From Promethearchaeota archaeon (GTDB lineage: Archaea > Asgardarchaeota > Lokiarchaeia > Sigyniarchaeales > SOKP01): a DNA stretch of 64,000 nucleotides. The notes under the pieces are model-generated. The model was not told the origin of the DNA. It searched no databases and saw only the letters and a list, made by a program, of their open reading frames with translations. This document shows positions 1-64,000 of the stretch, in pieces (within the stretch, counting starts at the first letter, position 1; each line of letters begins with the position of its first letter). Position numbers and translations under genes: made by a program. Where the stretch lies: assembly GCA_030603385.1 (NCBI GenBank), contig JAUVXW010000007.1, positions 32,001 to 96,000 on the forward strand. The letters are read 5' to 3'.

Positions 1-3000
1 TCCACTGATTTCAATAAGTTTACCATTCAAAACGGTGCTCAAATTGTATTTAGACCTGTATTTCGCACTCCCTCTGAATTTCAAGGATTTTATTATCAAG
101 ATGGTTATCCAACTATACAGTTAGTAGAGTGGAATTCAAATGATGTTAAGGATGGATTTCTTGAGGTGGAATTGGATAGTAAAATTATTTCAGAAAATCA
201 GAGTGTTTATGTATTCAATGATTTAATGGAAAACATGTATGAAGCTACTGAAGTTAATGTTGAAACAGAAGAACATGAATATGATGGATCTACAGAAAAA
301 TTTAGTTTAGAATTCAATACTATTACAATTCCTGAGGTGTTTCTGGATACAAATGGAAACACTATAAAAATGAGAGATGGAGATATTCTATTTTTAAAAT
401 ATAAGGCGTTTTTGGAGGCTTCGATTGGTATCACTGTTGAGGATATGGTGCTTCAAAGGAAACCATACTTTGAAAATTATGAAACAAATAGATATGATAT
501 TCCTATTGCAGAAATTTCATTACTGGGTGTAAATGTTGATGGAAATAATTATTCAATTGATGATGTTTTTGAAAATAGAGAGAAGTTAGTAGCTTGGGAG
601 ACATCGTTAGATATAACGCCATTTGAATCTGAATTAGAAAATACCTATAAACAACAAGTATTTAATATTAGTTTTGCAGATATTAAGCCTGAGTTCAAGA
701 AATTAGACGAAAAAAATATTGAGAATTGCTATGTCACCGACATCATGATTACATCGAACGACCCGAGATATGAGATCGTTGTAGATTCATTTTTTATTTT
801 TGAATTTGACGAGAATGCTAACATCTATGATTCTGATATTTTTGAAATCTATCCAAATAACCACATGGAAACTTTCTATTTTGGAAATTATTCGGATATT
901 TATAGTAATTCAGTAATCCTTAATACCAGTGAATTCTTACCAATTTATCAAGGGATTGAATCTGTAGACGAGACCTATTATTTTGAGGTATTTGATAATT
1001 TAGATAATTGGTACTATTTTGGCGAGCATCTAATCGGAGAAGAGATATCTTCTGGGGTTTATAATATAACTTGGAATCTTCAATACTGCCAAGAATATTA
1101 TTATGCATATATCAATCAATATGAAGATCTTTCTGAACTCTATGACTATTATAATCCGCATATTGACAAACTTAGGTATCTCTATTTAACTTGGGCTGAT
1201 AAAAACGCTTGGAACGAATGGCAGACCATCGAGCAAGCAAATGTAAATATCAGCACCTTAGATATCACATTCGAATGGTGTGATGAAACGCCAGAAGAAT
1301 ATGAATCGGTTGTATATAACCAAACTTTAGACGAATTTGAAGCACGACATATTGCAGTTGAGCCCATATACCCATATGATTCAAGTCGCAAAACCGATAT
1401 TTTTGAGTTGTCGCAAGACTATAGCAACGCCCAAGACCTGGATATTTACAAGATCACGGGATACTTTTTCAACGAAACTGTGAAAAATTTTGATCCAAGT
1501 ATATCAAATATTCAACTTGATAAAAAATCGATTGAAATTTCCGCCCCTAGTGGCTTTAATTTAGATAATTTTGAGAAAATTATCGTATATCTGAACTTTA
1601 CTGAGGGTGCCTATTCAGATTATACACAATTTAGACTCCTTCAAAATGCTATTGATAACCATCCAGAAGCACCATCATGGACTAAAAATGACTCGATATA
1701 TATTGATTTTGAGTATACCGATATTGATTATTTCCTCCTCCTTGAAGATTATGCGGTTGGTTCTGAAGATTCAATGTTTGAATATTTTGAATATGTTAGA
1801 AATGACAAATTCGTTTCATTCGATTATTCATTCAGTATGCTAGAAGAAATTGATAACTTTGATTCATTTACAGAAGTTAATGATCCTTCTTCTGTTTTAG
1901 AGCTATACGATTTTGATTTAGATGCCAATCATGAACTTGTTATCCAAAAAGATGATGTCTCAAATGATGGAGTGTTTGATTCATTTAAATATGGGGCTTT
2001 AAATCCAGCAGGAGAGATTTCTTTCCATACACTTGTTCAAGAGGCTAGTTCAGTACAAGTCTATAAAGACCAAAGCGTAGATTACAGCGTAAGTGAAGGT
2101 TATCAAATAAACTGGAAGGATATATGGCGCAAATACTATATTTTTGCCCGACGCTATCTTACTACATACACTACAGTTACTAATACAATAAGTTCAGCGG
2201 GTAAATTAATTCAAAAGGATCTTGATGCTGATGGGATCCCCGATAAGGAGATTTTCTTTAGAACAAGCTTTTCAATTACCGAAGTTATAACCGTAACTAA
2301 TGAAACGACTCACTTACATTTCAAACCTACATGTCATAACCCTGGTGGCAAGAGGCATGACGGTTATCTCACTGAGTTGCGAAACTCGACTACAATATAT
2401 ACAGATCAATCTGTATCATTTATGTTTAAGGATTTTGAAGGAGAAGAAGCCGTTTCTATACGTCTTTATGAAGATATATTCCCAAACGAGTTATCCGAGG
2501 CGTATAATTTAGAAAATAACCTCTATTCAATTACTAATGATCAAAATGACGAAGATCCCGATAATGACATAACAATTGATTCACCCGCACTTGAGGAGCT
2601 TCTTTCGCTTTCACATGATACTGATCCAGTTTCGGCTATCTTTGATCAAGTATCTATATATGAAAATGATGAATTCGATACAGAAAACATATTAGCAGTC
2701 AATAAGTCGTTAACAGCTTCAGGTATGTATAATGCAATTACAGGATTAGGTTCACAAGGTAGTGAACATGAGTTCTCGGTTAGCGTTATCGAGGTTAAAC
2801 CAAACGAAGGGGTATATTATGATATCAATACTCGATTCGGGCCTCAAAAAATTGAAGGTTCATATTATTACTACGATGAGAACAATGATGGACGGTACAG
2901 TACTATATTTGTTACAGATTCAAATGATAATATCATTGGTATTGGTTTCGATAATGATAAAAATCTAATTTTCGAGCCTAACAGCAGACAATTCGTAGAA

Positions 3001-6000
3001 AAACATATAATTAAGGGTGGGGCATTTGGTTGGAAGAAATATGACTACCTTACCGGTGAAGAATACTATGTAGTTGAGAATTATATTAAAAATAAGCTTG
3101 TGTTCTTCCAAGATGAAGATCGATATGAGGGATATTTCTTAGAACCGACTCTTAGTGATTCGCTATTTGACATCTGGAAAATGCAATATAATGCAGGATC
3201 CAGCAAGTTAATAAAGGAACAAATGTCAATTACCTCCCATCAATTCCTTTCATCAATAACACCCAGTAAGATAATTGGAGATATCGCTTGGCAAATAAAA
3301 GCCCAAACAATCTCGGCTGTAGTTGGAGGAGTTCTTGCTGGAATTGTTTCAATTTTTACAGCAGGTGCTGGAGCTAAGATTGCATATTATGTTGGCCATT
3401 TCATTACTTATGCAATTTGCAATGCAATCCATTCATATATACAAGAAAGAGACCAAAACTATTACATTCGCTCTCAGACTTTTCACAATGTCAATTATGA
3501 AGGCGAAGTGAAATTATCTGATAAACTAATGAAAGATCGCTATTTTGGCGATATGATGACTGATGCCTTGTTAGATAGTGGCAGTGGAGTATATGCCCCT
3601 GTAAGGGCTGAAACCGATAAACACGCGTATTCTGGTGAAGTTGTCCTTGCCCCTCGCGGCAAATCAAAGACTTCTCTAAGTATAACGCTTGATGTTTCAT
3701 TTAAGCATTTAGCTTTGGATTATTCTCAACAAACTCGTGGTTATTTCACATATTCTGATCTTGACGATCCTCGATTTATTTCGTTCTATCACGAGGGTAA
3801 TGAGGTTTTCATAATTCCGAGAAACGATAAGAGTAAGTATATGAGTAATTCAATTATGTATTTAGAAGATACGGTCCACAACACGACTATAGCGAATGAT
3901 GATACCCATTATGATAGCATTACTCCTTATATGGTTTATGGCGATGGCACGTTTGTTCCAGTACTTCAATTTGCCGATTCGGAAGGAGCTATCCCAGTTC
4001 CCGAATTCTACGACGAGTATCCAATTTTCTTATCCCCAGAACATTACGAGCTTATAAGCGAAGAATATCATTCAATCTATAAGATCTACGATGGTATTTC
4101 CAATACCATCCAGCTTATACCCGATTATAGTACTCATACTTTACATTCTGATATCGTATCATTTGACGCATATCTCTCTGATGGACAAGGTACTGAAATT
4201 CCCATTGGAAATTATAAGAACTCTGATAGTTATGAGTCCTTTACCTTTAACAGCACTTCAGGGAAAGTAGTTCTATCACCCCAACAAGTAAATCATTTAG
4301 ATGATTATTTAGACAACTATGAAGGTGATGCATATATTGTCCTTGAGTTTTTCATTGAGAAATATAGATCAGTTGATGATTTAAGAGATCTTACCGCCGA
4401 AGAAGTGGAGAACATTGCAACCATGCAATCTGCTCACGCTAATATCTTAGAATATATGTATCAGCATACCATAGCCACGAAGACTCAGCAAAAGTTAAGC
4501 GAAGCAGCATACACGGTACTTGTGACCGTTATAAGCACACTACCTTTTGCAATAGCTGGTGCTTTTAGTAAAGGATTGATACAATTACCTAAAATGGTTA
4601 TATTCGAGACGTTTGAAGAATTGTTCATTGATCCATGGATCGAATCGTATGTTTCTGGTTATGCAGAAGAACATGGATGGAGCACATTAGGAAAGTCACT
4701 TGCCGTAAGCTTTGCTGAAAGTAGCAGAGAGACATTTGGAAGCACGATATCCAGAGGACTTAAACAAGTTTTCTCGATAAATCAACAAGCTTCACAGAGT
4801 ATTAATTCAGAATCACAATCGCAAGCTCAATCAGTACAGTCGGCAAGTCAGCTAAAAGCAGATCGTAAATCAGCAACACTTCAATCGGTTTCTCAAATAG
4901 CATTATCGACAATCATACTCTTTGCGGGCTTTATATCACCAATTGCTGTCATATTTGGCACTTATGCCACTCAAGTTGGAATGGGTGTTATGTCGACAGT
5001 TAAAGAAGTTCGATACAAGCATTTGCTTAATAAGATTATTGACTCATATTCAGAAGCCAATGTACAGGATCTTTTAAGCATACTTGCCCCATCAAAAGTA
5101 TCTGATGCACAGACCAACTTAGTTCATAACGAATTAAGCCCTATAATAAGTAAAGAGCATAGTTTAATTACTGATGAGCAGAAGAATAAAGGTAAATCTG
5201 AAAATTTACTACAAAAAACTTTTGCGTGGGTAAAACAACATAAGAAACAAATTGCAATGTATGCCGGAGTTGCCATTACTGGATTTCTTGCCTCTCAAGG
5301 TATTAATGCTCTTTTTTCTGATTCTATGTTTGGAAGTCTTGCTGGTAGTGTTACCAGCATGGGACTCGGTACAATTGGGATGGTTAAACAAGAGTCTACT
5401 TCTGATAAAAATACCAAAAAGGTTAAGATCCAACAGACTCTAGACGGTAAATCCTTACTTCCTTCTAAAGTAGATAGAATAATTTCAAGAGAATTTGGAG
5501 GAAAAAAACATTATACTCAGGAATATATGAAAAATCTTTGGAAATTAGGTAAAACTGATGGGAAGGATGGTAATTACATTTTTGGTATGATTTATCAGTG
5601 GACTCATGAGAAAAGCGGTAAAGTTTATGTATATCCAGGAAGAACGGAAAGGCGTAGAGGTACTCCAGATTATCGACCATATTCATCCATTTCTGTAAGG
5701 TTTGATGAGGAAATTAGGACCGCTATTGAGAGCAAAATAGGAGAATTACAGAGAAGGAAATGTAAAATGTATTACGATATGCGACTAGTATTTGATAGTG
5801 CTGGTAAAGGTCAAAAAGGTATTAATGCAATTATAAAGAATTTTAAGCTCGAAATTGTGGAATTGCAAGTAATGTCAGAAACTTATGAGAAAGATAAAAT
5901 AATAATTGAACAGCTTGAAGATTATTGGTCGGATGTGGCAATTTCGAAGGGCTATGAATTATACACTAAAGCAGGTGGTAGAATTGGAGCCCATGTTTCA

Positions 6001-6702
6001 GAGCTAAAGGGAGCACACGGTAGAAAAGCTGCTCACAAAAAAGTTAGGGATATGATACGACACGGATTTTCTAAAAAAGATATTGCTCAATATTTCGAGA
6101 TGCCTTGGAGTCCCATAACTCACGGTTCAATGGCTCTTAATTATTTACTTCGTGAGGCTTTAGACGGTAAATCTTACACTAAGGTAAGAAACGAAGAGAT
6201 TAGTTCAGAAATTCTAGACCTTATAGATAATGGAGTCCTCACAATTCCAGATCTTGCTTCATATTTTAAGGGTATGACTCCCAAAGATATTTTTAATTTT
6301 TTACGAACCAGACATTTTCCACAAGGAAACTTATATCTTAATGGATTGATTAGTTCTGCAATCTTTAAGCTAAAGCAAGATAAAGTTTTCGACAAATATG
6401 ATCCTGTATTCACATATCACGATATATTAAATGAATTAGGTATAAGAACTGGAGATCTTTTGCTTACTGAATATATGAAAAGAGAAATGAAGACTATAAC
6501 TAAAATCACAGAAGATGATCTAATCTCTTGGTTAAAACCTTATGCTAGAATGCTAATTAAGAATTCCAATAGTGCTTCTGAATTGTTAGACTTACTAAAT
6601 TGGGACGAAGGTTTGACAGAAGATTATAGGGTCCATAAGTTGTTTGGGATGGATTTTAAACAAGCTAAGATGACTTTTACTAGTGGGGTTCTGAATAAAT
6701 AA
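1..6702 (+). CDS. Giant multidomain protein (5'-truncated): acidic Ca-binding-like region, hydrophobic helices, C-terminal GIY-YIG-like nuclease/HTH; candidate polymorphic toxin
   Basis: Frame is open from base 1, so GTG 166 is not the true start. DxDxDG-like motifs (DLDADGIPD, DENNDGRY), Gly/Ala-rich hydrophobic segments, and a basic C-terminus with GMIYQW...GKVYVYPGRT and LEDYW...GY...AGG. Confidence 0.6.
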   Translation, partial: STDFNKFTIQNGAQIVFRPVFRTPSEFQGFYYQDGYPTIQLVEWNSNDVKDGFLEVELDSKIISENQSVYVFNDLMENMYEATEVNVETEEHEYDGSTEKFSLEFNTITIPEVFLDTNGNTIKMRDGDILFLKYKAFLEASIGITVEDMVLQRKPYFENYETNRYDIPIAEISLLGVNVDGNNYSIDDVFENREKLVAWETSLDITPFESELENTYKQQVFNISFADIKPEFKKLDEKNIENCYVTDIMITSNDPRYEIVVDSFFIFEFDENANIYDSDIFEIYPNNHMETFYFGNYSDIYSNSVILNTSEFLPIYQGIESVDETYYFEVFDNLDNWYYFGEHLIGEEISSGVYNITWNLQYCQEYYYAYINQYEDLSELYDYYNPHIDKLRYLYLTWADKNAWNEWQTIEQANVNISTLDITFEWCDETPEEYESVVYNQTLDEFEARHIAVEPIYPYDSSRKTDIFELSQDYSNAQDLDIYKITGYFFNETVKNFDPSISNIQLDKKSIEISAPSGFNLDNFEKIIVYLNFTEGAYSDYTQFRLLQNAIDNHPEAPSWTKNDSIYIDFEYTDIDYFLLLEDYAVGSEDSMFEYFEYVRNDKFVSFDYSFSMLEEIDNFDSFTEVNDPSSVLELYDFDLDANHELVIQKDDVSNDGVFDSFKYGALNPAGEISFHTLVQEASSVQVYKDQSVDYSVSEGYQINWKDIWRKYYIFARRYLTTYTTVTNTISSAGKLIQKDLDADGIPDKEIFFRTSFSITEVITVTNETTHLHFKPTCHNPGGKRHDGYLTELRNSTTIYTDQSVSFMFKDFEGEEAVSIRLYEDIFPNELSEAYNLENNLYSITNDQNDEDPDNDITIDSPALEELLSLSHDTDPVSAIFDQVSIYENDEFDTENILAVNKSLTASGMYNAITGLGSQGSEHEFSVSVIEVKPNEGVYYDINTRFGPQKIEGSYYYYDENNDGRYSTIFVTDSNDNIIGIGFDNDKNLIFEPNSRQFVEKHIIKGGAFGWKKYDYLTGEEYYVVENYIKNKLVFFQDEDRYEGYFLEPTLSDSLFDIWKMQYNAGSSKLIKEQMSITSHQFLSSITPSKIIGDIAWQIKAQTISAVVGGVLAGIVSIFTAGAGAKIAYYVGHFITYAICNAIHSYIQERDQNYYIRSQTFHNVNYEGEVKLSDKLMKDRYFGDMMTDALLDSGSGVYAPVRAETDKHAYSGEVVLAPRGKSKTSLSITLDVSFKHLALDYSQQTRGYFTYSDLDDPRFISFYHEGNEVFIIPRNDKSKYMSNSIMYLEDTVHNTTIANDDTHYDSITPYMVYGDGTFVPVLQFADSEGAIPVPEFYDEYPIFLSPEHYELISEEYHSIYKIYDGISNTIQLIPDYSTHTLHSDIVSFDAYLSDGQGTEIPIGNYKNSDSYESFTFNSTSGKVVLSPQQVNHLDDYLDNYEGDAYIVLEFFIEKYRSVDDLRDLTAEEVENIATMQSAHANILEYMYQHTIATKTQQKLSEAAYTVLVTVISTLPFAIAGAFSKGLIQLPKMVIFETFEELFIDPWIESYVSGYAEEHGWSTLGKSLAVSFAESSRETFGSTISRGLKQVFSINQQASQSINSESQSQAQSVQSASQLKADRKSATLQSVSQIALSTIILFAGFISPIAVIFGTYATQVGMGVMSTVKEVRYKHLLNKIIDSYSEANVQDLLSILAPSKVSDAQTNLVHNELSPIISKEHSLITDEQKNKGKSENLLQKTFAWVKQHKKQIAMYAGVAITGFLASQGINALFSDSMFGSLAGSVTSMGLGTIGMVKQESTSDKNTKKVKIQQTLDGKSLLPSKVDRIISREFGGKKHYTQEYMKNLWKLGKTDGKDGNYIFGMIYQWTHEKSGKVYVYPGRTERRRGTPDYRPYSSISVRFDEEIRTAIESKIGELQRRKCKMYYDMRLVFDSAGKGQKGINAIIKNFKLEIVELQVMSETYEKDKIIIEQLEDYWSDVAISKGYELYTKAGGRIGAHVSELKGAHGRKAAHKKVRDMIRHGFSKKDIAQYFEMPWSPITHGSMALNYLLREALDGKSYTKVRNEEISSEILDLIDNGVLTIPDLASYFKGMTPKDIFNFLRTRHFPQGNLYLNGLISSAIFKLKQDKVFDKYDPVFTYHDILNELGIRTGDLLLTEYMKREMKTITKITEDDLISWLKPYARMLIKNSNSASELLDLLNWDEGLTEDYRVHKLFGMDFKQAKMTFTSGVLNK

Positions 6703-6807
6703 TCAATAAATCCCCTCTTATATTATGTTATATAAAACTTGCTTACTGTCAAGAGATTTAAATAATAATGATGATACAATCTTAATAGGAATACGGTAAT
6801 AAATATT

Positions 6808-7668
6808 ATGGCAAGGAGCGATGTAGGTATACTAGAAGATGACGAAGAGGCTGATGTAGCAGGATTTATGTTAGAAGCTTGTGGAATAGACTCTCCCGAT
6901 TTTTATCATAATAAAAGAATTTTAACTAGGGAGAATTTTGAAAAAAATTATAAATTCTTCGTCAAAATGGCAGAAAACCGTGGCTCGAGAAGAGCCTCAT
7001 ACTTTGTAATTGGTTATTTTGCCCTAATAACTGGGGGAAAAATAACTGAAGAACTTCGAAAAAAAATATTAGAGATAGCGAAATGGGAACACGAGGAGGG
7101 ATATTGGCAAGATAAGGAGTTTGCTCTCATGAGAAAGATTTACCTCGAAGACTTTCGAGAGAAAATTCGTATTCATAAAGCCGGAACAAAGCTACATCCC
7201 GCAATCTTTAAGTATAGCGGGAAGGACATGTCTGAATCAAGAGTCCTTATTGGTGTTAATAATATACTGAGTCTTTATGAAATTAATGACATAAAACATG
7301 TGAATTTAGATGGGTGGAATTTAACTTCTATTCCACATGAAATTTTTGAGCTTCAAAATCTTAAGTCATTAAGTTTAGAGTTTAATCAAATATCAGACAT
7401 TGATGATGAGATAACAAACTTAACAAAATTAAAGCATCTTTTTTTAGATTATAATCAACTTAAGTCAATTCCTGAGTCATTTGGAAAATTAGCATCACTT
7501 AAAAGCTTAAGTATCATACATAATAATGTAAATAGGTTACCAATATCATTGAAGAATCTAAAACACTTAAAGCATATTTATGTAAGAGGAACAGGAATAA
7601 ACCAAGCACCAAAGTTCCTTAAAGGCTCTAAGCTTGAACCTCTTAACGAGACAATTTACCTTAAATAA
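6808..7668 (+). CDS. DUF4259-like N-terminal domain plus leucine-rich repeats; candidate immunity protein
   Basis: Clear LxxLxLxxNxL repeats (LKSLSLEFNQI, LKHLFLDYNQL, LKSLSIIHNNV). The N-terminus MARSDVGILEDDEEADV resembles the DUF4259 start. Confidence 0.7.
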   Translation: MARSDVGILEDDEEADVAGFMLEACGIDSPDFYHNKRILTRENFEKNYKFFVKMAENRGSRRASYFVIGYFALITGGKITEELRKKILEIAKWEHEEGYWQDKEFALMRKIYLEDFREKIRIHKAGTKLHPAIFKYSGKDMSESRVLIGVNNILSLYEINDIKHVNLDGWNLTSIPHEIFELQNLKSLSLEFNQISDIDDEITNLTKLKHLFLDYNQLKSIPESFGKLASLKSLSIIHNNVNRLPISLKNLKHLKHIYVRGTGINQAPKFLKGSKLEPLNETIYLK

Positions 7669-8034
7669 AAGGTGTAAATTAATTTTTTATTCTAAATTTT
7701 ACTTAAACCTTATCTTTCTTTAGACTTATTTTATTATTGAATTAGCTTTTGAGATGTTTACCAGAAATGAGTTATTAGAGAGAAGTTCTATTTTTTTTCA
7801 TTTGATCTTTTCCTTACCCATGAGGATTTAGGCTCAGAAGTAGGTAAGATAAAATTCCGTTTTTGAGGATTGCAATATTTTTTCCTACCAAGCAAATTGT
7901 TCTCGTTCTTTTTAACAAAGTTTCTTGACCGTAAGTAGGTTTGACGTAAATCGAAATCTTAATAAATAGAAAAGGATTTTATAATTTGGGAAAATTAGGA
8001 TAAGTTTCCATACATTTCTGTCAAACAATATAAA

Positions 8035-8877
8035 ATGAAAAAAATGAAAAATCTAAAAAAAATCACATATATTATTGTTTCATTAATTCTTCTCCAATTT
8101 TTATTTATCTTCTCAGCTCCAACAGTAAGAGCAGACACAAGTGTTCCTGACAATTTCAATCAAAACTTAGATCTAAATAGAATATATATCTATAATGTAA
8201 CTGCATTTAATACTACAAAACCTCTGGAATGGGTAGATGTGGATTGGATGGCACCCACAAAAGGATTTGTGAATGTAACACCTGGAGGACAGATGAAGAT
8301 AAATCTTACTGGTTTTTACGAAAAAGATCCCAACGATTTCTTTAACGTCTTTGAAAGTCCAATGCCCTATATGAATATCGAGTTTTTAGAAAATAGGTCA
8401 GGTATATTATTTACAAATACTACACTATATAATGTTTCAAATGGAGAAGCAGCTCAAAATTTACTTCTTGGTTATAATAGTTTTAAATCAGGATTTCTAA
8501 TTCCAATTTCTGATTTCAACAATTTGACGCAACAAGCGTACGCACAGGATGAGCCACCTTTCATGAATGCAACAGTTTCTGTCATAGAAACGTCAAAGAC
8601 GATTTCTTTTGATTTTAAACAAAAAACTTTCTTACAACAAAAAACCAATTGTATCTACGATAAGGCTTCTGGATTGCTTATTTATACGAATACTAGTTTT
8701 GGGAATTATACTCTTGAGATGACTTTAATTAATCTTCCAAGTTTTCCTTCTGATTCGTTCTCAATACCATCATTCCATTTATTAATAGTAATAACGATCC
8801 TAGGTACAACAATATTAATCAATATCTGCCTAAAAAAAATAAAACTTACTAAGAAGTATTCTAAATTTAGAAATTAA
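8035..8877 (+). CDS. Secreted/surface protein with C-terminal membrane anchor
   Basis: Signal peptide, many NxS/T sequons, C-terminal hydrophobic helix plus basic tail. Confidence 0.7.
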   Translation: MKKMKNLKKITYIIVSLILLQFLFIFSAPTVRADTSVPDNFNQNLDLNRIYIYNVTAFNTTKPLEWVDVDWMAPTKGFVNVTPGGQMKINLTGFYEKDPNDFFNVFESPMPYMNIEFLENRSGILFTNTTLYNVSNGEAAQNLLLGYNSFKSGFLIPISDFNNLTQQAYAQDEPPFMNATVSVIETSKTISFDFKQKTFLQQKTNCIYDKASGLLIYTNTSFGNYTLEMTLINLPSFPSDSFSIPSFHLLIVITILGTTILINICLKKIKLTKKYSKFRN

Positions 8878-8913
8878 AATTTATTTTTTTATTTATTATA
8901 TCTAAAAAATACA

Positions 8914-9339
8914 ATGAAAAAAAAAAACAGATTTATACTTATAAGCTTTATAGCAATTTTTTCTTTCAGTTTTTTATTAATTTATAGTTTTATTATAGTT
9001 CCTCAATTGCAATCATCTATTAATCAAATTATTGGGAATGAAAGAGAAAAGCAATATGAAGTAACAAATGTGACTGTAATAATCGATTATTCTGGTGTTA
9101 AAGATAATGAATTATTTGAAAATATTAACCTAACTAACTACAAAACAACAGCATATTATGCATTAGCAAATTGTTGTGCTGTATCTGTGCAAGATTTTGG
9201 ATGGGGGCTTTATGTAAATGAAATAAATGGTGTAGGTCCGGGTTGGATATATTCTATTAATGATGACCCACTACCAAATATACCTTCTAATTATTTCTAT
9301 TTAATGGATAATGATACAGTTAAATGGAAACATGTATAA
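8914..9339 (+). CDS. DUF4430 (transcobalamin C-terminal-like) membrane-anchored protein
   Basis: N-terminal TM helix; GLYVNEINGV..GWIYSIN...YL.DNDTVKW pattern. Confidence 0.7.
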   Translation: MKKKNRFILISFIAIFSFSFLLIYSFIIVPQLQSSINQIIGNEREKQYEVTNVTVIIDYSGVKDNELFENINLTNYKTTAYYALANCCAVSVQDFGWGLYVNEINGVGPGWIYSINDDPLPNIPSNYFYLMDNDTVKWKHV

Positions 9340-9363
9340 AAATACAAAGAATATTAGAAGAAA

Positions 9364-9798
9364 TTAATAATTTATATCATTGGTTTGGATTTTCTTTAAT
9401 AGAGGTTCTATATCCCTGAAAGATTTTCTAATTTTATGAAAATAATATCCTAATTTATATCCTTTTTTACATCTTGTAAATAACATAAAATCATTATCAG
9501 CATCACCTACTAATATAATTGTATACCCCTTAGCACCTCTGATAACTGCATCTCTAAGCTCACCTTGTTGTAAACTTTGGCTAATCTTTTCCCCAAGAGA
9601 AATCAATGTAGCTGGACTTGCACTATAGATATCCCCAACAACATCAGTAGTTTCTGAACTAGCAATACGTAATCCATTTTTTGAAACAATAGCAGTTCCT
9701 TCTAAATCAGTAGAACTTTCTAATTGTTCTAAGGCTTTCATTAACTCATCTAAAATTTGTTGGCTGATTTCAAATTCAGATTCTTTAACTTTTTCCAA
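9364..9798 (-). CDS. Roadblock/LC7 (MglB-like) protein
   Basis: LEGTAIVSKNGLRIAS...GELRDAVIRGAKGYTII roadblock pattern. Confidence 0.85.
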   Translation of the reverse strand: MEKVKESEFEISQQILDELMKALEQLESSTDLEGTAIVSKNGLRIASSETTDVVGDIYSASPATLISLGEKISQSLQQGELRDAVIRGAKGYTIILVGDADNDFMLFTRCKKGYKLGYYFHKIRKSFRDIEPLLKKIQTNDINY

Positions 9799-9838
9799 TT
9801 TTAACTCCTCTAATATAATTATAATGATTTTTAAGAAT

Positions 9839-11257
9839 TTAAATCTTTTTTAGATGAAAACTTCTTAACTCTTTTAGATAAACGGGATCTCCCTTTTTTA
9901 CTTCCATTTCATTAGTTTCTATTCCCACAATAACATTTCCTTTAGTACCAAACGTATTTAAAACTCTTGTAAAAGGATGTTCCAACTTTTTGTCAACAAT
10001 CTTTTTAGCACCTATAACACTTTGAGCTAATCCTGTACAAATTATACCTTGAGAATGTTCTGGGTTCTTAATAGTTCCCTTTTTAACTTTATATTTATAA
10101 AAAAGTGGAGGATCTTTATGAATTTTAAATATTTTTGCTGATCCTAAGATTCTAAGAGCTGTAGGGGGTAAATCTAATCGGCTTATAAGCATTATTGTTT
10201 TTTCTTTTCTTATTAAAACCTTTTCTTTCAATATCATTAACGCATTAAATCCATTTTCTTTATTCGAAACAGTAAATTGAATTCTTTTACGATCTTCCTC
10301 ATAATAAGGATAAATATTGCCTACAGTAGTCAACATACCGATCGTAATGTGAACTTGAGTTCCAAAATGAGTTTTTGGTTTGAAGAGTTTATTATTATTT
10401 ACATTTATTTCAATAACATCACAATATTCAAAAGCATCTGGGTTGTTTGTTGCATAACAACCACGATAGATTTTATTCACATCTACCCCTTTTACATTAA
10501 TTCCTATTCGATCACCTGCTTTCGCAGAATCAACATTTTGATGGAAAATTTGAATACTTTTAACGCGACCTGAAGATTTTATTGGTAAAATATCTAAGTT
10601 TTGATTTAATCTTAATTTGCCACTTAGTAATGTTCCTGTCAATACTGCTCCTATACCTTTGATTGGAAAATGATGATCTACAGGAATTATAACATCTCCT
10701 CCAGTATCCCTTTTTAATTCTATAGAATTTATTATGTCTAAAATTCCATGTTTTAATTCCTTAAAACCGGTATTAGTTTTTGCAGAAACGGGATATACTG
10801 GTATATTTGAACCATAAGATGTAGTTTTAAAAAAATTCCTTGTCTTTTCTATTTCATCATTAATATTTCCAGAAAATAGATCAATTTTATTAAGAATTAC
10901 AATTATTTTACTAATTCCAAGCGATTCAACCATAATAATATGCTCTCCAGTTTGCACTTGAGGACCTTTATTTATATCAATAACTATTAAAGCACAATCA
11001 ATGATTTCCACAGATGAGGCACTAATTTTAATTAGATCGGCATGTCCAGGACCATCCACGAGTGTAATAAGATAATCGTTAAGTATAAAACTAGTAAAAC
11101 CTATATCTATTGTAATCCCTCTTTCTTTACTTTGAGGATGAGCATCAATACCTGCTGTTGATATAATTTCACTAAGAACTTCTGCAATTGCCGTTTTCCC
11201 AGAATCTATATGACCAAATAATCCAATATGTACAGGAATTTTCTTAGTAATATCCAT
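9839..11257 (-). CDS. selB: Selenocysteine-specific elongation factor SelB
   Basis: GHIDSGKT, ERGITIDIGF, DGPGHADL, QTGEH and NKID motifs; 472 aa; close to tRNA-Sec and SepSecS. Confidence 0.93.
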   Translation of the reverse strand: MDITKKIPVHIGLFGHIDSGKTAIAEVLSEIISTAGIDAHPQSKERGITIDIGFTSFILNDYLITLVDGPGHADLIKISASSVEIIDCALIVIDINKGPQVQTGEHIIMVESLGISKIIVILNKIDLFSGNINDEIEKTRNFFKTTSYGSNIPVYPVSAKTNTGFKELKHGILDIINSIELKRDTGGDVIIPVDHHFPIKGIGAVLTGTLLSGKLRLNQNLDILPIKSSGRVKSIQIFHQNVDSAKAGDRIGINVKGVDVNKIYRGCYATNNPDAFEYCDVIEINVNNNKLFKPKTHFGTQVHITIGMLTTVGNIYPYYEEDRKRIQFTVSNKENGFNALMILKEKVLIRKEKTIMLISRLDLPPTALRILGSAKIFKIHKDPPLFYKYKVKKGTIKNPEHSQGIICTGLAQSVIGAKKIVDKKLEHPFTRVLNTFGTKGNVIVGIETNEMEVKKGDPVYLKELRSFHLKKI

Positions 11258-11439
11258 CTTTTCTAATTAAAGAAATGATGTAAGATATAAATTCCTTTTT
11301 TTTAATAAAACAACCTAATTTAGATTTGAGAATCCTAATAGAAAAGAGAATTAAATTTCAATAATTCTAAATTTCTTATAGCCTTTTTTAAACTATCCTT
11401 TAATTTTAAAAATAATCGTATAATAAAGATGAATGACTA

Positions 11440-12240
11440 ATGAATTATAGAGAAAATTTCATGGAATGGGAAGATCCAGGAATAGCATTAATTACAGGTG
11501 CTTCTGCCGGAATAGGTGCTGAATTCGCTCGTCAATTAGCTTCACAGGGTTTTGGTTTAATTTTGATCGCAAGAAGAAAAAATAAACTTGAAAAATTGAG
11601 TAAAGAATTACATGAAGAATATTCTGTTTTTGTTGAGGTATTTGTTGGAGATTTATCAAAGCTAGATGATAATCATAAAATTATTTCAAAAATCAAAGAA
11701 ATCGACAACCTTGATGTGCTTATAAACAATGCGGGCTATGGAATTAATAAAACTTTCCTACAAACAGATATAACGGGACATATTAATATGATTAATGTCC
11801 ATTTTACAAGCGCAGTAATGTTTTGTCACGCCGCTATTCCAGGTATGACGAAAAGAAATCGAGGAGTTATTATAAATACGTCATCTACTGCAGCGGTAAA
11901 TAAAAGTCAAATGGGTGTAATGTATACAAGTACTAAGACAGCGCTCACAGTTTTCAGTGAATTATTACAAGAAAAAATTAAAGACACCAATATATATATT
12001 CAAAGTCTGTGTCCAGGATTCACATATTCTGAGTTCCATGACACAGAATCAATGCGTGGTTTTCAACGAACTTGGTTTCCTAAAGAAGCATGGATGGCAG
12101 CCGAAGATGTAGTTCGTCTATCTTTAGAATCTGTAAAAAATAAAGAGGTAATATTCATTCCAGGAAAATATAACCAAAATAACACAAGAAAGATCCGTGA
12201 AGCTGCAATTGAGCAATATCTAAACGGAAAAAGGCTGTAA
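11440..12240 (+). CDS. Short-chain dehydrogenase/reductase
   Basis: TGASAGIG, NNAG, YxxxK (YTSTK). Confidence 0.93.
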   Translation: MNYRENFMEWEDPGIALITGASAGIGAEFARQLASQGFGLILIARRKNKLEKLSKELHEEYSVFVEVFVGDLSKLDDNHKIISKIKEIDNLDVLINNAGYGINKTFLQTDITGHINMINVHFTSAVMFCHAAIPGMTKRNRGVIINTSSTAAVNKSQMGVMYTSTKTALTVFSELLQEKIKDTNIYIQSLCPGFTYSEFHDTESMRGFQRTWFPKEAWMAAEDVVRLSLESVKNKEVIFIPGKYNQNNTRKIREAAIEQYLNGKRL

Positions 12241-12392
12241 GTATAAAATTTCAATAAACTCATTTAACATACTATAGAAGAATACAATATTTTTTTTAAT
12301 TTAAAAAGGTAAAGAATGTTTAAAAATCGGACTCGATTAATTTTATTTATTAATTTCATTTTAAGTAATATATAATATAATAATTATTTTAC

Positions 12393-13280
12393 GTGGAACA
12401 TATGCCTAAGTTTTGTCCATACTGTGGAAATCCAGTAAAAGGATCTGATAAATTTTGTATCATATGTGGGAAACCGCTTCTTGCTGATATCCCAAAAAGA
12501 GAAAAGAAGCCTGAAATCAAAGATACTAAGAAAGAAGAGGAAAAAGAGAAATCTGAAAAAAAACCAAAAGAAGAGGCACCAGTGGATAAAGAAGGAAATA
12601 AAGAAATATTAGAATTGGAAGAAAATGAAAAAAATGAAAAGAAATCAAAGAAATCTAAAGAGAAAAAAGATGTAAAACCTCTTCCCGAAGATGTAAAAGA
12701 ACAAATGGTATATTATATTGAATACAATGATATCCAATTAAATAAAAAGGTCTTAATAGATAAGCTAAATGTAATTTCGAAATTAACTAAAGACACTAGA
12801 TATGAATATGATTTCGCCTTCAAGAACGAAGTCAATATAAAACTTGAAGCAGTTAAAACACTAATAAACGAAATGAAACAAAAAGAAACCGTTGTTAAAC
12901 AAAATTTAGAAGAACCTTTTATTGTTCAACGAATTAATAATGATATCGATACAAAAGTGTTATACCTCGAGAACTTAAGCCGTGAACATAAATTACATAA
13001 AGTGGATAAAGAAACCTTTGAGAAATTAAGGGAAAAATACAAACGAGAAAAATTTGATTTGGAGACACAAAGAGAAGATTTAACTGTAGGTATGAAATTA
13101 TGGATTCAAGATTTAAAACTAGAAAAAGCAGAGTTATCTAGTGAGCGCAAACTTAACAAAGGTCAATTCCGCGCAAAAGAGATTTCAGAAGAGCAATATC
13201 AAGGAAACGATAAAGGTTTTGATTTGAGGTTAAAAAAAATTGACACTAAAATCAAAACATTAGAAGAATTGACAAAGTAA
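12393..13280 (+). CDS. Zinc-ribbon plus coiled-coil protein, CdvA-like C-terminus
   Basis: CPYCG/CIICG double ribbon, charged linker, coiled coil ending KEISEEQY. Confidence 0.6.
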   Translation: MEHMPKFCPYCGNPVKGSDKFCIICGKPLLADIPKREKKPEIKDTKKEEEKEKSEKKPKEEAPVDKEGNKEILELEENEKNEKKSKKSKEKKDVKPLPEDVKEQMVYYIEYNDIQLNKKVLIDKLNVISKLTKDTRYEYDFAFKNEVNIKLEAVKTLINEMKQKETVVKQNLEEPFIVQRINNDIDTKVLYLENLSREHKLHKVDKETFEKLREKYKREKFDLETQREDLTVGMKLWIQDLKLEKAELSSERKLNKGQFRAKEISEEQYQGNDKGFDLRLKKIDTKIKTLEELTK

Positions 13281-13330
13281 AGTTTTAGTAAAACTATTTT
13301 TATTAGGTAATATTTTTAAATTCGATAAAC

Positions 13331-13456
13331 ATGAGAAACAAGATAATTGGTATTATTATTCTAATCATAGCACTTTCTTTATTAACAATAGGGATAGCGC
13401 AAGGACAAAATAATTTGATAAATATTTTTTATGATGAAATGGCAGGAATTCCTTAA
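13331..13456 (+). CDS. Small 41-aa membrane peptide (not in ORF track)
   Basis: ATG..TAA encoding MRNKIIGIIILIIALSLLTIGIAQGQNNLINIFYDEMAGIP; its stop overlaps that of the convergent gene. Confidence 0.5.
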   Translation: MRNKIIGIIILIIALSLLTIGIAQGQNNLINIFYDEMAGIP

Positions 13457-13752
13457 ATCTCCCACTTTCCTTTTTTAAGAGAAGCTGAATTATCTAGAAA
13501 ACCTTTCTTCTGGAAACTCTTTTCTTGCATTTTTCGAAATTTATTAGATTGACTATAGTGTGGTTTACACAAATAAATTTTCCGACTGGAACTATCTTTA
13601 AGTTTTAACCCTGCTTTTTCCACATATTTCTTCCATGCATTCTCTGAGAGAGAACGAATCGCATTCTCATTACAGTCTTTTACTGAACATTTTCTTTTTT
13701 TAGCCGTTCTTCCTATATCTCCTTTATCTCTAAGTTCCTTGGGAATTTTCAT
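13453..13752 (-). CDS. Small basic Zn-finger protein
   Basis: CSVKDC...YLCKPHY; ATG 13752 preferred over TTG 13803. Confidence 0.7.
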   Translation of the reverse strand: MKIPKELRDKGDIGRTAKKRKCSVKDCNENAIRSLSENAWKKYVEKAGLKLKDSSSRKIYLCKPHYSQSNKFRKMQEKSFQKKGFLDNSASLKKGKWEI

Positions 13753-13836
13753 GATTTTACACTTGCTAAAAACTTTTTTAGGAATAAATATTATGATTTT
13801 CAAATAATTTTAAATTTTTGCTATATATCGAAAAAC

Positions 13837-14505
13837 TTGAATTTCAACGAAAATTTAATAAGGAAGAAAATATATCCCTGCGATTCTCATTCAAGGACTT
13901 CTCTTAATGATAGTTTCTTTACAAAAGCAGCAGTTCTTTTCTCAATAATCCCCCACGTAAATAAACCTTATGAGCTTATTTTAATTCACCGTTCAAATAT
14001 GGGTACAAGACATAGGGGTGAAATGTCTTTTCCCGGAGGGAAATTTGAACCTGAAGTGGACAAATCTTTAAAAGATACAGCTTTGAGAGAAACTGAGGAG
14101 GAAATAGGTGTACCTAGGAGTAATGTTAGAATTATAGGGTGTTTAGATGATTTTCCTACTATTTCGAAATTTATTGTTACCCCATTTCTCGGACTTATAA
14201 GTAACAACCAAAAACTCAAAAGAGATGAGAGAGAAGTTCAAAAAATCTTGAAAGTCCCGATTGATTTTTTTATAAACAAAATTAACTTCACGGAACAAGA
14301 GTTTAGTGTAGCTGATGAAAAATTCCCTGTTTTTTATTTTAACTATTTTAACGAAGAAAATGGGCAAACTTATACTATCTGGGGTGCTACTGCCTTTTTA
14401 ATCACACATTTCCTTGAGCTAGTCTACAATGTTCAAATCGGGTCAAGAAAAGCAAGGAGACCCACGTTGGATGATATAATAAGAAGGCATCAATATTTAA
14501 AATAA
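13837..14505 (+). CDS. Nudix CoA pyrophosphatase
   Basis: HRGEMSFPGG, Nudix box ALRETEEEIG, IWGATA. Confidence 0.9.
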   Translation: MNFNENLIRKKIYPCDSHSRTSLNDSFFTKAAVLFSIIPHVNKPYELILIHRSNMGTRHRGEMSFPGGKFEPEVDKSLKDTALRETEEEIGVPRSNVRIIGCLDDFPTISKFIVTPFLGLISNNQKLKRDEREVQKILKVPIDFFINKINFTEQEFSVADEKFPVFYFNYFNEENGQTYTIWGATAFLITHFLELVYNVQIGSRKARRPTLDDIIRRHQYLK

Positions 14506-14598
14506 TAATTTTTTGTATATTTTAATCTAGCACTCTTGATTCTTAGAGTGAGAAGAGCTACTATTGATGATCTAAAAGATAAAAATGTGAAATAATTT

Positions 14599-14751
14599 TT
14601 ATTTTATTTTATCTAATTTAGTAATGTATTCTGAACAGTTTTTACATTCTGGAATTTTACATAAGAAATTAATTTTTGGAAGAGAACAAGCTGAATGAAA
14701 GGGACATTCAAGTAAATTTAAAGCGATTGTGAGATCTACATCACTACTCAT
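14599..14751 (-). CDS. Small 50-aa Cys-rich protein (not in ORF track)
   Basis: MSSDVDLTIALNLLECPFHSACSLPKINFLCKIPECKNCSEYITKLDKIK; five Cys in an intergenic gap. Confidence 0.5.
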   Translation of the reverse strand: MSSDVDLTIALNLLECPFHSACSLPKINFLCKIPECKNCSEYITKLDKIK

Positions 14752-14989
14752 ATTATTTTCCCATATTATTTGTTTTTTTTAAGAAAATAGCAGTTATTTA
14801 TTTATAAAGAGAAAAACAGTTCAAATTTAGTAAATCATTATTTTAATTAGATCTACTTAAAAAAGAATATATTATAAGACAATATAATATCTAAATAATA
14901 ATTTTTTCTGATAGAAATAAAGAATAAACTTCAATTAGAATTGTATATTTTTTGCATTAATTATATTAAAAACAATAATAGAGATTAAT

Positions 14990-16207
14990 ATGAAGTATAG
15001 AAAAATGGGTTCACTTGATTGGGAAGTCTCTGCTCTTGGTTTTGGGGCGATGCGATTACCGGTATATAATCCATTAAAAGTAAATGAAGAAGAAGCAATC
15101 AAGATGATTCGATATGCAATTGACAATGGTGTGAATTATGTTGACACAGCTTATCCTTACCATAATGGTCAAAGTGAAGTTGTTGTGGGAAAAGCTTTGA
15201 AGGATGGATATCGTGAAAAAGTCCATCTGGCTACTAAATCACCCCTCTGGATGGTAAAAAAAGCAGAAGATTTTGATAAATTTCTCAATGAACAAATTGA
15301 ACGATTACAAACTAATCCTGATATTTATCTCTTTCATGGATTAAATAGAAGTAGGCTTGAGAAGATTAAAAACCTGAATTTAATCGAAAAAATAGAAGAG
15401 GCTAAAGCTAAAGGATTAATCAAATACATCGGCTTTTCTTTTCATGATAATTATGAAGTGTTTAAAGAAATTATTGACTATTATAATTGGGATTGCTGTC
15501 AGATCCAATATAACTACCTTGATGTTGAATATCAAGCTGGTACAAAGGGAGTGCAATACGCTGGTAGTAAGGGTATTGCTTTAATAATTATGGAACCAAT
15601 TCGTGGAGGAAAGCTAGCCATTCCTGACAATGTTTTGGATAGAAAACCTGAAATAAAAGAAGTGCTTGATAAATCAGAAGTGAAAAGAAGTATGCCTGAC
15701 TGGGCCTTACAATTTGTATGGAACCATCCAGAAGTTTCAGTGGTATTAAGTGGGATGAGTTCTATGCAACAAGTTGTAGAGAATGTTGAATCCGCCAGCA
15801 AATCAGTAATTAATACCCTCACTAAAGAAGAATTGCAAACGATTTCTGAATTACGTGAAGCATATAGTAAATATATTATGGTTCCTTGTACGAGTTGCGG
15901 TTATTGCTTACCATGCCCAAATGGTGTCGCTATACCTGGAGTTCTTAGAATGATAAATGATCTCTACTATTGGGGTGACCGTGGTAGACCCAGAATTGCT
16001 TTTTTCTATAATAGGATGGCAAAATCAGAGGAAGATTTTGAAAAAAGGAAAGCTGCTGGCGAAGAAGTTGAAGGAGCAGCTACATTATGCATACAATGTG
16101 GAGATTGTCTTGATAAATGCCCTCAACAGATTGATATTCCCTCCTGTATGGAACAGGCTAATGCATTATTTGAAGAAAATAAAAGAGTTTCAGAAGTATT
16201 TAAATAA
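14990..16207 (+). CDS. Aldo/keto reductase with C-terminal Fe-S domain
   Basis: LGFGAMRLP, DTAYPY, CTSCGYCLPCP, CIQCGDCLDKCP. Confidence 0.93.
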   Translation: MKYRKMGSLDWEVSALGFGAMRLPVYNPLKVNEEEAIKMIRYAIDNGVNYVDTAYPYHNGQSEVVVGKALKDGYREKVHLATKSPLWMVKKAEDFDKFLNEQIERLQTNPDIYLFHGLNRSRLEKIKNLNLIEKIEEAKAKGLIKYIGFSFHDNYEVFKEIIDYYNWDCCQIQYNYLDVEYQAGTKGVQYAGSKGIALIIMEPIRGGKLAIPDNVLDRKPEIKEVLDKSEVKRSMPDWALQFVWNHPEVSVVLSGMSSMQQVVENVESASKSVINTLTKEELQTISELREAYSKYIMVPCTSCGYCLPCPNGVAIPGVLRMINDLYYWGDRGRPRIAFFYNRMAKSEEDFEKRKAAGEEVEGAATLCIQCGDCLDKCPQQIDIPSCMEQANALFEENKRVSEVFK

Positions 16208-16215
16208 AAAATTTT

Positions 16216-16308
16216 GGCCCTTGACGGTTAGAGTGGTCTCTGACACTGGGCTTCAAACCCAGTTATCCTGCGGAGGGATAGGGGTTCGATTCCCCTCGAG
16301 GGCCGCCA
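16216..16308 (+). tRNA. selC: tRNA-Sec (UCA)
   Basis: 9-bp acceptor GGCCCTTGA/TCGAGGGCC, 7-bp D stem, ACTGGG-CT TCA AA-CCCAGT, long variable arm, 4-bp T stem, G73 and encoded CCA. Confidence 0.97.
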
Positions 16309-16326
16309 ATGGATAAGTGATATAGC

Positions 16327-17694
16327 ATGGTTGATTTTAATAAGATAAGTGAGTTTTTTCAAAATTCCTCTATTCCTCAAAATATGCTAGATAGAGGGCA
16401 AATAGTACTTAATAATTTCATGAAACCAATAAAAACTTTGTTTGAACAAAAGAGTGTTCCAAAAGAACCTTGGAGCGATGAGCAAATTGAATTTCTCCTT
16501 CGGACTCTTTCGAATATGGATACTGATAAAGATAGCAATGCAGCAAGAGTAGGAGAAAGAGAGGCAAGAATAGCATCAAAATTACATCTACAAACTTCTG
16601 CAGGATTTTGTCATGGAGTCGGAAGAAGTGGATTTCTAACGGCCCCGCAACCTAAAGCACCTGGAGGATCAATAATGTATGAAATCTCTAATTATTTAGC
16701 GAGAGATATATTAAGGAGTTATGGACTACCAAATATAAAAGAAGCAATTGTAGTTCCATTATGTACAGGGATGTCTTTATCCTTAACATTAGGTGCTTTA
16801 CGGCCAGATGGGGATAAAAAATATTCAAGTAGGAAGAAAACTGTATTAATTCCTCAAGTTGACCACAAATCATTGTTAAAATCGATAGAATTAATGGGAC
16901 TTAAAACTAAAATTATAAAAGGTAAAATTTTTGGAGATGCAGTAAGGATCCCAACTGAGGATATAGAAACTAATATTGATAATGATTGTTATGCAATAAT
17001 CTCAATTACGAGTTTTTTTCCGCCTCGTGAACCTGATAACATAAAGGAAATTAGTAAATTAGCACAGGAAAAAGATCTTGTCCATATTATTATCAATGCC
17101 TATGGTGTTCAGAGCCCGGAATGGATGAAATTAATTCGTTCAGCAATAGATGCCGGGAGAGTTGATGCGATAATTCAATCAACTGATAAAAATTTTCTCA
17201 CACCTGTTGGAGGGTCCCTGATTGCATCTCCCACTAAAGAAAATATAATTAAAATCAGCCAGACTTATGCTGGACGGGCATCAGCTACTCCAGTTGTTAA
17301 TTTTTTAATATCTATGCTCTCTTTAGGAATTAATGGTTATCAAAAATTGATTGAAGAACAACAGCAAAATAGAAAATTACTTGAAGAAAAATTATCAATT
17401 GTAGCAAAGAATTTGAACGAGAGAATATTAGAAATTTATAATCCTGTAGCCGTGGCTTTATCTCTTGAAAATTTAAAAGAAGAACATTTATTTGCAATTG
17501 GTGGAGCATTATATAATCTAAGAGTTACTGGTCCTCGAGTGTATAATCCTAAAGAAAGTGCATTTGGCACATGTTGCGAAAATTATCCAACCCCCTATAT
17601 TGTCATGAATGCAGCAATAGGCTCAAAAAAAGAAGATATTGTCTCTGCTGTTGAAAGGTTTGAGAAAGCTTATAAGCAAATAACTCTGAAGTAA
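16327..17694 (+). CDS. spcS: O-phosphoseryl-tRNA(Sec) selenium transferase SepSecS
   Basis: MDTDKD, VGEREAR, HGVGRSG, QPKAPG, STDKNFLTPVGG, YAGRAS. Confidence 0.96.
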   Translation: MVDFNKISEFFQNSSIPQNMLDRGQIVLNNFMKPIKTLFEQKSVPKEPWSDEQIEFLLRTLSNMDTDKDSNAARVGEREARIASKLHLQTSAGFCHGVGRSGFLTAPQPKAPGGSIMYEISNYLARDILRSYGLPNIKEAIVVPLCTGMSLSLTLGALRPDGDKKYSSRKKTVLIPQVDHKSLLKSIELMGLKTKIIKGKIFGDAVRIPTEDIETNIDNDCYAIISITSFFPPREPDNIKEISKLAQEKDLVHIIINAYGVQSPEWMKLIRSAIDAGRVDAIIQSTDKNFLTPVGGSLIASPTKENIIKISQTYAGRASATPVVNFLISMLSLGINGYQKLIEEQQQNRKLLEEKLSIVAKNLNERILEIYNPVAVALSLENLKEEHLFAIGGALYNLRVTGPRVYNPKESAFGTCCENYPTPYIVMNAAIGSKKEDIVSAVERFEKAYKQITLK

Positions 17695-17815
17695 AAATCC
17701 TCTACAAATTTAAAATTTCTACTTAATTAGAAATAAAAATAATTAAAAACTAGAAGCACTATATTTTAATAAAATTTAATCTAACTTTATTTATACAAAA
17801 ATATGGCAGATTGTT

Positions 17816-18496
17816 ATGGAAAACCGACTTTTATCTCAATTTAACGGTGTTATTACTTCGCAGTGGCTTTCCAAACAAATAGAAGAACCCTATGATTCCT
17901 TAATACATAGAGAGTTGTTTGAAATAGCCTATCATACCTGTAATTCCGTGGTTATGAGAAATATTTATATTAAATTATCTTCTAGTGAAGATCAAGCAGG
18001 CTCTAAAGCTGTTTTCTATTCAAATACTAAAAAATTTACATCTATAGAAGCTTTAGAAGATGGTTTAAAAATTACAAAATATTTCGGTCCAGAAGGTACA
18101 GGAGATAAAGTGGTAACGGAAATTCAACCAGCTCTTAAAAGAAGAAAAGAGATATTTATGTTAAAAGATCAAAATTTGAAAGCTCAGATCTTAAAAAGCA
18201 TTCTAGTCGAAAGAAAACTTGATGAATGTGCTAATTTGGTAATGCTAAAAGGTAATAATCGAAGAATATATTTTGCCATTGGCGATGCTAGAGAATCTGC
18301 TGCTGTTATTCCGATCTTCATGGAAGCTGAAGGGGCGAGTCTCGTACAACTAGCCTTAAATAAATGGATGGAGACAGCTCAGAGATTAAACCACGAACAA
18401 AACTTTCCCGAGAATCTTATATCTGGTTTTATTAGAAATCTTACCCAAATAAAAAGATGGCTTCTTGATTTAATTAGTGTTAATCTAGATAAGTAA
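17816..18496 (+). CDS. Hypothetical protein
   Basis: 226-aa ORF with no recognised motif. Confidence 0.7.
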   Translation: MENRLLSQFNGVITSQWLSKQIEEPYDSLIHRELFEIAYHTCNSVVMRNIYIKLSSSEDQAGSKAVFYSNTKKFTSIEALEDGLKITKYFGPEGTGDKVVTEIQPALKRRKEIFMLKDQNLKAQILKSILVERKLDECANLVMLKGNNRRIYFAIGDARESAAVIPIFMEAEGASLVQLALNKWMETAQRLNHEQNFPENLISGFIRNLTQIKRWLLDLISVNLDK

Positions 18497-18636
18497 ATTA
18501 TCTTTTCAATTTTTTTAATACTATATTTTAGAAATCTTAAAATAATATCTCAATACATATAGAGATAATACTCTGAGATATATAAAAAAACGTGAAATTG
18601 ATGTTTCACGAAGAATCTATTTATAATAAAGTAAAA

Positions 18637-18822
18637 TGGGCCATCGGGGATTTGAACCCCGGATCTCAGGTTTTTACTTTTTATAGACACTTTGCTAATA
18701 AATTTTTGTATGTCTATAGGTCATTTATAAGACCTGCGCTTGTTGGCCAAGCGTACTCAAAAACCTTGATAACCAATTTAGAAATGGGAATAATTTTCCA
18801 ATTTTGGCTAAGCAAATGGCCC
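18637..18822 (-). ncRNA. tRNA-like RNA (multi-intron tRNA, pseudo-tRNA or tRNA-mimic ncRNA)
   Basis: Acceptor GGGCCAT/ATGGCCC+A and T-arm CGGGG-TTCAAAT-CCCCG, with about 110 extra structured nt; anticodon unresolved. Confidence 0.7.
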
Positions 18823-18998
18823 TTTGTTATCACTGTTTATGGCACTTTTTTATAATAGTTAATAAAAAAATACCATATAAACTCAAAAAGTACAAAAAGA
18901 TAAAAATTTTTTTATTGATGTAATCTGTTATATTTATAATTGAAGTAACAAAAAGAGTCTTTTATAAATTGCCAAAAAAAAGAAAAAGTTGATTATCT

Positions 18999-19412
18999 AT
19001 GGCTGAAATGTTAACGGATCTTTTACAAAACATCTATAAGAGGATTGCACAGCTAGGAAAAGCAATACAGGACCTAAAAATCTCATTAGATGGCCTTAAT
19101 ACAAATATTGAAGAGAAAATTTCAAATTTAACAGAGAAATTGGAAGAATTTTCTAATGAAATTAATGTTACTCAGACTAAACATATTGATGCAGTAAAGG
19201 AAATTGGAGGAGAAACAACGAAAGAATTAAAAATAATACAAGAAGGCTTAGGATTGGATGCGCTTCAAAATTTAATTAAAAAACTTGAAGATTTTTCTAA
19301 TCTTTCTGAGGGAATACTTAATCAAGAGACAGTGAACCTATTATTATCGGAAGCTATCGATTCCGTAAAAGTTCTAAAAGAATCTCTTAAAGAAGAAGAG
19401 GTAATAGAATAA
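18999..19412 (+). CDS. Coiled-coil protein
   Basis: Heptad-rich helical sequence. Confidence 0.75.
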   Translation: MAEMLTDLLQNIYKRIAQLGKAIQDLKISLDGLNTNIEEKISNLTEKLEEFSNEINVTQTKHIDAVKEIGGETTKELKIIQEGLGLDALQNLIKKLEDFSNLSEGILNQETVNLLLSEAIDSVKVLKESLKEEEVIE

Positions 19413-19447
19413 AAAATTTTTAAATAAAATATGTAGGTGAGATAAAA

Positions 19448-19870
19448 TTGGCAGAACAATTATTAGAAGAGATGATTCAAAAAATTAATCAGATTATGAA
19501 CTCGTTAGATGGAACAATCGCTCAAATCAACCAAATGAGTGGTGCAATTACCCAAATGAGTCAGAGCTTCGCTGAACAAACAGTTGCGATGACTGAAAAT
19601 ATTAGACTAATTGTAGAGGTTTTAAAACAATTCAGAATTCAATCGAGTAATAGTTTAAAAGAATTGGCTGAAGATTTTAATAATAAAGTAAAAGAACTTT
19701 GGGATAAAAAATCGATTGAAGCAATTACAGAGGAAGAAAAGAAAGCTATTGATACAATAAAACAGGCATCAAAAGCAGTTGCAGATAATCTTTATTTTGC
19801 TCAATTATTGAATATTATCCAAAGTATTCGAGAAGAAACCAATAGGATAATTAGTACTAGTCAATCCTAA
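19448..19870 (+). CDS. Coiled-coil protein, possible paralog of the upstream gene
   Basis: Similar length and MAE.L..L.Q.I start; AGGTGAG SD-like motif before the TTG. Confidence 0.75.
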   Translation: MAEQLLEEMIQKINQIMNSLDGTIAQINQMSGAITQMSQSFAEQTVAMTENIRLIVEVLKQFRIQSSNSLKELAEDFNNKVKELWDKKSIEAITEEEKKAIDTIKQASKAVADNLYFAQLLNIIQSIREETNRIISTSQS

Positions 19871-19935
19871 ACTATAAGAATTTAATTATAATAACTTGTT
19901 TTATATTTAAATAATTAAGAGGTGCATAATTTAAG

Positions 19936-20838
19936 ATGCCAACTGGCTGTTTTGTAGTATTACTCCCAACAGATTCAGATTATAAAATAATGGGGTATTA
20001 TTTTAAAGAAGGAAAATCGCAATTTGAAATAACCAATGATTTATTTCTAAGGTTAAATCTTGATCATTCAAAAAGCGATTACAATTTGTTAAAATTGAAA
20101 GAGGACCGAATTTTTTCTTATGTTTACAAATTAAAAGGAAAGTTGGCTAGAAAGGCTTCTGCAATTATAATAGGTTTGTTAATGACTGAAGAGGATGAAC
20201 CAGAAAAATTTCGTTCTTCTCTTAAAGAAGCAGTTGAAGCACTCGAGATGCCAAGTCTTAATATCTTAAGCAAATCCAAGGAAGAATTTGAATTTATATT
20301 AAAAGATATTTATTTTGAACATTTAGAACCATTGGTTGATATTCTTCAACCTGACGCGTTGAAGAATAACATTATAAATATAACTAAATTCATGTTAAGT
20401 GGTGGTAAAAAAGAAAGAAAGATCGCTCAAAACCTTTGGGAAAAAATTGAGAATGGTGAGCATATCAAAGTCTCTGATTTTTATAAATCAGCTGAAACTG
20501 CCATAAAATCTTTAGATTATGAAAAAGCCGCAAAATCATATAATAAAGCAGCGGAATTAGCTGAAGAATTATATATCATGGATATAGCAGCTTCATTAAA
20601 AGAGAAAGCAGAGTTCTCTCAAAAAATTCCAGAGTTATCAAAAGAAAGAGAAAAAATAGTACAAGAAGCACGTAATGCTTTAAGAAACGAGGATTTTCAT
20701 ACTGCTTATACTTCATACAGAAAAGCAGGTGAAATATCTAAAAAGCTAGTACAATTTGATAAAGAAGAGGAATTTAGGCTAAAATCTAAAGCTCTAGAAG
20801 ATTTTTATAAAATAGATCAGAAATATAAGAAAGAGTAA
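19936..20838 (+). CDS. Longin/uDENN-like N-terminus plus TPR-like helical C-terminus
   Basis: Beta/alpha N-terminal pattern; repeated A..Y.KA.E helices. Confidence 0.55.
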   Translation: MPTGCFVVLLPTDSDYKIMGYYFKEGKSQFEITNDLFLRLNLDHSKSDYNLLKLKEDRIFSYVYKLKGKLARKASAIIIGLLMTEEDEPEKFRSSLKEAVEALEMPSLNILSKSKEEFEFILKDIYFEHLEPLVDILQPDALKNNIINITKFMLSGGKKERKIAQNLWEKIENGEHIKVSDFYKSAETAIKSLDYEKAAKSYNKAAELAEELYIMDIAASLKEKAEFSQKIPELSKEREKIVQEARNALRNEDFHTAYTSYRKAGEISKKLVQFDKEEEFRLKSKALEDFYKIDQKYKKE

Positions 20839-20934
20839 TTTTCATAAATTTTTTCTATGAGAATTTCTTGATGTGTTCATAAAATAGCATTAAAAAGTTC
20901 TTCTAAGAAGAATTCATCCACCTTTTTTGAAATA

Positions 20935-21762
20935 ATGGAAAGAATAATTGGATTAATAACTGATTTTGGATCTAGAGGCCAGCATTATGTAGCTGCAATG
21001 AAAGCAGTTATTTTGAAAATTAATCCCCTTGTAAAGATAATTGATATCTCCCATGATATTTCTCCTTATTCAATAATTGAGGCATCTTATATATTAAAAA
21101 CTACATATAAACATTTTCCTAAAGGAAGTATTTTTATAACTGTGGTTGATCCCGGAGTTGGTGGTTCGAGAGAAATTTTAGCCTTGAAAACAAATTTAAA
21201 TTATTTTTTTATTGGCCCTAATAACGGAATTTTTCCAAATGTATTTGATATATCTGAAATATCAGAATGTATTAATATTCAAAATCAAGAATATTTTAAT
21301 CATCCTGTATCAACAACTTTCCATGGAAGAGATATCATGGCACCAATAGGAGCTTATATCACGAGATATCAGAACTTTCCTTTGAGTGATCTTGGCCCAA
21401 AATTTAATTTTAACAATATAATAAAAATAATAATAACTAATGAAATAGACTTAGAAAATAGAAGTATAATTAGTTCGATACAATATATAGATTCTTTCGG
21501 AAATGGAACAACAACTATCCAAATGGTTGGGAATAAAATTAAAGATTTAGATTTAGCCTTAGAAGATGGTACAAAAATCAGTTTAATTATTAATCAGGAT
21601 AATTATGAAGGGATATTCACTACTCATTTTTCAAGTGTACCTATTGATTCATTGTTATTTCTTGTTGGCTCCACAGGATTCCTTGAAATTTCAATTAACC
21701 AGGGAAATGCATCCAAAAAATTAGGTTTTAAATCAGGAGATATTATAACTATACAAGTATAA
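20935..21762 (+). CDS. SAM hydroxide adenosyltransferase (DUF62, chlorinase/fluorinase family)
   Basis: LITDFG, VVDPGVG, TFHGRDI, IDSFGN. Confidence 0.93.
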   Translation: MERIIGLITDFGSRGQHYVAAMKAVILKINPLVKIIDISHDISPYSIIEASYILKTTYKHFPKGSIFITVVDPGVGGSREILALKTNLNYFFIGPNNGIFPNVFDISEISECINIQNQEYFNHPVSTTFHGRDIMAPIGAYITRYQNFPLSDLGPKFNFNNIIKIIITNEIDLENRSIISSIQYIDSFGNGTTTIQMVGNKIKDLDLALEDGTKISLIINQDNYEGIFTTHFSSVPIDSLLFLVGSTGFLEISINQGNASKKLGFKSGDIITIQV

Positions 21763-21777
21763 GAGGAAAAATTAAAT

Positions 21778-22920
21778 ATGAATAATGAAATCCTGGCATG
21801 TATTGATGACGAAAATATAAAATATTTACAATCAGGCCAAATTTCTAAATATATATATCCTATTGAAAGAAAAGAAGCACATGAGAAAAAAATCAGTCAT
21901 CTGATTACTCGATTTTTTATAATATCAAAATCACCTGAAGGAGAAATCAACTATTTAGTTCAAAAAAGGAGTAAAAGTAAAAGTTCTTATCCTGGGTATT
22001 TTACAGATTCTTCTTCTGGACATATCCAATGGACAAGAAATTTAGATCTTGTTAATATTAAAAAAAATGCTCTGAGAGAACTAGAAGAAGAGTTTGGAAT
22101 TCCATCAAAAGCTATCCAAAAGGTTAGATTTTATGAGTTAGGTGATGAAGAAGATAATAAAACAAAAGAAATAGCTTACGTTTTTCTTGGATTAGTTGAT
22201 TATGAAATACCTTTAAATCCTGATCCTGAAGAGTTAGATATTGAACAAAGTAGATTCTATAATAAAATTGAACTGGTTAATTTATTAAAAAATGAGAAAT
22301 CAGTTGATCATAGCAGAAAAATCTGGAGAATAATCTTAAATACTGATATTGACTCTCTTTTTGAAAAAAAATTGGGCTTGAAAAGAACTTCTAGTAATGG
22401 CACTGCTTTATTTATAGGAAGATTTCAACCATTACATCATGGACATATATACGTCCTTCGGAATATTTTAAAATCATATAAAAAAATAAAAATTGGAATA
22501 GGTAGCTCTCAATTATCAAATAAAATTAATGATCCATTTACAAGTACGGAAAGAGAAGAATTCTTAAAAGCTATTTTCAAGAAAAGAAATATCTCCCCTA
22601 AAAGATACGAGGTTTATCATATACCAGATATTTTTAACGCGAAGAAATGGGTAGATCATGTAGTTTCCATTGTTGGTGAATTCAATGCTCTTTTCTCAAA
22701 TAGCGATTGGATAAGAGCATTATTTCAAAATAAGGGTTTTAAAGTAGAGAAGAAAATCGCAATTTTTAAAAATAAATTCAATGCTAGTAATATTAGACGC
22801 TTAATCATTAAAAATAATAGATCTTGGAAACTATTAGTACCAAAAGAAGTTATAGAATTAATTGAAGAGTTTGATGGAATTAATCGTTTGAAATCTCTTA
22901 ATACCGCTGATAATTTATGA
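21778..22920 (+). CDS. Nudix-NMN adenylyltransferase fusion
   Basis: N-terminal ALRELEEEFG; C-terminal FIGRFQPLHHGH and NASNIR. Confidence 0.88.
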   Translation: MNNEILACIDDENIKYLQSGQISKYIYPIERKEAHEKKISHLITRFFIISKSPEGEINYLVQKRSKSKSSYPGYFTDSSSGHIQWTRNLDLVNIKKNALRELEEEFGIPSKAIQKVRFYELGDEEDNKTKEIAYVFLGLVDYEIPLNPDPEELDIEQSRFYNKIELVNLLKNEKSVDHSRKIWRIILNTDIDSLFEKKLGLKRTSSNGTALFIGRFQPLHHGHIYVLRNILKSYKKIKIGIGSSQLSNKINDPFTSTEREEFLKAIFKKRNISPKRYEVYHIPDIFNAKKWVDHVVSIVGEFNALFSNSDWIRALFQNKGFKVEKKIAIFKNKFNASNIRRLIIKNNRSWKLLVPKEVIELIEEFDGINRLKSLNTADNL

Positions 22921-23990
22921 AAACAGGAAAAATTGTAGAAATTGACGGTTCTTTTGGAGAAGGAGGAGGTGCTATACTCAGATTAGCAGCAGGATTCTCT
23001 CATTTATTTAACATTCCTATAAAGATAAGAAATATTCGTGCTAATCGTCCCAAGCCAGGATTAAGAACACAGCATTTACGGGGTCTAAAAATAATAACAG
23101 AATTAACAAAAAGCAGATTAAGTGATTGTAAAATAGGGACTGAAGAACTTACTTTTATCCCAAATCCTAAACGAGAAATAGGTAATTATCTTCATGTAGA
23201 TATTAGTACTGCTGCAAGTCTTGGATTATTATTGCAGCCAATTCAAATAGCAAGTCTGGGTTTTAAAAATAGAGAGAAGATCGAGATTTCTCTCTCAGGG
23301 GGTGGTACTTTTGGTAAGTGGGCTCCAAGTCTTAATTATCTTCAAGAAGTTACGTATAAGATTTTCAAAAATTCGGGATTAAATATTGAACTTGAAATCC
23401 AAAAACAAGGTTTTTATCCCAAAGGTGGAGCTCGAATAATATGTGATATATTTCCTTTAAAAACAATGCTAAATCCAATTAATTTGACTGAGTTAGGAAA
23501 CATCGATTTAATTCAAGGAGAAATTATTATTACTAAACAACTAATGCGAAGCAGAGACAATATTGGAACAAGAATAAAAAAATCTATCCAGCAACAAATA
23601 AAAAGAGATTTAAAAGTTGAGACTGATATAAAATTTATTTGTGTGGATTCAACAAGTCCAGGAGTAGGCCTTTCTTTATGGGCTCATTCAGATACGGGAG
23701 CAATTATTTCTACAGGAACAATATTAGGAGAAAGAAAAATAAGATCTGAAGATTTAGGAAAAATAGCTGCTAATGAAATAATTAAATATGTTAAAAATGA
23801 TATCCCCGTTGACAATTATTTAAGTGACCAATTAATTCCATTAATGGCTTATGTTAAGAAACCTTCAAGAATCAAAATACACCAAATAACAAGCCACACA
23901 CAAACTAATCTGGAATTAGTTAAATTATTTACACAACGTGATTATCGTATTACAAAAGAAAATAATAGTTTTATCTTAGAATACCCTTGA
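22917..23990 (+). CDS. rtcA: RNA 3'-terminal phosphate cyclase
   Basis: DGSFGEGGGAILR, IRANRPKPGLRTQH, GFYPKGG, DQLIP. Confidence 0.92.
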   Translation: MKTGKIVEIDGSFGEGGGAILRLAAGFSHLFNIPIKIRNIRANRPKPGLRTQHLRGLKIITELTKSRLSDCKIGTEELTFIPNPKREIGNYLHVDISTAASLGLLLQPIQIASLGFKNREKIEISLSGGGTFGKWAPSLNYLQEVTYKIFKNSGLNIELEIQKQGFYPKGGARIICDIFPLKTMLNPINLTELGNIDLIQGEIIITKQLMRSRDNIGTRIKKSIQQQIKRDLKVETDIKFICVDSTSPGVGLSLWAHSDTGAIISTGTILGERKIRSEDLGKIAANEIIKYVKNDIPVDNYLSDQLIPLMAYVKKPSRIKIHQITSHTQTNLELVKLFTQRDYRITKENNSFILEYP

Positions 23991-24158
23991 GAAATTGATA
24001 TTGTTCAAATTCTTATTATGATAGAGTAATAAATAGATAAGAACCAATAAATATACACAGTATTGAATACGGATATAATAAAAATTTAAAAGAAATTTTT
24101 ATAAGATTAATTTATTATATGTTTATTATAAAAAATTTTAGGATGCTGTGAAAATTTT

Positions 24159-25082
24159 TTGTCTCAAGTCGCTTCATTCCAACGTTGTCCTAGATGTGGA
24201 AATGAGAATACTGCTGATAGTTTTGCCTGCAACTTCTGTGGTTTTCGTCTAAAAGTTGAGAAGATTGAAACTGTACGCTTTTTTAGAAGATACGAAGCAG
24301 AATGGGTAAATCCATATCCATGGTATTTGAAAATCCTTTATCTCTTTATTTCTGCTAACAAAGCTTTCTGGGACATCAACCACAAAAGAAGTAAGGCTCC
24401 AGGTTGGCTGATTTTATTGTTTAGTTCTTTACTCTATGGACTTATGGGCTTAGCGTTTTTTTCTCATTTTAATTTTGCTGGAATTGATACTTATTCTTTA
24501 ACCCGATTGTTATATAATTTGATCTTCTTTGCTACCTTTTTCATTTTTGGATTCATAACTCAGTTGATCTTCTTTGCGATTTTGATTTGGTTATTTACAA
24601 AAGGAGCGAATGTTGCAGTCGGATTCACTCAAAGATTAGAAACACGCTTTGGAGGGTTAAAAGAAACCCAAGAGAAATATAAAGAAGCAGAGATAAGCCC
24701 GTTTAGTATTTATAAGGGTGGTACTATGCTACAATTAGAAGGTGCTTATAAATTTAGAATGATGTTATGTGCTTTTACCCCATTCTTACTTATTAATGCA
24801 ATTAAAGTTCTCATTGTTCTCGTTGGCTTCCCAAATGTAAGTACTTCTACTGCACTTCCATTTGATGATACTATATTTAACCAAATGTTTGCGTCTGGAA
24901 CTTGGGCAGTTTTAGATGTGATTGATGCTTTAACTATCGCTATTTGGGTACCCATTTTGATAACTTTATCTATTAGAGAACTAAGTAATTCTTCTACCAC
25001 TCGTGTATTAATTCCAACTATTATAATTGGTGTTCTTGTAGCAATATTGTACTATTTCTTACGTCCAACGTTATTAGGTTAA
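24159..25082 (+). CDS. Zinc-ribbon Yip1-like multipass membrane protein
   Basis: CPRCG/CNFCG followed by about five TM helices in a Yip1-like layout. Confidence 0.6.
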   Translation: MSQVASFQRCPRCGNENTADSFACNFCGFRLKVEKIETVRFFRRYEAEWVNPYPWYLKILYLFISANKAFWDINHKRSKAPGWLILLFSSLLYGLMGLAFFSHFNFAGIDTYSLTRLLYNLIFFATFFIFGFITQLIFFAILIWLFTKGANVAVGFTQRLETRFGGLKETQEKYKEAEISPFSIYKGGTMLQLEGAYKFRMMLCAFTPFLLINAIKVLIVLVGFPNVSTSTALPFDDTIFNQMFASGTWAVLDVIDALTIAIWVPILITLSIRELSNSSTTRVLIPTIIIGVLVAILYYFLRPTLLG

Positions 25083-25134
25083 GGTTTTTAGCTAATATTC
25101 AAAAATTTAAAAAGCTCCATTCGAAATAATTAAA

Positions 25135-25791
25135 ATGGTAGAAGAAAACAATTTTAGTTTAGAAGAAGAATCTGATTTTGAATCTGAATTATATGCTTTA
25201 GTTAATACCATTCTAAATGCATATGAAAAATATAAAAATGGAGCCATAAAAGAATACTTTTTCCATAAAAAAGTCAAAAATACAATTAACGAATTATTAA
25301 AATTTAATATTTATTTAGACGAAAATGATATTAATCTTTCTGTACTCCTTAAGAAAATGAATTTTACTAACCAATACTTTACTACAATTGATATCATTAA
25401 TCAAATGTCAGCATTAGAATTCCCTAACACCTTCTCTGAAAGATATGGAAAAGAACAATCTCGATCTTCCAAAGATTTGAGTTCAACAGTATTAGAACTC
25501 CCAGCGATTACTTTAGAAATAACATCAACCTTTATTACGTTAATGGATGCTTTGAAGCTAAAAGGCTTTCAAGAGATTGAACTTGTAGATAATTTATTTA
25601 AAGATCTAAATAAGAGTTTAAAAAAATTTCCTGGAATGGACAATCTTCTCACAAAAGTTAAAAGAATACACAAACGCACTTTAACAAAATCTCATAACAT
25701 AGATAAAGCTAAAAGATTGATCGAGGAAATTGTAGATGAAATATATCAAATCTTCATAGAATTCCAAAACAAATTAAATCTAAAAGCCTAA
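25135..25791 (+). CDS. Vps28-like ESCRT-I protein
   Basis: ELYALVNTI..AYEK N-terminal motif and hallmark FITLMDALKL...L.KDL. Confidence 0.8.
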   Translation: MVEENNFSLEEESDFESELYALVNTILNAYEKYKNGAIKEYFFHKKVKNTINELLKFNIYLDENDINLSVLLKKMNFTNQYFTTIDIINQMSALEFPNTFSERYGKEQSRSSKDLSSTVLELPAITLEITSTFITLMDALKLKGFQEIELVDNLFKDLNKSLKKFPGMDNLLTKVKRIHKRTLTKSHNIDKAKRLIEEIVDEIYQIFIEFQNKLNLKA

Positions 25792-25883
25792 TTAAAACAA
25801 TAAAATTAATATTCTTTCTATACTTTAAAATTATATTAGCTTTATTAGTATCGCTTTAAAACTAAACATATAAGGTAATTATT

Positions 25884-26153
25884 ATTCCACGTCCAGGATT
25901 AAGATCCAAAGCTCAAGCTAGGAAGAAGGTAAGAACGCCAGGAAATAGAAATGTTTCCCATTATTGGAGAAGAAAACCTAAAAGAGCACACTGTGCCATT
26001 TGTAAAAGACCTATCCAATCTATTCCACGATTACGACCCTCTGAAATGAGAAAGACAGATAAAACTGCTAGAAGAGCAAATAGAATTGAAAGTGGAAGGT
26101 ATTGCGCTAAATGCCTTCAAACAATGATAAAAGAGGCAGTTTGGAACCAATAA
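25884..26153 (+). CDS. rpl34e: Ribosomal protein eL34 (L34e), ATT start (missed by ORF track)
   Basis: PRPGLRS...VRTPG...HCAICKRP...RYCAKCL; sits upstream of cmk-rpl14e as expected. Confidence 0.93.
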   Translation: MPRPGLRSKAQARKKVRTPGNRNVSHYWRRKPKRAHCAICKRPIQSIPRLRPSEMRKTDKTARRANRIESGRYCAKCLQTMIKEAVWNQ

Positions 26154-26245
26154 TCTTTTTTTCATTTGATCACATTCTTTTATTTAGTTACTAAAATTTC
26201 ATTAATTGATTTGAAATATTATCAATCCCCTAATTTAAAATAATA

Positions 26246-26779
26246 ATGATTTTAACAATATCTGGACTTCATGGAACTGGAAAAAGTACAATAGGAAAAC
26301 TAGTTGCTGAAAAATTAGGAATCAAGTATTATAGCACAGGAGAAGCTTTTAGAGATCTTGCAAAAGAAATGAATTTAACCTTGGAAGAGTTCACAGAATA
26401 TGTAGAAAACAATCCTAACATCGATAAAAAATTAGATCATAAAATAATTGAAATCGCACAAAAAGGGGATATAATTATTGACGGTCAACTAAGTGCTCAC
26501 TTTCTTGAATCAGTTACGAACTTTAAAATATTATTAATCTGTCCATTAGAGATACGAGTTGAGAGAATGGCTGAAAGGGATAATACATCCTATAATAAAA
26601 AATTGAAAGAAACGATAATGAGAGAAGATTCTGAATTAAATCGATATAAAAAACTCTACAATATTGATCTAAAAGATGAAGAGAAAATAGCAAAACTCTA
26701 TGACTTGATTATAGATACCGAAAACTTGACTGTTGATGAAGTTTTTGAACAAATTCTTACTGCAGTAAAAAAATTATAA
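26246..26779 (+). CDS. cmk: Cytidylate kinase (archaeal)
   Basis: ISGLHGTGKST, TGEAFR; conserved L34e-cmk-L14e context. Confidence 0.92.
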   Translation: MILTISGLHGTGKSTIGKLVAEKLGIKYYSTGEAFRDLAKEMNLTLEEFTEYVENNPNIDKKLDHKIIEIAQKGDIIIDGQLSAHFLESVTNFKILLICPLEIRVERMAERDNTSYNKKLKETIMREDSELNRYKKLYNIDLKDEEKIAKLYDLIIDTENLTVDEVFEQILTAVKKL

Positions 26780-26910
26780 TTTGGTTTAGATATCCCAAAA
26801 ATCAAAAATAATTTATTCTTGTATAAATTTACTAACTTACTAAAAAATGTAATAATTTACTGGAAGTATCAAATACCAGTAATCATAAAAGTAGTTTGGT
26901 GACAAATTAT

Positions 26911-27183
26911 ATGAGTGTTTATGATATAGGACGACTCTGCGTCAAGACTATGGGAAGAGAAACAGGCCATTATTGTATTATTGTTGACGTCATTGATAAA
27001 AATTATTTATTAATTGATGGCTTAAAAGTTAAAAGAAGAAGAGTTAATTTCAGGCATATTGAACCATTAGCAGAAACTATTGAAATCAAAAAAGGAGCTA
27101 AACATGAAGACGTCGAAGCTGCCATTAAAAAAGCTAAATTAGAAAAAAAGATGAATGAAGCTGTTTCTATTCCTATTAAATGA
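26911..27183 (+). CDS. rpl14e: Ribosomal protein eL14 (L14e)
   Basis: IGRLCVKTMGRETG..C.IVDVID, RRRVN..HIEP. Confidence 0.95.
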   Translation: MSVYDIGRLCVKTMGRETGHYCIIVDVIDKNYLLIDGLKVKRRRVNFRHIEPLAETIEIKKGAKHEDVEAAIKKAKLEKKMNEAVSIPIK

Positions 27184-27409
27184 ATTATTCCCTTTTTTTT
27201 AGATTAATAATTAATTTTATTACTTTTTTTTGGATTAGTAAATTTTTCAATTAGTCTTTTTCCAATTCTTTACCTACAATTCCATAGTTGATTTAAAGCT
27301 TGTTCTAAGCAATATTATTCTTTCTAATCAAGTTTTTTTGAAGAATTATTTGAACATTCATCTTTATTTATATAGAAATAATGACTAATTTATCTTAGAG
27401 AACCATTAT

Positions 27410-28927
27410 ATGATAGAGTATGAAATTAACGAGTTCCTCGCTCTAAAGTTGGAGGAGGGTAAAACTCAAATTTATGTTAATGGTAAGAAATTTCTTCAGT
27501 GTACAAGGTTAGCTATAACCATTCCGAAACAAAGCATTCCGATATATAATAGTATCGATTCTATAGATGAGGCTGCCGATTTGTATCAAAAACATTTATA
27601 TCAAAATAAAATAGTGGAGGGGCCTAATGCACGAGTCTTACGTGATGAAGTTCATGATATAACTCCCGAGCAAGAATTTTGGGGGCATTGTTCCAACTTA
27701 CAAGCGTGGTACGAACATAATTATGATACTCGACTGCTACATAGTAACATAGCATTTCACTTATTAAAAGCATTGGTTGATGCGGGGGACCCTGATGCAA
27801 AAAGAGTCTTCAAAACAGAGATTGCAGACCGTTTCGAAAGTGGTTATCCAAACACGATTATATCTATCTTTGCAGCAAGATTAATAGATTATTTTAGTCC
27901 AGAAGAAAAAAAGCAATTAATCCAATACAATTTTCCTGTTATTTTAAAGTATATAGAAAAAATATCGAAGCATTATCTAAACATGTTTCCATATATCTTT
28001 GAGGAAAAATTATTAGATTATTTAAATTCAGAAGAAAAAACACAATTAATGCAACTAAATTATCCTGTTATCTTAAAATATATACAAAAAATATCGCGAT
28101 CGAGGTATTATCCCAAAGCGATTCGATATGTCTTTGAGGAAATATTATTCGATCATTTACGTCCAGAAGAAATAAATCAATTAATCAAACACAATTTTCC
28201 TCTTATCTTAAGGGATATAGAAAAAATAGGGAAGCATTACCCAAATATGTTTTTATATCTTTTTGAGGAAAGATTGCTACATTATTTAAGTGAAGTAGAA
28301 AAACTAGTCTTAGTCCAAAAGAATTATCCTATTATCTTAAAATATTTAATAAATTTGAAGTATTATCCCGACAAGTTTATCTATATCTTTGATGCAGGAA
28401 TCTTAGATTATTTGCATCCAGAAGATAAAAGCCAATTAATCCAACAGAATTATCTTATTATCTTTAAAAATATACAAAAAATATTGAAACCAGAGATTGC
28501 GGAAGAACTCCCTGTTCTGTTTTATCCAAAAAGGTTAGTAGATATCTTTGAGGAAAGGTTATTTGATTACTTAAACCCAGAAGAAAAAAAGCAATTAATC
28601 CAACAGAATTTTCCCGTTCTCTTAATTTACATACGAATAATATCGGAACAGTATAATTTTGAGCAGCAGAGGCCAGAATCTGAAGTCAAAATTTCAGATA
28701 AAACCCTTTCTTACATATATATAACCGTAATTAATGCGATAAAAGGAACAAAATTAATAGATGATTTTTTTAATGCCCTTGCTGATCTTTTATACCTTGG
28801 TTCTAAAATATTTATTGCTATGTTAGGGGCGATAGGTTCAATTAAAACTTCAAAAAGTAACTGGCGCGACGTGTTCTCTGCTTTCAGGAACGTTCTCGCG
28901 GAAGAGAGAAAGAAAATTGAAGAATGA
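27410..28927 (+). CDS. Lokiarchaeia-type N-terminal domain protein with six ~43-aa helical repeats
   Basis: EFWGHCSNLQAWYEHNYDTRLLHSN motif; repeats L.DYL.PEEK.QL.Q.NFP.ILKYI. Confidence 0.8.
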   Translation: MIEYEINEFLALKLEEGKTQIYVNGKKFLQCTRLAITIPKQSIPIYNSIDSIDEAADLYQKHLYQNKIVEGPNARVLRDEVHDITPEQEFWGHCSNLQAWYEHNYDTRLLHSNIAFHLLKALVDAGDPDAKRVFKTEIADRFESGYPNTIISIFAARLIDYFSPEEKKQLIQYNFPVILKYIEKISKHYLNMFPYIFEEKLLDYLNSEEKTQLMQLNYPVILKYIQKISRSRYYPKAIRYVFEEILFDHLRPEEINQLIKHNFPLILRDIEKIGKHYPNMFLYLFEERLLHYLSEVEKLVLVQKNYPIILKYLINLKYYPDKFIYIFDAGILDYLHPEDKSQLIQQNYLIIFKNIQKILKPEIAEELPVLFYPKRLVDIFEERLFDYLNPEEKKQLIQQNFPVLLIYIRIISEQYNFEQQRPESEVKISDKTLSYIYITVINAIKGTKLIDDFFNALADLLYLGSKIFIAMLGAIGSIKTSKSNWRDVFSAFRNVLAEERKKIEE

Positions 28928-28993
28928 AAGCAAAAAGAAAATAAGAGAGCAACTAAAAAATCAAATTTAAAAAAGAAATATTTTAAAAAAGAA

Positions 28994-29518
28994 ATGTGGA
29001 AAAGACTAACGAACCGAACGCATAAACAAGTTCTTCCATCGTATTATGAAAAAACACTAAATCAAAATACAAACATACATATACAATTTAATCCTTTGAA
29101 AAAACAAGAGATTCCAACTCCAATGGAAATAAATTATTATTATCCAATGGAAATAGATTATACTTATTATTTTTCACTTAGAACGGGGAAGAAAGAATGG
29201 ATTGATTATTTCGGTATTATAATGAGAAAAAATCAACAAATATATTCAAATATTGAGCAAATGTATTTAGAAGATCAGAATAAGTTAGATAGGATAGCAG
29301 AAAGCTTTGTTTCAGGTACTCTCCATGAAAAACTTTCTCAAATTTATAGTCCTTATTTAAAAAAATATGATAGTTTTCAAAAACAGTGGATTCCTGCACA
29401 AGTTTATTCTCGTGAAGAAGATGATATAACATATATCATTATTGGTAAATTTCATTCAACAGGACATGCAAAGTTGATCTTGAATAAAATGGAGGTATTT
29501 ATGGAAAATTTTCCATAA
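28994..29518 (+). CDS. Hypothetical protein
   Basis: 174-aa ORF with no recognised motif. Confidence 0.55.
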   Translation: MWKRLTNRTHKQVLPSYYEKTLNQNTNIHIQFNPLKKQEIPTPMEINYYYPMEIDYTYYFSLRTGKKEWIDYFGIIMRKNQQIYSNIEQMYLEDQNKLDRIAESFVSGTLHEKLSQIYSPYLKKYDSFQKQWIPAQVYSREEDDITYIIIGKFHSTGHAKLILNKMEVFMENFP

Positions 29519-29700
29519 ATCTAGAAATTATTTTTATCTCTTTTTTATTAATTTATTATTTTATACGTTTTTATAAATTCATTTTAGCATTCTATTGCTA
29601 TCTATAATAAAGTATTAAAATTTTAGATCGTTATATTAAGAATATAATAGAATGAGTTAGTACCATATTTTTTCTTTTCCAGAATTGACCGAAATGCTCT

Positions 29701-29801
29701 GCAGACATTGCCTAGCCTGGTACGGCGCTGGCCTGGAACGGAAATATTCCAAGAAAGCCAGTGTGTGAATGCATTCGAGGGTTCGAATCCCTCTGTCTGC
29801 G
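29701..29801 (+). tRNA. tRNA-Ser(GGA) with a 17-nt intron at 37/38 (about 29739-29755)
   Basis: Acceptor GCAGACA/TGTCTGC+G, CTGGC-CT GGA A[intron]A-GCCAG, long variable arm, GAGGG-TTCGAAT-CCCTC. Confidence 0.93.
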
Positions 29802-29904
29802 TTTCTTCATTTTTATGACATACAAAACAATAAAGTTAAACTTTTTCGTAAATTAACTTCAATCAGTTTCGAATTTATTCTCTGAGTTTCATTTTAGAAA
29901 ATAA

Positions 29905-30507
29905 TTACACATCGGGAAATTCCAAGCCTTTAGATTTAGAAGCGCCCATCATTTGTCCCATTCCCCCCGATGCTTGAGTTTGAAGCTTAAGGATTCTTTG
30001 AACTAATGTATTTATTCCTAAAGAACATAAGAAATACCAAGCAGTAAAATTGATCCAAACCGGACCCGAACTTATGAAATTTCCTATAAGAGGTACATCA
30101 TTCGCATTCATAGGGCTTAGCGCTACATGAGCCCCTCGAAGAATAGTATTCACAACGCCGAAAATAATAATCATTGGAAGAAAAGTTACACAAGTTGGTT
30201 TTAATCGTTGGAGTGCCATTTTCTGTTGCGTTTGCTTTAACATTCCATCTTTCCGCTCCCATCTTTTCCGCTGTTTTCTATAACGTTCAGGATCAACTTC
30301 TGCCATTTCAATAATTTTTTCTTTCTCTTCTCCATGACCTTTAATTTGCCTTTGTTTGCGGGCAATCTCTTCTGTATCGACTAACCATTTTGTCAAACCT
30401 GCACTGATTAATGCCGTGGTTGTAGCTAGAATTAACACAAAAAGCATCGAGCCTGGCGGGTTAGAAATCCAATTTTTAAAGGCATTTTCAAAAATTAAAA
30501 ATATCAT
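29905..30507 (-). CDS. EMC3/TMCO1 (Oxa1 superfamily, DUF106) membrane insertase
   Basis: TM, coiled coil, LKPT..T.LP, WYFLCS. Confidence 0.9.
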   Translation of the reverse strand: MIFLIFENAFKNWISNPPGSMLFVLILATTTALISAGLTKWLVDTEEIARKQRQIKGHGEEKEKIIEMAEVDPERYRKQRKRWERKDGMLKQTQQKMALQRLKPTCVTFLPMIIIFGVVNTILRGAHVALSPMNANDVPLIGNFISSGPVWINFTAWYFLCSLGINTLVQRILKLQTQASGGMGQMMGASKSKGLEFPDV

Positions 30508-30817
30508 ATCTATAATTGAATTATACTGAAAACATTTTAAACTTTATAGATGGAATTTTTTTTGAATCTGAAGATATTAAATAGGTTTAATTATATAATG
30601 AGCAATAACTAGCTGAATACAAACTTAACTAGACTTACGATTCTACTGCAAAGTTAATTTGATTCACGTTAAGCATAGCACCGATAAAATTAATCGATAT
30701 ATTGCCGATTCGATAAGCGTATGAGTAGATAAATCTACGTTGTTTTTGGTTTAAAAATTATTGCTGGTTCTCATCTATTTACAGTATTTAAAAATAAAGA
30801 ATGAATAAATTAGTATT

Positions 30818-31627
30818 TTATTCTAAACCTACAACATTTAATGGAGCTCGAGGAGGAGTGCGAAAATATTTGACTGCAGGATAACCAATCGTCAATACTC
30901 CATGAATTTGACCTTCTAATCCAATAATTTTCATCATCTCTTTATTCATTCCTAGACCCTGAGCCATTCCTATCCAACAAGTTGCTAAACCAAGTGTATG
31001 TGCGGCAAGTTGGCCGTAAGTAAGCACTATTCCCGCATCAACTGGGGGCATCGAAGCATTTTTACTTGCAGTATGAAATATTAGTGCTGGAGCTTTATGA
31101 AAAATTGGATCTTTATCAGTTGAATTAAAATATTTCAGTGCTGCTTCTGCAGAGGGAAATCCTATATAAGGATATACTATTTTAATTGATTCTTGACTTA
31201 ATGTTTTAATTATTGAAGGATCTGATATAACTGAAAAATTCCATGCTCTACGATTATCTGCACTTGAAGCATAACGCATAGCTTCAAATACTTTTTTAAG
31301 TAACTCTTGGGGAACTTTTTTATTTTTATATTGGCGCACAGATCGTTTAGCTTTTAATAATTGCATTAATCTTTCATAAGATACATTTTGTTCATAATTT
31401 TCTACACCAGGATAAGATTCCACATCATCTTCCCAGTTTCCCTCCCACAATATAGCATTCTCTTTACAAATAGCAACACATTTTCCACAAAAATTACATC
31501 GCTTCATTTCATCAGCAAGACGAATTACTTTCCCAGAAGAATCTTCCTTAAAAAGATCTCTAGTGCAATCAGTTATGCATCTTTTACAAACAGAGCATTT
31601 TTCATAATTTATTCCAACTATAGACAT
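30818..31627 (-). CDS. Ferredoxin-nitroreductase fusion
   Basis: CSVCKRC..DC and CNFCGKC...C; KRSVRQY; GLATCWIG. Confidence 0.92.
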   Translation of the reverse strand: MSIVGINYEKCSVCKRCITDCTRDLFKEDSSGKVIRLADEMKRCNFCGKCVAICKENAILWEGNWEDDVESYPGVENYEQNVSYERLMQLLKAKRSVRQYKNKKVPQELLKKVFEAMRYASSADNRRAWNFSVISDPSIIKTLSQESIKIVYPYIGFPSAEAALKYFNSTDKDPIFHKAPALIFHTASKNASMPPVDAGIVLTYGQLAAHTLGLATCWIGMAQGLGMNKEMMKIIGLEGQIHGVLTIGYPAVKYFRTPPRAPLNVVGLE

Positions 31628-31908
31628 AAAAATTAAGACGGTTCTAAAGATTTAAACTTTTTCTTAAAGTTTTATAACATGTTTAGAACATAAGAGACAT
31701 TATTCTCTGTTACTACCTTCTTGATAAAATCGACTTTCGATCCCCATCTGATCAAGCATCTCTTTTTTTGGTTCAATACCCGTATCAACCCATTTTTTAA
31801 ATTCAGAAACAATTTTATCAAATTCTTCTTCAATTTTTTAAGTAGGTTAGTAAATGAAAAATCTGTGTTGTTTCGATATTCTTACAAATAATGTTGTAAA
31901 TTAACCAG

Positions 31909-33384
31909 TTAATCCATTCCGAGGAGCCCTCTCAGGCCAGGATACTGACTCGCAGCCATTTCCTTGGCGAGCGTCTCTCCGTACTGATGAATAATTCCAA
32001 TACTAATTAAAAGTCCAGTGCCAGAGGTCAATGCCCCCAAACTATCTGCAAAGAAACTTAAAACTGCTATCAGAATACCATTTATGATTATGAGAGTGGG
32101 TATATAACGTTTCAGTATTCTTTCTATAATTCTTTCAGAGCTTCTAAACCCTGGAACTTGCATTTGTGAGTCGATGATTTGTCCAGCGATATCGCGCGGC
32201 GCTAAGCCACTTACTTCTACCCAAACCCGCCCAAGCATTATACATAACCCAATAAAAATTATCAGATAAAAAACAGCTCTAAAAGGATCTGATACTAGTT
32301 GATCAATTCCTAGCGGTGGCGTAATTAGCCATATTAACCCACGTATTGGTATTAATTGTCCTCCCATGCCTGTTCCTGCTGATTGTGTATCAAATTCCCC
32401 AAGTATGTTAATCCAGAAATCGGGAATAAGTCCACCATTACTCGCACGCATGCCAGAATCAGGACCAGCTACTAATTGCCCGAAGAAGAGAACATTTGCG
32501 TATAGCGCATTAACCAATATCACGGGGATATTGGAGACATACAGCAGTTTCATGGGATATTTACCTTTGTAACCTCGATAGCCTCTATAAGTAAGAGGAA
32601 TCTCAACACGTGTTGATTCAAACCAAACGACTACAACGAGTATGACAACAGTAGTTACAATACCTAATAATGACGGAAGTTGTTGCCTTATAGCAATATC
32701 TCCTAAGTTAGTATTAGGATCACCATCAAATAACACTGAAAAAAATGCAATTATAATTCCTCTTGGTATACCATCTGGTCCTTCGATAAAACTGAAAGTG
32801 TTCCAGAAGATTTGACCAGCGACACCCGCAGCGATAAACAAGGACACTCCACTACCAAGACCCCATCCTTTTTGAAGTAATTCATCAAGCAGGAGTATAA
32901 CAATTCCCGAAAAAATTAATTGGAAAAAAATAAAAAATCCTCCTTGAATTCCAATATCCGATAAATTACCAAAAGCTCCTCCGAATAAGTAAGCAATAAT
33001 GTTAAAGATTGTTAGAAATACAGCAAGAACTTTTTGAGATCCACTAAATAATGCCCTATCATATGGATCAGCCATATCTACTTTGATAATTTTAGAACCT
33101 AAGAGTAATTGCATTATAAGTCCTGATGTTACAATAGGGCCTATACCTAGTTCTGTGAGTGTCCCTCTTTTACTTGCGAGAATTACCCGCAACCAATAGA
33201 AGTAATCTGTTGATTCCTTCATTTGGATCCCATATAGAGGGATATTTGACATGATTAAATAGATAATAAGTACGACAGCAGTCCAAATAAACTTTTCTTT
33301 AAAAGAAACCTCACGTTGGGGATTTTTGATTTCTGGCATGGCTCTTATAAACGGTGAAAAGAATTTTAGAAATTTGCCAGTCAT
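31909..33384 (-). CDS. secY: Protein translocase SecY/Sec61alpha
   Basis: GTLTELGIGPIVT, GWGLGSGVSLFIA, LLYVSNIPVIL, SGTGLLI. Confidence 0.98.
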   Translation of the reverse strand: MTGKFLKFFSPFIRAMPEIKNPQREVSFKEKFIWTAVVLIIYLIMSNIPLYGIQMKESTDYFYWLRVILASKRGTLTELGIGPIVTSGLIMQLLLGSKIIKVDMADPYDRALFSGSQKVLAVFLTIFNIIAYLFGGAFGNLSDIGIQGGFFIFFQLIFSGIVILLLDELLQKGWGLGSGVSLFIAAGVAGQIFWNTFSFIEGPDGIPRGIIIAFFSVLFDGDPNTNLGDIAIRQQLPSLLGIVTTVVILVVVVWFESTRVEIPLTYRGYRGYKGKYPMKLLYVSNIPVILVNALYANVLFFGQLVAGPDSGMRASNGGLIPDFWINILGEFDTQSAGTGMGGQLIPIRGLIWLITPPLGIDQLVSDPFRAVFYLIIFIGLCIMLGRVWVEVSGLAPRDIAGQIIDSQMQVPGFRSSERIIERILKRYIPTLIIINGILIAVLSFFADSLGALTSGTGLLISIGIIHQYGETLAKEMAASQYPGLRGLLGMD

Positions 33385-33646
33385 TTTTTATCAACAACGA
33401 GAGTTTTTTTAAGTAGCTTTTTTTCAGTAAATTATAATAAATTTTTCTGAGGTTTTTTTTCAGTTTCTTTATTTTAAAGTAATTTTTAAAAAAATGAATT
33501 TTAAAAAAAGTTTTTGATTTAAGAAGTTCCTTCAAATTAGATTGTTTAAAAAACAGTAAATAAATACAATTTCCTAAAAAATTTTTATAAAAAAATAAAT
33601 AAAAAAATGGTTACTTCATTTAAATCTAATTTCAAAGCTCATACTT

Positions 33647-33934
33647 TTAAAAAAGGCTTCCTATTCCTGTAGGCTCTTCTTCAACTTCTTCTTCTTCCTT
33701 CTTTGCTTCCTTCTTTGCTTTCTTCTTTTCACTAGCTGGAGCAGCCATTATAGGCATTGAGCTTGCAGATTTAATGATATCCTCTATTTTTGTTCCTTTC
33801 AAGCCAGCAATTAGTTTCGTAATTTCAGTTTTATCAGCTTTCGCGCCAGCAGCAGTTAATACTTTTTCTACATTTGTCTCTGTAATTTTTCCTCCGACTT
33901 TGTGAAGCAATAATGCAGCATAAATACTTTCCAT
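33647..33934 (-). CDS. rpl12: Ribosomal stalk protein P1/L12
   Basis: MESIYAALLLH...GIGSLF. Confidence 0.96.
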   Translation of the reverse strand: MESIYAALLLHKVGGKITETNVEKVLTAAGAKADKTEITKLIAGLKGTKIEDIIKSASSMPIMAAPASEKKKAKKEAKKEEEEVEEEPTGIGSLF

Positions 33935-34007
33935 ATTTTTAAACCTCCTATTTATTATTTTTTATTTTAAATTCATTATTTTAATTGTTTAATAATAATT
34001 ATAAATT

Positions 34008-34907
34008 TCAGCCAAACAAACCTCCAATACCAACTTCTTCAGCATCTTTTTTCTCTTCTTCCTCTTTAGCTTCTTTTTCTTCAACTTTAGTTTCAGGTTC
34101 AGTAGAAACTGGTATTCCCTCTCCAAATATTATCGCATCCAGCGTATTAGCTTCAGATGCAGCTTTCCGAATATATTCTTCAGTCATACTTTCTTCAATA
34201 AAGGGCATTTCAAAGAGAATCGCGAGTGCTTCTCTATACCCCGTAGCGACATCCTGTTTGAATTGGTCTAAATCCATATATAGGACATCTTCTGGTATAA
34301 TTTCTCCATCGCTCCAAGCAAAATAAATTTTAATCAATGACTCTATTGGTGTTATACCAAGTTTTTTCAATACAGCGGCTTGTTTTACATTTACTAAATC
34401 ACCTACTTTATGCGTTCTTGTATCTTCACGAATATGTATCGTGTCATTCATTATTCTTGTAGGGAGTCTTAAAGTCATGTTTAATTCACTAATAACTTGA
34501 CCTGTTGGCAATCCAGTATCTCCAGCAGGTACCCAAATATCTACAGGTGTGATTTCATTTGGTTTTGCAGGAACCATCCATTCATGGTCATGGAAAATCT
34601 CTTTTAATTCTATTAGATCAAGATTCGTAAAAATAAGACTTGATTGACCAGGAATTTGCTCTGCTAATTCATCTAAATTTGACTTTTTTGACTCTTTTTT
34701 GTATTGTTCTATTGCACGAAGTTGTAGAGATTTTTTAGACATACGAAATATCGCTTTCCCCCTTAAAATTTTACGCATTGATTGAATTTGCATATCATTT
34801 ATATGAGAAACTTCTATAACAGCAACATTACTGTAAGTTTTAAATAATTCAATTAAATTATTTACTTCTTCTAATTTCCACTGAGGTATATGTTGTTTTT
34901 TAATCAT
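34008..34907 (-). CDS. rpl10: Ribosomal protein uL10 (P0)
   Basis: IPQWK, PAGDTG, C-terminal GIGGLFG. Confidence 0.96.
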   Translation of the reverse strand: MIKKQHIPQWKLEEVNNLIELFKTYSNVAVIEVSHINDMQIQSMRKILRGKAIFRMSKKSLQLRAIEQYKKESKKSNLDELAEQIPGQSSLIFTNLDLIELKEIFHDHEWMVPAKPNEITPVDIWVPAGDTGLPTGQVISELNMTLRLPTRIMNDTIHIREDTRTHKVGDLVNVKQAAVLKKLGITPIESLIKIYFAWSDGEIIPEDVLYMDLDQFKQDVATGYREALAILFEMPFIEESMTEEYIRKAASEANTLDAIIFGEGIPVSTEPETKVEEKEAKEEEEKKDAEEVGIGGLFG

Positions 34908-34911
34908 TTTT

Positions 34912-35640
34912 TCACACCTCTATACTCTTTAAAAAATCTTCAGTTACATTAACTGGTTTTCCCATTGTAGATTTTAAATACATTGATTTAAAGTTATTGA
35001 ACTTATGTGGCATTTGATCTCCAATAAAATTTACTACTGTTTTCATATTTTCAAATAATTTATCAACTTCCATTGATTTCTTTCCTATTTTTATGAAAAT
35101 TATAGGCTGTTTTTTCATTTGCACACGAATTACCTTTTTATACCTATCAAAGGCAACCTTCAAATCATCCGGACTGGAAATTATTCCATAACCCGTAGGA
35201 AAAGGTTTTGGCATTTTACCTAAAGGCCCAAGAAATCTTGCGAGGTAACGAGCGACATCACGCATCATTTTATCTTCTACAACAAAAAACTCATACTTTT
35301 TTGCAAATTTCTTCTTATACTTCTTTTCTTCGTTATTTAATTTAATCAATCCATCTGAATCAAGAGTATCAACACCAATCTTTTTTGCTTCGAGTAATAT
35401 TTCGTCGGAAGCAATCACACATATATTAGGTTTATCTTTTACAATTACTTCATTTGAGAGGATAATTTCTTTATCAATTCTATTTTTTGGATCATTTAGA
35501 TTTACATCTTTTATATTAATGACAAGGTCAATTGACTCATCGAATTTTCTTATTTTATCTTTAAATCCGTCCTTTTTAATTACTGAAAAATCTATTGCTG
35601 CATTTAAAGATCTTCTTAACAATTTATCATCTACTTTCAA
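34912..35640 (-). CDS. rpl1: Ribosomal protein uL1
   Basis: RKFDESIDL, LGPLGKMP, KSTMGKP. Confidence 0.96.
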   Translation of the reverse strand: MKVDDKLLRRSLNAAIDFSVIKKDGFKDKIRKFDESIDLVINIKDVNLNDPKNRIDKEIILSNEVIVKDKPNICVIASDEILLEAKKIGVDTLDSDGLIKLNNEEKKYKKKFAKKYEFFVVEDKMMRDVARYLARFLGPLGKMPKPFPTGYGIISSPDDLKVAFDRYKKVIRVQMKKQPIIFIKIGKKSMEVDKLFENMKTVVNFIGDQMPHKFNNFKSMYLKSTMGKPVNVTEDFLKSIEV

Positions 35641-35642
35641 TT

Positions 35643-36177
35643 TTATAATTCACCACTGATTTTATCGTCATATTCTCCATTTTCTATTCTTTTTTGAATT
35701 TCTCTGGGATCTTCTCCCTCAACAGTTATTCCAATAGATAACGCAGTTCCTAGGACCGTTTTAACAGCGATCTTAAAATTTTTGTCTAGAAATTTATCTT
35801 TCTTTGCTTCAACAACGTTAATAATCTGCTCAAGTGTGAGATTGCCAATTTTGTCTTCCGAGCTTGCTGGACTTCCTTTTTCTACTCCCGCTTCCTTAAG
35901 TAATAATGAGGCTGTGGAAGGTGTTTCAATAAAAATTTCAAATTGTTTTGTTTCTGTATCACATTCAATTCTGACAGGTACTGTTAAGCCTTTAAATACC
36001 ATTGTTTTTTCATTGATTACGTCAACTACATCTTTGATATTAATACCCGTTGGGCCTACAGCAGGTCCAATAGGTGGCCCTCCTGACGCATTTGAGGTTC
36101 AATCGAAACGATAATTAAAAATAAACACTCCCACCTGTCACAAGGGCTTTAACAATTACTTTTCCTTTTGTACTCAC
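35643..36177 (-). CDS. rpl11: Ribosomal protein uL11, interrupted by a 37-nt insertion (exons 36177-36128 and 36090-35643)
   Basis: Removing 37 nt gives MSTKGKVIVKALVTGGS-ASGGPPIGPAVGPTGINI..., 165 aa. Confidence 0.9.
36091..36127 (-). other. Candidate BHB/BHL pre-mRNA intron
   Basis: Central helix UGGG/CUCA, 3-nt bulge AG^U, inner helix GUUUA/UGAAC, opposite cut AA^U; excision restores the frame. Confidence 0.75.
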
Positions 36178-36384
36178 ATAGTTTCACTTTTTTCCAATTA
36201 ATTTAGTTTAAGAAATATTCTAAAAGCAAAGAACGCGAAATTAAAAATAGGGTATTTAAATTCAATATCTATGTTATATCGAAACCGCATTAATTTGCGT
36301 CCTAAGTCAATTAAAAATATTATCTTAACTTAGTAAATATGAAAATGAACTAAAATTAAAAAGTTTTATTAAAATGAGAATGAT

Positions 36385-36573
36385 CTAAAATCTGCAACAA
36401 AGTCTTCGCCCATAATCAAAATTATGTTTTAAGTATTCTTCAGATAAGAAATTCATAATTGTGTCGTAATCTAATTTTACCTTTTCCACAATATCCTCAA
36501 TTTGAACTCCTGGAGTTGAGATCAATTTCAATATTTCCTTTTTTGTTTCTTCACTAACTTCTATTTCCATCAT
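36385..36573 (-). CDS. Small HTH-like hypothetical protein
   Basis: 62 aa; IEDIVEKVKLDYDTIMNFL. Confidence 0.55.
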   Translation of the reverse strand: MMEIEVSEETKKEILKLISTPGVQIEDIVEKVKLDYDTIMNFLSEEYLKHNFDYGRRLCCRF

Positions 36574-36601
36574 CTATTAAAATTTGTTATAGTTAAAAAA
36601 T

Positions 36602-37744
36602 TTAATTCACAAAGTTAATCATTTTTTCTACAATTTTATAATTTGGTATGATCAGATCAGCAGCACCAGTTTCAGCAGCAACTTTTGGCATTCCATATAA
36701 TACACTCGTTTCTTCAGATTCTGCTATAGTTTTACCTCCTTTAGATTTAATTGCATGAAGCCCATCAACACCATCTCTTCCCATGCCAGTCAACAAGATA
36801 CCAAGTGTTTTTTCTTTATAAACCCTTGCTGTTGAGTAAAAAAGTACATCTACAGATGGTCTACAAAAATTTACAGGTTCACCCTCAAATGTTCTCACGC
36901 AAGGTTTTTCATTTTTAACAGTAACTTGCATATGCTTATCACCTGGAGAAAAGTATATTATCCCAGGTTGAATCTCTTCATAATTTAATCCAATTTTTAC
37001 ATCCATTTTGCAGATATCCCTTAAAGATGTTACAAATTGTCGCATAAATAGATGATTTAAATGTTGAACAACTAAAATAGGTGCGGGAAAATCTTTGGGA
37101 ACTTCGTTAAAGATTGTTCTTAATGTTCTAGGACCGCCAACGCTGGCTCCTATGACAATAACTCTAGTATCTAATTTCTTAATGGTAACTGGTGAGAGGT
37201 CTAGGAAATATTCCTCTGATCTTGATTCGATTTTTGGCTTTATTATCTTATTCGAATCTTCTATTTTTGTTGCTTTTAATTTCTGGCTTTGTGGTATGAA
37301 AATGTCTTTGTTCATTTGTCTCGTTTTACTGTCGATTTTATGTATTTTCGGAATCTCAATCATTAACACTTTAGATATTATCTTATCTCTAATTTTCGGT
37401 AGTTCATTTTTCCAAACGCCATTGGGTTTAACAATATAATCATAAGATTTTAAAATAATAGGAATATTAGTAGAATCCAGCGTTTTCGGGTTTTTATCAG
37501 TCAAGATAATAGTCTCAATTGGAAAGCTTTTCATCACAGGATAAAATTGTTTAACCCACTCCTCATTCTCAAATTCAATATCCAAAATTAGAGCATCTAG
37601 ACTTTTTTTCTCAATTATATCAATTGCTTCATTAGCATTTCTTACAAAATCAACTACTATTATATCTTTATGAGACCCAAGCATTTCAGAAAGAAAAGAC
37701 CTTCGAAATGCTGATTCCGAAGCAATTAATACTTTCTTTACCAT
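36602..37744 (-). CDS. cheB: CheB-type protein-glutamate methylesterase with receiver domain
   Basis: GASVGGP, VQH, RPSVDVLF, LTGMGRDG, YGMP. Confidence 0.93.
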   Translation of the reverse strand: MVKKVLIASESAFRRSFLSEMLGSHKDIIVVDFVRNANEAIDIIEKKSLDALILDIEFENEEWVKQFYPVMKSFPIETIILTDKNPKTLDSTNIPIILKSYDYIVKPNGVWKNELPKIRDKIISKVLMIEIPKIHKIDSKTRQMNKDIFIPQSQKLKATKIEDSNKIIKPKIESRSEEYFLDLSPVTIKKLDTRVIVIGASVGGPRTLRTIFNEVPKDFPAPILVVQHLNHLFMRQFVTSLRDICKMDVKIGLNYEEIQPGIIYFSPGDKHMQVTVKNEKPCVRTFEGEPVNFCRPSVDVLFYSTARVYKEKTLGILLTGMGRDGVDGLHAIKSKGGKTIAESEETSVLYGMPKVAAETGAADLIIPNYKIVEKMINFVN

Positions 37745-37852
37745 TTTTGAAATCGTTTTTTCCTACTCTAAAGAAGATAATACAAATTTATATATATGTA
37801 GTTAAAAAAAAAACTATAACTATAAATAACAAATTAAACATAGGTATCAATT

Positions 37853-38524
37853 CTATTCTTCTAATATGACTTCATGTCTAATATTACCAATTTTTTCTAT
37901 AGATGCTTCAACAATATCGCCAGGTTGAATCGGACCTACGCCGCTTGGCGTACCTGTAGCGACAATGTCACCTCTTTCAAGAGTTAAAAAGCTTGAGATA
38001 TATTCCATTATTCTTGGAATTTTAAAAATCATATGTTTTGTGTTTGATGATTGCTTTACCTTCTCATTTATCTGTAATTCTATGTTTAGGTTGTGGGGAT
38101 CTTCGATTTCATTTAGAAGAACTATTTGAGGGCCAATAACTGAAAAAGTATCAAAATTTTTACTACGGTACCACGGTAAATTTTTGTTTCGGTCATAAAT
38201 TTGCATTTTTCTTGCAGTAATGTCTAGAAATATAGAATAGCCTTGAATATAATCAAAAGCATTTTCAGGTGAAATTTTTTTACATTTCTTTGATAGAATA
38301 AAAGCAAGTTCCACTTCATGGTCCACCCTGTTGAATTTATCATTTTCATATAGAATTCTGGGATAGATTATAGGTTTTCCATTAGTTATTAATGAGTTTA
38401 TAGTTTTTACAAAAAAAACAGGTTCAGTTGGTACGGGAGCATCAAATTCTTTAGCGTGTTCTAAATAATTTCTTCCTATGCATATTATTTTTGTTGGAGT
38501 TAAGTCTGTATCTCCTATTTTCAT
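37853..38524 (-). CDS. Fumarylacetoacetate hydrolase family protein
   Basis: GRNYLEH, DHEVEL, DITAR, KNFDT, TGTP. Confidence 0.93.
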   Translation of the reverse strand: MKIGDTDLTPTKIICIGRNYLEHAKEFDAPVPTEPVFFVKTINSLITNGKPIIYPRILYENDKFNRVDHEVELAFILSKKCKKISPENAFDYIQGYSIFLDITARKMQIYDRNKNLPWYRSKNFDTFSVIGPQIVLLNEIEDPHNLNIELQINEKVKQSSNTKHMIFKIPRIMEYISSFLTLERGDIVATGTPSGVGPIQPGDIVEASIEKIGNIRHEVILEE

Positions 38525-38530
38525 AATTTA

Positions 38531-39211
38531 TTATTCTTCTCCTTCTAAAATTACTTTATTTGTAAGAGTACCAATATTTTCTATAGTTGCTTCAATTAAA
38601 TCTCCAGGGTTAACAGGTCCTATTCCCCCAGGAGTGCCTGTAGCAATAATGTCTCCTGGTTCCATTGTAAATAATTTAGTAATATATTCGAAAGTCTCGG
38701 GAATCTTAAATAGTAAATATTTAGTATTCGATGACTGTTTTATCTCATTATTCACCTTTAATTCAATATCGAGGTTATGAGGATCTCTGATTTCATCTAT
38801 ATTTTTTATTATTGGCCCAATCGGTCCAAATGTATCAAACGATTTAGAGCGAAACCATGGTTTTTGTGCTATAATATCTTTGGTTTGCATTTTACGGGCG
38901 GTTACGTCATTAAAAACAGCGTATCCTAAGATATGATCATAAGCGTCTTCAGCAGATATGTTTTTGCATTTATCTTTAACGATAAACGCCAATTCTACTT
39001 CATAATCCATCCTATTATATCTTCTATTATTATACAAGTATTTTGGGTAAATAATTGGTTGATTGTTTGTTATTAAACAATTCAGTGTTTTTGGAAAGAG
39101 CAATGGCTCTTTTGGTATTTCTAATCCAGTTTCTTCTATATGATCCATGTAGTTAGTGCCTAAACAAATGATTTTAGTTGGCTTTAATGTAATATCTCCT
39201 ATCTTTATCAT
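38531..39211 (-). CDS. Fumarylacetoacetate hydrolase family protein (tandem paralog)
   Basis: NYMDH, DYEVEL, NDVTAR, KSFDT, TGTP. Confidence 0.93.
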   Translation of the reverse strand: MIKIGDITLKPTKIICLGTNYMDHIEETGLEIPKEPLLFPKTLNCLITNNQPIIYPKYLYNNRRYNRMDYEVELAFIVKDKCKNISAEDAYDHILGYAVFNDVTARKMQTKDIIAQKPWFRSKSFDTFGPIGPIIKNIDEIRDPHNLDIELKVNNEIKQSSNTKYLLFKIPETFEYITKLFTMEPGDIIATGTPGGIGPVNPGDLIEATIENIGTLTNKVILEGEE

Positions 39212-39279
39212 AAAAGTGTACTCTACCTAAAAATGTATGAATAACCGATAAATTAAATAAATTTATATTACTTATAGAT

Positions 39280-39870
39280 TTGATGGAAAACAATAAGCTC
39301 ATGGATTCTTTACACTCTAAAGAAAAGTTAGAAGTAATAAATCAAATTAAAGAAATCTATAATTTTATTAGAATAAAGAAATTTTGTAGGTTAATTCCAG
39401 AAGTAAGAACCAATATAGCAGGAGCTTTACATGATCCAAAAACAAAGTCTGATGTTGCGGGAATTGATGGAAGGATAACAATAATTAATGGTTTGCCGAA
39501 GGCTGCAGGCGATATCAAATTTGGGGCTGCTGAACATACTGCTAGATTGCTTCTTTCAGCAAAAGAATTCGAAAATTCTGTTAATTTCGTCATGAATTTG
39601 AGATATAGCCCTGAAACGATAAAAGATATTCAGAAAAAAACAGATTTAGAATTAGAAGAAATTCTGCGAGAAAAAGAACCCAGAAAAACAAGAAATAAAG
39701 AATTTTCTACAATGCAGTGGTTAATTAAAGAGAGTATAAATAAGAAAGGAAGGATTCCGGATCTAATATGGGATAAAGGATCAATTGGTAAAGAACCAAT
39801 GATCCGTTTATTTGCTAAGAATTCAGTTGATATGATTCAAAAACTTAAAAAAATCGTCAAGTTGCTTTAA
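39280..39870 (+). CDS. thiN: Thiamine-phosphate synthase ThiN domain protein
   Basis: LIPEVRTNI, DVAGIDGRI, FGAAEH.AR, GKEPMI. Confidence 0.85.
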   Translation: MMENNKLMDSLHSKEKLEVINQIKEIYNFIRIKKFCRLIPEVRTNIAGALHDPKTKSDVAGIDGRITIINGLPKAAGDIKFGAAEHTARLLLSAKEFENSVNFVMNLRYSPETIKDIQKKTDLELEEILREKEPRKTRNKEFSTMQWLIKESINKKGRIPDLIWDKGSIGKEPMIRLFAKNSVDMIQKLKKIVKLL

Positions 39871-39944
39871 AGTCATAACCTAAACCTTTTAAATTAATAT
39901 AACTTATTTAGTAGAAAAAACACAACACTGTAGTTTTTATTGAT

Positions 39945-40502
39945 ATGAGTAACAATGAATCAAGTGAAAGAACATTTTCTCAGACATATATTACTAAAAG
40001 AGTTGCAACTTCAGCTATCATGGTAGGAGTTGGTCTTGTCTTAAGTTATTTAAATCCATTTGCTTATTTCACGATATTTGGAGCAAAGATAAATCCTTTC
40101 GCTCATATTATAAATGCAATTATGGGGGTTTTAGTTGGAACAACCTTTGCATTATTTACTGCTACAGCAATAGCAGCACTCAGATTTTCATTAGCAATAG
40201 GCTCAATTCATGCTTTTCATGGAGGGATGACTGGAGCGATTGTTGTTGGAATATTCGCATATCTATTATGGAAAAAAACACCCAAATATGTAAAACTTGC
40301 TGCCCTTTCTGAACCAATTGGAACAGTCTTTATAGGGGGAACAATAGCTCAATTAATTGCACCAATAGGAGGGATTGAAGGCTTATTTACTTGGTGGGGT
40401 TTATTTGCAGCTAGCTGTATTTCTGGGAGTATTATTGGTTTTGTAATTCTCTTAGCATTAAAGAAAGCAAATATCAATAGAGAAGATTTTTTCGAAGAAT
40501 AA
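39945..40502 (+). CDS. thiW: ECF transporter S component ThiW
   Basis: PFAHIINAI.GVLVG, LRFSLAIGS..AF.G, EPIGT; adjacent to thiN. Confidence 0.85.
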   Translation: MSNNESSERTFSQTYITKRVATSAIMVGVGLVLSYLNPFAYFTIFGAKINPFAHIINAIMGVLVGTTFALFTATAIAALRFSLAIGSIHAFHGGMTGAIVVGIFAYLLWKKTPKYVKLAALSEPIGTVFIGGTIAQLIAPIGGIEGLFTWWGLFAASCISGSIIGFVILLALKKANINREDFFEE

Positions 40503-40522
40503 GACAGTGTATCTTTGATTTT

Positions 40523-41110
40523 ATGAATTTTCCTGAAAATTTAAATTTTAATGACTTCATTGGTCACCATGTGTTATTATATGGAGAAACCAACACTAAA
40601 AAGACATATTATACTTCAAAATTTATTCAATTTCTTGTAGAGTCCAAAAAAGTTTTTCCAAATGACATTAGTATCTTAGATTTTGCCCCACCATTAAGTA
40701 CGATAAATAATTTGAAGATTGGAGGAAAAATTCAAGATTTCTATGAAAATAGTATGACTTGTAAGAATATTTTATTTAATGGAGAAATTATCCCACCTCG
40801 TCTGAACTCAAGTAATAAAACTGAACTATATCAAAACGCATGCGAAAATTTTAAGAAGACGTCAGAAATCCTTCATCTTTTTAAGAAAGATCCGACACCT
40901 ATACTGATCATTAATGATATTTCTTTATATCTCCATATCGGAAATGTAAAACTATTACTAGAGGCAATCAATAAATCTAATACCTTTTTCGGAAACTCTT
41001 ATTATGGTTCATCAATAAAATGTGATTATGCCACTCTATTTAGTTTGCGAGAAAAGCGACAAGTGGAATACTTAATAAAAAAAGTAGAAAAATCTTATTT
41101 CACTGGATAA
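40523..41110 (+). CDS. Hypothetical protein with degenerate P-loop
   Basis: LLYGETNTKKT, ILDFAP, INDISLY. Confidence 0.6.
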   Translation: MNFPENLNFNDFIGHHVLLYGETNTKKTYYTSKFIQFLVESKKVFPNDISILDFAPPLSTINNLKIGGKIQDFYENSMTCKNILFNGEIIPPRLNSSNKTELYQNACENFKKTSEILHLFKKDPTPILIINDISLYLHIGNVKLLLEAINKSNTFFGNSYYGSSIKCDYATLFSLREKRQVEYLIKKVEKSYFTG

Positions 41111-41343
41111 GTTTTTTTAAATGAATTAATTTTAACAAAATAATTATATAACCAAAACTGCAGAAAAGCGCATAAAAACCATTTCTGCTTACCTATCTTA
41201 AGTTCATTATTTTAAATCACTTTTTTTAATTTCTATCTTGTGAAATTTGACCCGATCAAAAGATTTTTAAACTCTTATACAAATATGTTAATTATTTATT
41301 TGAGGATATAAATCCAACAGAATCCAATAAAGTGTGAATTAGA

Positions 41344-42537
41344 ATGTATGAATTAGATAATGATACAATAGTAGTGGTAGTTTCTGATGTACATGTTGGA
41401 GCTATGATAAATTATCATGCTATTTTTATTGAATTTTTAAAACAAGTATATCGAAATCCTAAAAACTTACAAGCGGTAATAATTTTAGGAGATTTCTTCG
41501 ATGTTATTATGGAAAGTGTCAGAGATTACTGTAAACGGTTATATTTCCCAGGACGATCTCGTGAGGGACATACGAAATCATTTATTTATATGGATGAGAA
41601 AACAAGAAATTATGATAAAATTTTTCTAGGATTGAAAAAGTTAATAGACAAGAAAATTCGAGTATTTTTTACCCTTGGGAATCATGAAATTAAAATAATT
41701 GGTAATTTAGAAAAATGGTTTTTCAAGCGAAAGAAGAAATTAGTAGAAGAATTAGAAAAATTCAACTTTAAATACACTAATATATTTAATCTGAAAAACA
41801 TATGGCAATACTTTATTTTAACCGCAGACGAGGGGAAATGGAAGCTAGGTTTTTATGATTCAAAAAAAGAAATAATTAACCAAAAGAAAGAAAATATTTA
41901 CTCTTTCGATAAAGTTCAAACACACATTGATTCATATAACTGCTTAATGACACATGGAATTCAATTTGAAACTTGGTTACGTAAATATGGGGGAGGGATA
42001 CCTTGGTATTTAGGCTTAAAATCTCCAGATGCTATTAAAGAAGTAGGAAATCTTCTCTATAATAAGGTGATTAAGTTAAGTATTAGGACAATAGATAAAG
42101 TATTCGATAGATGGCTATTTCAATCACGTAAATTTGTACAATACTTTTTAAAGATCTCACTCATCTCACCATTCCTAATTTTTCTTATGCTTTTTAACAA
42201 ATTGCTTAAGATGGTTCAAAGAAAAAGAGAAAGAATAAAAAATGAGACCTATATTACCCAAATAAAAAAAAAATTCATCCCAAAATTAGGAAAAATGGGA
42301 TATAATCGCAAATTTGATAATATAATATTTGGCCACACTCATAAAGATATAAAACTTAAAGAATATTTGAAATATAACGATAAAAGTAAACCCTGGAAAG
42401 CCACAATTGCCAATTCCGGTGCATGGCAACAAATAGACACACCTAGCTTAATTGAAATCAATGATAAAGGAGATCTCAAAGTTGTTAAATATTTATTAAA
42501 AGAAAAGGAAATCGAGTTCGAAAAAATCCTTCTCTAA
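41344..42537 (+). CDS. Calcineurin-like metallophosphoesterase (LpxH-like)
   Basis: SDVHVG, GDFFD, GNHE, THG, GHTH, NSGAW. Confidence 0.9.
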   Translation: MYELDNDTIVVVVSDVHVGAMINYHAIFIEFLKQVYRNPKNLQAVIILGDFFDVIMESVRDYCKRLYFPGRSREGHTKSFIYMDEKTRNYDKIFLGLKKLIDKKIRVFFTLGNHEIKIIGNLEKWFFKRKKKLVEELEKFNFKYTNIFNLKNIWQYFILTADEGKWKLGFYDSKKEIINQKKENIYSFDKVQTHIDSYNCLMTHGIQFETWLRKYGGGIPWYLGLKSPDAIKEVGNLLYNKVIKLSIRTIDKVFDRWLFQSRKFVQYFLKISLISPFLIFLMLFNKLLKMVQRKRERIKNETYITQIKKKFIPKLGKMGYNRKFDNIIFGHTHKDIKLKEYLKYNDKSKPWKATIANSGAWQQIDTPSLIEINDKGDLKVVKYLLKEKEIEFEKILL

Positions 42538-42706
42538 TTTTCATCAGTTATATTGAAATTTCATGGAAAAGATCTCCCTTCATACCATATTAGTATTAAT
42601 TTTAAAGCTTTAATTATCGTTGTTAATTTAGTAATATTTAAACTTAAGTTTATAATTTATGTCAAATTTAATAATCTACAATTAAATAATCAGTTTCTTG
42701 ATGAAT

Positions 42707-43366
42707 ATGAAGAAGTTAATTTTATTCGGACCACCTGGTGCTGGTAAAGGCACCTTTTCGGGCCAAATTAAAGATGTATTACCAGAAATAATTCATATAA
42801 GCACTGGAGATATCTTTAGGGAAAATTTTAAAAACGAAACACCCTTAGGACTAAAAGCTAAATCTTATATGGATAAGGGAGAGTTAGTTCCAAATGATGT
42901 AACTATTGAAATGGTTAGAGATAGATTAAATAAGAAGGATGTTGAGAAAAATGGATTTATTCTTGATGGATTTCCTCGTAATATGTCTCAGGCAAAAGCA
43001 TTAAGTGAAATTACTCAAGAAGATTTTTTTCTATTATTAGAAGTCAGCAGAGATATAATAACAAAGCGAATACTCGGAAGATTTAGCTGTAGTGAATGCA
43101 ACGAGATTTATAATAAGTATACATTACAACCTAAGGTACAAAAAGAGGAAAATAAATGGATTTGTGATAAATGCGGAGCTGAAATAGAATTTAAGCAAAG
43201 AAGCGACGATACAGAAGAAACTCTGAAAAATCGATTAGATACATATGAAAAAAATGCAAAACCTATAATTAAATACTATAAGAAAAGAGGAAAATTGAAA
43301 AAAGTGGATGCTACTGATACATTGAAGTATACTAAGGATGATATTAGAAATATAATAGGAATTTAA
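42707..43366 (+). CDS. adk: Adenylate kinase, bacterial/eukaryotic type with Zn lid
   Basis: GPPGAGKGT, HISTGDIFR, LDGFPR, CxxC..CxxC, RSDD. Confidence 0.93.
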   Translation: MKKLILFGPPGAGKGTFSGQIKDVLPEIIHISTGDIFRENFKNETPLGLKAKSYMDKGELVPNDVTIEMVRDRLNKKDVEKNGFILDGFPRNMSQAKALSEITQEDFFLLLEVSRDIITKRILGRFSCSECNEIYNKYTLQPKVQKEENKWICDKCGAEIEFKQRSDDTEETLKNRLDTYEKNAKPIIKYYKKRGKLKKVDATDTLKYTKDDIRNIIGI

Positions 43367-43400
43367 ATCAATTTTTTTACCAATTTTTTATTAGTTTATT

Positions 43401-44153
43401 ATGAAATATAATATCTGTGTGCCGATACCGATTAAATTCGCAAATATCCTCGAGTTAAAATCAATAATAGCAAAATCATTAAGATCCGATCCTAATCTAA
43501 TTGAATTAAGATATGACTATATCGATGATGTTCAACAGATAACTCAAGGTTTTTTAAACGAATTGTTGGCTAAAGTTCAACTTAAAATTCCTGTCATCTT
43601 TACGTTTAGAAATCATAAAGAAGGTGGGAAAATGAAAATTGATGAAACAATACGTTTTGAAATTTTAAAAACGCTAGTTTTATCTCATCCTAACTATCTA
43701 GATATAGAAATGAACACAGAGAAAAGAATGTTAGGTGAAATAATTAATTTAGCCAATCAAAATGACGTAAACTTAATTTTCTCATATCATAATTTTGATA
43801 AAACACCCTCTTATGAGATAGTTTCTGATCAAATCAAAAATTTTTTAGATAGATTAAGAGAAGAATATGGATTAGATTCACAAAAAATGGAAAAAATCCT
43901 TTTAAAAATGATTTTTACAGCGCAAACTTTTGAAGACAATTTAATACCTTTAAAATTATGTAAAGAAATCTCAAAAGAGAATATAAAAGTAATTTCTTTT
44001 TGCATGGGTACTTTAGGGATCTTCTCAAGAATTTTATGTGTTTTAAATGGTTCATTTTTAACTTATGGTTCTATTGATGAGAAGACGGCTCCAGGACAAA
44101 TTGATATTACAAATTTAAGAGAAGCATTAAATGTGCTTCAAAAAATTGAGTAA
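43401..44153 (+). CDS. aroD: Type I 3-dehydroquinate dehydratase
   Basis: ELRYD, TFR...EGG, SYHNF..TP, MG..G..SR, APGQ. Confidence 0.93.
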   Translation: MKYNICVPIPIKFANILELKSIIAKSLRSDPNLIELRYDYIDDVQQITQGFLNELLAKVQLKIPVIFTFRNHKEGGKMKIDETIRFEILKTLVLSHPNYLDIEMNTEKRMLGEIINLANQNDVNLIFSYHNFDKTPSYEIVSDQIKNFLDRLREEYGLDSQKMEKILLKMIFTAQTFEDNLIPLKLCKEISKENIKVISFCMGTLGIFSRILCVLNGSFLTYGSIDEKTAPGQIDITNLREALNVLQKIE

Positions 44154-44210
44154 ACTATTTTTGATTGACTATAAAATTTAAAAAAATAAGAAAACAAAAT
44201 AATTCTAATT

Positions 44211-44384
44211 TTAGTTTTTTTTAAAAAGATTACCGCAATCTCCACACTTCATTTTTCTTTTGTACACGGGAGTGCCTTGCATACTGTAGTAAAGCACGCT
44301 ATTCCTATCTGCTTCTTCATGAAGCTTGCGTGGATTTTCATTGCCACATTGAGGACATTTAACTCTTTTCCAACTTTCAGTCAT
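44211..44384 (-). CDS. Small 57-aa zinc-ribbon protein (not in ORF track)
   Basis: MTESWKRVKCPQCGNENPRKLHEE...KMKCGDCGNLF. Confidence 0.8.
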   Translation of the reverse strand: MTESWKRVKCPQCGNENPRKLHEEADRNSVLYYSMQGTPVYKRKMKCGDCGNLFKKN

Positions 44385-44448
44385 TTTAAAAAACCTTAAC
44401 CCTTTTATAAAATATTTTAAATAATTAGTAGGTTCAATAAATTTAAAT

Positions 44449-44979
44449 TTAGGTTTTTAATCGAGTTTTTGAAACAATCTCTCTAACAATTACTTCAATA
44501 TTCTTGCCGGTCGTTTCAATAATAATCTCTGCTGCCGTTTTATAATAAGATAATCGAAAATTTAGAACTTCTTCTATTTCTTTTTTAGGATCTTCCTTAT
44601 TGATAAGAGGTCTAGTTTCTTTCCCATTTTTTATAACTCTTTTATAAATTTCTTCTATTGTTGCCTCTAATAAAACAATATGACAATTTTTTTTTAAGTT
44701 TTCAATATTTATCTGATTTAAAACTACTCCGCCTCCACATGACACTATTACGTTAGTAAGATTCGAAACTTTTTTACAAGCTACAATTTCATATTCTCTG
44801 AATTTTTTCTCCCCCTCTTCTGAAAAGATTTTTGGAATTGATTTTCCTGCCATTTCGATTATGATTTGATCAGTTTCTATGAATTTATAAGCATCTCCTA
44901 AATATTCTACTAATGCTTTGCCTATAGTAGTTTTACCAGTTGCCATAAATCCAATGAGAGCAATAGAATTTTTTGTCAT
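44449..44979 (-). CDS. aroK: Shikimate kinase (bacterial-type)
   Basis: LIGFMATGKTT, GEKKFREYE, GGG, RPL. Confidence 0.93.
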   Translation of the reverse strand: MTKNSIALIGFMATGKTTIGKALVEYLGDAYKFIETDQIIIEMAGKSIPKIFSEEGEKKFREYEIVACKKVSNLTNVIVSCGGGVVLNQINIENLKKNCHIVLLEATIEEIYKRVIKNGKETRPLINKEDPKKEIEEVLNFRLSYYKTAAEIIIETTGKNIEVIVREIVSKTRLKT

Positions 44980-45031
44980 ATTTCTTCAGTTATTCTATTT
45001 AGATATATTATAAATAGGGAGATAATTCTTT

Positions 45032-45589
45032 TCATTTCTTCAATGAAAATCCATGCTTTCCAATAAATCCCTTTTCTAAACCAATATAATTACCTGATAT
45101 ATAGGCGAAAGTGTTAATTTTATCTGGATCGATATTGTCATTTTTAACGAATTTTGAATCAGAATGTACCGCAACCACTTCACCAAAATAACAAACGTGT
45201 GATCCTAGTTCTGTTCTCTGTATAACTTTGCATTCCATATTCCAAGGGAATTCTTTTACTAATGGAACTTGAACGACTGATCCTTTCTCTTTTGTCAAGT
45301 GTAACTCTTCCCATTTATTCACATCTCTCCCTGATCTTGTACCACAATAATCCATTTCTCGCATCTGGTTAATGGTCGGATAGTTAATAACAAATTCTCC
45401 ATGATTTTCTATTAATTGATAAGAATGGCGTCTAGGTTGTATAGATATTGCAATAATTGGTGGTTTTAAGCAAACTTTTCCAACATAAGCTAGAGTGATT
45501 AAATTTGCATCATCTCCAATTCCTACAGATATAACTGCTGCTGGCATAGGAAAAGCAGCGATCCCAGTACTTAATCTAATTTTATCCAT
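45032..45589 (-). CDS. Flavin reductase family protein
   Basis: GEFVIN, CGTRSGRD..K, GSH..Y.GEV. Confidence 0.9.
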   Translation of the reverse strand: MDKIRLSTGIAAFPMPAAVISVGIGDDANLITLAYVGKVCLKPPIIAISIQPRRHSYQLIENHGEFVINYPTINQMREMDYCGTRSGRDVNKWEELHLTKEKGSVVQVPLVKEFPWNMECKVIQRTELGSHVCYFGEVVAVHSDSKFVKNDNIDPDKINTFAYISGNYIGLEKGFIGKHGFSLKK

Positions 45590-45695
45590 ATTTAATACTT
45601 ACCTCACATTTCTGCTTACTATTAGCTAAATAATTATATATTACAATTTTTCTTAAACATATTATTAAATAAAATTTAAAACTTCTGCTTGCAAG

Positions 45696-46565
45696 ATGTC
45701 TGTTGGAAAAAGAATAACTTCACATACTAAGATTTTATGTGTCATAGGACACCCCGTTGAACATAGTATGTCTCCTACAATGTGGAATCCAGCTCTTCAA
45801 GAGCTTGAACTTGATTATATGTATGTAGCTTTTGATGTGCACCCAGATAGCCTTGAAAAAGCTATAAATGGCATACGATCACTAGGTATAACAGGTGTGA
45901 ATGTCACAATCCCTCATAAAAAAGCAGTTATTAAGTATATCGATGAGGTTGATCCAATTGCACTTAAAATAGGGGCTATTAATACGATTAAAAATGAAAG
46001 GGGGATTTTAAAAGCAAGAAATACTGACGCTGGTGGAGCAAAGAAATCTCTTTTAGATATAGGTTTTGATATCTCTGGAAAAGATATACTCATTCTAGGT
46101 TCAGGGGGTGTTTCTAGATCCATAGCTTATATTTTAGCAGATGAAGCCAATAAAATTGTTTTGACTGATTTAATTGAAGAAAGGGCAACATCAGTTGCTA
46201 GTGAAATCAGGGATAATATGAAAGTAGATATTGAAGGTAAATTAAACAATAGGGATAATATTGAGGAATATATAAAGAAAGCAGATATTCTTATCAATGC
46301 AACACCTATTGGAATGTATCCAAAAGTTGATGAAACCCCAATATCAAAAGATTTACTTCATGATGATCTTTTCGTATTCGATGTTATTTATAATCCTCTT
46401 GAAACCAGATTGATGAAAGAGGCAGCAGAGACGGGATGTGTCACACTAGGTGGTTTAGATATGCTCGTTAATCAAGGAATATTAGCATTTGAATGGTGGT
46501 TGAATAAAAAACCTAATAAAGATCTAATGAAGAATAAAATTATCGAATACCTTGGGTTGATATAA
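45696..46565 (+). CDS. aroE: Shikimate dehydrogenase
   Basis: GHPVEHSMSP, NVTIPHK, NTD, NATPIGM, DVIYNP. Confidence 0.95.
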   Translation: MSVGKRITSHTKILCVIGHPVEHSMSPTMWNPALQELELDYMYVAFDVHPDSLEKAINGIRSLGITGVNVTIPHKKAVIKYIDEVDPIALKIGAINTIKNERGILKARNTDAGGAKKSLLDIGFDISGKDILILGSGGVSRSIAYILADEANKIVLTDLIEERATSVASEIRDNMKVDIEGKLNNRDNIEEYIKKADILINATPIGMYPKVDETPISKDLLHDDLFVFDVIYNPLETRLMKEAAETGCVTLGGLDMLVNQGILAFEWWLNKKPNKDLMKNKIIEYLGLI

Positions 46566-47779
46566 TGGGCGAGAAGAGAAAACCTATAGTTTCAGTTGCT
46601 CGTAATATAGATATTTCAAAAGCAGTTCATGTTGCTCTTGATAAAATTGAAATTCCAAACCTCTCTGGAAAAACAGTTTTATTGAAACCAAATGTCGGTA
46701 GAGAAGTTGATCCTAAGCTAGGGATTAATACTAACCCAGAAGTCGTAGAAGCAATCTTTAATTATCTGAGAGATCGCTATGAAGCAAATTACTTAATTGG
46801 TGATTCTCCAATAATTAACACAGATACACAAAAAGCTTTTGAGCAATCAGGCTATAATAATTTATTAAAAGATGATGATCTTCAATTTATTGATTTAGAT
46901 GAGCTCACTCCGGTGAAGAAAGAGATTCCAAATGGAAAAATTCTAAAAAGCATAAGAATAACAGGCTATTGGCATGATTTTGATTATGTTATTTCTATAC
47001 CTGTGTTAAAAATGCATATGCATTGTGGAGCCTCGCTAAGTTTTAAAAATATGAAGGGACTGATATATAGAAGAGATAAAATCACCTTACACCACTTTCA
47101 AGCTCCAGAAATAATTAAAGAATTAAAAAAATCTATGAGTAAAATAAAAGAATTAGATATTGCTATAGCTGATCTTGGAAATATTATTTTTCCTGATTTG
47201 GCGATAATAGATGCTTCATACGCTCATGAAGGAATGGGGCCATCCTCAGGAAATCTTGTAAAATTAGATACTATTATAGCTTCAACTAATTCTTTAGCAG
47301 CAGATATAATTGCTCTCGCAATTTCTCAACCAGAATGGTCTCTTAAAGATGTTCCTCATTTAAAATTACTTTCAGAATTTATACTACCCTCAATTAACTC
47401 CTCTAGTGATATAAAAACAATTCCAGATGATATTAATGAATTTGTCGAACCTTTAGAACCCCCTCCAAAATCAATAACAATTAAATATAAAAATGTTAAT
47501 CTCATAGATATTGATTCTTGCTCTGCATGTTTATCAACAGTATTCAATTTATTGAAACATAATAAAGAATTTATTGATGAACATTATACTTCTGAAAAAC
47601 CTTTGAATTTAGCAATAGGAAATGGGATTAAAAAATCAGATCTTTATTCAGATACTTATCTTATTGGAAATTGTACATCAAATCAAAAAGAAAATGGGAC
47701 CTTTATACAAGGATGTACTCCTGTTGAATCAACAATCTTAAAAATGATTAAAGAAAAGTTAATGTCAGATCCTAAATAA
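46565..47779 (+). CDS. DUF362 Fe-S protein
   Basis: LLKPN, PVLKMH, SFKNMKG, EGMGP, CSAC, GNCT, GCTP. Confidence 0.88.
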   Translation: MGEKRKPIVSVARNIDISKAVHVALDKIEIPNLSGKTVLLKPNVGREVDPKLGINTNPEVVEAIFNYLRDRYEANYLIGDSPIINTDTQKAFEQSGYNNLLKDDDLQFIDLDELTPVKKEIPNGKILKSIRITGYWHDFDYVISIPVLKMHMHCGASLSFKNMKGLIYRRDKITLHHFQAPEIIKELKKSMSKIKELDIAIADLGNIIFPDLAIIDASYAHEGMGPSSGNLVKLDTIIASTNSLAADIIALAISQPEWSLKDVPHLKLLSEFILPSINSSSDIKTIPDDINEFVEPLEPPPKSITIKYKNVNLIDIDSCSACLSTVFNLLKHNKEFIDEHYTSEKPLNLAIGNGIKKSDLYSDTYLIGNCTSNQKENGTFIQGCTPVESTILKMIKEKLMSDPK

Positions 47780-47929
47780 ACTGATTATTAAGAACAAAGA
47801 TTTACATGGTTTTAAAAAGTTTTTCGCTGAAGGATTAGAATACTCTAAAGAAGTTGACTATTTCTATAATTTTTATAAATATTTCAATCAATTTGTCAAA
47901 ATATTAAAAGAAGAAAAAGAAATTTAAAA

Positions 47930-48298
47930 TTATTCGGTACTAGTTCCACATAGAGGACAAAATCGAGCGGCTTCTCTTTGATTCAACTCAACCCCACAGT
48001 TATAACAGAATTTTGCTTTTTCCCCAACTTGTTGAGTTACTAAGACAGTTTTCTGATTCTGATTTTGGTTGGATGTAGTAATTAATTGATAATTTGAACT
48101 TGGATGAATATTATTTTGAGAATAGCAGACAGAATTACAATGAATACAACGAGGTCTCTTCTCTCTATCTAAATATATCGCAACATAAATTAATAAGCCA
48201 ATACCACCTGTAAATATAGCTAAGAAAATTGCTATTGCAACATTGAACTCCATCTTTTTTGTCTCTACATTCTTATTACATTGAGTACAATACATCAT
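47930..48298 (-). CDS. LITAF-like CxxC-hydrophobic-CxxC plus zinc-ribbon protein
   Basis: CTQC, hydrophobic hairpin, CIHC; C-terminal CYNCG/CPLCG. Confidence 0.7.
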   Translation of the reverse strand: MMYCTQCNKNVETKKMEFNVAIAIFLAIFTGGIGLLIYVAIYLDREKRPRCIHCNSVCYSQNNIHPSSNYQLITTSNQNQNQKTVLVTQQVGEKAKFCYNCGVELNQREAARFCPLCGTSTE

Positions 48299-48312
48299 TT
48301 ATCTTATCTCCA

Positions 48313-48365
48313 AATTTTTTTAGTTCTTTAATGATCTCTAATTTTTTTAGTTCTTTAATGATCTC
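48313..48365. repeat. Tandem direct repeat, 26 nt x2
   Basis: aatttttttagttctttaatgatctc at 48313-48338 and 48340-48365. Confidence 0.9.
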
Positions 48366-48438
48366 GAGACCAATTTTTGATAGGAATAAAATGCGAAATT
48401 AAATTAGAAAGGAGAATTTATCTATAGCTTAGATAAAT

Positions 48439-48822
48439 TTATTCTTCTGTAATTTTACTACCACAATTTGGACAAAATTTTGTTCCAGATTCTAATTTTT
48501 CTCCACATAATGGGCAAAAATTTGGCATTACTCCCTTTATTTCCTCAGATATGTTTCCTGGCGTAGGAGATAATGTAGATTGAGTTTGTATTTGAGGTTT
48601 ATATGCATATGATTTCTGAGATTGTGAGATTGTAATCTGAGTACCGCAATGTGCACACCTGTCTTCTTTTTTACTATAATACACAGCTAGATAAATAATT
48701 AAACCGATGCCTGCTGTAAAAATTAATAATATTATTGCTAAACATGCATCAAAATCTTTACGGGTTAACAAAACATTTTGGTTACATCTTGGACAAAATC
48801 CTGTTGGATTACTAGTCGGCAT
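48439..48822 (-). CDS. LITAF-like plus zinc-ribbon protein (paralog)
   Basis: CPRC, IFTAGIGLIIY, CAHC; C-terminal CPLCG/CPNCG; ATG 48822 preferred. Confidence 0.7.
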   Translation of the reverse strand: MPTSNPTGFCPRCNQNVLLTRKDFDACLAIILLIFTAGIGLIIYLAVYYSKKEDRCAHCGTQITISQSQKSYAYKPQIQTQSTLSPTPGNISEEIKGVMPNFCPLCGEKLESGTKFCPNCGSKITEE

Positions 48823-49034
48823 TTTAAAAATTAATATTTTATTTTCTTTAGAAATATTCAATATTTTTAATGTTTTTGGAACTGCTTTATTCTTTATTTA
48901 CAGTACAATGCTTTAGTTTGTTAAAAAATTAATAATCTAAGTTAATTAAGATTAAAACCAATAAGTCCTTATTGATTATTTAATTATTAGATTCATTTAA
49001 AATATCAATTGAAAACTATATATCTTAAATTATT

Positions 49035-49643
49035 TTGACGAAAAAACCCCTCTTCATCGTTTTAGATGGTATCGATGGTTGTGGTAGCACCACCCACAGT
49101 CAACTTCTTGCAGCATTTTTAGAGTATAAAAAAGATTTCAAAGTTCATTTAACCCATGAACCATCTAAAAGCGATATAGGAAAATTATTGAGAAAATTCT
49201 TGAAAAATGAGGAAATTCCCCCTACAACAGACGCGTTATTGTTTGCCGCAGACAGGGATCTTCATTACCATAACGAAATTAAGAAAAGACTTGATGATGG
49301 ATACATTGTAATCTCTGATCGTTATATAGAATCATCTATAATATACCAATCTATTCAATCTGATAGGATATCCATTGAGTGGATAAAACAGTTGAATAAA
49401 TTTATAGGGCATCCTGATTTAACAATAATTTTAGATATTGAGGCTAAAACTGCTTTAGCTCGGAAAAAAGAAAAAGATTTAGAGAAATTTGAAGATACTT
49501 CCTTTTTAGTTAAGGTGAGAAATCTTTATCTTTCTCGAGCCAAACAAGAAGGATATCATATAATTAGCTCAGATGATATTATCGAATTTGTCCAAGAAAA
49601 GATACAAAAAACGGTTTTGGACAAATTAAATACGCAAAATTAA
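49035..49643 (+). CDS. tmk: Thymidylate kinase
   Basis: DGIDGCGSTT, LLFAADR, DRYIESSIIYQ. Confidence 0.93.
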   Translation: MTKKPLFIVLDGIDGCGSTTHSQLLAAFLEYKKDFKVHLTHEPSKSDIGKLLRKFLKNEEIPPTTDALLFAADRDLHYHNEIKKRLDDGYIVISDRYIESSIIYQSIQSDRISIEWIKQLNKFIGHPDLTIILDIEAKTALARKKEKDLEKFEDTSFLVKVRNLYLSRAKQEGYHIISSDDIIEFVQEKIQKTVLDKLNTQN

Positions 49644-49669
49644 AATTTAAAATAATAAAACATAAATGA

Positions 49670-50932
49670 ATGATGAGTTATACAATTGCAGAAAAAATAT
49701 TATTAAACCATTCAAACCTTAAAAAAGTTATTCCAGGACAATTTATTGAATGTGAAATTGATTTAATAATGGTTCACGAGCAATTAGGAGGAAGAATTCA
49801 CAAAGAGTATGAAAAATTAGATATAGATTATGTGTGGGATCCGAATAAAATCTTTTTTATACTAGATCACTGGGTTCCTGCCCCTACAATTTCTGCGGCA
49901 GAAATGCATCAAGATTGTCGAATATTTGCTAAAAAATATAAATTTATACATAATATTGGGATGAATAGAGGAATTTGTCACCAAGTTTTACCAGAAATGG
50001 GATTCTCTAGACCTGGAATGCTAATAGTGGGTTCTGATAGTCATACAACTACATATGGGGCTTTTAATTGCTTATCTACGGGCATTGGTGCTACTGACGT
50101 ATCAGTCGTATTCGCAACAGGAAATCTATGGTTTAAAGTGCCAGAATCTTTTAAAATAAACCTTAAAGGCATGTTAAATAAAGGTATAATGTCGAAAGAT
50201 TTTATATTGAAATTAATAGGCGATTTAACTACTAAAGGTGCAATTTATAAATCTTTAGAGTTTCACGGTGATGGTGTAAAGAATATTTCTATAGATGGAA
50301 GGATGACTATCACAAATATGGTAGTAGAAGCAGGAGCTAAATTTGGAGTATTTTTACCAGATGATAAATTAACGAAGTGGTTAGAAGAAAGAACCGACAT
50401 ACCCTATAAGTACGTATATCCTGATAGAGATGCAGATTATGAAAAAGAATTTAACTATAATCTTTCAGAGATTACTCCTGTTGTTGCAAAACCTTCTAAT
50501 CCCGGTAATATAGCCAACGTTGAGGAAGAAGTGGGTATTGAGATTGATCAAGCATTTTTAGGTAGTTGTACTAATGGAAGAATGGAAGATTTCCGTATAG
50601 CTGCGAAAATTCTCAAAGGAAAAAAGATTGATCCAAACACACGATTAATTATAATCCCGGCTTCTACGGATATATATAAAGAAGCTTTAAAGGAAGGATT
50701 GATTGAAATTTTCATAAACGCTGGGGCGATAGTTGGACATTCTACTTGTGGACCATGTATAGGTGGTCATATGGGGGTATTAGGCCCTGACGAAGTTTGT
50801 ATAAGTAGTTCAAATCGTAATTTTGTGGGAAGAATGGGGGCCCCTAGCGCTCAAATTTATTTGGCTTCTCCTGCTACTGTTGCTGCTTCTGCTATAAATG
50901 GAAAAATAACAGATCCAAGGGAGGTATTGTAA
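49670..50932 (+). CDS. 3-isopropylmalate dehydratase/homoaconitase large subunit
   Basis: DSHTTTYGA, GSCTNGR, CGPC.G, NRNF.GRMG. Confidence 0.93.
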   Translation: MMSYTIAEKILLNHSNLKKVIPGQFIECEIDLIMVHEQLGGRIHKEYEKLDIDYVWDPNKIFFILDHWVPAPTISAAEMHQDCRIFAKKYKFIHNIGMNRGICHQVLPEMGFSRPGMLIVGSDSHTTTYGAFNCLSTGIGATDVSVVFATGNLWFKVPESFKINLKGMLNKGIMSKDFILKLIGDLTTKGAIYKSLEFHGDGVKNISIDGRMTITNMVVEAGAKFGVFLPDDKLTKWLEERTDIPYKYVYPDRDADYEKEFNYNLSEITPVVAKPSNPGNIANVEEEVGIEIDQAFLGSCTNGRMEDFRIAAKILKGKKIDPNTRLIIIPASTDIYKEALKEGLIEIFINAGAIVGHSTCGPCIGGHMGVLGPDEVCISSSNRNFVGRMGAPSAQIYLASPATVAASAINGKITDPREVL

Positions 50933-51436
50933 TTGATTGATAAAATTGAAGGTTATGCATATATTTTAGGAGATTATATCAACACAGATGATATTGTTCC
51001 AACTATTGCGTTAACCCTTAGAGATACCACTGAAATGGCTAAAAATACGCTGAAATACCTTCACCCGAACTTTGTAGGAATGGTAACAAAAAATAATATT
51101 ATTGTCGCTGGTGAAAATTTTGGAACAGGTAGTTCTAGGGAAGAAGCTGTTAACGTATTTAAAATTCTTGGAGTAAAAGCGATTATCGCAAAATCATTTG
51201 CTCGAATTTATTTTAGAAATTTGATTAATCTGGGCATTCCAGGAATTCAATTAAATTGGGATAAAAAAGATTTTTCTCAGGATGATCATTTAAAAATTAC
51301 ATTAAATAAGGGTCTTATATTTAACAAAACTAAAAATAAAGAAATAAATTTTAAGAAATTACCAGATTTTCTAACTAAAATATTAGAAGATGAAGGAATT
51401 TTAAATCAGTTAAAGAAGAAATTATTCAAAGGATAA
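50933..51436 (+). CDS. 3-isopropylmalate dehydratase/homoaconitase small subunit
   Basis: INTDDIVP, NFGTGSSRE, SFARIYFRN. Confidence 0.93.
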   Translation: MIDKIEGYAYILGDYINTDDIVPTIALTLRDTTEMAKNTLKYLHPNFVGMVTKNNIIVAGENFGTGSSREEAVNVFKILGVKAIIAKSFARIYFRNLINLGIPGIQLNWDKKDFSQDDHLKITLNKGLIFNKTKNKEINFKKLPDFLTKILEDEGILNQLKKKLFKG

Positions 51437-51438
51437 TG

Positions 51439-51975
51439 TCACATTAAACTTTCTATTTCTTTTTGGATTTCTTCAATACGTTTTCTAGATTTCAATAAAA
51501 TCTTACTTTTCCCATACTTTTGAAACCAACGATTAAATCTCTCTCTTATTGTAACTTCTCTTGTTCCAGCCATATGTTTATCTGCTAAACATATTATCTT
51601 TTCTTCTAATGATACTGGTAAAAAATCTTTTTCTGGCAGACCAAATCTCTTCGCATCTTCTACGTCTAAACCTCCCAAAATATGAGTTTCACAAATTTTA
51701 GCAAGTTTATCAGAAAAACCTCTGTCTCTTAAAATTTTTCCTCCGATTAGTGCATGTTTGAAGCCATGTGTTTTTGCTCTACCAATGTCATGTAGAAGTG
51801 CACCAATTTCAATTAGATTTTTATCTACTTCAACCTTAGTTATTTTATTTGCTATTTCTAAAGCTTTTTCTGCTACTTTTTCAGAATGCCGCCTAACTGA
51901 ATGCGGGATCTTTAATTTTTTAAGCAGATCGATTGCGTATTCACGATCTGGTAAAATTTCTTCTTTCTTAACCAT
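51439..51975 (-). CDS. HDIG/HD domain protein
   Basis: HS..VA, LLHDIG, EEKIICLADK. Confidence 0.9.
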   Translation of the reverse strand: MVKKEEILPDREYAIDLLKKLKIPHSVRRHSEKVAEKALEIANKITKVEVDKNLIEIGALLHDIGRAKTHGFKHALIGGKILRDRGFSDKLAKICETHILGGLDVEDAKRFGLPEKDFLPVSLEEKIICLADKHMAGTREVTIRERFNRWFQKYGKSKILLKSRKRIEEIQKEIESLM

Positions 51976-52125
51976 TATTTTTTATAATTAATTAATTATC
52001 TTTAAATTTTAGTTATTAACAAAAATTAACGTTTCAATAATTATTATCCCTATACCAATAGAGAATGAGAATTTACGCAAGAACACTTTATGAAAGAATA
52101 ATACTGAATTTTAATTAAGCATATC

Positions 52126-52614
52126 CTAATAGAATTCCTCAAAGGGCCCACTAATTAATCCTCCAATCGAACCTCCTATAAACGCCCCTAACAGACCACT
52201 TATAATTCCACCTAAAGTTTCAGATAATTGTGTGCCTTGGAATAATGCCATCAAATCCTCACCAGAAACTATGCTTAAAATTATCCATAATAATATATCA
52301 ACAACTACTACTAGTAAACCTGCTATTATCCCTCTTCGCAAACCTTTTGCAATTGTACCACTAATATATCCTATAAAAAGCCATGCTAAAAGTTGGGCTG
52401 CGAAGAAACCTGAGACAGTTAAAGATCCAGTAAAAAACGCTATTATATCAAATTTAAAATTTGCTCCTATCAATAGTGCAGTTGCTTTTAGCAAATCAGT
52501 ATCAGCATAAATTTCGATTTGGTTAAAGATACTTTCCATATTAAAGAAAAACACACTTAAAAAGCTTAAAATAATTCCTATAAGAATCCCAAAAATCAAA
52601 CGGTAGGAAGCCAT
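52126..52614 (-). CDS. Gly-rich membrane protein
   Basis: Four hydrophobic helices. Confidence 0.75.
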   Translation of the reverse strand: MASYRLIFGILIGIILSFLSVFFFNMESIFNQIEIYADTDLLKATALLIGANFKFDIIAFFTGSLTVSGFFAAQLLAWLFIGYISGTIAKGLRRGIIAGLLVVVVDILLWIILSIVSGEDLMALFQGTQLSETLGGIISGLLGAFIGGSIGGLISGPFEEFY

Positions 52615-52837
52615 TGTTTAAATCAGCATAAATTTATTTATAATATTATAATTATGATTGAATAATAATTAAAATCATTTTTGCTATATTAATTCTTAAG
52701 TTCTGAATTAATTAGAAAGTTTCTCTTAATAAAATATTAAAGTTAAGATGTATTTAATCAAATATTCATAACTTTTTGAGAATTTTGTTATGGATTAATA
52801 GATTTAATAAAAATATAAAATAAATAAGGCTACTATA

Positions 52838-53647
52838 TTGGCTAAGAAGAAGAAAAAGACTGAAGAAAAAAGTGAAAAGAAAGAAGAGACCTTAGAAGAT
52901 TTTGAAGAAGAATTGGAAGTAGATTTTAAAGAAGATTTAGATCTTGAAGAAGAACTCGAGTTATTAGATACTGAAGACATCGAAGCTGGAATTGAACTAA
53001 GAGAAGAATTAGTTGATAAAGATGAGGAAAGAAAACAACTTTATTTAAGTTGTGGTATACACATTGGTACAAAATTATTAACCGGTGATGCTAGAAGATT
53101 TATTTATAGACAGACTAACTATGGGTTATACGTTATTGACTTAACTAAAACAGACGAAAGATTAAATATAGCAGCGAAGTTCTTAAGCAAGTATATTGAG
53201 GAAGGGAGTGACAGAGTGATAGTTACTTCTATTAGAAGATATGGAAAAGAACCAGTCAAAAAATTCTGTGAAGTTTTAGGGTGTAAATGTATTATTACTC
53301 GATTTATACCCGGAAGTTTAACCAATCCGCTTATAGACACGTATATAAAGGACGCGAGTGTCGTTGTAATTGTTGATCCACATGCCGATAAAGTAATTTT
53401 AAGAGAAGCGAAATTAGCTCGAATTCCTGTAGTATCTCTTTTTGATACTGATGATACCCTTGATGGCATAGATCTAGCAATTCCTGCAAATAATCGTGGT
53501 AAAAAAGCACTGGGATTAGCCTTTTGGTTCTTAGCTAGACAAATATTGTTAGAATTAGGGAAAATCGCGAGTGAAGAAGAATTTCCTTATGCGCTCGAAG
53601 AGTTCACCTCAAAAATAGTGCCTGTATATAGGCAAGAACAAAAATAG
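52838..53647 (+). CDS. rps2: Ribosomal protein uS2 with acidic N-terminal extension
   Basis: GIHIGTK, RFIPGSLTNP, IPANNRGKKAL. Confidence 0.97.
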   Translation: MAKKKKKTEEKSEKKEETLEDFEEELEVDFKEDLDLEEELELLDTEDIEAGIELREELVDKDEERKQLYLSCGIHIGTKLLTGDARRFIYRQTNYGLYVIDLTKTDERLNIAAKFLSKYIEEGSDRVIVTSIRRYGKEPVKKFCEVLGCKCIITRFIPGSLTNPLIDTYIKDASVVVIVDPHADKVILREAKLARIPVVSLFDTDDTLDGIDLAIPANNRGKKALGLAFWFLARQILLELGKIASEEEFPYALEEFTSKIVPVYRQEQK

Positions 53648-53901
53648 CCTGACCAATATATCTCATTTTTATTCCTTATTTAACACCCAAAATGTTAGGA
53701 AGTTTAGAGATATTGTTAAGAAAATCTCTTACTTGAGATCGACTGAAAAATCAAAAATTCTATTAATTATTAATTTCCCTGTTAAACAAGTTAATTTTTC
53801 TTATTAGAAAACATTTTAATCTTTTTAATTATTTATAATAAATTTTTAATCTTAAATCAATTAACTAACATAGTAATCAATTACAAATTTTAAGTGATTT
53901 A

Positions 53902-54678
53902 TTGAAAAAAATTATCTCATTTTCTGGAAAGGGTGGAGTTGGTAAATCTACTCTCCTCGTCTTAATGCTCAAATATCTACTTGAAAAATTTGATAATCTC
54001 GATATCTTAGTGATTGACGCCGATCCTGACGCAAACATCGGAGATCTCATCGGCAAAGAAATCCATTTTAAAGAAACTGTCAGCGGAAAAATGACGATCC
54101 TAAAGGATAAAATTCAGAAACGACAAATACCCCTCGACGTCTCGAAAGATCAAATCATCGAATCTGAAGTGTTTGAAGCCTTAATCGAGATGGATGACTT
54201 CGATATTTTAGAAATGGGGCGGGGGGAGGGTAGTGGTTGTTATTGTAGCGTGAATAACACCCTGAAACGCATTATTGACATATTATCCAAGAATTATGAT
54301 ATTGTCCTCATCGATTCCCCTGCAGGATTGGAACATTTCGCTCGAAAGACGGGTCGCAACGTTACTGATCTCATTATTGTGACTGATCCAAGCAAAATGG
54401 GGTTCCATACTATGGAACGAATAATTGAAGTAAGCAAAGAAGTAAACCTTCTCTTCGAAAATATCCTTATTGTTGGAAATAGATTTCCAGAAGACCTGAA
54501 AAACCTCTTAACTGAACGTGTGGAAAATATTAAGGAAAGAAACGTAAGATTTTTAGGATTATTGCCGAATGATGATGAAATCAGTAAAATGAATCTTGTT
54601 GGGGAAAATTTGTTACAACTACCCAGTGAGAGCAAGACATATAAAACAGCAAAAGAGCTATTTTCTGCCATTATTTAG
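53902..54678 (+). CDS. cooC: CooC/AcsF-type nickel-insertion ATPase
   Basis: GKGGVGKST, IDADPD, GCYC, AGLEHF.R. Confidence 0.9.
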   Translation: MKKIISFSGKGGVGKSTLLVLMLKYLLEKFDNLDILVIDADPDANIGDLIGKEIHFKETVSGKMTILKDKIQKRQIPLDVSKDQIIESEVFEALIEMDDFDILEMGRGEGSGCYCSVNNTLKRIIDILSKNYDIVLIDSPAGLEHFARKTGRNVTDLIIVTDPSKMGFHTMERIIEVSKEVNLLFENILIVGNRFPEDLKNLLTERVENIKERNVRFLGLLPNDDEISKMNLVGENLLQLPSESKTYKTAKELFSAII

Positions 54679-54933
54679 GTTTAAAAAAAATTATGAAAAA
54701 GCAGTTAAATCTAAGTTTTCCTGCTTGAATGTTATCCAGTCGTATTTCTGTGAGTTTCTAACTTCCTTTCCTGTTATTTTCTTGTAATTTATTCTGATAT
54801 ATTCCTGAAACTCATCGTAATCTATTGTATGAGGAATTTAATTAAATACGATTAAGTAGGAAATTGACAAAATATTCATAGATCACTATTCTGAAATTGA
54901 ATTAGAAAAATATGAATATATCAATTTCTCAAG

Positions 54934-55437
54934 TTAATACAAAATGAAATTATTTCTCTTCAAACAACGGATTAAGGAACTCTTGACCTCATCATTTTTA
55001 TATAGACTGACAGCTTTTTGGGACTTTAAAATCGAATTGATACTTTTTTCTTTACATATCTGTTCAGAAATTCCTTCTATCCATAACTCAAGGATGTTGA
55101 TATTATCCAAAATGTTATAAAGATACTCTTTTTTAGAAATGTTGATTTGTTTTTTAAAAAGAACAGAGATCATCAAATCGTGACATCCCCCTCGAGCTTT
55201 TTTGTCTCCTATTGCAAAACAATGATTCAAAGAGACCGTTTTATCATGTTGTACATAACAATGGCTGAATGTGTCTCCATCTGTATGGAATTCCATCAAA
55301 TTTGTAATCTCATTTTCTGGGATGCCAATTCCTTTTTCTGGGATTCCAATTCCAAATTTGATCAACACAATTGGTCCAATTTTGATGTCAAAATAAGAAA
55401 TAACCATTTCATATGGTAAATCTATAATTTCAATCAC
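54934..55437 (-). CDS. uDENN/longin-like protein
   Basis: SYFD.KIGP and D.KARGG motifs. Confidence 0.65.
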   Translation of the reverse strand: MIEIIDLPYEMVISYFDIKIGPIVLIKFGIGIPEKGIGIPENEITNLMEFHTDGDTFSHCYVQHDKTVSLNHCFAIGDKKARGGCHDLMISVLFKKQINISKKEYLYNILDNINILELWIEGISEQICKEKSINSILKSQKAVSLYKNDEVKSSLIRCLKRNNFILY

Positions 55438-55600
55438 TTTTAACCTAATCTCGTTTTATTAATTATTTTCTAATAAGAAATACTTCATTTTTTTATATTT
55501 TTAATTAATTTTTGTAAAAATTCGTAAAGGATAATTTGAGCAGAAAAAATGGCATCTTTACTCATATTTTTTTCTATATGGTTTCTTTAGAGGAGCTTAA

Positions 55601-56134
55601 TCAATGAACAAAAGTTCCTATAATTTCCCGAATTCTGTCGATATAATAGAAACTTTGATTAATAATATGTTTTAAATCAACAGAATCATAAAATGCAATT
55701 GTTAAAATAGCTGCTTTTCCTGCCCATACACAAATTATTTTACCTTTTGCAGAATTGACAAAAATTGATTGTAAATCTCCATGTTCACATTCAATTCCAA
55801 CACGTTCACTTAGTGATATTATTGCTGTTGTCATTGCCGCAACATGCATTTCATCCCAATCAGCTTCTGGATTAAAAACAATTGGAATACCGCCAACACC
55901 TATTAAGGATACATTTCTTACTCCTTCAATCAACTTCAGCATCTTTAAACAGGGGTAAATTTGTTCTTCTAATTTCTTATCAGTGTTAGTAGAAACTTCT
56001 TTAGACCACCTTGCTAGTGTTGTTTGACTCACATTAAACTTATTTTCGGTTTCATAATATGTATGATCTTTTAAAAATTCCAATATATTTTGCTTTTCTT
56101 CATTTGAATATCGTTTTCCTTGCATTTTGATCAC
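55601..56134 (-). CDS. HTH-roadblock fusion
   Basis: KRYSNEEKQNIL...FNVSQTTLARW HTH, then VAAMTTAIISLSER...GDL..I.V....G roadblock. Confidence 0.8.
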   Translation of the reverse strand: MIKMQGKRYSNEEKQNILEFLKDHTYYETENKFNVSQTTLARWSKEVSTNTDKKLEEQIYPCLKMLKLIEGVRNVSLIGVGGIPIVFNPEADWDEMHVAAMTTAIISLSERVGIECEHGDLQSIFVNSAKGKIICVWAGKAAILTIAFYDSVDLKHIINQSFYYIDRIREIIGTFVH

Positions 56135-56388
56135 TATGAATAATAAAGAAGTATTAGTATATAAATCTATCTAAGTGTAGTTTAGAGATAGAGTGTTAGT
56201 AAGTATTAGTAAACCGATTTAAAAAATTAAAAATAGTGTTAGTCATTAACAATTTACGCTTAAAAAATCTAGACATTGTATCTACACAAAAATTTTGATT
56301 CCTTAACTGAAGAAAATATGTTAGATCTACAAAAAGATAATTCTTCTTATAAGGAAGCAAGAGAAATATTCGTAAAAATTATATGAAA

Positions 56389-57051
56389 TTAAATAAAATC
56401 ACTAATCCTTTTATTTCGAAAGCGTTTTTCTACTCCGCCTCTCATCCCAGGTAATTCAAAACACTTATCTGGAATCATCTTTTTATAGTAAGGTTGGTTC
56501 TCTCGTTCAGAAATAAACTGTGAATTATATAATGTCTCGAAGATTTGTTCACCAGAAAATTGGATATCATCGAAATATGGAATAAGAGGATGATTTTTAC
56601 TTACTTCTTCGACTACTGTTTTTAAAGGACTGTCAATCTCACGAATTTTCCCTCCTTCATCCATTGTCGAAGTTTTATGGTTATGTTCATTATATAGACA
56701 GACTATACAATCTGGCCATCTCTTATGGAAATAACCCAAGACACGGTCCATCACCTTATGTTTGAGGGATACTATTCCAAATAAAACCCCCCTATTATTG
56801 ATTTCTGTACGAGTAAATTGTATCGCTCGATAGGTTTCTTTAGAAATCTCACGCATCATACGATTAATCTTTTTTGCGATTAGAGTACCAGAATTACGTA
56901 AGATTACCTCTGGAATTTTATTAATCTGTTGGATAAGAGCAGGATAAAAGTTACAATGGCGGGGAAGATTATGAATTAATTCCTCACGTGAATGACCTCT
57001 AGCACACCCAACGACTTCCAGTGGATCTTTCTCCTTAATTAATTTTCTCAA
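56389..57051 (-). CDS. DUF4130-like DNA metabolism protein, partner of the radical SAM gene
   Basis: Overlaps the stop of the radical SAM gene; YF.KRWP and LY.SQ.I.ER.N pattern. Confidence 0.7.
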   Translation of the reverse strand: MRKLIKEKDPLEVVGCARGHSREELIHNLPRHCNFYPALIQQINKIPEVILRNSGTLIAKKINRMMREISKETYRAIQFTRTEINNRGVLFGIVSLKHKVMDRVLGYFHKRWPDCIVCLYNEHNHKTSTMDEGGKIREIDSPLKTVVEEVSKNHPLIPYFDDIQFSGEQIFETLYNSQFISERENQPYYKKMIPDKCFELPGMRGGVEKRFRNKRISDFI

Positions 57052-58376
57052 ACGATTTCCCTCTGTGAAACATTATCATTAATTATGTCGAAATACTTAT
57101 TTAAAGTCGTTTGATTATGTCCATTTATCAGGAGGTAAGGTTCAGCTCGTTTTAATACCACACCAACAGATTTAAGATCTTGCCGACGTTTAAATACAAA
57201 TTTCTTTGCTCGTAAATTTATTATACGTTTAGCAGATATAGGTCCAATTCCAGGAACAAGTAACAACTCTCGGTAAGAGGCCTGATTGGGATCTACAGGA
57301 TTACGATCTTTAAAATATTCACTTGCTAAATGCATTTTCGGGTCTCCTTTAGGTAAATTACCTTCTTCGTTAAATATTTCTTCCAAATCTTTTAATTTAT
57401 AATGGTAAATTCTTAATAGCCAATCACTTTGATATAGCCGATGTTCTCTTGCTAGTGAGGCTGCTTGTTTACCGGCTAGCGGTGTTCCTTCGATTGGAAT
57501 AAATGAAGAGAAATAAGCTCGCCTTAAATCAATTTCTCGGTATCCCCAATCGATTCTCTTAAGTAGGTCATAATCACTTTCATTTTCTGCAGCTCCCACT
57601 ACAAATTGGGTTGTCTGTCCACTATTGAGAATTGGAGCCTCATCCCATCGAAATTTTTTATAGCCATTTTCTCTTCGATCCTTAATCATTTTTTCTTGGT
57701 ATCTCAATTTGTAGTCTTGCTCAATATCTCTCAGTTCTTTAAGAGCTTGGTCATTATGTTTGATCCTAATCTGTTTTAACCAGCGTTGACGTGTTATAAT
57801 GTCATTATTAAAATCTTTTTGTTCTGCAATTTCTGCAAGATAATCTTTAGAAGAAGCTTCTGTATTGATTGAAATACGATCGGAAAGAGATATTGCTTCT
57901 TTAAGGAGATATTGACTTACACCAGGTAAACACTTAAAATGTACATATCCTCGAAAATTATATTTAAATCGAAGTAATCGAATTGCTTCTAACATTTCTT
58001 CGGTAGTTTTATCAGCACTACCACAAACAGCTGATGAAATAAATACTCCTTCTACAACATTCATCGAATAAAGTTTCATAAATGTACGAGCGTATTCTTC
58101 TGGAGTAAAACTCATCTTTCGCTTACAACTATGTGTAAAACAGTACTTACAATTATAAATACATTTGTTAGTATATAGAGTCTTGAAAAGACTCATACAC
58201 CGTCCATCAGGAGTATAACTGTGGCAAATTCCAGCGCTTGCTGTATTCCCAATCCAACTTTTTGTATCTCCAAAAAGTTTTGGATATTTATCGGTACGAC
58301 TAGAAGCCGTACTAGCACAAATATCATATTTAGAATTTTCTCCCAAAACACGAATCTTTTCTAAAGTTGACGGCAC
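57048..58376 (-). CDS. Putative DNA modification/repair radical SAM protein with HhH
   Basis: KYDICAS, GICHSYTPDGRC, CIYNCKYC, REHRLYQSDWLLR, VPGIGP. Confidence 0.92.
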   Translation of the reverse strand: MPSTLEKIRVLGENSKYDICASTASSRTDKYPKLFGDTKSWIGNTASAGICHSYTPDGRCMSLFKTLYTNKCIYNCKYCFTHSCKRKMSFTPEEYARTFMKLYSMNVVEGVFISSAVCGSADKTTEEMLEAIRLLRFKYNFRGYVHFKCLPGVSQYLLKEAISLSDRISINTEASSKDYLAEIAEQKDFNNDIITRQRWLKQIRIKHNDQALKELRDIEQDYKLRYQEKMIKDRRENGYKKFRWDEAPILNSGQTTQFVVGAAENESDYDLLKRIDWGYREIDLRRAYFSSFIPIEGTPLAGKQAASLAREHRLYQSDWLLRIYHYKLKDLEEIFNEEGNLPKGDPKMHLASEYFKDRNPVDPNQASYRELLLVPGIGPISAKRIINLRAKKFVFKRRQDLKSVGVVLKRAEPYLLINGHNQTTLNKYFDIINDNVSQREIV

Positions 58377-58578
58377 TTCTCTGTCAGCTAAATGGAATAG
58401 TATTCATTAATTTTGTTATAAGTCAATTTTTGATGATTACTTTATAAAAAGGAGGGGGCATATGGAATTTTCAAAATAACTTTAATGATCAATGTTTTGT
58501 TTATAAACAAACTTAAATCTATTTTTAGTTTATTCAAATTATATTCAATAAAAACTTATAAATAAGTCGGAATTAAGG

Positions 58579-60405
58579 ATGCAGAAGTATACGGGTGGAG
58601 AAATAATCTCCAAATATCTGATCAAAGAAGGAGTAAAATATGTTATCGGAATTTCGGGGCATGGAAACCTCCCTCTCGTCGATGCTTTCTTCAAAGATCA
58701 AGATAAGCTTACTTTAATTCAGCCGAAACAAGAAATGAGTGGTGTACATATAGCTATAGGTTATTATAGAATCACAGGGAAACCTTTAACAGTTTTTACT
58801 TCAATAGGACCAGGAGCAATTAATACTGCCATCGGAATTGCAGATGCATACGTGGATAGTATGCCTGTTTTAGTTCTTACAGGCGATACACACGTACATA
58901 TGAGAGGTAAAGGTGTTTTACAAGAAATTGAACGGAAAAGGGACTCAGATATGCTAAGAATTCTTGAACCAATCGTTAAACGAAGTTTTCAGGTTGATAC
59001 AGTAGGTCAATTACCCTCAATAATGCAACGAGCATTTAATCAAATGATGACGGGACGAAAAGGTCCAATTCATATAGATCTCCCTATAGATGTTCAATCA
59101 TATGCTATAAGTACTGAAATCCCTAATCCTATTAAACACAAATCTCAAGGGAGAATTTTCGGTGATCCTGAATTAATTACTAATGTTGCTATCCTCTTAA
59201 AAGAAGCTAAAAGACCTGTTTTACTATTAGGCGGTGGAGTTGTTTCGTCTGAAGCATTTAAAGAGGTTAAGAGCTTAGCTGAAAAGATTGGAGCTGGTGT
59301 CGTAGCTACGATGATGGCGAAAGATGCATTTCCAAATGATCATCCTCTTTTTTGTTGGGCTACTGGAAGCAAAGGAACTACTATTGGTTTAAAGATCACA
59401 TCCACTGCAGATTTAATACTTGCGATTGGTTGTAGATTTGCTGACGAAACAGCAAGTTCCTATAAAGATGGAGTAAGTTTTTCAATTCCACCCACAAAAT
59501 TAATACAGATTGATATTGATCAACATGAGATAGGTAAAAATTATCCTGTTGAACTTGGAATAACAGGTGATGCTAAAGCATGTTTAAGGCAAATTATTGA
59601 CGAACTAGGTGATTACAAAGAAGAATATGAAAAAACCGATTATTTCAAAGAAATCCAAGAAGAAAAGAAAAAATGGTTCGAAATTTTAAAAGAACATAGA
59701 AATAATAATAATAATAATCTCCCAAATCTTATGATTTCAACAGTTTTACAAGAAATTCGGCAGTTTTTCGATAGAGATACGATTTTTATTACTAGTTCTG
59801 GAAACGTTCAAGCTCAAATGATACAAGAATTGGAATTCTACGAACCAAAAACATGTATCACGGCGGGTGGTTTTTCAACTATGGGATATAGTGTCCCAGC
59901 GGGAATAGGAGCAAAATTAGGGTCAATTGATGTTGGAAAACCTGATCGTCAAGTGGTATCTCTTGTAGGTGATGGAGACTTTATGATGACAATTTCAGAG
60001 TTATCGGTTGCTGTCCAATTAGGATTGAAAAATATATTCTTTATTGTATTGAATAATTATGGGTGGATTGCAATCAAAGACCTTCAACAAGCCGCATTTG
60101 GTGAAGATCGAGGTTATGGTACAGCATTTGAAGATAAAGATGGAAATCCTTATTCACCTGATTTTGCCAAAATCGCTGAAGGTTTTGGTTGTTATGCTGA
60201 AAAAATCTTTGAGAAAAAAGAAATTATACCAGCTTTAGAGAGGGCAAGTAAATCAAACAAACCGGCGGTTATAGAGATTTTAGTTAATAGAACTTTTCCT
60301 TTTACAGGTTCACCAGCATTTGGTTGGTGGGACGTTCCAATACCCGAATATTTAGAAGATAGAAGAAGGAAATACGAAGAGGAGATTAAAGGAGAAAAAC
60401 TATGA
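58579..60405 (+). CDS. ThDP-dependent enzyme (acetolactate synthase-like)
   Basis: GHGN, SIGPGA.N, GDGDF...NN. Confidence 0.92.
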   Translation: MQKYTGGEIISKYLIKEGVKYVIGISGHGNLPLVDAFFKDQDKLTLIQPKQEMSGVHIAIGYYRITGKPLTVFTSIGPGAINTAIGIADAYVDSMPVLVLTGDTHVHMRGKGVLQEIERKRDSDMLRILEPIVKRSFQVDTVGQLPSIMQRAFNQMMTGRKGPIHIDLPIDVQSYAISTEIPNPIKHKSQGRIFGDPELITNVAILLKEAKRPVLLLGGGVVSSEAFKEVKSLAEKIGAGVVATMMAKDAFPNDHPLFCWATGSKGTTIGLKITSTADLILAIGCRFADETASSYKDGVSFSIPPTKLIQIDIDQHEIGKNYPVELGITGDAKACLRQIIDELGDYKEEYEKTDYFKEIQEEKKKWFEILKEHRNNNNNNLPNLMISTVLQEIRQFFDRDTIFITSSGNVQAQMIQELEFYEPKTCITAGGFSTMGYSVPAGIGAKLGSIDVGKPDRQVVSLVGDGDFMMTISELSVAVQLGLKNIFFIVLNNYGWIAIKDLQQAAFGEDRGYGTAFEDKDGNPYSPDFAKIAEGFGCYAEKIFEKKEIIPALERASKSNKPAVIEILVNRTFPFTGSPAFGWWDVPIPEYLEDRRRKYEEEIKGEKL

Positions 60406-60429
60406 TGGTCAATTCGGAGAATAATATCA

Positions 60430-61272
60430 TTATAAATTTATGAATTCTAAAAAGATATCAATTAAATCTTGAAGAACTAAAGCCTTTGCGATATCTCCTT
60501 CTATAATTATCTTTCCCTCCATATAGGCAGACACAGGATTACCATTTATTAGTAATTCTGCAGAAGTTTTAAGGTTCATTTCTAAAATTAAATTAGGATT
60601 AGGTGCCTCTCCTTTGGACCATCCCATTCTATTATTGGCTATACGGATAATATAATTATCAAGATCAGTGATTTTCATTTGAATACTTAAATCTTCTTCT
60701 GAGATTATTTCTTTAGCTTCAGGATTGTTATTTACAAAAACTGTTAAAACCTCAAAAAAGAGGGGAACTTGTGATGGTTTGACATTAGATGGTCCCTTTA
60801 AATACACATTTATGAGATCTTTCATTGAATTGGCATCAATCACTCCTTTTTTATCTTGGTTGTCATTAACTTCTAATAATTCAAAAGCCAACTCTAAGAT
60901 TTCAATAAATATAATTACCTTAAGTATTTCCCCTTCAATTTTAAAAAATTCAGAGAAATAGGCGTCTAGAGGATCTACATGGCCAAGTAATAAATTAGAA
61001 ATCGTTTTTAGATTTGATTTTATAATAAAATCTGGAGATTTTAAAGTACCTTTATTAAATTCGGCATTTTTATCTTCTATAATAAGATGATATGGTTCAG
61101 CATCTTTAATTTTCACTATCATCTTTAGTTTATATCCTTCAATAAGTTTTTGAGCCTCCGGATTAGTATTGATAAAATCACAGAGTGTTTGAAATATAAC
61201 AGGAATATCGTCAATGCTAACGGCTTCAGCGCCTTTTTGTCTAATCTCAATTAACCTTTTAATGTTTTCCAT
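60430..61272 (-). CDS. Tandem SCP2 lipid-binding domain protein
   Basis: Two repeats ending DP..AY...KIEG and NPVSAYMEGKI.IEGD. Confidence 0.85.
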   Translation of the reverse strand: MENIKRLIEIRQKGAEAVSIDDIPVIFQTLCDFINTNPEAQKLIEGYKLKMIVKIKDAEPYHLIIEDKNAEFNKGTLKSPDFIIKSNLKTISNLLLGHVDPLDAYFSEFFKIEGEILKVIIFIEILELAFELLEVNDNQDKKGVIDANSMKDLINVYLKGPSNVKPSQVPLFFEVLTVFVNNNPEAKEIISEEDLSIQMKITDLDNYIIRIANNRMGWSKGEAPNPNLILEMNLKTSAELLINGNPVSAYMEGKIIIEGDIAKALVLQDLIDIFLEFINL

Positions 61273-61310
61273 TTTATATTGTTTTCAAATTTTTTAATTT
61301 ATTACATTAA

Positions 61311-62849
61311 TCAATATCTATAAATTGAAAATTCTTTATCTAATTTTTTTTTCAGACTTAATGGAAAATTAAATCTATTTGAATACAAGTCAAAAATCAA
61401 ATCATCAATTTTCTTTTGATGGTCTGTGTAATCATAATTTGGATTATATTCTTTATTTCTGATAATCTCATTGACTAATTTTTCAACAATTATTTTTGTT
61501 TCATTATCTGTTGAAATAATAGGTAAAGCCTGGATTCCTGTTATTTGAATACTATTGGTATTATTGATAATTCCTTTAGCTAGGTAATTATATAAAGAAC
61601 TATTCAACAATCCTAACATATATGGGGTTGTAATAGTTTTATCCCTAATTATAAATCCAATAGCTTTATTTGAGTCCCAATAGCATCCTTTTGGCATATA
61701 ACGTGCTGCTAATCTTGAACTTACACCACTAATTATAATACCCTCCTGTTCAAACGGTACATTCACGGGGATATCATAATTTTTTTTAGATTCTTCATCC
61801 CAATCTAATGCTTCTATAATTGGTCTATAATATTGTTCTGCTCCTCCTCTCTTTAAATAAGGCTTCCACCTTATTGATTCAAGGTCTTTTTTTAAAATAA
61901 TTTTATATTTTCGATTTGGATCAGATATTCTCTTATTTCTTCTCTTAAAAACCTCTGCTAATTCTGTTTCTTCAATAGCTGCTATGTATTTCCTATTATT
62001 ATGGGTATGCATTCCAATATATCCTTTCAGATAATTATCTAATTTAGGTGCATTTTCAAATAATTCAATAATTTCTTCTTCAACACCAATAAAAAATATG
62101 TTAAATGGTAAGGAATTATATTTCTTTTGTTCTGTTTCATTGACAATCTTTGGATCTCTGTAATCTTCCTCGCTATTTACTCTAGGAATTATCCTCATTA
62201 TATTTTTTTCCCTGATCTTTTTATTTTTTTGACCTGAGCATTTTGTTAAGATAATAATAGCTGCACTTGTGCTTACATTTTGACTAGAAAACAAATTTTT
62301 TGGTGCTAAAAGAATTTCATTAATCACACAGTTATTGAGAATAAATCTCCTTAGATTTTTATGGGTACTTAGAGTTAAAAATGAATCACTAGTTATAAAA
62401 CCCAATTTTCCACCCTCTTTTAAGCGCCAAATGCTATTTACAATAAACATAGCATATGTTTCATGAGCATTTATTTTCCCGTAAATTTTTCTTAGTTTTA
62501 CTTTGTTTTTACGAACATACGCACTTGCTTTATTTAGATATGGTGGGTTTCCAACAATAAAATCGAACTCATTATACGAATCAGGGTATAAAGCGATAAG
62601 TGTATCCTGTGCTTTAAAGGAAACTCCGAATTTTTCTATCTCTCCTTTAATACTTGCATTTATATCATACGTAAATATCTGGTAACTGTCAATCCCAAAC
62701 TCTATTAATTTATTTACGAAAATACCAGGTCCGACGCAAGGATCCAAAATTTTCTGATATTCTTTAATCTTCCCTAATCTTGAAATTATATATTCTACTG
62801 TTAGAGGAGGAGTAGTAACTACTCCTAAATCCTTCCTATTAAACTTGAT
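61311..62849 (-). CDS. N6-adenine DNA methyltransferase (TaqI/Eco57I-like)
   Basis: LDPCVGPG, VGNPPY, C-terminal target-recognition region. The frame extends upstream of TTG 62747 through DLGVVTTP; start uncertain. Confidence 0.85.
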   Translation of the reverse strand: MKFNRKDLGVVTTPPLTVEYIISRLGKIKEYQKILDPCVGPGIFVNKLIEFGIDSYQIFTYDINASIKGEIEKFGVSFKAQDTLIALYPDSYNEFDFIVGNPPYLNKASAYVRKNKVKLRKIYGKINAHETYAMFIVNSIWRLKEGGKLGFITSDSFLTLSTHKNLRRFILNNCVINEILLAPKNLFSSQNVSTSAAIIILTKCSGQKNKKIREKNIMRIIPRVNSEEDYRDPKIVNETEQKKYNSLPFNIFFIGVEEEIIELFENAPKLDNYLKGYIGMHTHNNRKYIAAIEETELAEVFKRRNKRISDPNRKYKIILKKDLESIRWKPYLKRGGAEQYYRPIIEALDWDEESKKNYDIPVNVPFEQEGIIISGVSSRLAARYMPKGCYWDSNKAIGFIIRDKTITTPYMLGLLNSSLYNYLAKGIINNTNSIQITGIQALPIISTDNETKIIVEKLVNEIIRNKEYNPNYDYTDHQKKIDDLIFDLYSNRFNFPLSLKKKLDKEFSIYRY

Positions 62850-62851
62850 TC

Positions 62852-64000
62852 CTAATCAGCACTCTTAGATTGTTTATTTAAATTAATATCAACTTCATTT
62901 AATAGAATTATATAAAACTGGGAGAGTTTTCTCAAAAGTGTTAAATCTATTTTATCCACATCATCATTAACAGAATGGATATAATTATAAGAGCTCTTAT
63001 CACCATTACCAACTCCTTGGAATTTCTTATTTGCAAGAAATAACCCGTCAGTATATGTACCAATGTAGAACCTTCGTGTTTTTTCTAAACTCATTATATC
63101 TTTATTTTCTAAAATATAATTGTTAGATTTAAAATATTTATTATTAAGGAGACCATGATCCCATAAGACTACTCTTTTAGCAATTGAATCAAAGTTGATT
63201 ATAAAAGTCTTATTTCTATCATAATGCTTAATATTTTTATAAAAATTTCTTATTCCCATAGTACCGGATTCTTCTGCACCCGTAAAAACGAAACATAAAT
63301 CATAATTTTTAAGCCTATTTTCTGGATCCGAATAATATTGTAGAATTTCTAACACGCAGGATATCCCAGAAGCGTTATCTATTGCACCTTTAGATTTATT
63401 ATTAGTGGTATTCAACCAGATTATTACAGTCGTTACACAATTAATAATTAAGATCAAAATAGCAAAAATATACAATAATAAAATATCTTCAAAAAAGACA
63501 AAATAATTGAGTATATTAATTAATAGGCATAAAGGAAAAGAAATTATCCAGATATAATATAATTGGATACGAATTTTTATTGAGAAAGCTTGTCCTTTTG
63601 AGTCTAAATGTGAAAATAAAAAAATATTATTGTCAGAGGTTCTATTCTTAAATTGAGATGGTATATTTACAAATAAATTTTGAGAATGATATTGCCGTCC
63701 TATTTTAAGTTTCTCTGGATTCCTTGTAAGTAAAATTAGAATTAAAATTAATATAAAAATTAGAAACAGATTAACTATCGTAAAAATCGGTTGAATATTT
63801 AAAAATATGACTACAAGGAGCCAACTTAATAATGATAAAGAAATTTTTGGATAGATTCTTGAATAGAATGTACTAAATGAGAATTCTTGAATTTTTGGAG
63901 TAAGATTTAGATCTTCTACTTTCTGTTTAGCTATGTTGAAACTTATTTTTTCAAATTTAGTTCCAGATAATCTTGGAAAAGAGAATTCTTTTAAATTTTT
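62852..64000 (-). CDS. M28 family membrane peptidase (5'-truncated by window)
   Basis: Frame open to the window end: SFPRLSGT, SHLDS, GAIDNASG, GAEE.G, NFDS, IHSVND. Confidence 0.9.
   Translation of the reverse strand, partial: KNLKEFSFPRLSGTKFEKISFNIAKQKVEDLNLTPKIQEFSFSTFYSRIYPKISLSLLSWLLVVIFLNIQPIFTIVNLFLIFILILILILLTRNPEKLKIGRQYHSQNLFVNIPSQFKNRTSDNNIFLFSHLDSKGQAFSIKIRIQLYYIWIISFPLCLLINILNYFVFFEDILLLYIFAILILIINCVTTVIIWLNTTNNKSKGAIDNASGISCVLEILQYYSDPENRLKNYDLCFVFTGAEESGTMGIRNFYKNIKHYDRNKTFIINFDSIAKRVVLWDHGLLNNKYFKSNNYILENKDIMSLEKTRRFYIGTYTDGLFLANKKFQGVGNGDKSSYNYIHSVNDDVDKIDLTLLRKLSQFYIILLNEVDINLNKQSKSAD

Follow-up and report, generated by a model that had tools for sequence, protein, structure and literature searches.

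A giant surface-type protein gene with an exchangeable nuclease-like tail and a linked leucine-rich repeat gene in a Loki-type Asgard archaeon

A 9,117-residue protein and its leucine-rich repeat neighbour

The window analysed here, a stretch of 64,000 nucleotides from a Loki-type Asgard archaeon, opens within a reading frame that runs from its first base to position 6702 and is followed by a short gene on the same strand (Table 1). The preliminary description of this DNA, made from its letters, had read the frame as a protein of more than 2230 residues, which is right for the 2233 residues visible, but the frame is open at its 5′ end and represents only the last quarter of a gene that is four times longer. 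Retrieval of the upstream part of the contig, which that description had recommended, located the start at C41:11349, the first ATG after an in-frame stop, 20.6 kb upstream of the window. The whole gene (C41:11349-38702, 27.4 kb) encodes 9,117 aa, and residues of the full protein are numbered as window residue + 6884. The genes upstream encode a tyrosine integrase (about 0.9 kb from the giant gene), a ParB_N protein and a PAPS-reductase-like protein.

From its N-terminus, the giant protein consists of four to five membrane helices (aa 56-200, by hydropathy), an acidic ectodomain of about 7,800 aa, a conserved hydrophobic module and a basic tail of 440 aa. The ectodomain has a net charge of -577 and contains 113 N-x-S/T sites (sequons), equivalent to 1.45 per 100 aa or 1.2 times expectation, whereas the final 437 aa contain 16.5% Lys plus Arg and have a net charge of +13, which bears out the switch from an acidic body to a basic end noticed earlier. 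The DxDxDG-like loops that had also been noticed are real but few, with two strict copies (nt 2218-2235 and 2875-2892) and one DxSxDG (1954-1971) against 0.46 expected in shuffled sequence. Searches with Pfam and NCBIfam over all 9,117 aa revealed no known secretion, pre-toxin, trafficking, protease or repeat domain, and none of the trafficking and junction elements T2SS/T5SS/T6SS/T7SS, FHA, RHS, VENN, PT-TG and HINT. The ectodomain has no usable match in the ESM Atlas, and Pfam, NCBIfam, PADLOC and PDB-sequence searches with the giant protein, its tail and the N-domain of the neighbouring gene product returned nothing significant.

Table 1. Features of the giant gene and its neighbour, in window coordinates
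Feature	Position	Strand	Remarks
3′ part of giant gene	1..6702	+	last 2233 codons and stop of the 9,117-aa gene
Distal acidic, sequon-bearing ectodomain	1..3300	+	by composition; holds three Ca-loop-like motifs
Gly/Ala hydrophobic hairpin H1/H2	3301..3441	+	full-protein aa 7985-8031; Kyte-Doolittle 19-aa mean 2.0
Acidic ectodomain-like spacer	3442..4503	+	net charge -32; 2 sequons vs 2.5 expected
Conserved membrane module H3-loop-H4	4504..5001	+	loop with EELFIDPWIE and a Q/S-rich stretch; sequon-free zone begins
Breakpoint zone	5008..5241	+	similarity to the closest bodies stops here
Hydrophobic hairpin H5/H6, glycine-zipper-like	5251..5385	+	Lys-rich stretches on both sides; specific to this copy
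Exchangeable tail cassette	5431..6699	+	start motif QQTLDGKSL; similarity within the tail family, including body-less copies, begins here
GIY-YIG (URI) nuclease-like domain	5581..5973	+	AF2 model and structural match
Three predicted HTH DNA-binding modules	6010..6699 (6010-6210, 6307-6489, 6532-6699)	+	structural matches
Archaeal TATA-box-like octamer TTTAAATA	6757..6764	+	consensus match only; 44 nt before partner ATG
Partner gene, candidate immunity protein	6808..7668	+	286 aa; begins 105 nt downstream of the giant gene
Partner N-domain, family-specific	6808-7257	+	no Pfam match
Partner leucine-rich repeats, about five	7270-7623	+	Pfam LRR_8 7e-16, aa 155-272

Three Gly/Ala-rich hydrophobic clusters (H1/H2, H3 to H4 and H5/H6) lie where they had been placed at first inspection. 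The H1/H2 hairpin has acidic, sequon-bearing sequence on either side, and the last two N-x-S/T sites of the giant protein (window aa 1294 and 1417) fall within the spacer that follows it. The H3-H4 module has homologues in 31 of the 135 family genomes, encoded by frames as long as 20,619 aa, and a paralogue in the same genome is carried by the 14,833-aa C3 gene. In the closest bodies, at 45% identity, all similarity is gone just past H4: the body from genome G224 can be aligned with the giant protein until full-protein residue 8554, and those from G170 and G177 (32-36% identical) until residues 8580-8631, with no alignment beyond. The H5/H6 hairpin is absent from the proteins of G238 and G192, though both have the same tail type. 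A search of genome contigs for related loci returned no relative.

The neighbouring gene had been described as acidic and DUF4259-like with leucine-rich repeats (LRR). Its distance from the giant gene and its repeats are as described, but the DUF4259 label finds no support, since neither the N-domain nor its ten relatives have a Pfam match and PF14078 has no match anywhere in the genome at E <= 10. Nor is the protein acidic overall: its charge is balanced (40 Asp plus Glu against 42 Lys plus Arg), with acidity confined to an N-terminal motif, ILEDDEEADV. It has neither a signal peptide nor a membrane helix (maximum 19-aa hydropathy 0.91), contains three sequons, and its N-domain has no usable ESM Atlas match.

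Fold, exchange and linkage of the tail

The tail family, which is recognised by a junction motif QxTLDGKSL, is rare, with only 43 relatives among 1.84 billion representative proteins and members in seven of 134 other family genomes. An AF2 model built from a 26-sequence alignment reached pLDDT 80, as opposed to only 40 for single-sequence AF2. When the nuclease-like domain of this model was compared with 48,161 PDB chains, the top match was the catalytic domain of I-TevI (1ln0_A; Z 6.0, rmsd 3.1, 89 of 92 residues), and T4 EndoII (2wsh_A) was matched at Z 4.8. A Z score of 6.0 is moderate, and the model therefore gives support rather than proof for a GIY-YIG alpha/beta fold. Foldseek with the whole 440-aa tail model gave no match at E <= 0.001. 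Profile matches are weak: hhalign of the tail against five bona fide GIY-YIG domains gave P 0.029 in the expected register, and matches to Pfam PF01541 were obtained for two of 26 tail relatives (best 0.11). Among the other tail types of the giant family, two attain or exceed the cut-off that Pfam sets for GIY-YIG. The present copy has no match to PF01541 at E <= 10. The remainder of the tail is predicted to form three HTH modules, whose VIA matches are to NarL/DosR/LuxR-type, sigma-70 region 4 and TetR-type HTH domains (Z 4.6-5.3), and Pfam HTH_23 is found in seven of 26 tail-family members (best 1e-4). The nuclease tip proposed in the preliminary description thus agrees with the modelled fold, a GIY-YIG domain followed by three HTH modules, from which DNA cutting would be the predicted activity.

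The catalytic motifs GIY, Y[IV]G, R, E and YN are present in most members of the tail family. The copy studied here retains the Tyr of GIY, the Arg (ISVRF) and the Glu (LED), with YVYPG, a 2-aa insert, in place of Y[IV]G and Thr instead of the conserved Asn; both the insertion and the loss of Asn are shared with its nearest relative. Because of these two changes, the nuclease of this copy may be weakened or inactive.

The preliminary description had anticipated that homologues would share a conserved body and differ at their C-termini, and this is what we find. Behind the conserved module, 38 genes carry tails that fall into 22 unrelated BLAST clusters; phmmer searches of the PDB with three of the other tail types found nothing. 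The giant protein of G238 is 62% identical to the C3 giant of the present genome across 4,700 aa, and bears the same tail type as the giant under study, at 34-36% tail identity. On these alignments, the same tail type is carried by two body lineages and tails have been swapped. Free-standing tail copies exist as well and look like 5′-truncated remnants at a syntenic locus, and body-less pairs of tail and partner occur in defence-island contexts: in G182 they adjoin AriA/AriB-like genes, and in G184 a type II methyltransferase.

The expectation that the downstream gene would travel with the tip was also borne out. A homologue of the partner, with both N-domain and LRR, adjoins the tail in all ten substantial tail copies, namely those in G000, G182 (two loci), G238, G184, G177 and G192 and on three metagenome contigs. 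The linkage holds across two body lineages and the body-less copies, and two tail remnants also have an adjacent partner homologue; in four of the ten substantial copies, the partner lies on the opposite strand. Comparison of the loci shows, at the level of sequence, that tails and partner genes travel as cassettes between giant genes. With 22 tail types, the tip on two bodies and linkage in ten copies of ten, neither an invariant C-terminus nor a lack of co-variation was found, so that two of the three outcomes named in the preliminary description as refuting it did not occur. About eight close relatives of the partner gene stand without any tail, the asymmetry that immunity genes would be expected to show. 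Of the 38 giant-family genes, at least 16 are followed by an LRR gene, and since LRR genes stand beside many different tail types, the role of the LRR part could be a shared one instead of immunity to a particular tail. The identity of partners poorly tracks that of tails: the G238 partner is 71% identical to the one in the window, and its tail only 36%.

The modelled tail resembles homing endonucleases of the I-TevI type, in which a GIY-YIG catalytic domain is likewise followed by DNA-binding modules, including HTH, and with which the motif register agrees around both the catalytic Glu and the YN motif. That architecture, together with the free-standing tail copies and the integrase upstream of the giant gene, would suit a selfish cassette, in which a gene like those of homing endonucleases had entered the 3′ end of a surface-protein gene in frame and plays no part in the host protein. 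We consider this highly improbable, since it leaves unexplained why 22 unrelated tails share one junction, why an LRR partner is obligatory and why depletion of sequons, described below, also covers the conserved module, and the free-standing copies resemble truncated remnants. A plain homing endonuclease was likewise rejected. Unlike I-TevI, which is intronic or free-standing in kind, the tail is fused to a 9,117-aa surface protein and always paired with an LRR gene, and in this copy it has an altered YIG motif, lacks the Asn and falls below the Pfam threshold.

Sequon depletion and the topology of the C-terminal part

The distribution of N-x-S/T sites bears on which side of the membrane the tail occupies. 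The 22 unrelated tails together contain one such site against 120 expected (Poisson P about 1e-50) but 114 copies of the reverse motif, and members of the tail family in the global library have two against 37 expected. Family-wide, 15 sequons are observed before H3, where 18 are expected, and none from H3 to the end of the module, where 33 are expected, the boundary of the sequon-free zone falling exactly at H3. As controls in this genome, ORFs without a hydrophobic segment (cytoplasmic) have a ratio of observed to expected sequons of 0.97 and those with such a segment a ratio of 1.40; the partner family, at 0.96, is like cytoplasmic proteins. A gene for STT3/AglB is present in the genome. Since sequons are purged from H3 onwards whereas cytoplasmic proteins stand at 0.97 of expectation, the sequence pattern argues that the tip is exported yet kept free of N-glycans. 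We had initially favoured a cytoplasmic tail on a receptor, and the sequon test reversed that reading. To our knowledge, a sequon-purged exported part has no bacterial counterpart.

Counts of positive charge across the giant family are mutually inconsistent on topology. The Lys-rich flanks of H5/H6 in this copy are placed as if both ends of the hairpin were cytoplasmic, and in 26 of 36 relatives more Lys plus Arg precedes the last hydrophobic helix than follows it, with the reverse in five; in a motif-anchored subset (n=9) the comparison is not significant, and the flanks of H3 do not fit.

The Lys-rich flanks of H5/H6, with the hydrophobic helices before the tail, are among the arguments for a cell-autonomous effector, in which the giant protein would be a surface sensor and the tail a membrane-tethered nuclease or DNA-binding output in the cell's own cytoplasm, restrained by the LRR protein until set free by, for example, an attaching virus or damage to the envelope, for abortive infection or for signalling by regulated proteolysis. 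A basic tail with three HTH modules, a partner without a signal peptide and the body-less pairs in defence-island contexts in G182 and G184 would all be compatible with such an effector, and the degenerate catalytic motifs of this copy would suit DNA binding rather than cutting. A domain that resides permanently in the cytoplasm is, however, not selected against N-x-S/T, as the ratio of 0.97 in cytoplasmic proteins illustrates beside one site against 120 expected in the tails and a sharp onset at H3. Moreover, 22 unrelated outputs swapped between bodies are more typical of toxin cassettes, and PADLOC has no match to either tail or partner. We therefore regard a cell-autonomous effector as unlikely.

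Export as such, indicated by the sequon purge, would also fit a nuclease displayed on a giant adhesin that degrades or captures extracellular DNA and is never delivered, the LRR gene being separate or regulatory. The nuclease and DNA-binding fold of the tail would serve this purpose, and the ectodomain is adhesin-like in its acidity, its sequons and its few Ca-loop motifs. It is not evident, however, why extracellular enzymes should have to be entirely free of glycans, the close linkage with a cytoplasmic partner would go unexplained, and extreme diversity and exchange of tails are not expected of a nutritional enzyme, so that we judge a surface nuclease to be distinctly improbable.

A proposed conflict system and its relation to known systems

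We lean, by a small degree, towards a conflict system that resembles polymorphic toxins and is built on an archaeal scaffold not described before. To judge by its hydropathy and its sequons, the 9,117-aa protein would be held in the membrane of the producer by its N-terminal helices and would display a glycosylated acidic stalk of about 7,800 aa. The sequon purge suggests that the last ~730 aa (H3-loop-H4, linker and exchangeable tail) are exported without N-glycans, and an unglycosylated exported tip is what one would expect of a domain destined for the inside of another cell. By analogy with bacterial toxins, the hydrophobic module might, on cell contact, insert in the membrane of a neighbour and pass the tail to its cytoplasm, where the delivered tail would cut DNA. 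The strict genomic linkage suggests that the cytoplasmic LRR partner binds and neutralises this tail type, shielding the producer and its kin. Against delivery stands the consideration that such helices would ordinarily halt translocation in the membrane of the producer itself.

The contact-dependent antagonism put forward in the preliminary description is, by this analogy, partly supported. Every computable part of the RTX/CDI/Rhs-type layout that it had recognised was found, but no RTX, CDI or Rhs domain. Support is only partial because there is no known toxin-system domain, the YIG motif is altered and the Asn lost, the DUF4259 assignment was wrong and the gene is four times longer than had been seen, and because we infer toxicity, immunity, delivery and contact dependence. 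Put more generally, we see the chances as evenly balanced that Loki-type Asgard archaea possess their own undescribed protein-passing machine, in which an N-anchored stalk of 9,000-20,000 residues would carry a glycan-free C-terminal part of about 700-1,900 residues, made up of the hydrophobic insertion module and the exchangeable nuclease tip, across a target membrane, with LRR proteins as tip-specific antidotes.

If this is true, the closest relatives of the eukaryotic ancestor would compete or recognise kin via giant surface filaments, which would move cargo of the size of a folded domain across a foreign membrane without a known secretion apparatus, and this would bear on how Asgard cells, given their close physical partnerships, deal with the cells around them. 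The part of an archaeal surface protein that must stay unglycosylated can be recognised from its sequon purge, a signature that is simple to compute and could help to find further delivered domains. The tail and its partner form a compact candidate nuclease-inhibitor pair that is open to testing.

Very large predicted proteins, some of them in mobile elements, are known from other Asgard archaea, among them the aloposon giant twins Otus and Ephialtes of Heimdallarchaeia (Wu et al., 2022; PMC8813620) and a list of some 23 Asgard proteins longer than 5,000 aa (PMC11573180). The present protein is like these in size and in having an integrase nearby; exchangeable tips or partner genes are described in neither paper. 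The arrangement expected of an aloposon comprises tandem giant genes, downstream-tRNA integration and an upstream MinD/ParA gene. Here we found no tandem giant pair and no tRNA in C41:1-11400 or beside the 3′ end, with the integrase, ParB_N and PAPS-reductase-like genes upstream instead, and an aloposon was rejected on gene arrangement.

Archaeal polymorphic toxin systems, as represented by the citation of Makarova et al. (2019) in PMC8416519, are predicted only. Both these systems and the VARTIG module of Thermococcales involve archaeal surface proteins whose C-terminal parts are hypervariable and whose downstream genes vary; they have been read as conflict or self/non-self systems and are experimentally uncharacterised (PMC8416519). 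Like these, the giant is a surface protein with a variable C-terminus and variable downstream genes, but in VARTIG it is the Ig domain that varies, and the module is confined to Thermococcales. A literature search, with the Asgard data of Makarova et al. (2019) outside the comparison, turned up no account of such a system from Asgard archaea.

In bacteria, the delivery of toxins on cell contact has been studied thoroughly. Bacterial polymorphic toxin systems include Tox-URI1/URI2 tips and Imm-LRR immunity proteins (Zhang et al., 2012; PMC3482391), and the partner, a small LRR protein encoded beside a candidate toxin, answers to the description of Imm-LRR. As in CdiA/CdiI, Rhs and MafB (PMC3482391), a long conserved surface protein carries many unrelated tips that recombine, similarity is lost sharply at a fixed junction, a small partner gene stands beside each tip and truncated copies of tip and partner lie elsewhere in the genomes; a URI/GIY-YIG tip and an LRR partner both have precedents there. 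CdiA/CdiB two-partner secretion, by contrast, depends on a CdiB transporter, TPS and FHA domains and a VENN junction, all of which are missing here. The giant also differs from bacterial polymorphic toxins in its archaeal single-membrane host and its anchorage by N-terminal membrane helices, in a tip with three predicted HTH modules and in a partner that is sometimes convergent. Its pre-tip module is formed by Gly/Ala-rich hydrophobic helices that have no described relative, and it is devoid of the bacterial trafficking and junction elements searched for above, so that its relation to the bacterial polymorphic toxins is one of analogy, not membership.

The giant gene and its variable C-terminal regions

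The frame at window positions 1-6702 is open at its 5′ end. The window corresponds to positions 32001-96000 of contig C41 in a 3.9-Mb assembly. Once the upstream contig was retrieved, as the preliminary description had advised, the frame could be followed back along C41 as far as an in-frame stop; the first ATG after it is at C41:11349. The resulting gene (hereafter the giant) spans 27.35 kb and encodes 9,117 aa, so that the protein of more than 2230 aa described from the window is an open frame there, but belongs to a gene four times longer. An uninterrupted frame of 27.35 kb in DNA of 30-38% G+C rules out chance as its origin. The domain order was read from hydropathy and composition, with the hydrophobic helices numbered H1 to H6 (see the table). 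The three hydrophobic clusters reported earlier (hydropathy, motif positions) and the abrupt change to a basic C-terminal domain are real and had been placed correctly; the DxDxDG-like loops are present but few. The H1/H2 hairpin sits in extracellular-looking sequence, with N-glycosylation sequons (N-x-S/T) on both sides, and could either dip into a membrane or form a buried core.

Features of the giant protein, its locus and related loci
Feature	Location	Strand	Description	Basis
N-terminal membrane helices	aa 56-200 of giant		4-5 helices	hydropathy
Acidic region	giant		~7,800 aa	net charge -577
Hydrophobic hairpin H1/H2	aa 7985-8031 of giant; window 3301-3441			hydropathy
Second acidic stretch	between H1/H2 and H3		350 residues	composition
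H3, loop, H4	aa 8386-8551 of giant			hydropathy
Linker	between H4 and H5/H6			
Gly-rich hairpin H5/H6	aa 8635-8679 of giant			hydropathy
Basic tail	C-terminal 437 aa of giant			composition
LRR partner gene	window 6808-7668	+	286 aa	
Anchored glycoprotein gene	window 8035-8877	+	280 aa; signal peptide, many N-x-S/T sites, C-terminal anchor	
SelB-like elongation factor gene (archaeal)	window 9364-11257	-	slightly below cut-off	TIGR00475, 2.5e-69
tRNA-Sec gene	window 16216-16308	+	5 kb from SelB-like gene	
Tyrosine integrase gene	locus L001 (C41:1-11300), 9869-10477	-	~0.9 kb before giant's start	
AriA/AriB-like (PARIS-type) defence gene pair	locus L046 (G182:C32), 3288-5654	-		

Upstream of the giant, the integrase gene is followed farther out by genes for a ParB_N protein and a PAPS-reductase-like protein, with no tRNA in C41:1-11300; the region is possibly a mobile element or an island. 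On the other side, the SelB-like gene, adjoined by a Roadblock/LC7 gene, and the tRNA-Sec gene represent selenocysteine machinery in an Asgard genome.

The H3-H4 module, the conserved part preceding the tail, has a counterpart within the same genome: a paralogue lies in a gene of 14,833 aa on contig C3. The body of this second giant is collinear with that of the C41 giant at 21-31% identity and its tail is unrelated. Of the 135 genomes in the taxonomic family, 31 contain the module, and the frames that carry it reach 20,619 aa. Clustering of 38 C-terminal regions (BLAST, last 450 aa) gave 22 clusters, which bears out the expectation of variable C-termini in homologues. The bodies closest to that of the C41 giant are in genomes G224, with 45% identity over 966 aa, and G170 and G177, with 32-36%; all their similarity to it ends shortly behind H4, at aa 8554 to 8631. 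Conversely, the giant of G238 (12,880 aa) matches the C3 giant at 62% identity over 4,700 aa but carries a C41-type tail at 34% identity. Taken together, these sequence comparisons show that body lineages have exchanged tails at one fixed junction. Interruptions affect several family genes (L092, L093 and L095, in G170 and G177), with a frame of 1,300-1,500 aa starting without a start codon within the body homology, and on G170:C6 (L092) another long frame overlaps the 5′ end of the interrupted gene. These interruptions are frameshifts, from decay or assembly errors.

The fold of the tail

The C41 tail has no recognisable family in sequence libraries (Pfam, NCBIfam, PDB sequences), and its relatives number only 43 among 1.84 billion representative proteins. 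An AlphaFold2 model built on an alignment with 25 of these was confident (pLDDT 80), and an all-against-all structural comparison with 48,161 PDB chains gave as top match the catalytic domain of I-TevI, a GIY-YIG homing endonuclease, at a moderate Z of 6.0 (model residues 68-198; 89 of 92 residues aligned, rmsd 3.1 Å). T4 endonuclease II, also a GIY-YIG enzyme, matched with Z 4.8, and all remaining matches were HTH DNA-binding domains, over three separate stretches. The moderate Z agrees with three independent observations: the tail family alignment contains GIY, Y[IV]G, Arg, Glu and YN motifs in the order and spacing of I-TevI, the family profile weakly matches the I-TevI PDB chain around Glu/Asn, and two other, unrelated tail types pass or reach the GIY-YIG Pfam cut-off. 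The model thereby shows the tip with a predicted nuclease and HTH fold. In the C41 tail and its closest relative the YIG motif contains a two-residue insertion and the Asn is lost, which makes the activity of the C41 copy uncertain. In another tail type (L073, G225:C71, tail residues 64-193) a ubiquitin-like domain (Pfam 8e-7) immediately precedes a canonical GIY-YIG domain and could serve in processing or release; a ubiquitin match is also found in one relative of the C41 tail.

Linkage of the tail to an LRR partner

The partner gene begins 105 nt after the end of the giant and encodes about five leucine-rich repeats. The earlier DUF4259 assignment of its N-domain found no support in Pfam searches of the partner and its relatives or in a genome-wide profile search, nor is the protein acidic overall. 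The C41 tail type is rare, being present in just 7 of the 134 other genomes of the family. Ten copies are substantial: those of G000, two loci in G182, G238, G184, G177 and G192, and those on three metagenome contigs. Every copy of at least 250 aa adjoins a partner homologue with the same N-domain and LRR, as expected if the downstream gene travels with the tail. This adjacency holds for tails on C41-like and C3-like bodies and for body-less copies, and the partner is kept beside two short tail remnants too; it is convergent rather than co-directional in four of the ten. Across these neighbourhoods the linkage of tip and partner is shown to be strict. Some eight close homologues of the partner stand in places without a tail. 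An asymmetry of this kind, in which a tail always has a partner but a partner may do without a tail, is expected of immunity genes.

Some body-less copies look like deletion remnants, because the LRR gene and the following gene are conserved at a locus syntenic with that of C41, where only the tail is left of the giant in G182, a 98-aa remnant in G196 and nothing in G270. That following gene encodes the anchored glycoprotein, which has no family match in Pfam, NCBIfam or PADLOC, and stays in synteny with the LRR gene in G182:C32, G196 and G270, including where the giant has been lost. The body-less pair on G182:C32 adjoins the AriA/AriB-like genes, and the G184 tail copy a type II methyltransferase-like gene.

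Of the 38 family genes carrying other tails, at least 16 are likewise followed by LRR genes, which fits a versatile immunity scaffold and leaves room for a common non-immunity role. The family of the partner N-domain is wider, with members in 46 of the 134 other family genomes (loci L028-L043, in several genomes). Such a domain can also stand alone (127-175 aa), be present twice in one protein (L028) or form the C-terminal end of LRR-less proteins of ~400 aa; three copies sit after giants with other tail types.

Sequon depletion and relation to known systems

Archaeal N-glycosylation modifies N-x-S/T at the outer membrane face, and a domain permanently in the cytoplasm is under no selection against this motif. 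The genome encodes an STT3/AglB oligosaccharyltransferase. Representatives of the 22 unrelated tail clusters, one each, contain a single sequon against 120 expected, and 114 copies of the reverse motif S/T-x-N; all 38 tails contain one against 198 expected, and library relatives of the C41 type two against 37. The boundary is sharp: family-wide, 15 sequons (18 expected) lie just ahead of H3 and none (33 expected) from H3 to the module end. In the C41 giant the last sequons are at window aa 1294 and 1417, with zero in the final 816 aa. Observed/expected ratios were 0.97 for ORFs of the same genome without a hydrophobic segment, 1.40 for those with one and 1.15-1.23 for the ectodomains of three giants; at 0.96, the partner family behaves by this measure as an ordinary cytoplasmic protein. 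The purge indicates, from motif counts, that the region from H3 onward is exposed to the glycosylation machinery and must stay unmodified, as expected of a part that later inserts into or crosses another membrane and works in a cytoplasm. A cytoplasmic tail, suggested by the helices before it, Lys-rich flanks and basic composition, would favour a receptor-with-effector; the sequon counts reversed this assignment. Charge counts across relatives were inconsistent for tail topology.

A cell-autonomous effector is weakened by the same sequon result. An extracellular nuclease acting without delivery is a rival that leaves the partner and the diversity of tips unexplained, and selfish insertion of a homing endonuclease would account neither for 22 tail types at one junction nor for the purge of the conserved module. 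In the mechanism we propose, the stalk would expose the C-terminal unit to the cell's surroundings, the Gly/Ala-rich helices would act as a membrane-insertion device, the tip would enter a neighbouring cell and cut DNA, and the LRR protein would neutralise it in producers and kin.

The antagonism system suggested in the preliminary description is in part borne out: genetic layout and export signature are consistent with a cell-to-cell toxin and antidote, but the C41 catalytic motifs are imperfect and the giant falls in no described delivery class, because it has no detectable trafficking, repeat, pre-toxin or protease domain (Pfam, NCBIfam), its anchor is N-terminal, its pre-tip module has no described relative and its host is single-membraned. 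Our literature search, whose scope did not include Makarova et al. 2019, found no paper describing the family; giant Asgard genes have been noted merely as such (PMC8813620, PMC11573180), and archaeal polymorphic toxins are predicted and uncharacterised (PMC8416519). The closest parallel is with bacterial polymorphic toxin systems, whose published inventory has URI/GIY-YIG tips as well as LRR immunity proteins (Zhang et al. 2012, PMC3482391), and by analogy the giant and its partner may work alike.

What the first reader, a model, noticed from the sequence alone, without database searches (positions are those of the whole stretch)
36075..36177. Candidate BHB/BHL intron in the ribosomal protein uL11 mRNA
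Seen: the uL11 N-terminus (GTG 36177, MSTKGKVIVKALVTGGS) is out of frame with ASGGPPIGPAVGP. The two are separated by 37 nt with a stop in each exon's frame. The transcript folds as exon-exon stem GCCCUU/GAGGGC plus UGAC/GUCA, an internal loop, 4-bp helix UGGG/CUCA, 3-nt bulge AGU and intron stem GUUUA/UGAAC. Cutting at AG^U and AA^U, the positions a splicing endonuclease would use, removes exactly 36127-36091 and yields GGG AGT GCG TCA and a 165-aa uL11. Known: archaeal EndA/RtcB splice BHB/BHL motifs, and protein-gene examples are rare (crenarchaeal cbf5). Inference: this Asgard archaeon splices the mRNA of the first gene of the L11-L1-L10-L12 operon, possibly as a regulatory switch.
Basis: partly seen in the sequence, partly recalled or inferred. 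Interest (0 to 1): 0.93.

Follow-up and report, generated by a model that had tools for sequence, protein, structure and literature searches.

The report
tRNA-type mini-intron splitting Asgard uL11
The only gene for ribosomal protein uL11 in this Asgard (Promethearchaeota) archaeon is broken by a 37-base insert shaped like a tRNA intron; comparison with 118 relatives indicates it is cut out of the mRNA by the tRNA-splicing enzymes, a kind of splicing that the papers I could search report for only one other archaeal protein gene (cbf5).

Summary

- **The gene.** uL11 is single-copy and heads a uL11-uL1-uL10-P1 operon. Removing window 36127-36091 (minus strand) gives an in-frame 165-aa uL11.
- **An intron-less allele.** A near-identical relative lacks exactly these 37 nt and carries the predicted junction.
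- **Four insert sites.** Across 114 near-full-length rpl11 genes of the same family, 53 carry 28-38-nt inserts at codons 17, 24, 28 or 33/34, up to three per gene. After excision, all 118 genes analysed (114 plus four from sister families) are in frame with no stop.
- **Geometry.** The canonical BHB register (4-bp helix H, cuts after nt 2 of each bulge) fits the frame-restoring boundaries in 62 of 72 inserts. It fits 5% of shifted registers.
- **Covariation.** At this site H is 100% paired in 21 genomes and covaries with a synonymous exon base (GGU with A/G, GGA with U).
- **Motif class.** This site never has the outer helix h in register, so it is a relaxed HBh'/BHL motif.
- **Machinery.** The genome encodes an (alpha-beta)2-type EndA and RtcB.
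- **Other genes.** RNase HII and a histone gene in this genome carry similar inserts.

A regulatory-switch role has no support. The scan has noted rpl11 introns before in other genomes.

The parts
36128..36177 (-). rpl11 exon 1 (GTG start; 16 codons plus 2 nt, MSTKGKVIVKALVTGG + AG of Ser17)
   Evidence: The spliced-alignment DP places it on residues 1-17 of intron-less uL11.
36091..36127 (-). 37-nt intron (site A, codon 17, phase 2). The boundaries can slide +1 or +2 nt with the same product.
   Evidence: The intron-less allele lacks exactly these 37 nt.
35643..36090 (-). rpl11 exon 2 (1 nt plus 148 codons plus the TAA stop)
   Evidence: Pfam Ribosomal_L11_N (profile positions 10-58) and Ribosomal_L11.
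36130..36133 (-). Central helix H, 5' strand UGGG (exon 1; third base of Gly15 plus the Gly16 codon)
   Evidence: Paired in 21 of 21 genomes. The first pair is UA:10, AU:8, UG:3.
36093..36096 (-). Central helix H, 3' strand CUCA (3' end of the intron)
36127..36129 (-). 5' splice-site bulge AGU; predicted cut between 36128 and 36127
   Evidence: Canonical register checked on a tRNA intron of this genome. The frame is restored.
36088..36092 (-). 3' splice-site loop AAUGC, facing AGG at 36134-36136. This is a 3x5 internal loop rather than a 3-nt bulge. Predicted cut between 36091 and 36090.
   Evidence: Helix h is 0 bp in register in all 21 site-A genomes.
36097..36126 (-). Intron hairpin h' (GUUUA/UGAAC closing stem) with apex CGUUUCG at 36104-36110
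   Evidence: 3 of 4 h' pairs show double changes. The apex motif C[AG]NNUCG is enriched.
36137..36147 (-). Exon-1 strands of the outer stems (GCCCUU 36142-36147; UGAC 36137-36140)
   Evidence: 96% and 82% paired and mostly invariant. The C-G pair of UGAC/GUCA forms in only 6 of 21.
36077..36087 (-). Exon-2 strands of the outer stems (GUCA 36084-36087; GAGGGC 36077-36082)
33647..35640 (-). Downstream operon genes uL1 (34912-35640), uL10/P0 (34008-34907) and P1/L12 (33647-33934), all uninterrupted

Best explanation
The 37 nt at window 36127-36091 (minus strand) are an archaeal tRNA-type intron of the relaxed HBh'/BHL class inside the coding sequence of rpl11.

In the pre-mRNA, the last exon-1 bases UGGG pair with the intron's 3' end CUCA to form the 4-bp helix H. 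An intron hairpin (h') stacks on one side. The 5' splice site lies in a 3-nt bulge (AG^U) and the 3' splice site lies two bases past H in an internal loop (AA^U).

Inferred, not shown: the genome's heterotetrameric (alpha-beta)2 splicing endonuclease EndA cuts both sites, RtcB joins the exons, and the intron probably circularises. Only the spliced mRNA encodes the 165-aa uL11. The unspliced mRNA gives a 20-aa peptide.

The intron is one of four alternative mini-intron sites in this gene across a Promethearchaeia family. It is one of several such introns in protein genes of this genome. It most likely persists as a tolerated, possibly mobile, element rather than as a dedicated regulator.
For: **This gene**
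- rpl11 is single-copy in a 94%-complete genome.
- Excision gives an in-frame 165-aa uL11.
- An ENA contig from a close relative has a near-identical 5' UTR, lacks exactly the 37 nt, and reads GGTGGGAG|TGCGTCAGG.

**Family census**
- 126 rpl11 loci were collected. Inserts of 28-38 nt occur at codons 17 (21 loci), 24 (17), 28 (6) and 33/34 (28).
- 53 of 118 near-full-length genes carry at least one insert, in 5 of 13 genera. The MAGs come from many studies and assemblers.
- After excision, 118 of 118 genes are in frame with no stop.

**Geometry**
- At the frame-restoring boundaries, the canonical register gives a 4/4 helix H in 62 of 72 inserts. Another 8 have 3/4, and 2 were refitted. Shifted registers give 4/4 in 5% of cases.
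- The same register fits a canonical 37/38 tRNA intron of this genome.

**Covariation**
- Site A: H is 100% paired, with exon GGU opposite A/G (13 genomes) and exon GGA opposite U (8), with no exception. Whole-structure pairing is 91.7%, against 35-61% when the partner is slid. 0 of 500 shuffles reach the covariation score.
- Site C: H is 100% paired, h' has AU/GC swaps, and pairing is 91% against 26-46% when slid.

**Exon codon choice tracks intron presence**
- Codon 16 is GGG in 21 of 21 intron-bearing genes and 15 of 93 intron-less ones.
- Codons 32-33 are GGC AUA in 26 of 26 intron-bearing genes and 12 of 88 intron-less ones.

**Machinery**
- There are two EndA paralogues of about 200 aa. 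One keeps Tyr/His/Lys and best matches catalytic subunits of crenarchaeal heterotetramers. The other has Thr at the catalytic His.
- One RtcB is present.
- PMC5829648 states that Asgard archaea have the (alpha-beta)2 EndA with the L1 loop, and that only (alpha-beta)2 and epsilon2 enzymes cut relaxed motifs.

**Other genes of this genome with the same geometry**
- RNase HII: a 30-nt insert whose excision rebuilds GIDEAGRGP. Its exon 2 matches Pfam RNase_HII positions 9-199.
- A histone-fold gene with a 30-nt insert.
Against:
- The motif is not a strict hBHBh'. The 3' cut lies in a 3x5 internal loop, and no outer helix h is in register in any of the 21 site-A genomes.
- The BHL conformer is 5.2 kcal/mol above the predicted MFE, and the MFE shifts H.
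- The outer exon stems are nearly invariant coding sequence, so they say little. The C-G pair of UGAC/GUCA forms in only 6 of 21 genomes.
- The genomes compared are related, so the counts are not independent events.
- The EndA subunit assignment rests on sequence alone.
Confidence: 0.88

Rival explanations
1. The intron is real and its splicing is used as a regulatory switch for the uL11-uL1-uL10-P1 operon. For example, it could couple ribosome output to splicing capacity.
For: - Splicing is obligatory for uL11 synthesis.
- All four sites lie in the first 34 codons, so unspliced mRNA yields only short peptides.
- A conserved apical loop motif C[AG]NNUCG could be a protein-binding site.
Against: - 61 of 114 family members, and every genome of the sister families searched, lack any rpl11 intron.
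- Sites and intron sequences differ between close relatives. Site A alone has several unrelated sequence classes of 28-38 nt.
- Unrelated genes (RNase HII, histone) carry like introns.
- No regulator or condition-dependence is known.
Confidence: 0.12
2. The insert is removed at the RNA level, but by machinery other than EndA and RtcB, such as an unknown endonuclease or ligase, or self-cleavage.
For: - The 3' site is not in a canonical 3-nt bulge.
- No enzymology is available for Promethearchaeia EndA.
Against: - The canonical EndA register fits 62 of 72 inserts exactly, and the same register fits a tRNA intron of this genome.
- Sites C and D are strict hBHBh' motifs.
- 28-38 nt is too small for group I or II ribozymes, and there is no Rfam match.
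- Relaxed motifs are known substrates of (alpha-beta)2 EndA.
Confidence: 0.04
3. The ribosome skips the 37 nt (gene-60-type bypass) or recodes, with no RNA splicing.
For: - The insert starts soon before an in-frame stop and contains a hairpin, superficially like the T4 gene 60 gap.
Against: - There are no matched take-off and landing codons at any of the four sites. Most site-A genomes allow no boundary slide at all.
- Bypass does not explain a 4-bp helix between the exon end and the intron end in fixed register, nor its covariation.
- Up to three gaps within 100 nt would each need efficient bypass.
Confidence: 0.02
4. The gene is a decaying pseudogene, or the insert is an assembly or sequencing artefact.
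For: - The gene is frame-broken as assembled.
- MAGs can carry errors, and this genome has 7% estimated contamination.
Against: - There is only one rpl11 locus in the genome.
- The exons have no other defect. 118 of 118 relatives are intact after excision.
- Homologous inserts occur in independent MAGs from different studies and assemblers.
- The structure covaries.
- uL11 lies at the head of an intact r-protein operon.
Confidence: 0.02

Closest known systems
BHB intron in the cbf5 (pseudouridine synthase) pre-mRNA of Crenarchaeota (Watanabe et al. 2002; Yokobori et al. 2009, PMC2738675)
   Same: It is a tRNA-type intron inside a protein-coding sequence. It has a BHB-like motif built partly from exon sequence. 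It is removed by the tRNA splicing endonuclease plus ligase. Its presence is patchy among relatives, with gain and loss.
   Different: - The host gene differs (ribosomal protein uL11), and so does the phylum (Promethearchaeota, an Asgard group).
- There are four alternative sites within 18 codons and up to three introns per gene, leaving 21- and 29-nt micro-exons.
- The introns are only 28-38 nt.
- They share an apical loop motif.
- This site is a relaxed HBh'/BHL motif.
- Splicing has not yet been shown experimentally here.
Non-canonical archaeal pre-tRNA introns with relaxed HBh'/hBH/BHL motifs, cut by (alpha-beta)2 or epsilon2 EndA (Marck and Grosjean 2003; PMC5829648)
   Same: Same geometry: a 4-bp helix H, a cut after the second bulge nucleotide, and one bulge degraded to a loop. 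The same enzyme type is present in the genome. Intron lengths are similar.
   Different: The substrate is an mRNA coding region rather than a tRNA body. The exon half of the motif is supplied by Gly and Gly-Pro codons, whose synonymous positions are fixed in intron carriers.
BHB intron in the 5' UTR of Haloferax volcanii HVO_1309 mRNA (PMC7714728)
   Same: An mRNA processed by the archaeal splicing endonuclease.
   Different: That intron lies in an untranslated leader, so it does not interrupt a reading frame. The organism is a euryarchaeon with an alpha'2 EndA.
Heavily interrupted tRNA genes of Asgard archaea (bioRxiv 10.64898/2026.10.13.758758)
   Same: The same lineages and the same splicing machinery, with many independently placed short introns. 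ARAGORN finds only 18 tRNAs in this genome, in line with that report.
   Different: That work covers tRNA genes only. Its text does not mention mRNA or ribosomal-protein introns.

Membership tests
Archaeal BHB-type intron (EndA substrate), strict hBHBh' form | 4-bp central helix H between the exon-1 end and the intron 3' end | tested here: met
   UGGG/CUCA here. Paired in 21 of 21 site-A genomes with UA/AU/UG covariation.
Archaeal BHB-type intron (EndA substrate), strict hBHBh' form | Two 3-nt bulges on opposite strands flanking H | tested here: not met
   The 5' bulge AGU is canonical. The 3' site lies in a 3x5 internal loop (AAUGC facing AGG) in this and all 21 site-A genomes.
Archaeal BHB-type intron (EndA substrate), strict hBHBh' form | Outer helix h (at least 2 bp) directly abutting the 3' bulge | tested here: not met
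   h is 0 bp in register at site A. Displaced exon stems exist (UGA/UCA and GCCCUU/GAGGGC). Sites B and D have h of 5-7 bp, and site C has 1-2 bp.
Relaxed BHB (HBh' / BHL) intron | H plus one intact bulge plus the adjacent helix h', with the second cut two nt past H in a loop | tested here: met
   H is 4/4, the bulge is AGU, and h' is 5 bp with compensatory changes. The AA^U cut lies 2 nt after H.
Relaxed BHB (HBh' / BHL) intron | Cuts after nt 2 of each bulge give a functional joined product | tested here: met
   In-frame 165-aa uL11. The junction is identical to a natural intron-less allele. 118 of 118 genes are intact after excision.
Relaxed BHB (HBh' / BHL) intron | Host encodes a broad-specificity EndA ((alpha-beta)2 or epsilon2) and an RtcB ligase | tested here: met
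   Two EndA paralogues, one catalytic (Y/H/K) and one with His replaced by Thr, plus one RtcB. The link between enzyme type and specificity comes from PMC5829648.
Relaxed BHB (HBh' / BHL) intron | Excision observed in RNA (junction reads, circular or linear free intron) or in vitro | not testable with these tools
cbf5-type mRNA intron (homologous family) | Located in cbf5 at the conserved crenarchaeal position | tested here: not met
   The host gene is rpl11. This one works like the cbf5 intron but is not homologous to it.
Programmed translational bypass (T4 gene 60 type) | Matching take-off and landing codons flanking the gap | tested here: not met
   Boundaries allow no slide in most site-A, B and D genomes, and there are no repeated codons.
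Self-splicing group I / group II intron | Ribozyme core of hundreds of nt | tested here: not met
   The inserts are 28-38 nt, and there is no Rfam match at E <= 1 in 35400-36700.
Pseudogene | Further disabling mutations, relaxed constraint, or an intact second copy | tested here: not met
   Single locus. No other lesion in any of 53 intron-bearing genes. Exon 2 is 73-94% identical to relatives.

The most novel reading that the evidence does not exclude
The rpl11 introns belong to an active, possibly mobile, population of mRNA mini-introns in a Promethearchaeia family. They share the apical loop C[AG]NNUCG. They have been inserted repeatedly wherever exon codons can supply the exon half of a BHB motif, notably the GGNCC strings of Gly-Pro codons and GGG or GGC-AUA. 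In these Asgard archaea, core protein genes (uL11, RNase HII, histones and others) would then routinely require endonuclease splicing, with micro-exons of 21-29 nt. This would be a second, protein-enzyme-based route to split protein genes in the closest prokaryotic relatives of eukaryotes.
Probability: 0.4. Interest if true: 0.92.

Novelty: new variant of a known kind. Interest (0 to 1): 0.85.

Why it matters
In the papers I could search, endonuclease-type (BHB) introns inside archaeal coding sequences are reported for cbf5 only. PMC7714728 says so explicitly.

Here an essential, single-copy ribosomal protein gene needs such splicing in an Asgard lineage. The same 54-nt stretch of the gene carries four alternative intron sites across about half of a 114-genome family.

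- This gives a natural comparative series for asking how BHB introns arrive, and why they persist where exons can form the motif.
- It shows that public annotation truncates these genes. Calls of 142-157 aa are labelled L11.
- It makes the question 'do Asgard archaea splice mRNAs?' directly testable with one RT-PCR or one in vitro EndA assay.

Tried and rejected
- **Loose structure-only scan of rpl11 loci.** With H 4/4 and one flanking helix, it was not discriminating: 516 hits in intron-bearing loci against 606 in intron-less loci.
- **Naive genome-wide BHB plus ORF-fusion scan.** It gave about 19,000 hits, mostly chance open stretches upstream of genes. I dropped it.
- **Scan anchored on the apex motif.** It was noisy, and permuted control motifs gave as many or more ORF-fusing hits. 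I used it only to pick out individually verifiable cases (RNase HII, histone). It gives no estimate of intron number.
- **Common origin of introns at different sites.** The best cross-site identity (0.73) is no higher than with shuffled partners (0.71-0.75). Only the short apex motif is shared.
- **Gains versus losses.** Parsimony on the uL11 gene tree gives 15 changes for 21 carriers at site A, 13 for 17 at B, 3 for 6 at D and 22 for 26 at C. The 495-nt gene tree is too weak to separate repeated gain from loss.
- **Rfam.** No match around the locus.
- **A 60-nt 'intron' at codon 9 in L126.** I treated it as an alignment artefact of a divergent N-terminus.
- **The short ENA contig with the intron-less allele.** Whether it is DNA or cDNA could not be determined.

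Full report
**1. Observation**

On the minus strand, GTG 36177 opens a frame reading MSTKGKVIVKALVTGGS. It then runs into TAA at 36117-36115.

The rest of uL11 (148 aa from ASGGPPIGPAVGP) lies in another frame from 36089. That frame is closed just upstream by TGA at 36101-36099. Pfam places this piece on Ribosomal_L11_N from profile position 10 to 58, plus Ribosomal_L11. So only the first nine or so positions are missing, and exon 1 supplies them.

Removing 36127-36091 (37 nt) joins GGG AG|U GCG UCA and gives 495 nt, or 165 codons.

The downstream genes are uL1, uL10/P0 and P1.

**2. It is not an artefact or a dead gene**

The genome is 94% complete in 58 contigs and has one rpl11 locus.

The nearest full-length (165-aa) uL11 in the large protein collection is 94% identical over exon 2. 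It lies on a 560-nt ENA contig. Aligned to the window, that contig has a near-identical 5' UTR and exon 1. It lacks exactly the 37 nt and reads GGTGGGAG|TGCGTCAGGAGGGCC. So an intron-less allele with precisely the predicted junction exists in a close relative.

**3. Family census**

I collected rpl11 loci from 126 genomes: the window's family (135 genomes, 13 genera) plus sister families. Record titles name them Promethearchaeota or Promethearchaeia (Loki-type Asgard) MAGs from many studies and assemblers.

I aligned an intron-less uL11 to each locus with a spliced protein-to-DNA dynamic programme of my own. Short inserts occur at four positions:

| Site | Codon | Loci | Insert length |
|---|---|---|---|
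| A (this one) | 17 | 21 | 28-38 nt |
| B | 24 | 17 | 30-36 nt |
| D | 28 | 6 | 28-30 nt |
| C | 33/34 | 28 | 28-31 nt |

- Of 118 near-full-length genes, 53 carry at least one insert.
- Observed combinations include AB, AC, AD, BC and ABC. ABC occurs in three genomes and leaves micro-exons of 21 and 29 nt.
- Carriers fall in 5 of the family's 13 genera. None was found in the four near-full-length sister-family genes analysed, and the other sister-family hits showed uninterrupted frames.
- After excision, all 118 genes have a length divisible by three and no internal stop.

**4. Geometry**

For a canonical archaeal intron, H is formed by the four bases ending two before the 5' cut and the four bases ending two before the 3' cut. 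Each cut falls after the second base of a 3-nt bulge.

I checked this register on a canonical tRNA intron of this genome. There h is 7 bp, H is UUCG/CGAG, and the cut falls after nt 37.

Applied to the frame-restoring boundaries of the 72 rpl11 inserts:
- H is 4/4 in 62.
- H is 3/4 in 8. All are site B, with a U-U.
- The two exceptions become 4/4 with an equally in-frame alternative boundary.
- Registers shifted by up to 9 nt give 4/4 in only 5% of cases.

By site:
- **Sites C and D** are strict hBHBh' motifs. An example from site C is H GCAU/AUGC, bulges AAA and AUA, and h' of 7-8 bp.
- **Sites B and D** use exon-exon outer helices GGNCC/GGNCC of 5-7 bp. These are made by the Gly-Pro codons of GPPIGPAVGP. 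This offers a reason why this stretch is an intron hot spot.
- **Site A** has H, a canonical 5' bulge and h', but never an outer helix in register. Its 3' cut lies in a 3x5 internal loop.

**5. Covariation**

At site A the first H pair involves the synonymous third base of Gly15. The 13 genomes with GGU have A or G opposite. The 8 with GGA have U. There are no exceptions.

The pair-count tool gives the following for site A:
- H is 100% paired (UA:10, AU:8, UG:3).
- Three of four h' pairs show double changes.
- 91.7% of cells are paired, against 35-61% when partners are slid by 1-3 columns.
- 0 of 500 shuffles reach the covariation score.

For site C, H is 100% paired, h' shows AU/GC swaps, and 91% of cells are paired against 26-46% when slid.

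The outer exon stems at site A are almost invariant coding sequence and carry little information. The C-G pair of UGAC/GUCA forms in only 6 of 21 genomes.

Exon codon choice follows intron presence:

| Site | Exon codons | Intron-bearing genes | Intron-less genes |
|---|---|---|---|
| A | codon 16 = GGG | 21 of 21 | 15 of 93 |
| C | codons 32-33 = GGC AUA | 26 of 26 | 12 of 88 |
| B | CCG CCU AUA-type strings | 17 of 17 | 9 of 97 |

The genomes are related, so these are not independent counts. The pattern nevertheless holds at four separate sites.

**6. Machinery**

The genome has two EndA paralogues of about 200 aa, and one RtcB.
- One paralogue best matches the catalytic subunits of the Aeropyrum and Pyrobaculum heterotetramers, and keeps Tyr/His/Lys.
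- The other best matches M. jannaschii EndA but has Thr where the catalytic His aligns.
- The two are 33% identical to each other.

This predicts an (alpha-beta)2 enzyme. PMC5829648 reports that Asgard archaea have this type with the L1 loop, and that only (alpha-beta)2 and epsilon2 enzymes cut relaxed motifs. Which subunit does what here is inferred from sequence only.

**7. Context in the genome**

- ARAGORN finds only 18 tRNAs. This fits the reported heavy interruption of Asgard tRNA genes (bioRxiv 10.64898/2026.10.13.758758).
- A histone-fold gene has a 30-nt insert with two in-frame TAA codons, H UGAA/UUCA in the same register, and a sensible junction.
- An RNase HII gene has a 30-nt insert (H UGGU/ACCA, bulges AGA and AAA). 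Its excision rebuilds the hallmark GIDEAGRGP, and its exon 2 matches Pfam RNase_HII positions 9-199 of 199.
- Hairpin apices at all four rpl11 sites, and in these two genes, share C[AG]NNUCG. The motif is in 43 of 68 distinct rpl11 introns, against about 1.3% expected per 30 nt of this genome.
- Overall intron similarity between sites is not above shuffled controls.

**8. How it most likely works**

- *Shown:* a frame-breaking insert whose removal at fixed positions restores uL11. A conserved, covarying helix H in the EndA register. The matching enzymes in the genome.
- *Inferred:* EndA cuts at AG^U and AA^U and RtcB joins the exons. Unspliced mRNA yields only a 20-aa peptide.
- *Not supported:* a dedicated regulatory role. 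Most relatives do without the intron, and unrelated genes carry similar ones.

**9. What speaks against**

- There are no RNA data.
- The 3' site is non-canonical.
- The BHL conformer is 5.2 kcal/mol above the MFE in the nearest-neighbour model. This may be usual for protein-bound bulged motifs, but I did not check that.

**10. Novelty**

In the searchable literature, coding-sequence BHB introns are reported for crenarchaeal cbf5 only, plus one 5'-UTR case in Haloferax. No paper combines L11 with BHB introns.

Earlier notes of this scan describe rpl11 introns in other genomes and mini-introns in other genes of this genome. My census was made independently and agrees with them.

**Verdict**

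This is a genuine tRNA-type (relaxed BHB) intron in the uL11 mRNA, with confidence 0.88. Mechanistically it is the known kind. Its host gene, lineage, multiplicity and population-level polymorphism are new.

Noticed in passing
G000:C17:18136-18165 (L215:237-266), + strand: The RNase HII gene is interrupted by a 30-nt insert with strict BHB geometry (H UGGU/ACCA, bulges AGA and AAA, apex CAUUUCG). Excision rebuilds GIDEAGRGPVLGP. Exon 2 matches Pfam RNase_HII positions 9-199 of 199.
   Followed up: partly
G000:C36 about 121,000-121,200, + strand (L214): A histone-fold gene has a 30-nt insert holding two in-frame TAA codons. H is UGAA/UUCA in the canonical register and the apex is CAACUCG. The spliced junction reads ...RRLMKHNGALIV...
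   Followed up: partly
G000:C36, minus strand (reverse-complement index about 83,541-83,570): A 29-nt insert with H GUGU/ACAC follows MSVPNTMRV, and excision opens a frame of about 305 codons. The protein was not identified.
   Followed up: no
whole genome G000: ARAGORN finds only 18 tRNA genes in a 94%-complete genome, 7 of them with introns. Most tRNA genes are probably interrupted in ways the program misses.
   Followed up: no
window about 36261-36306, minus strand (upstream of rpl11): A two-hairpin element (UUAGGACGCAAAUUAAUGCGGUUUCGAUAUA...AGAUAUUGAA) is conserved upstream of rpl11 in the family loci printed. Its GGACGC...GCGG core also occurs in sister families. There is no Rfam match. 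It could be a leader, terminator or regulatory site.
   Followed up: no
all four rpl11 intron sites (alignments A1, A2; /scratch tables): The hairpin apex motif C[AG]NNUCG (a pentaloop closed by C-G) is in 43 of 68 distinct introns, against about 1.3% expected. Its function is unknown. It may mark a common origin or a recognition or stability element.
   Followed up: partly
public protein records (P0014, P0029, P0076, P0097, P0103 and others): Many deposited '50S ribosomal protein L11' calls of these MAGs are 142-157 aa rather than 165. They are apparently N-terminally truncated because annotation pipelines do not model the introns.
   Followed up: no
window 36602-37744, minus strand: A CheB methylesterase with a weak receiver-domain match sits upstream of the rpl11 operon, where archaea usually have secE-nusG. 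A 62-aa ORF with no Pfam match lies between them (36385-36573).
   Followed up: no
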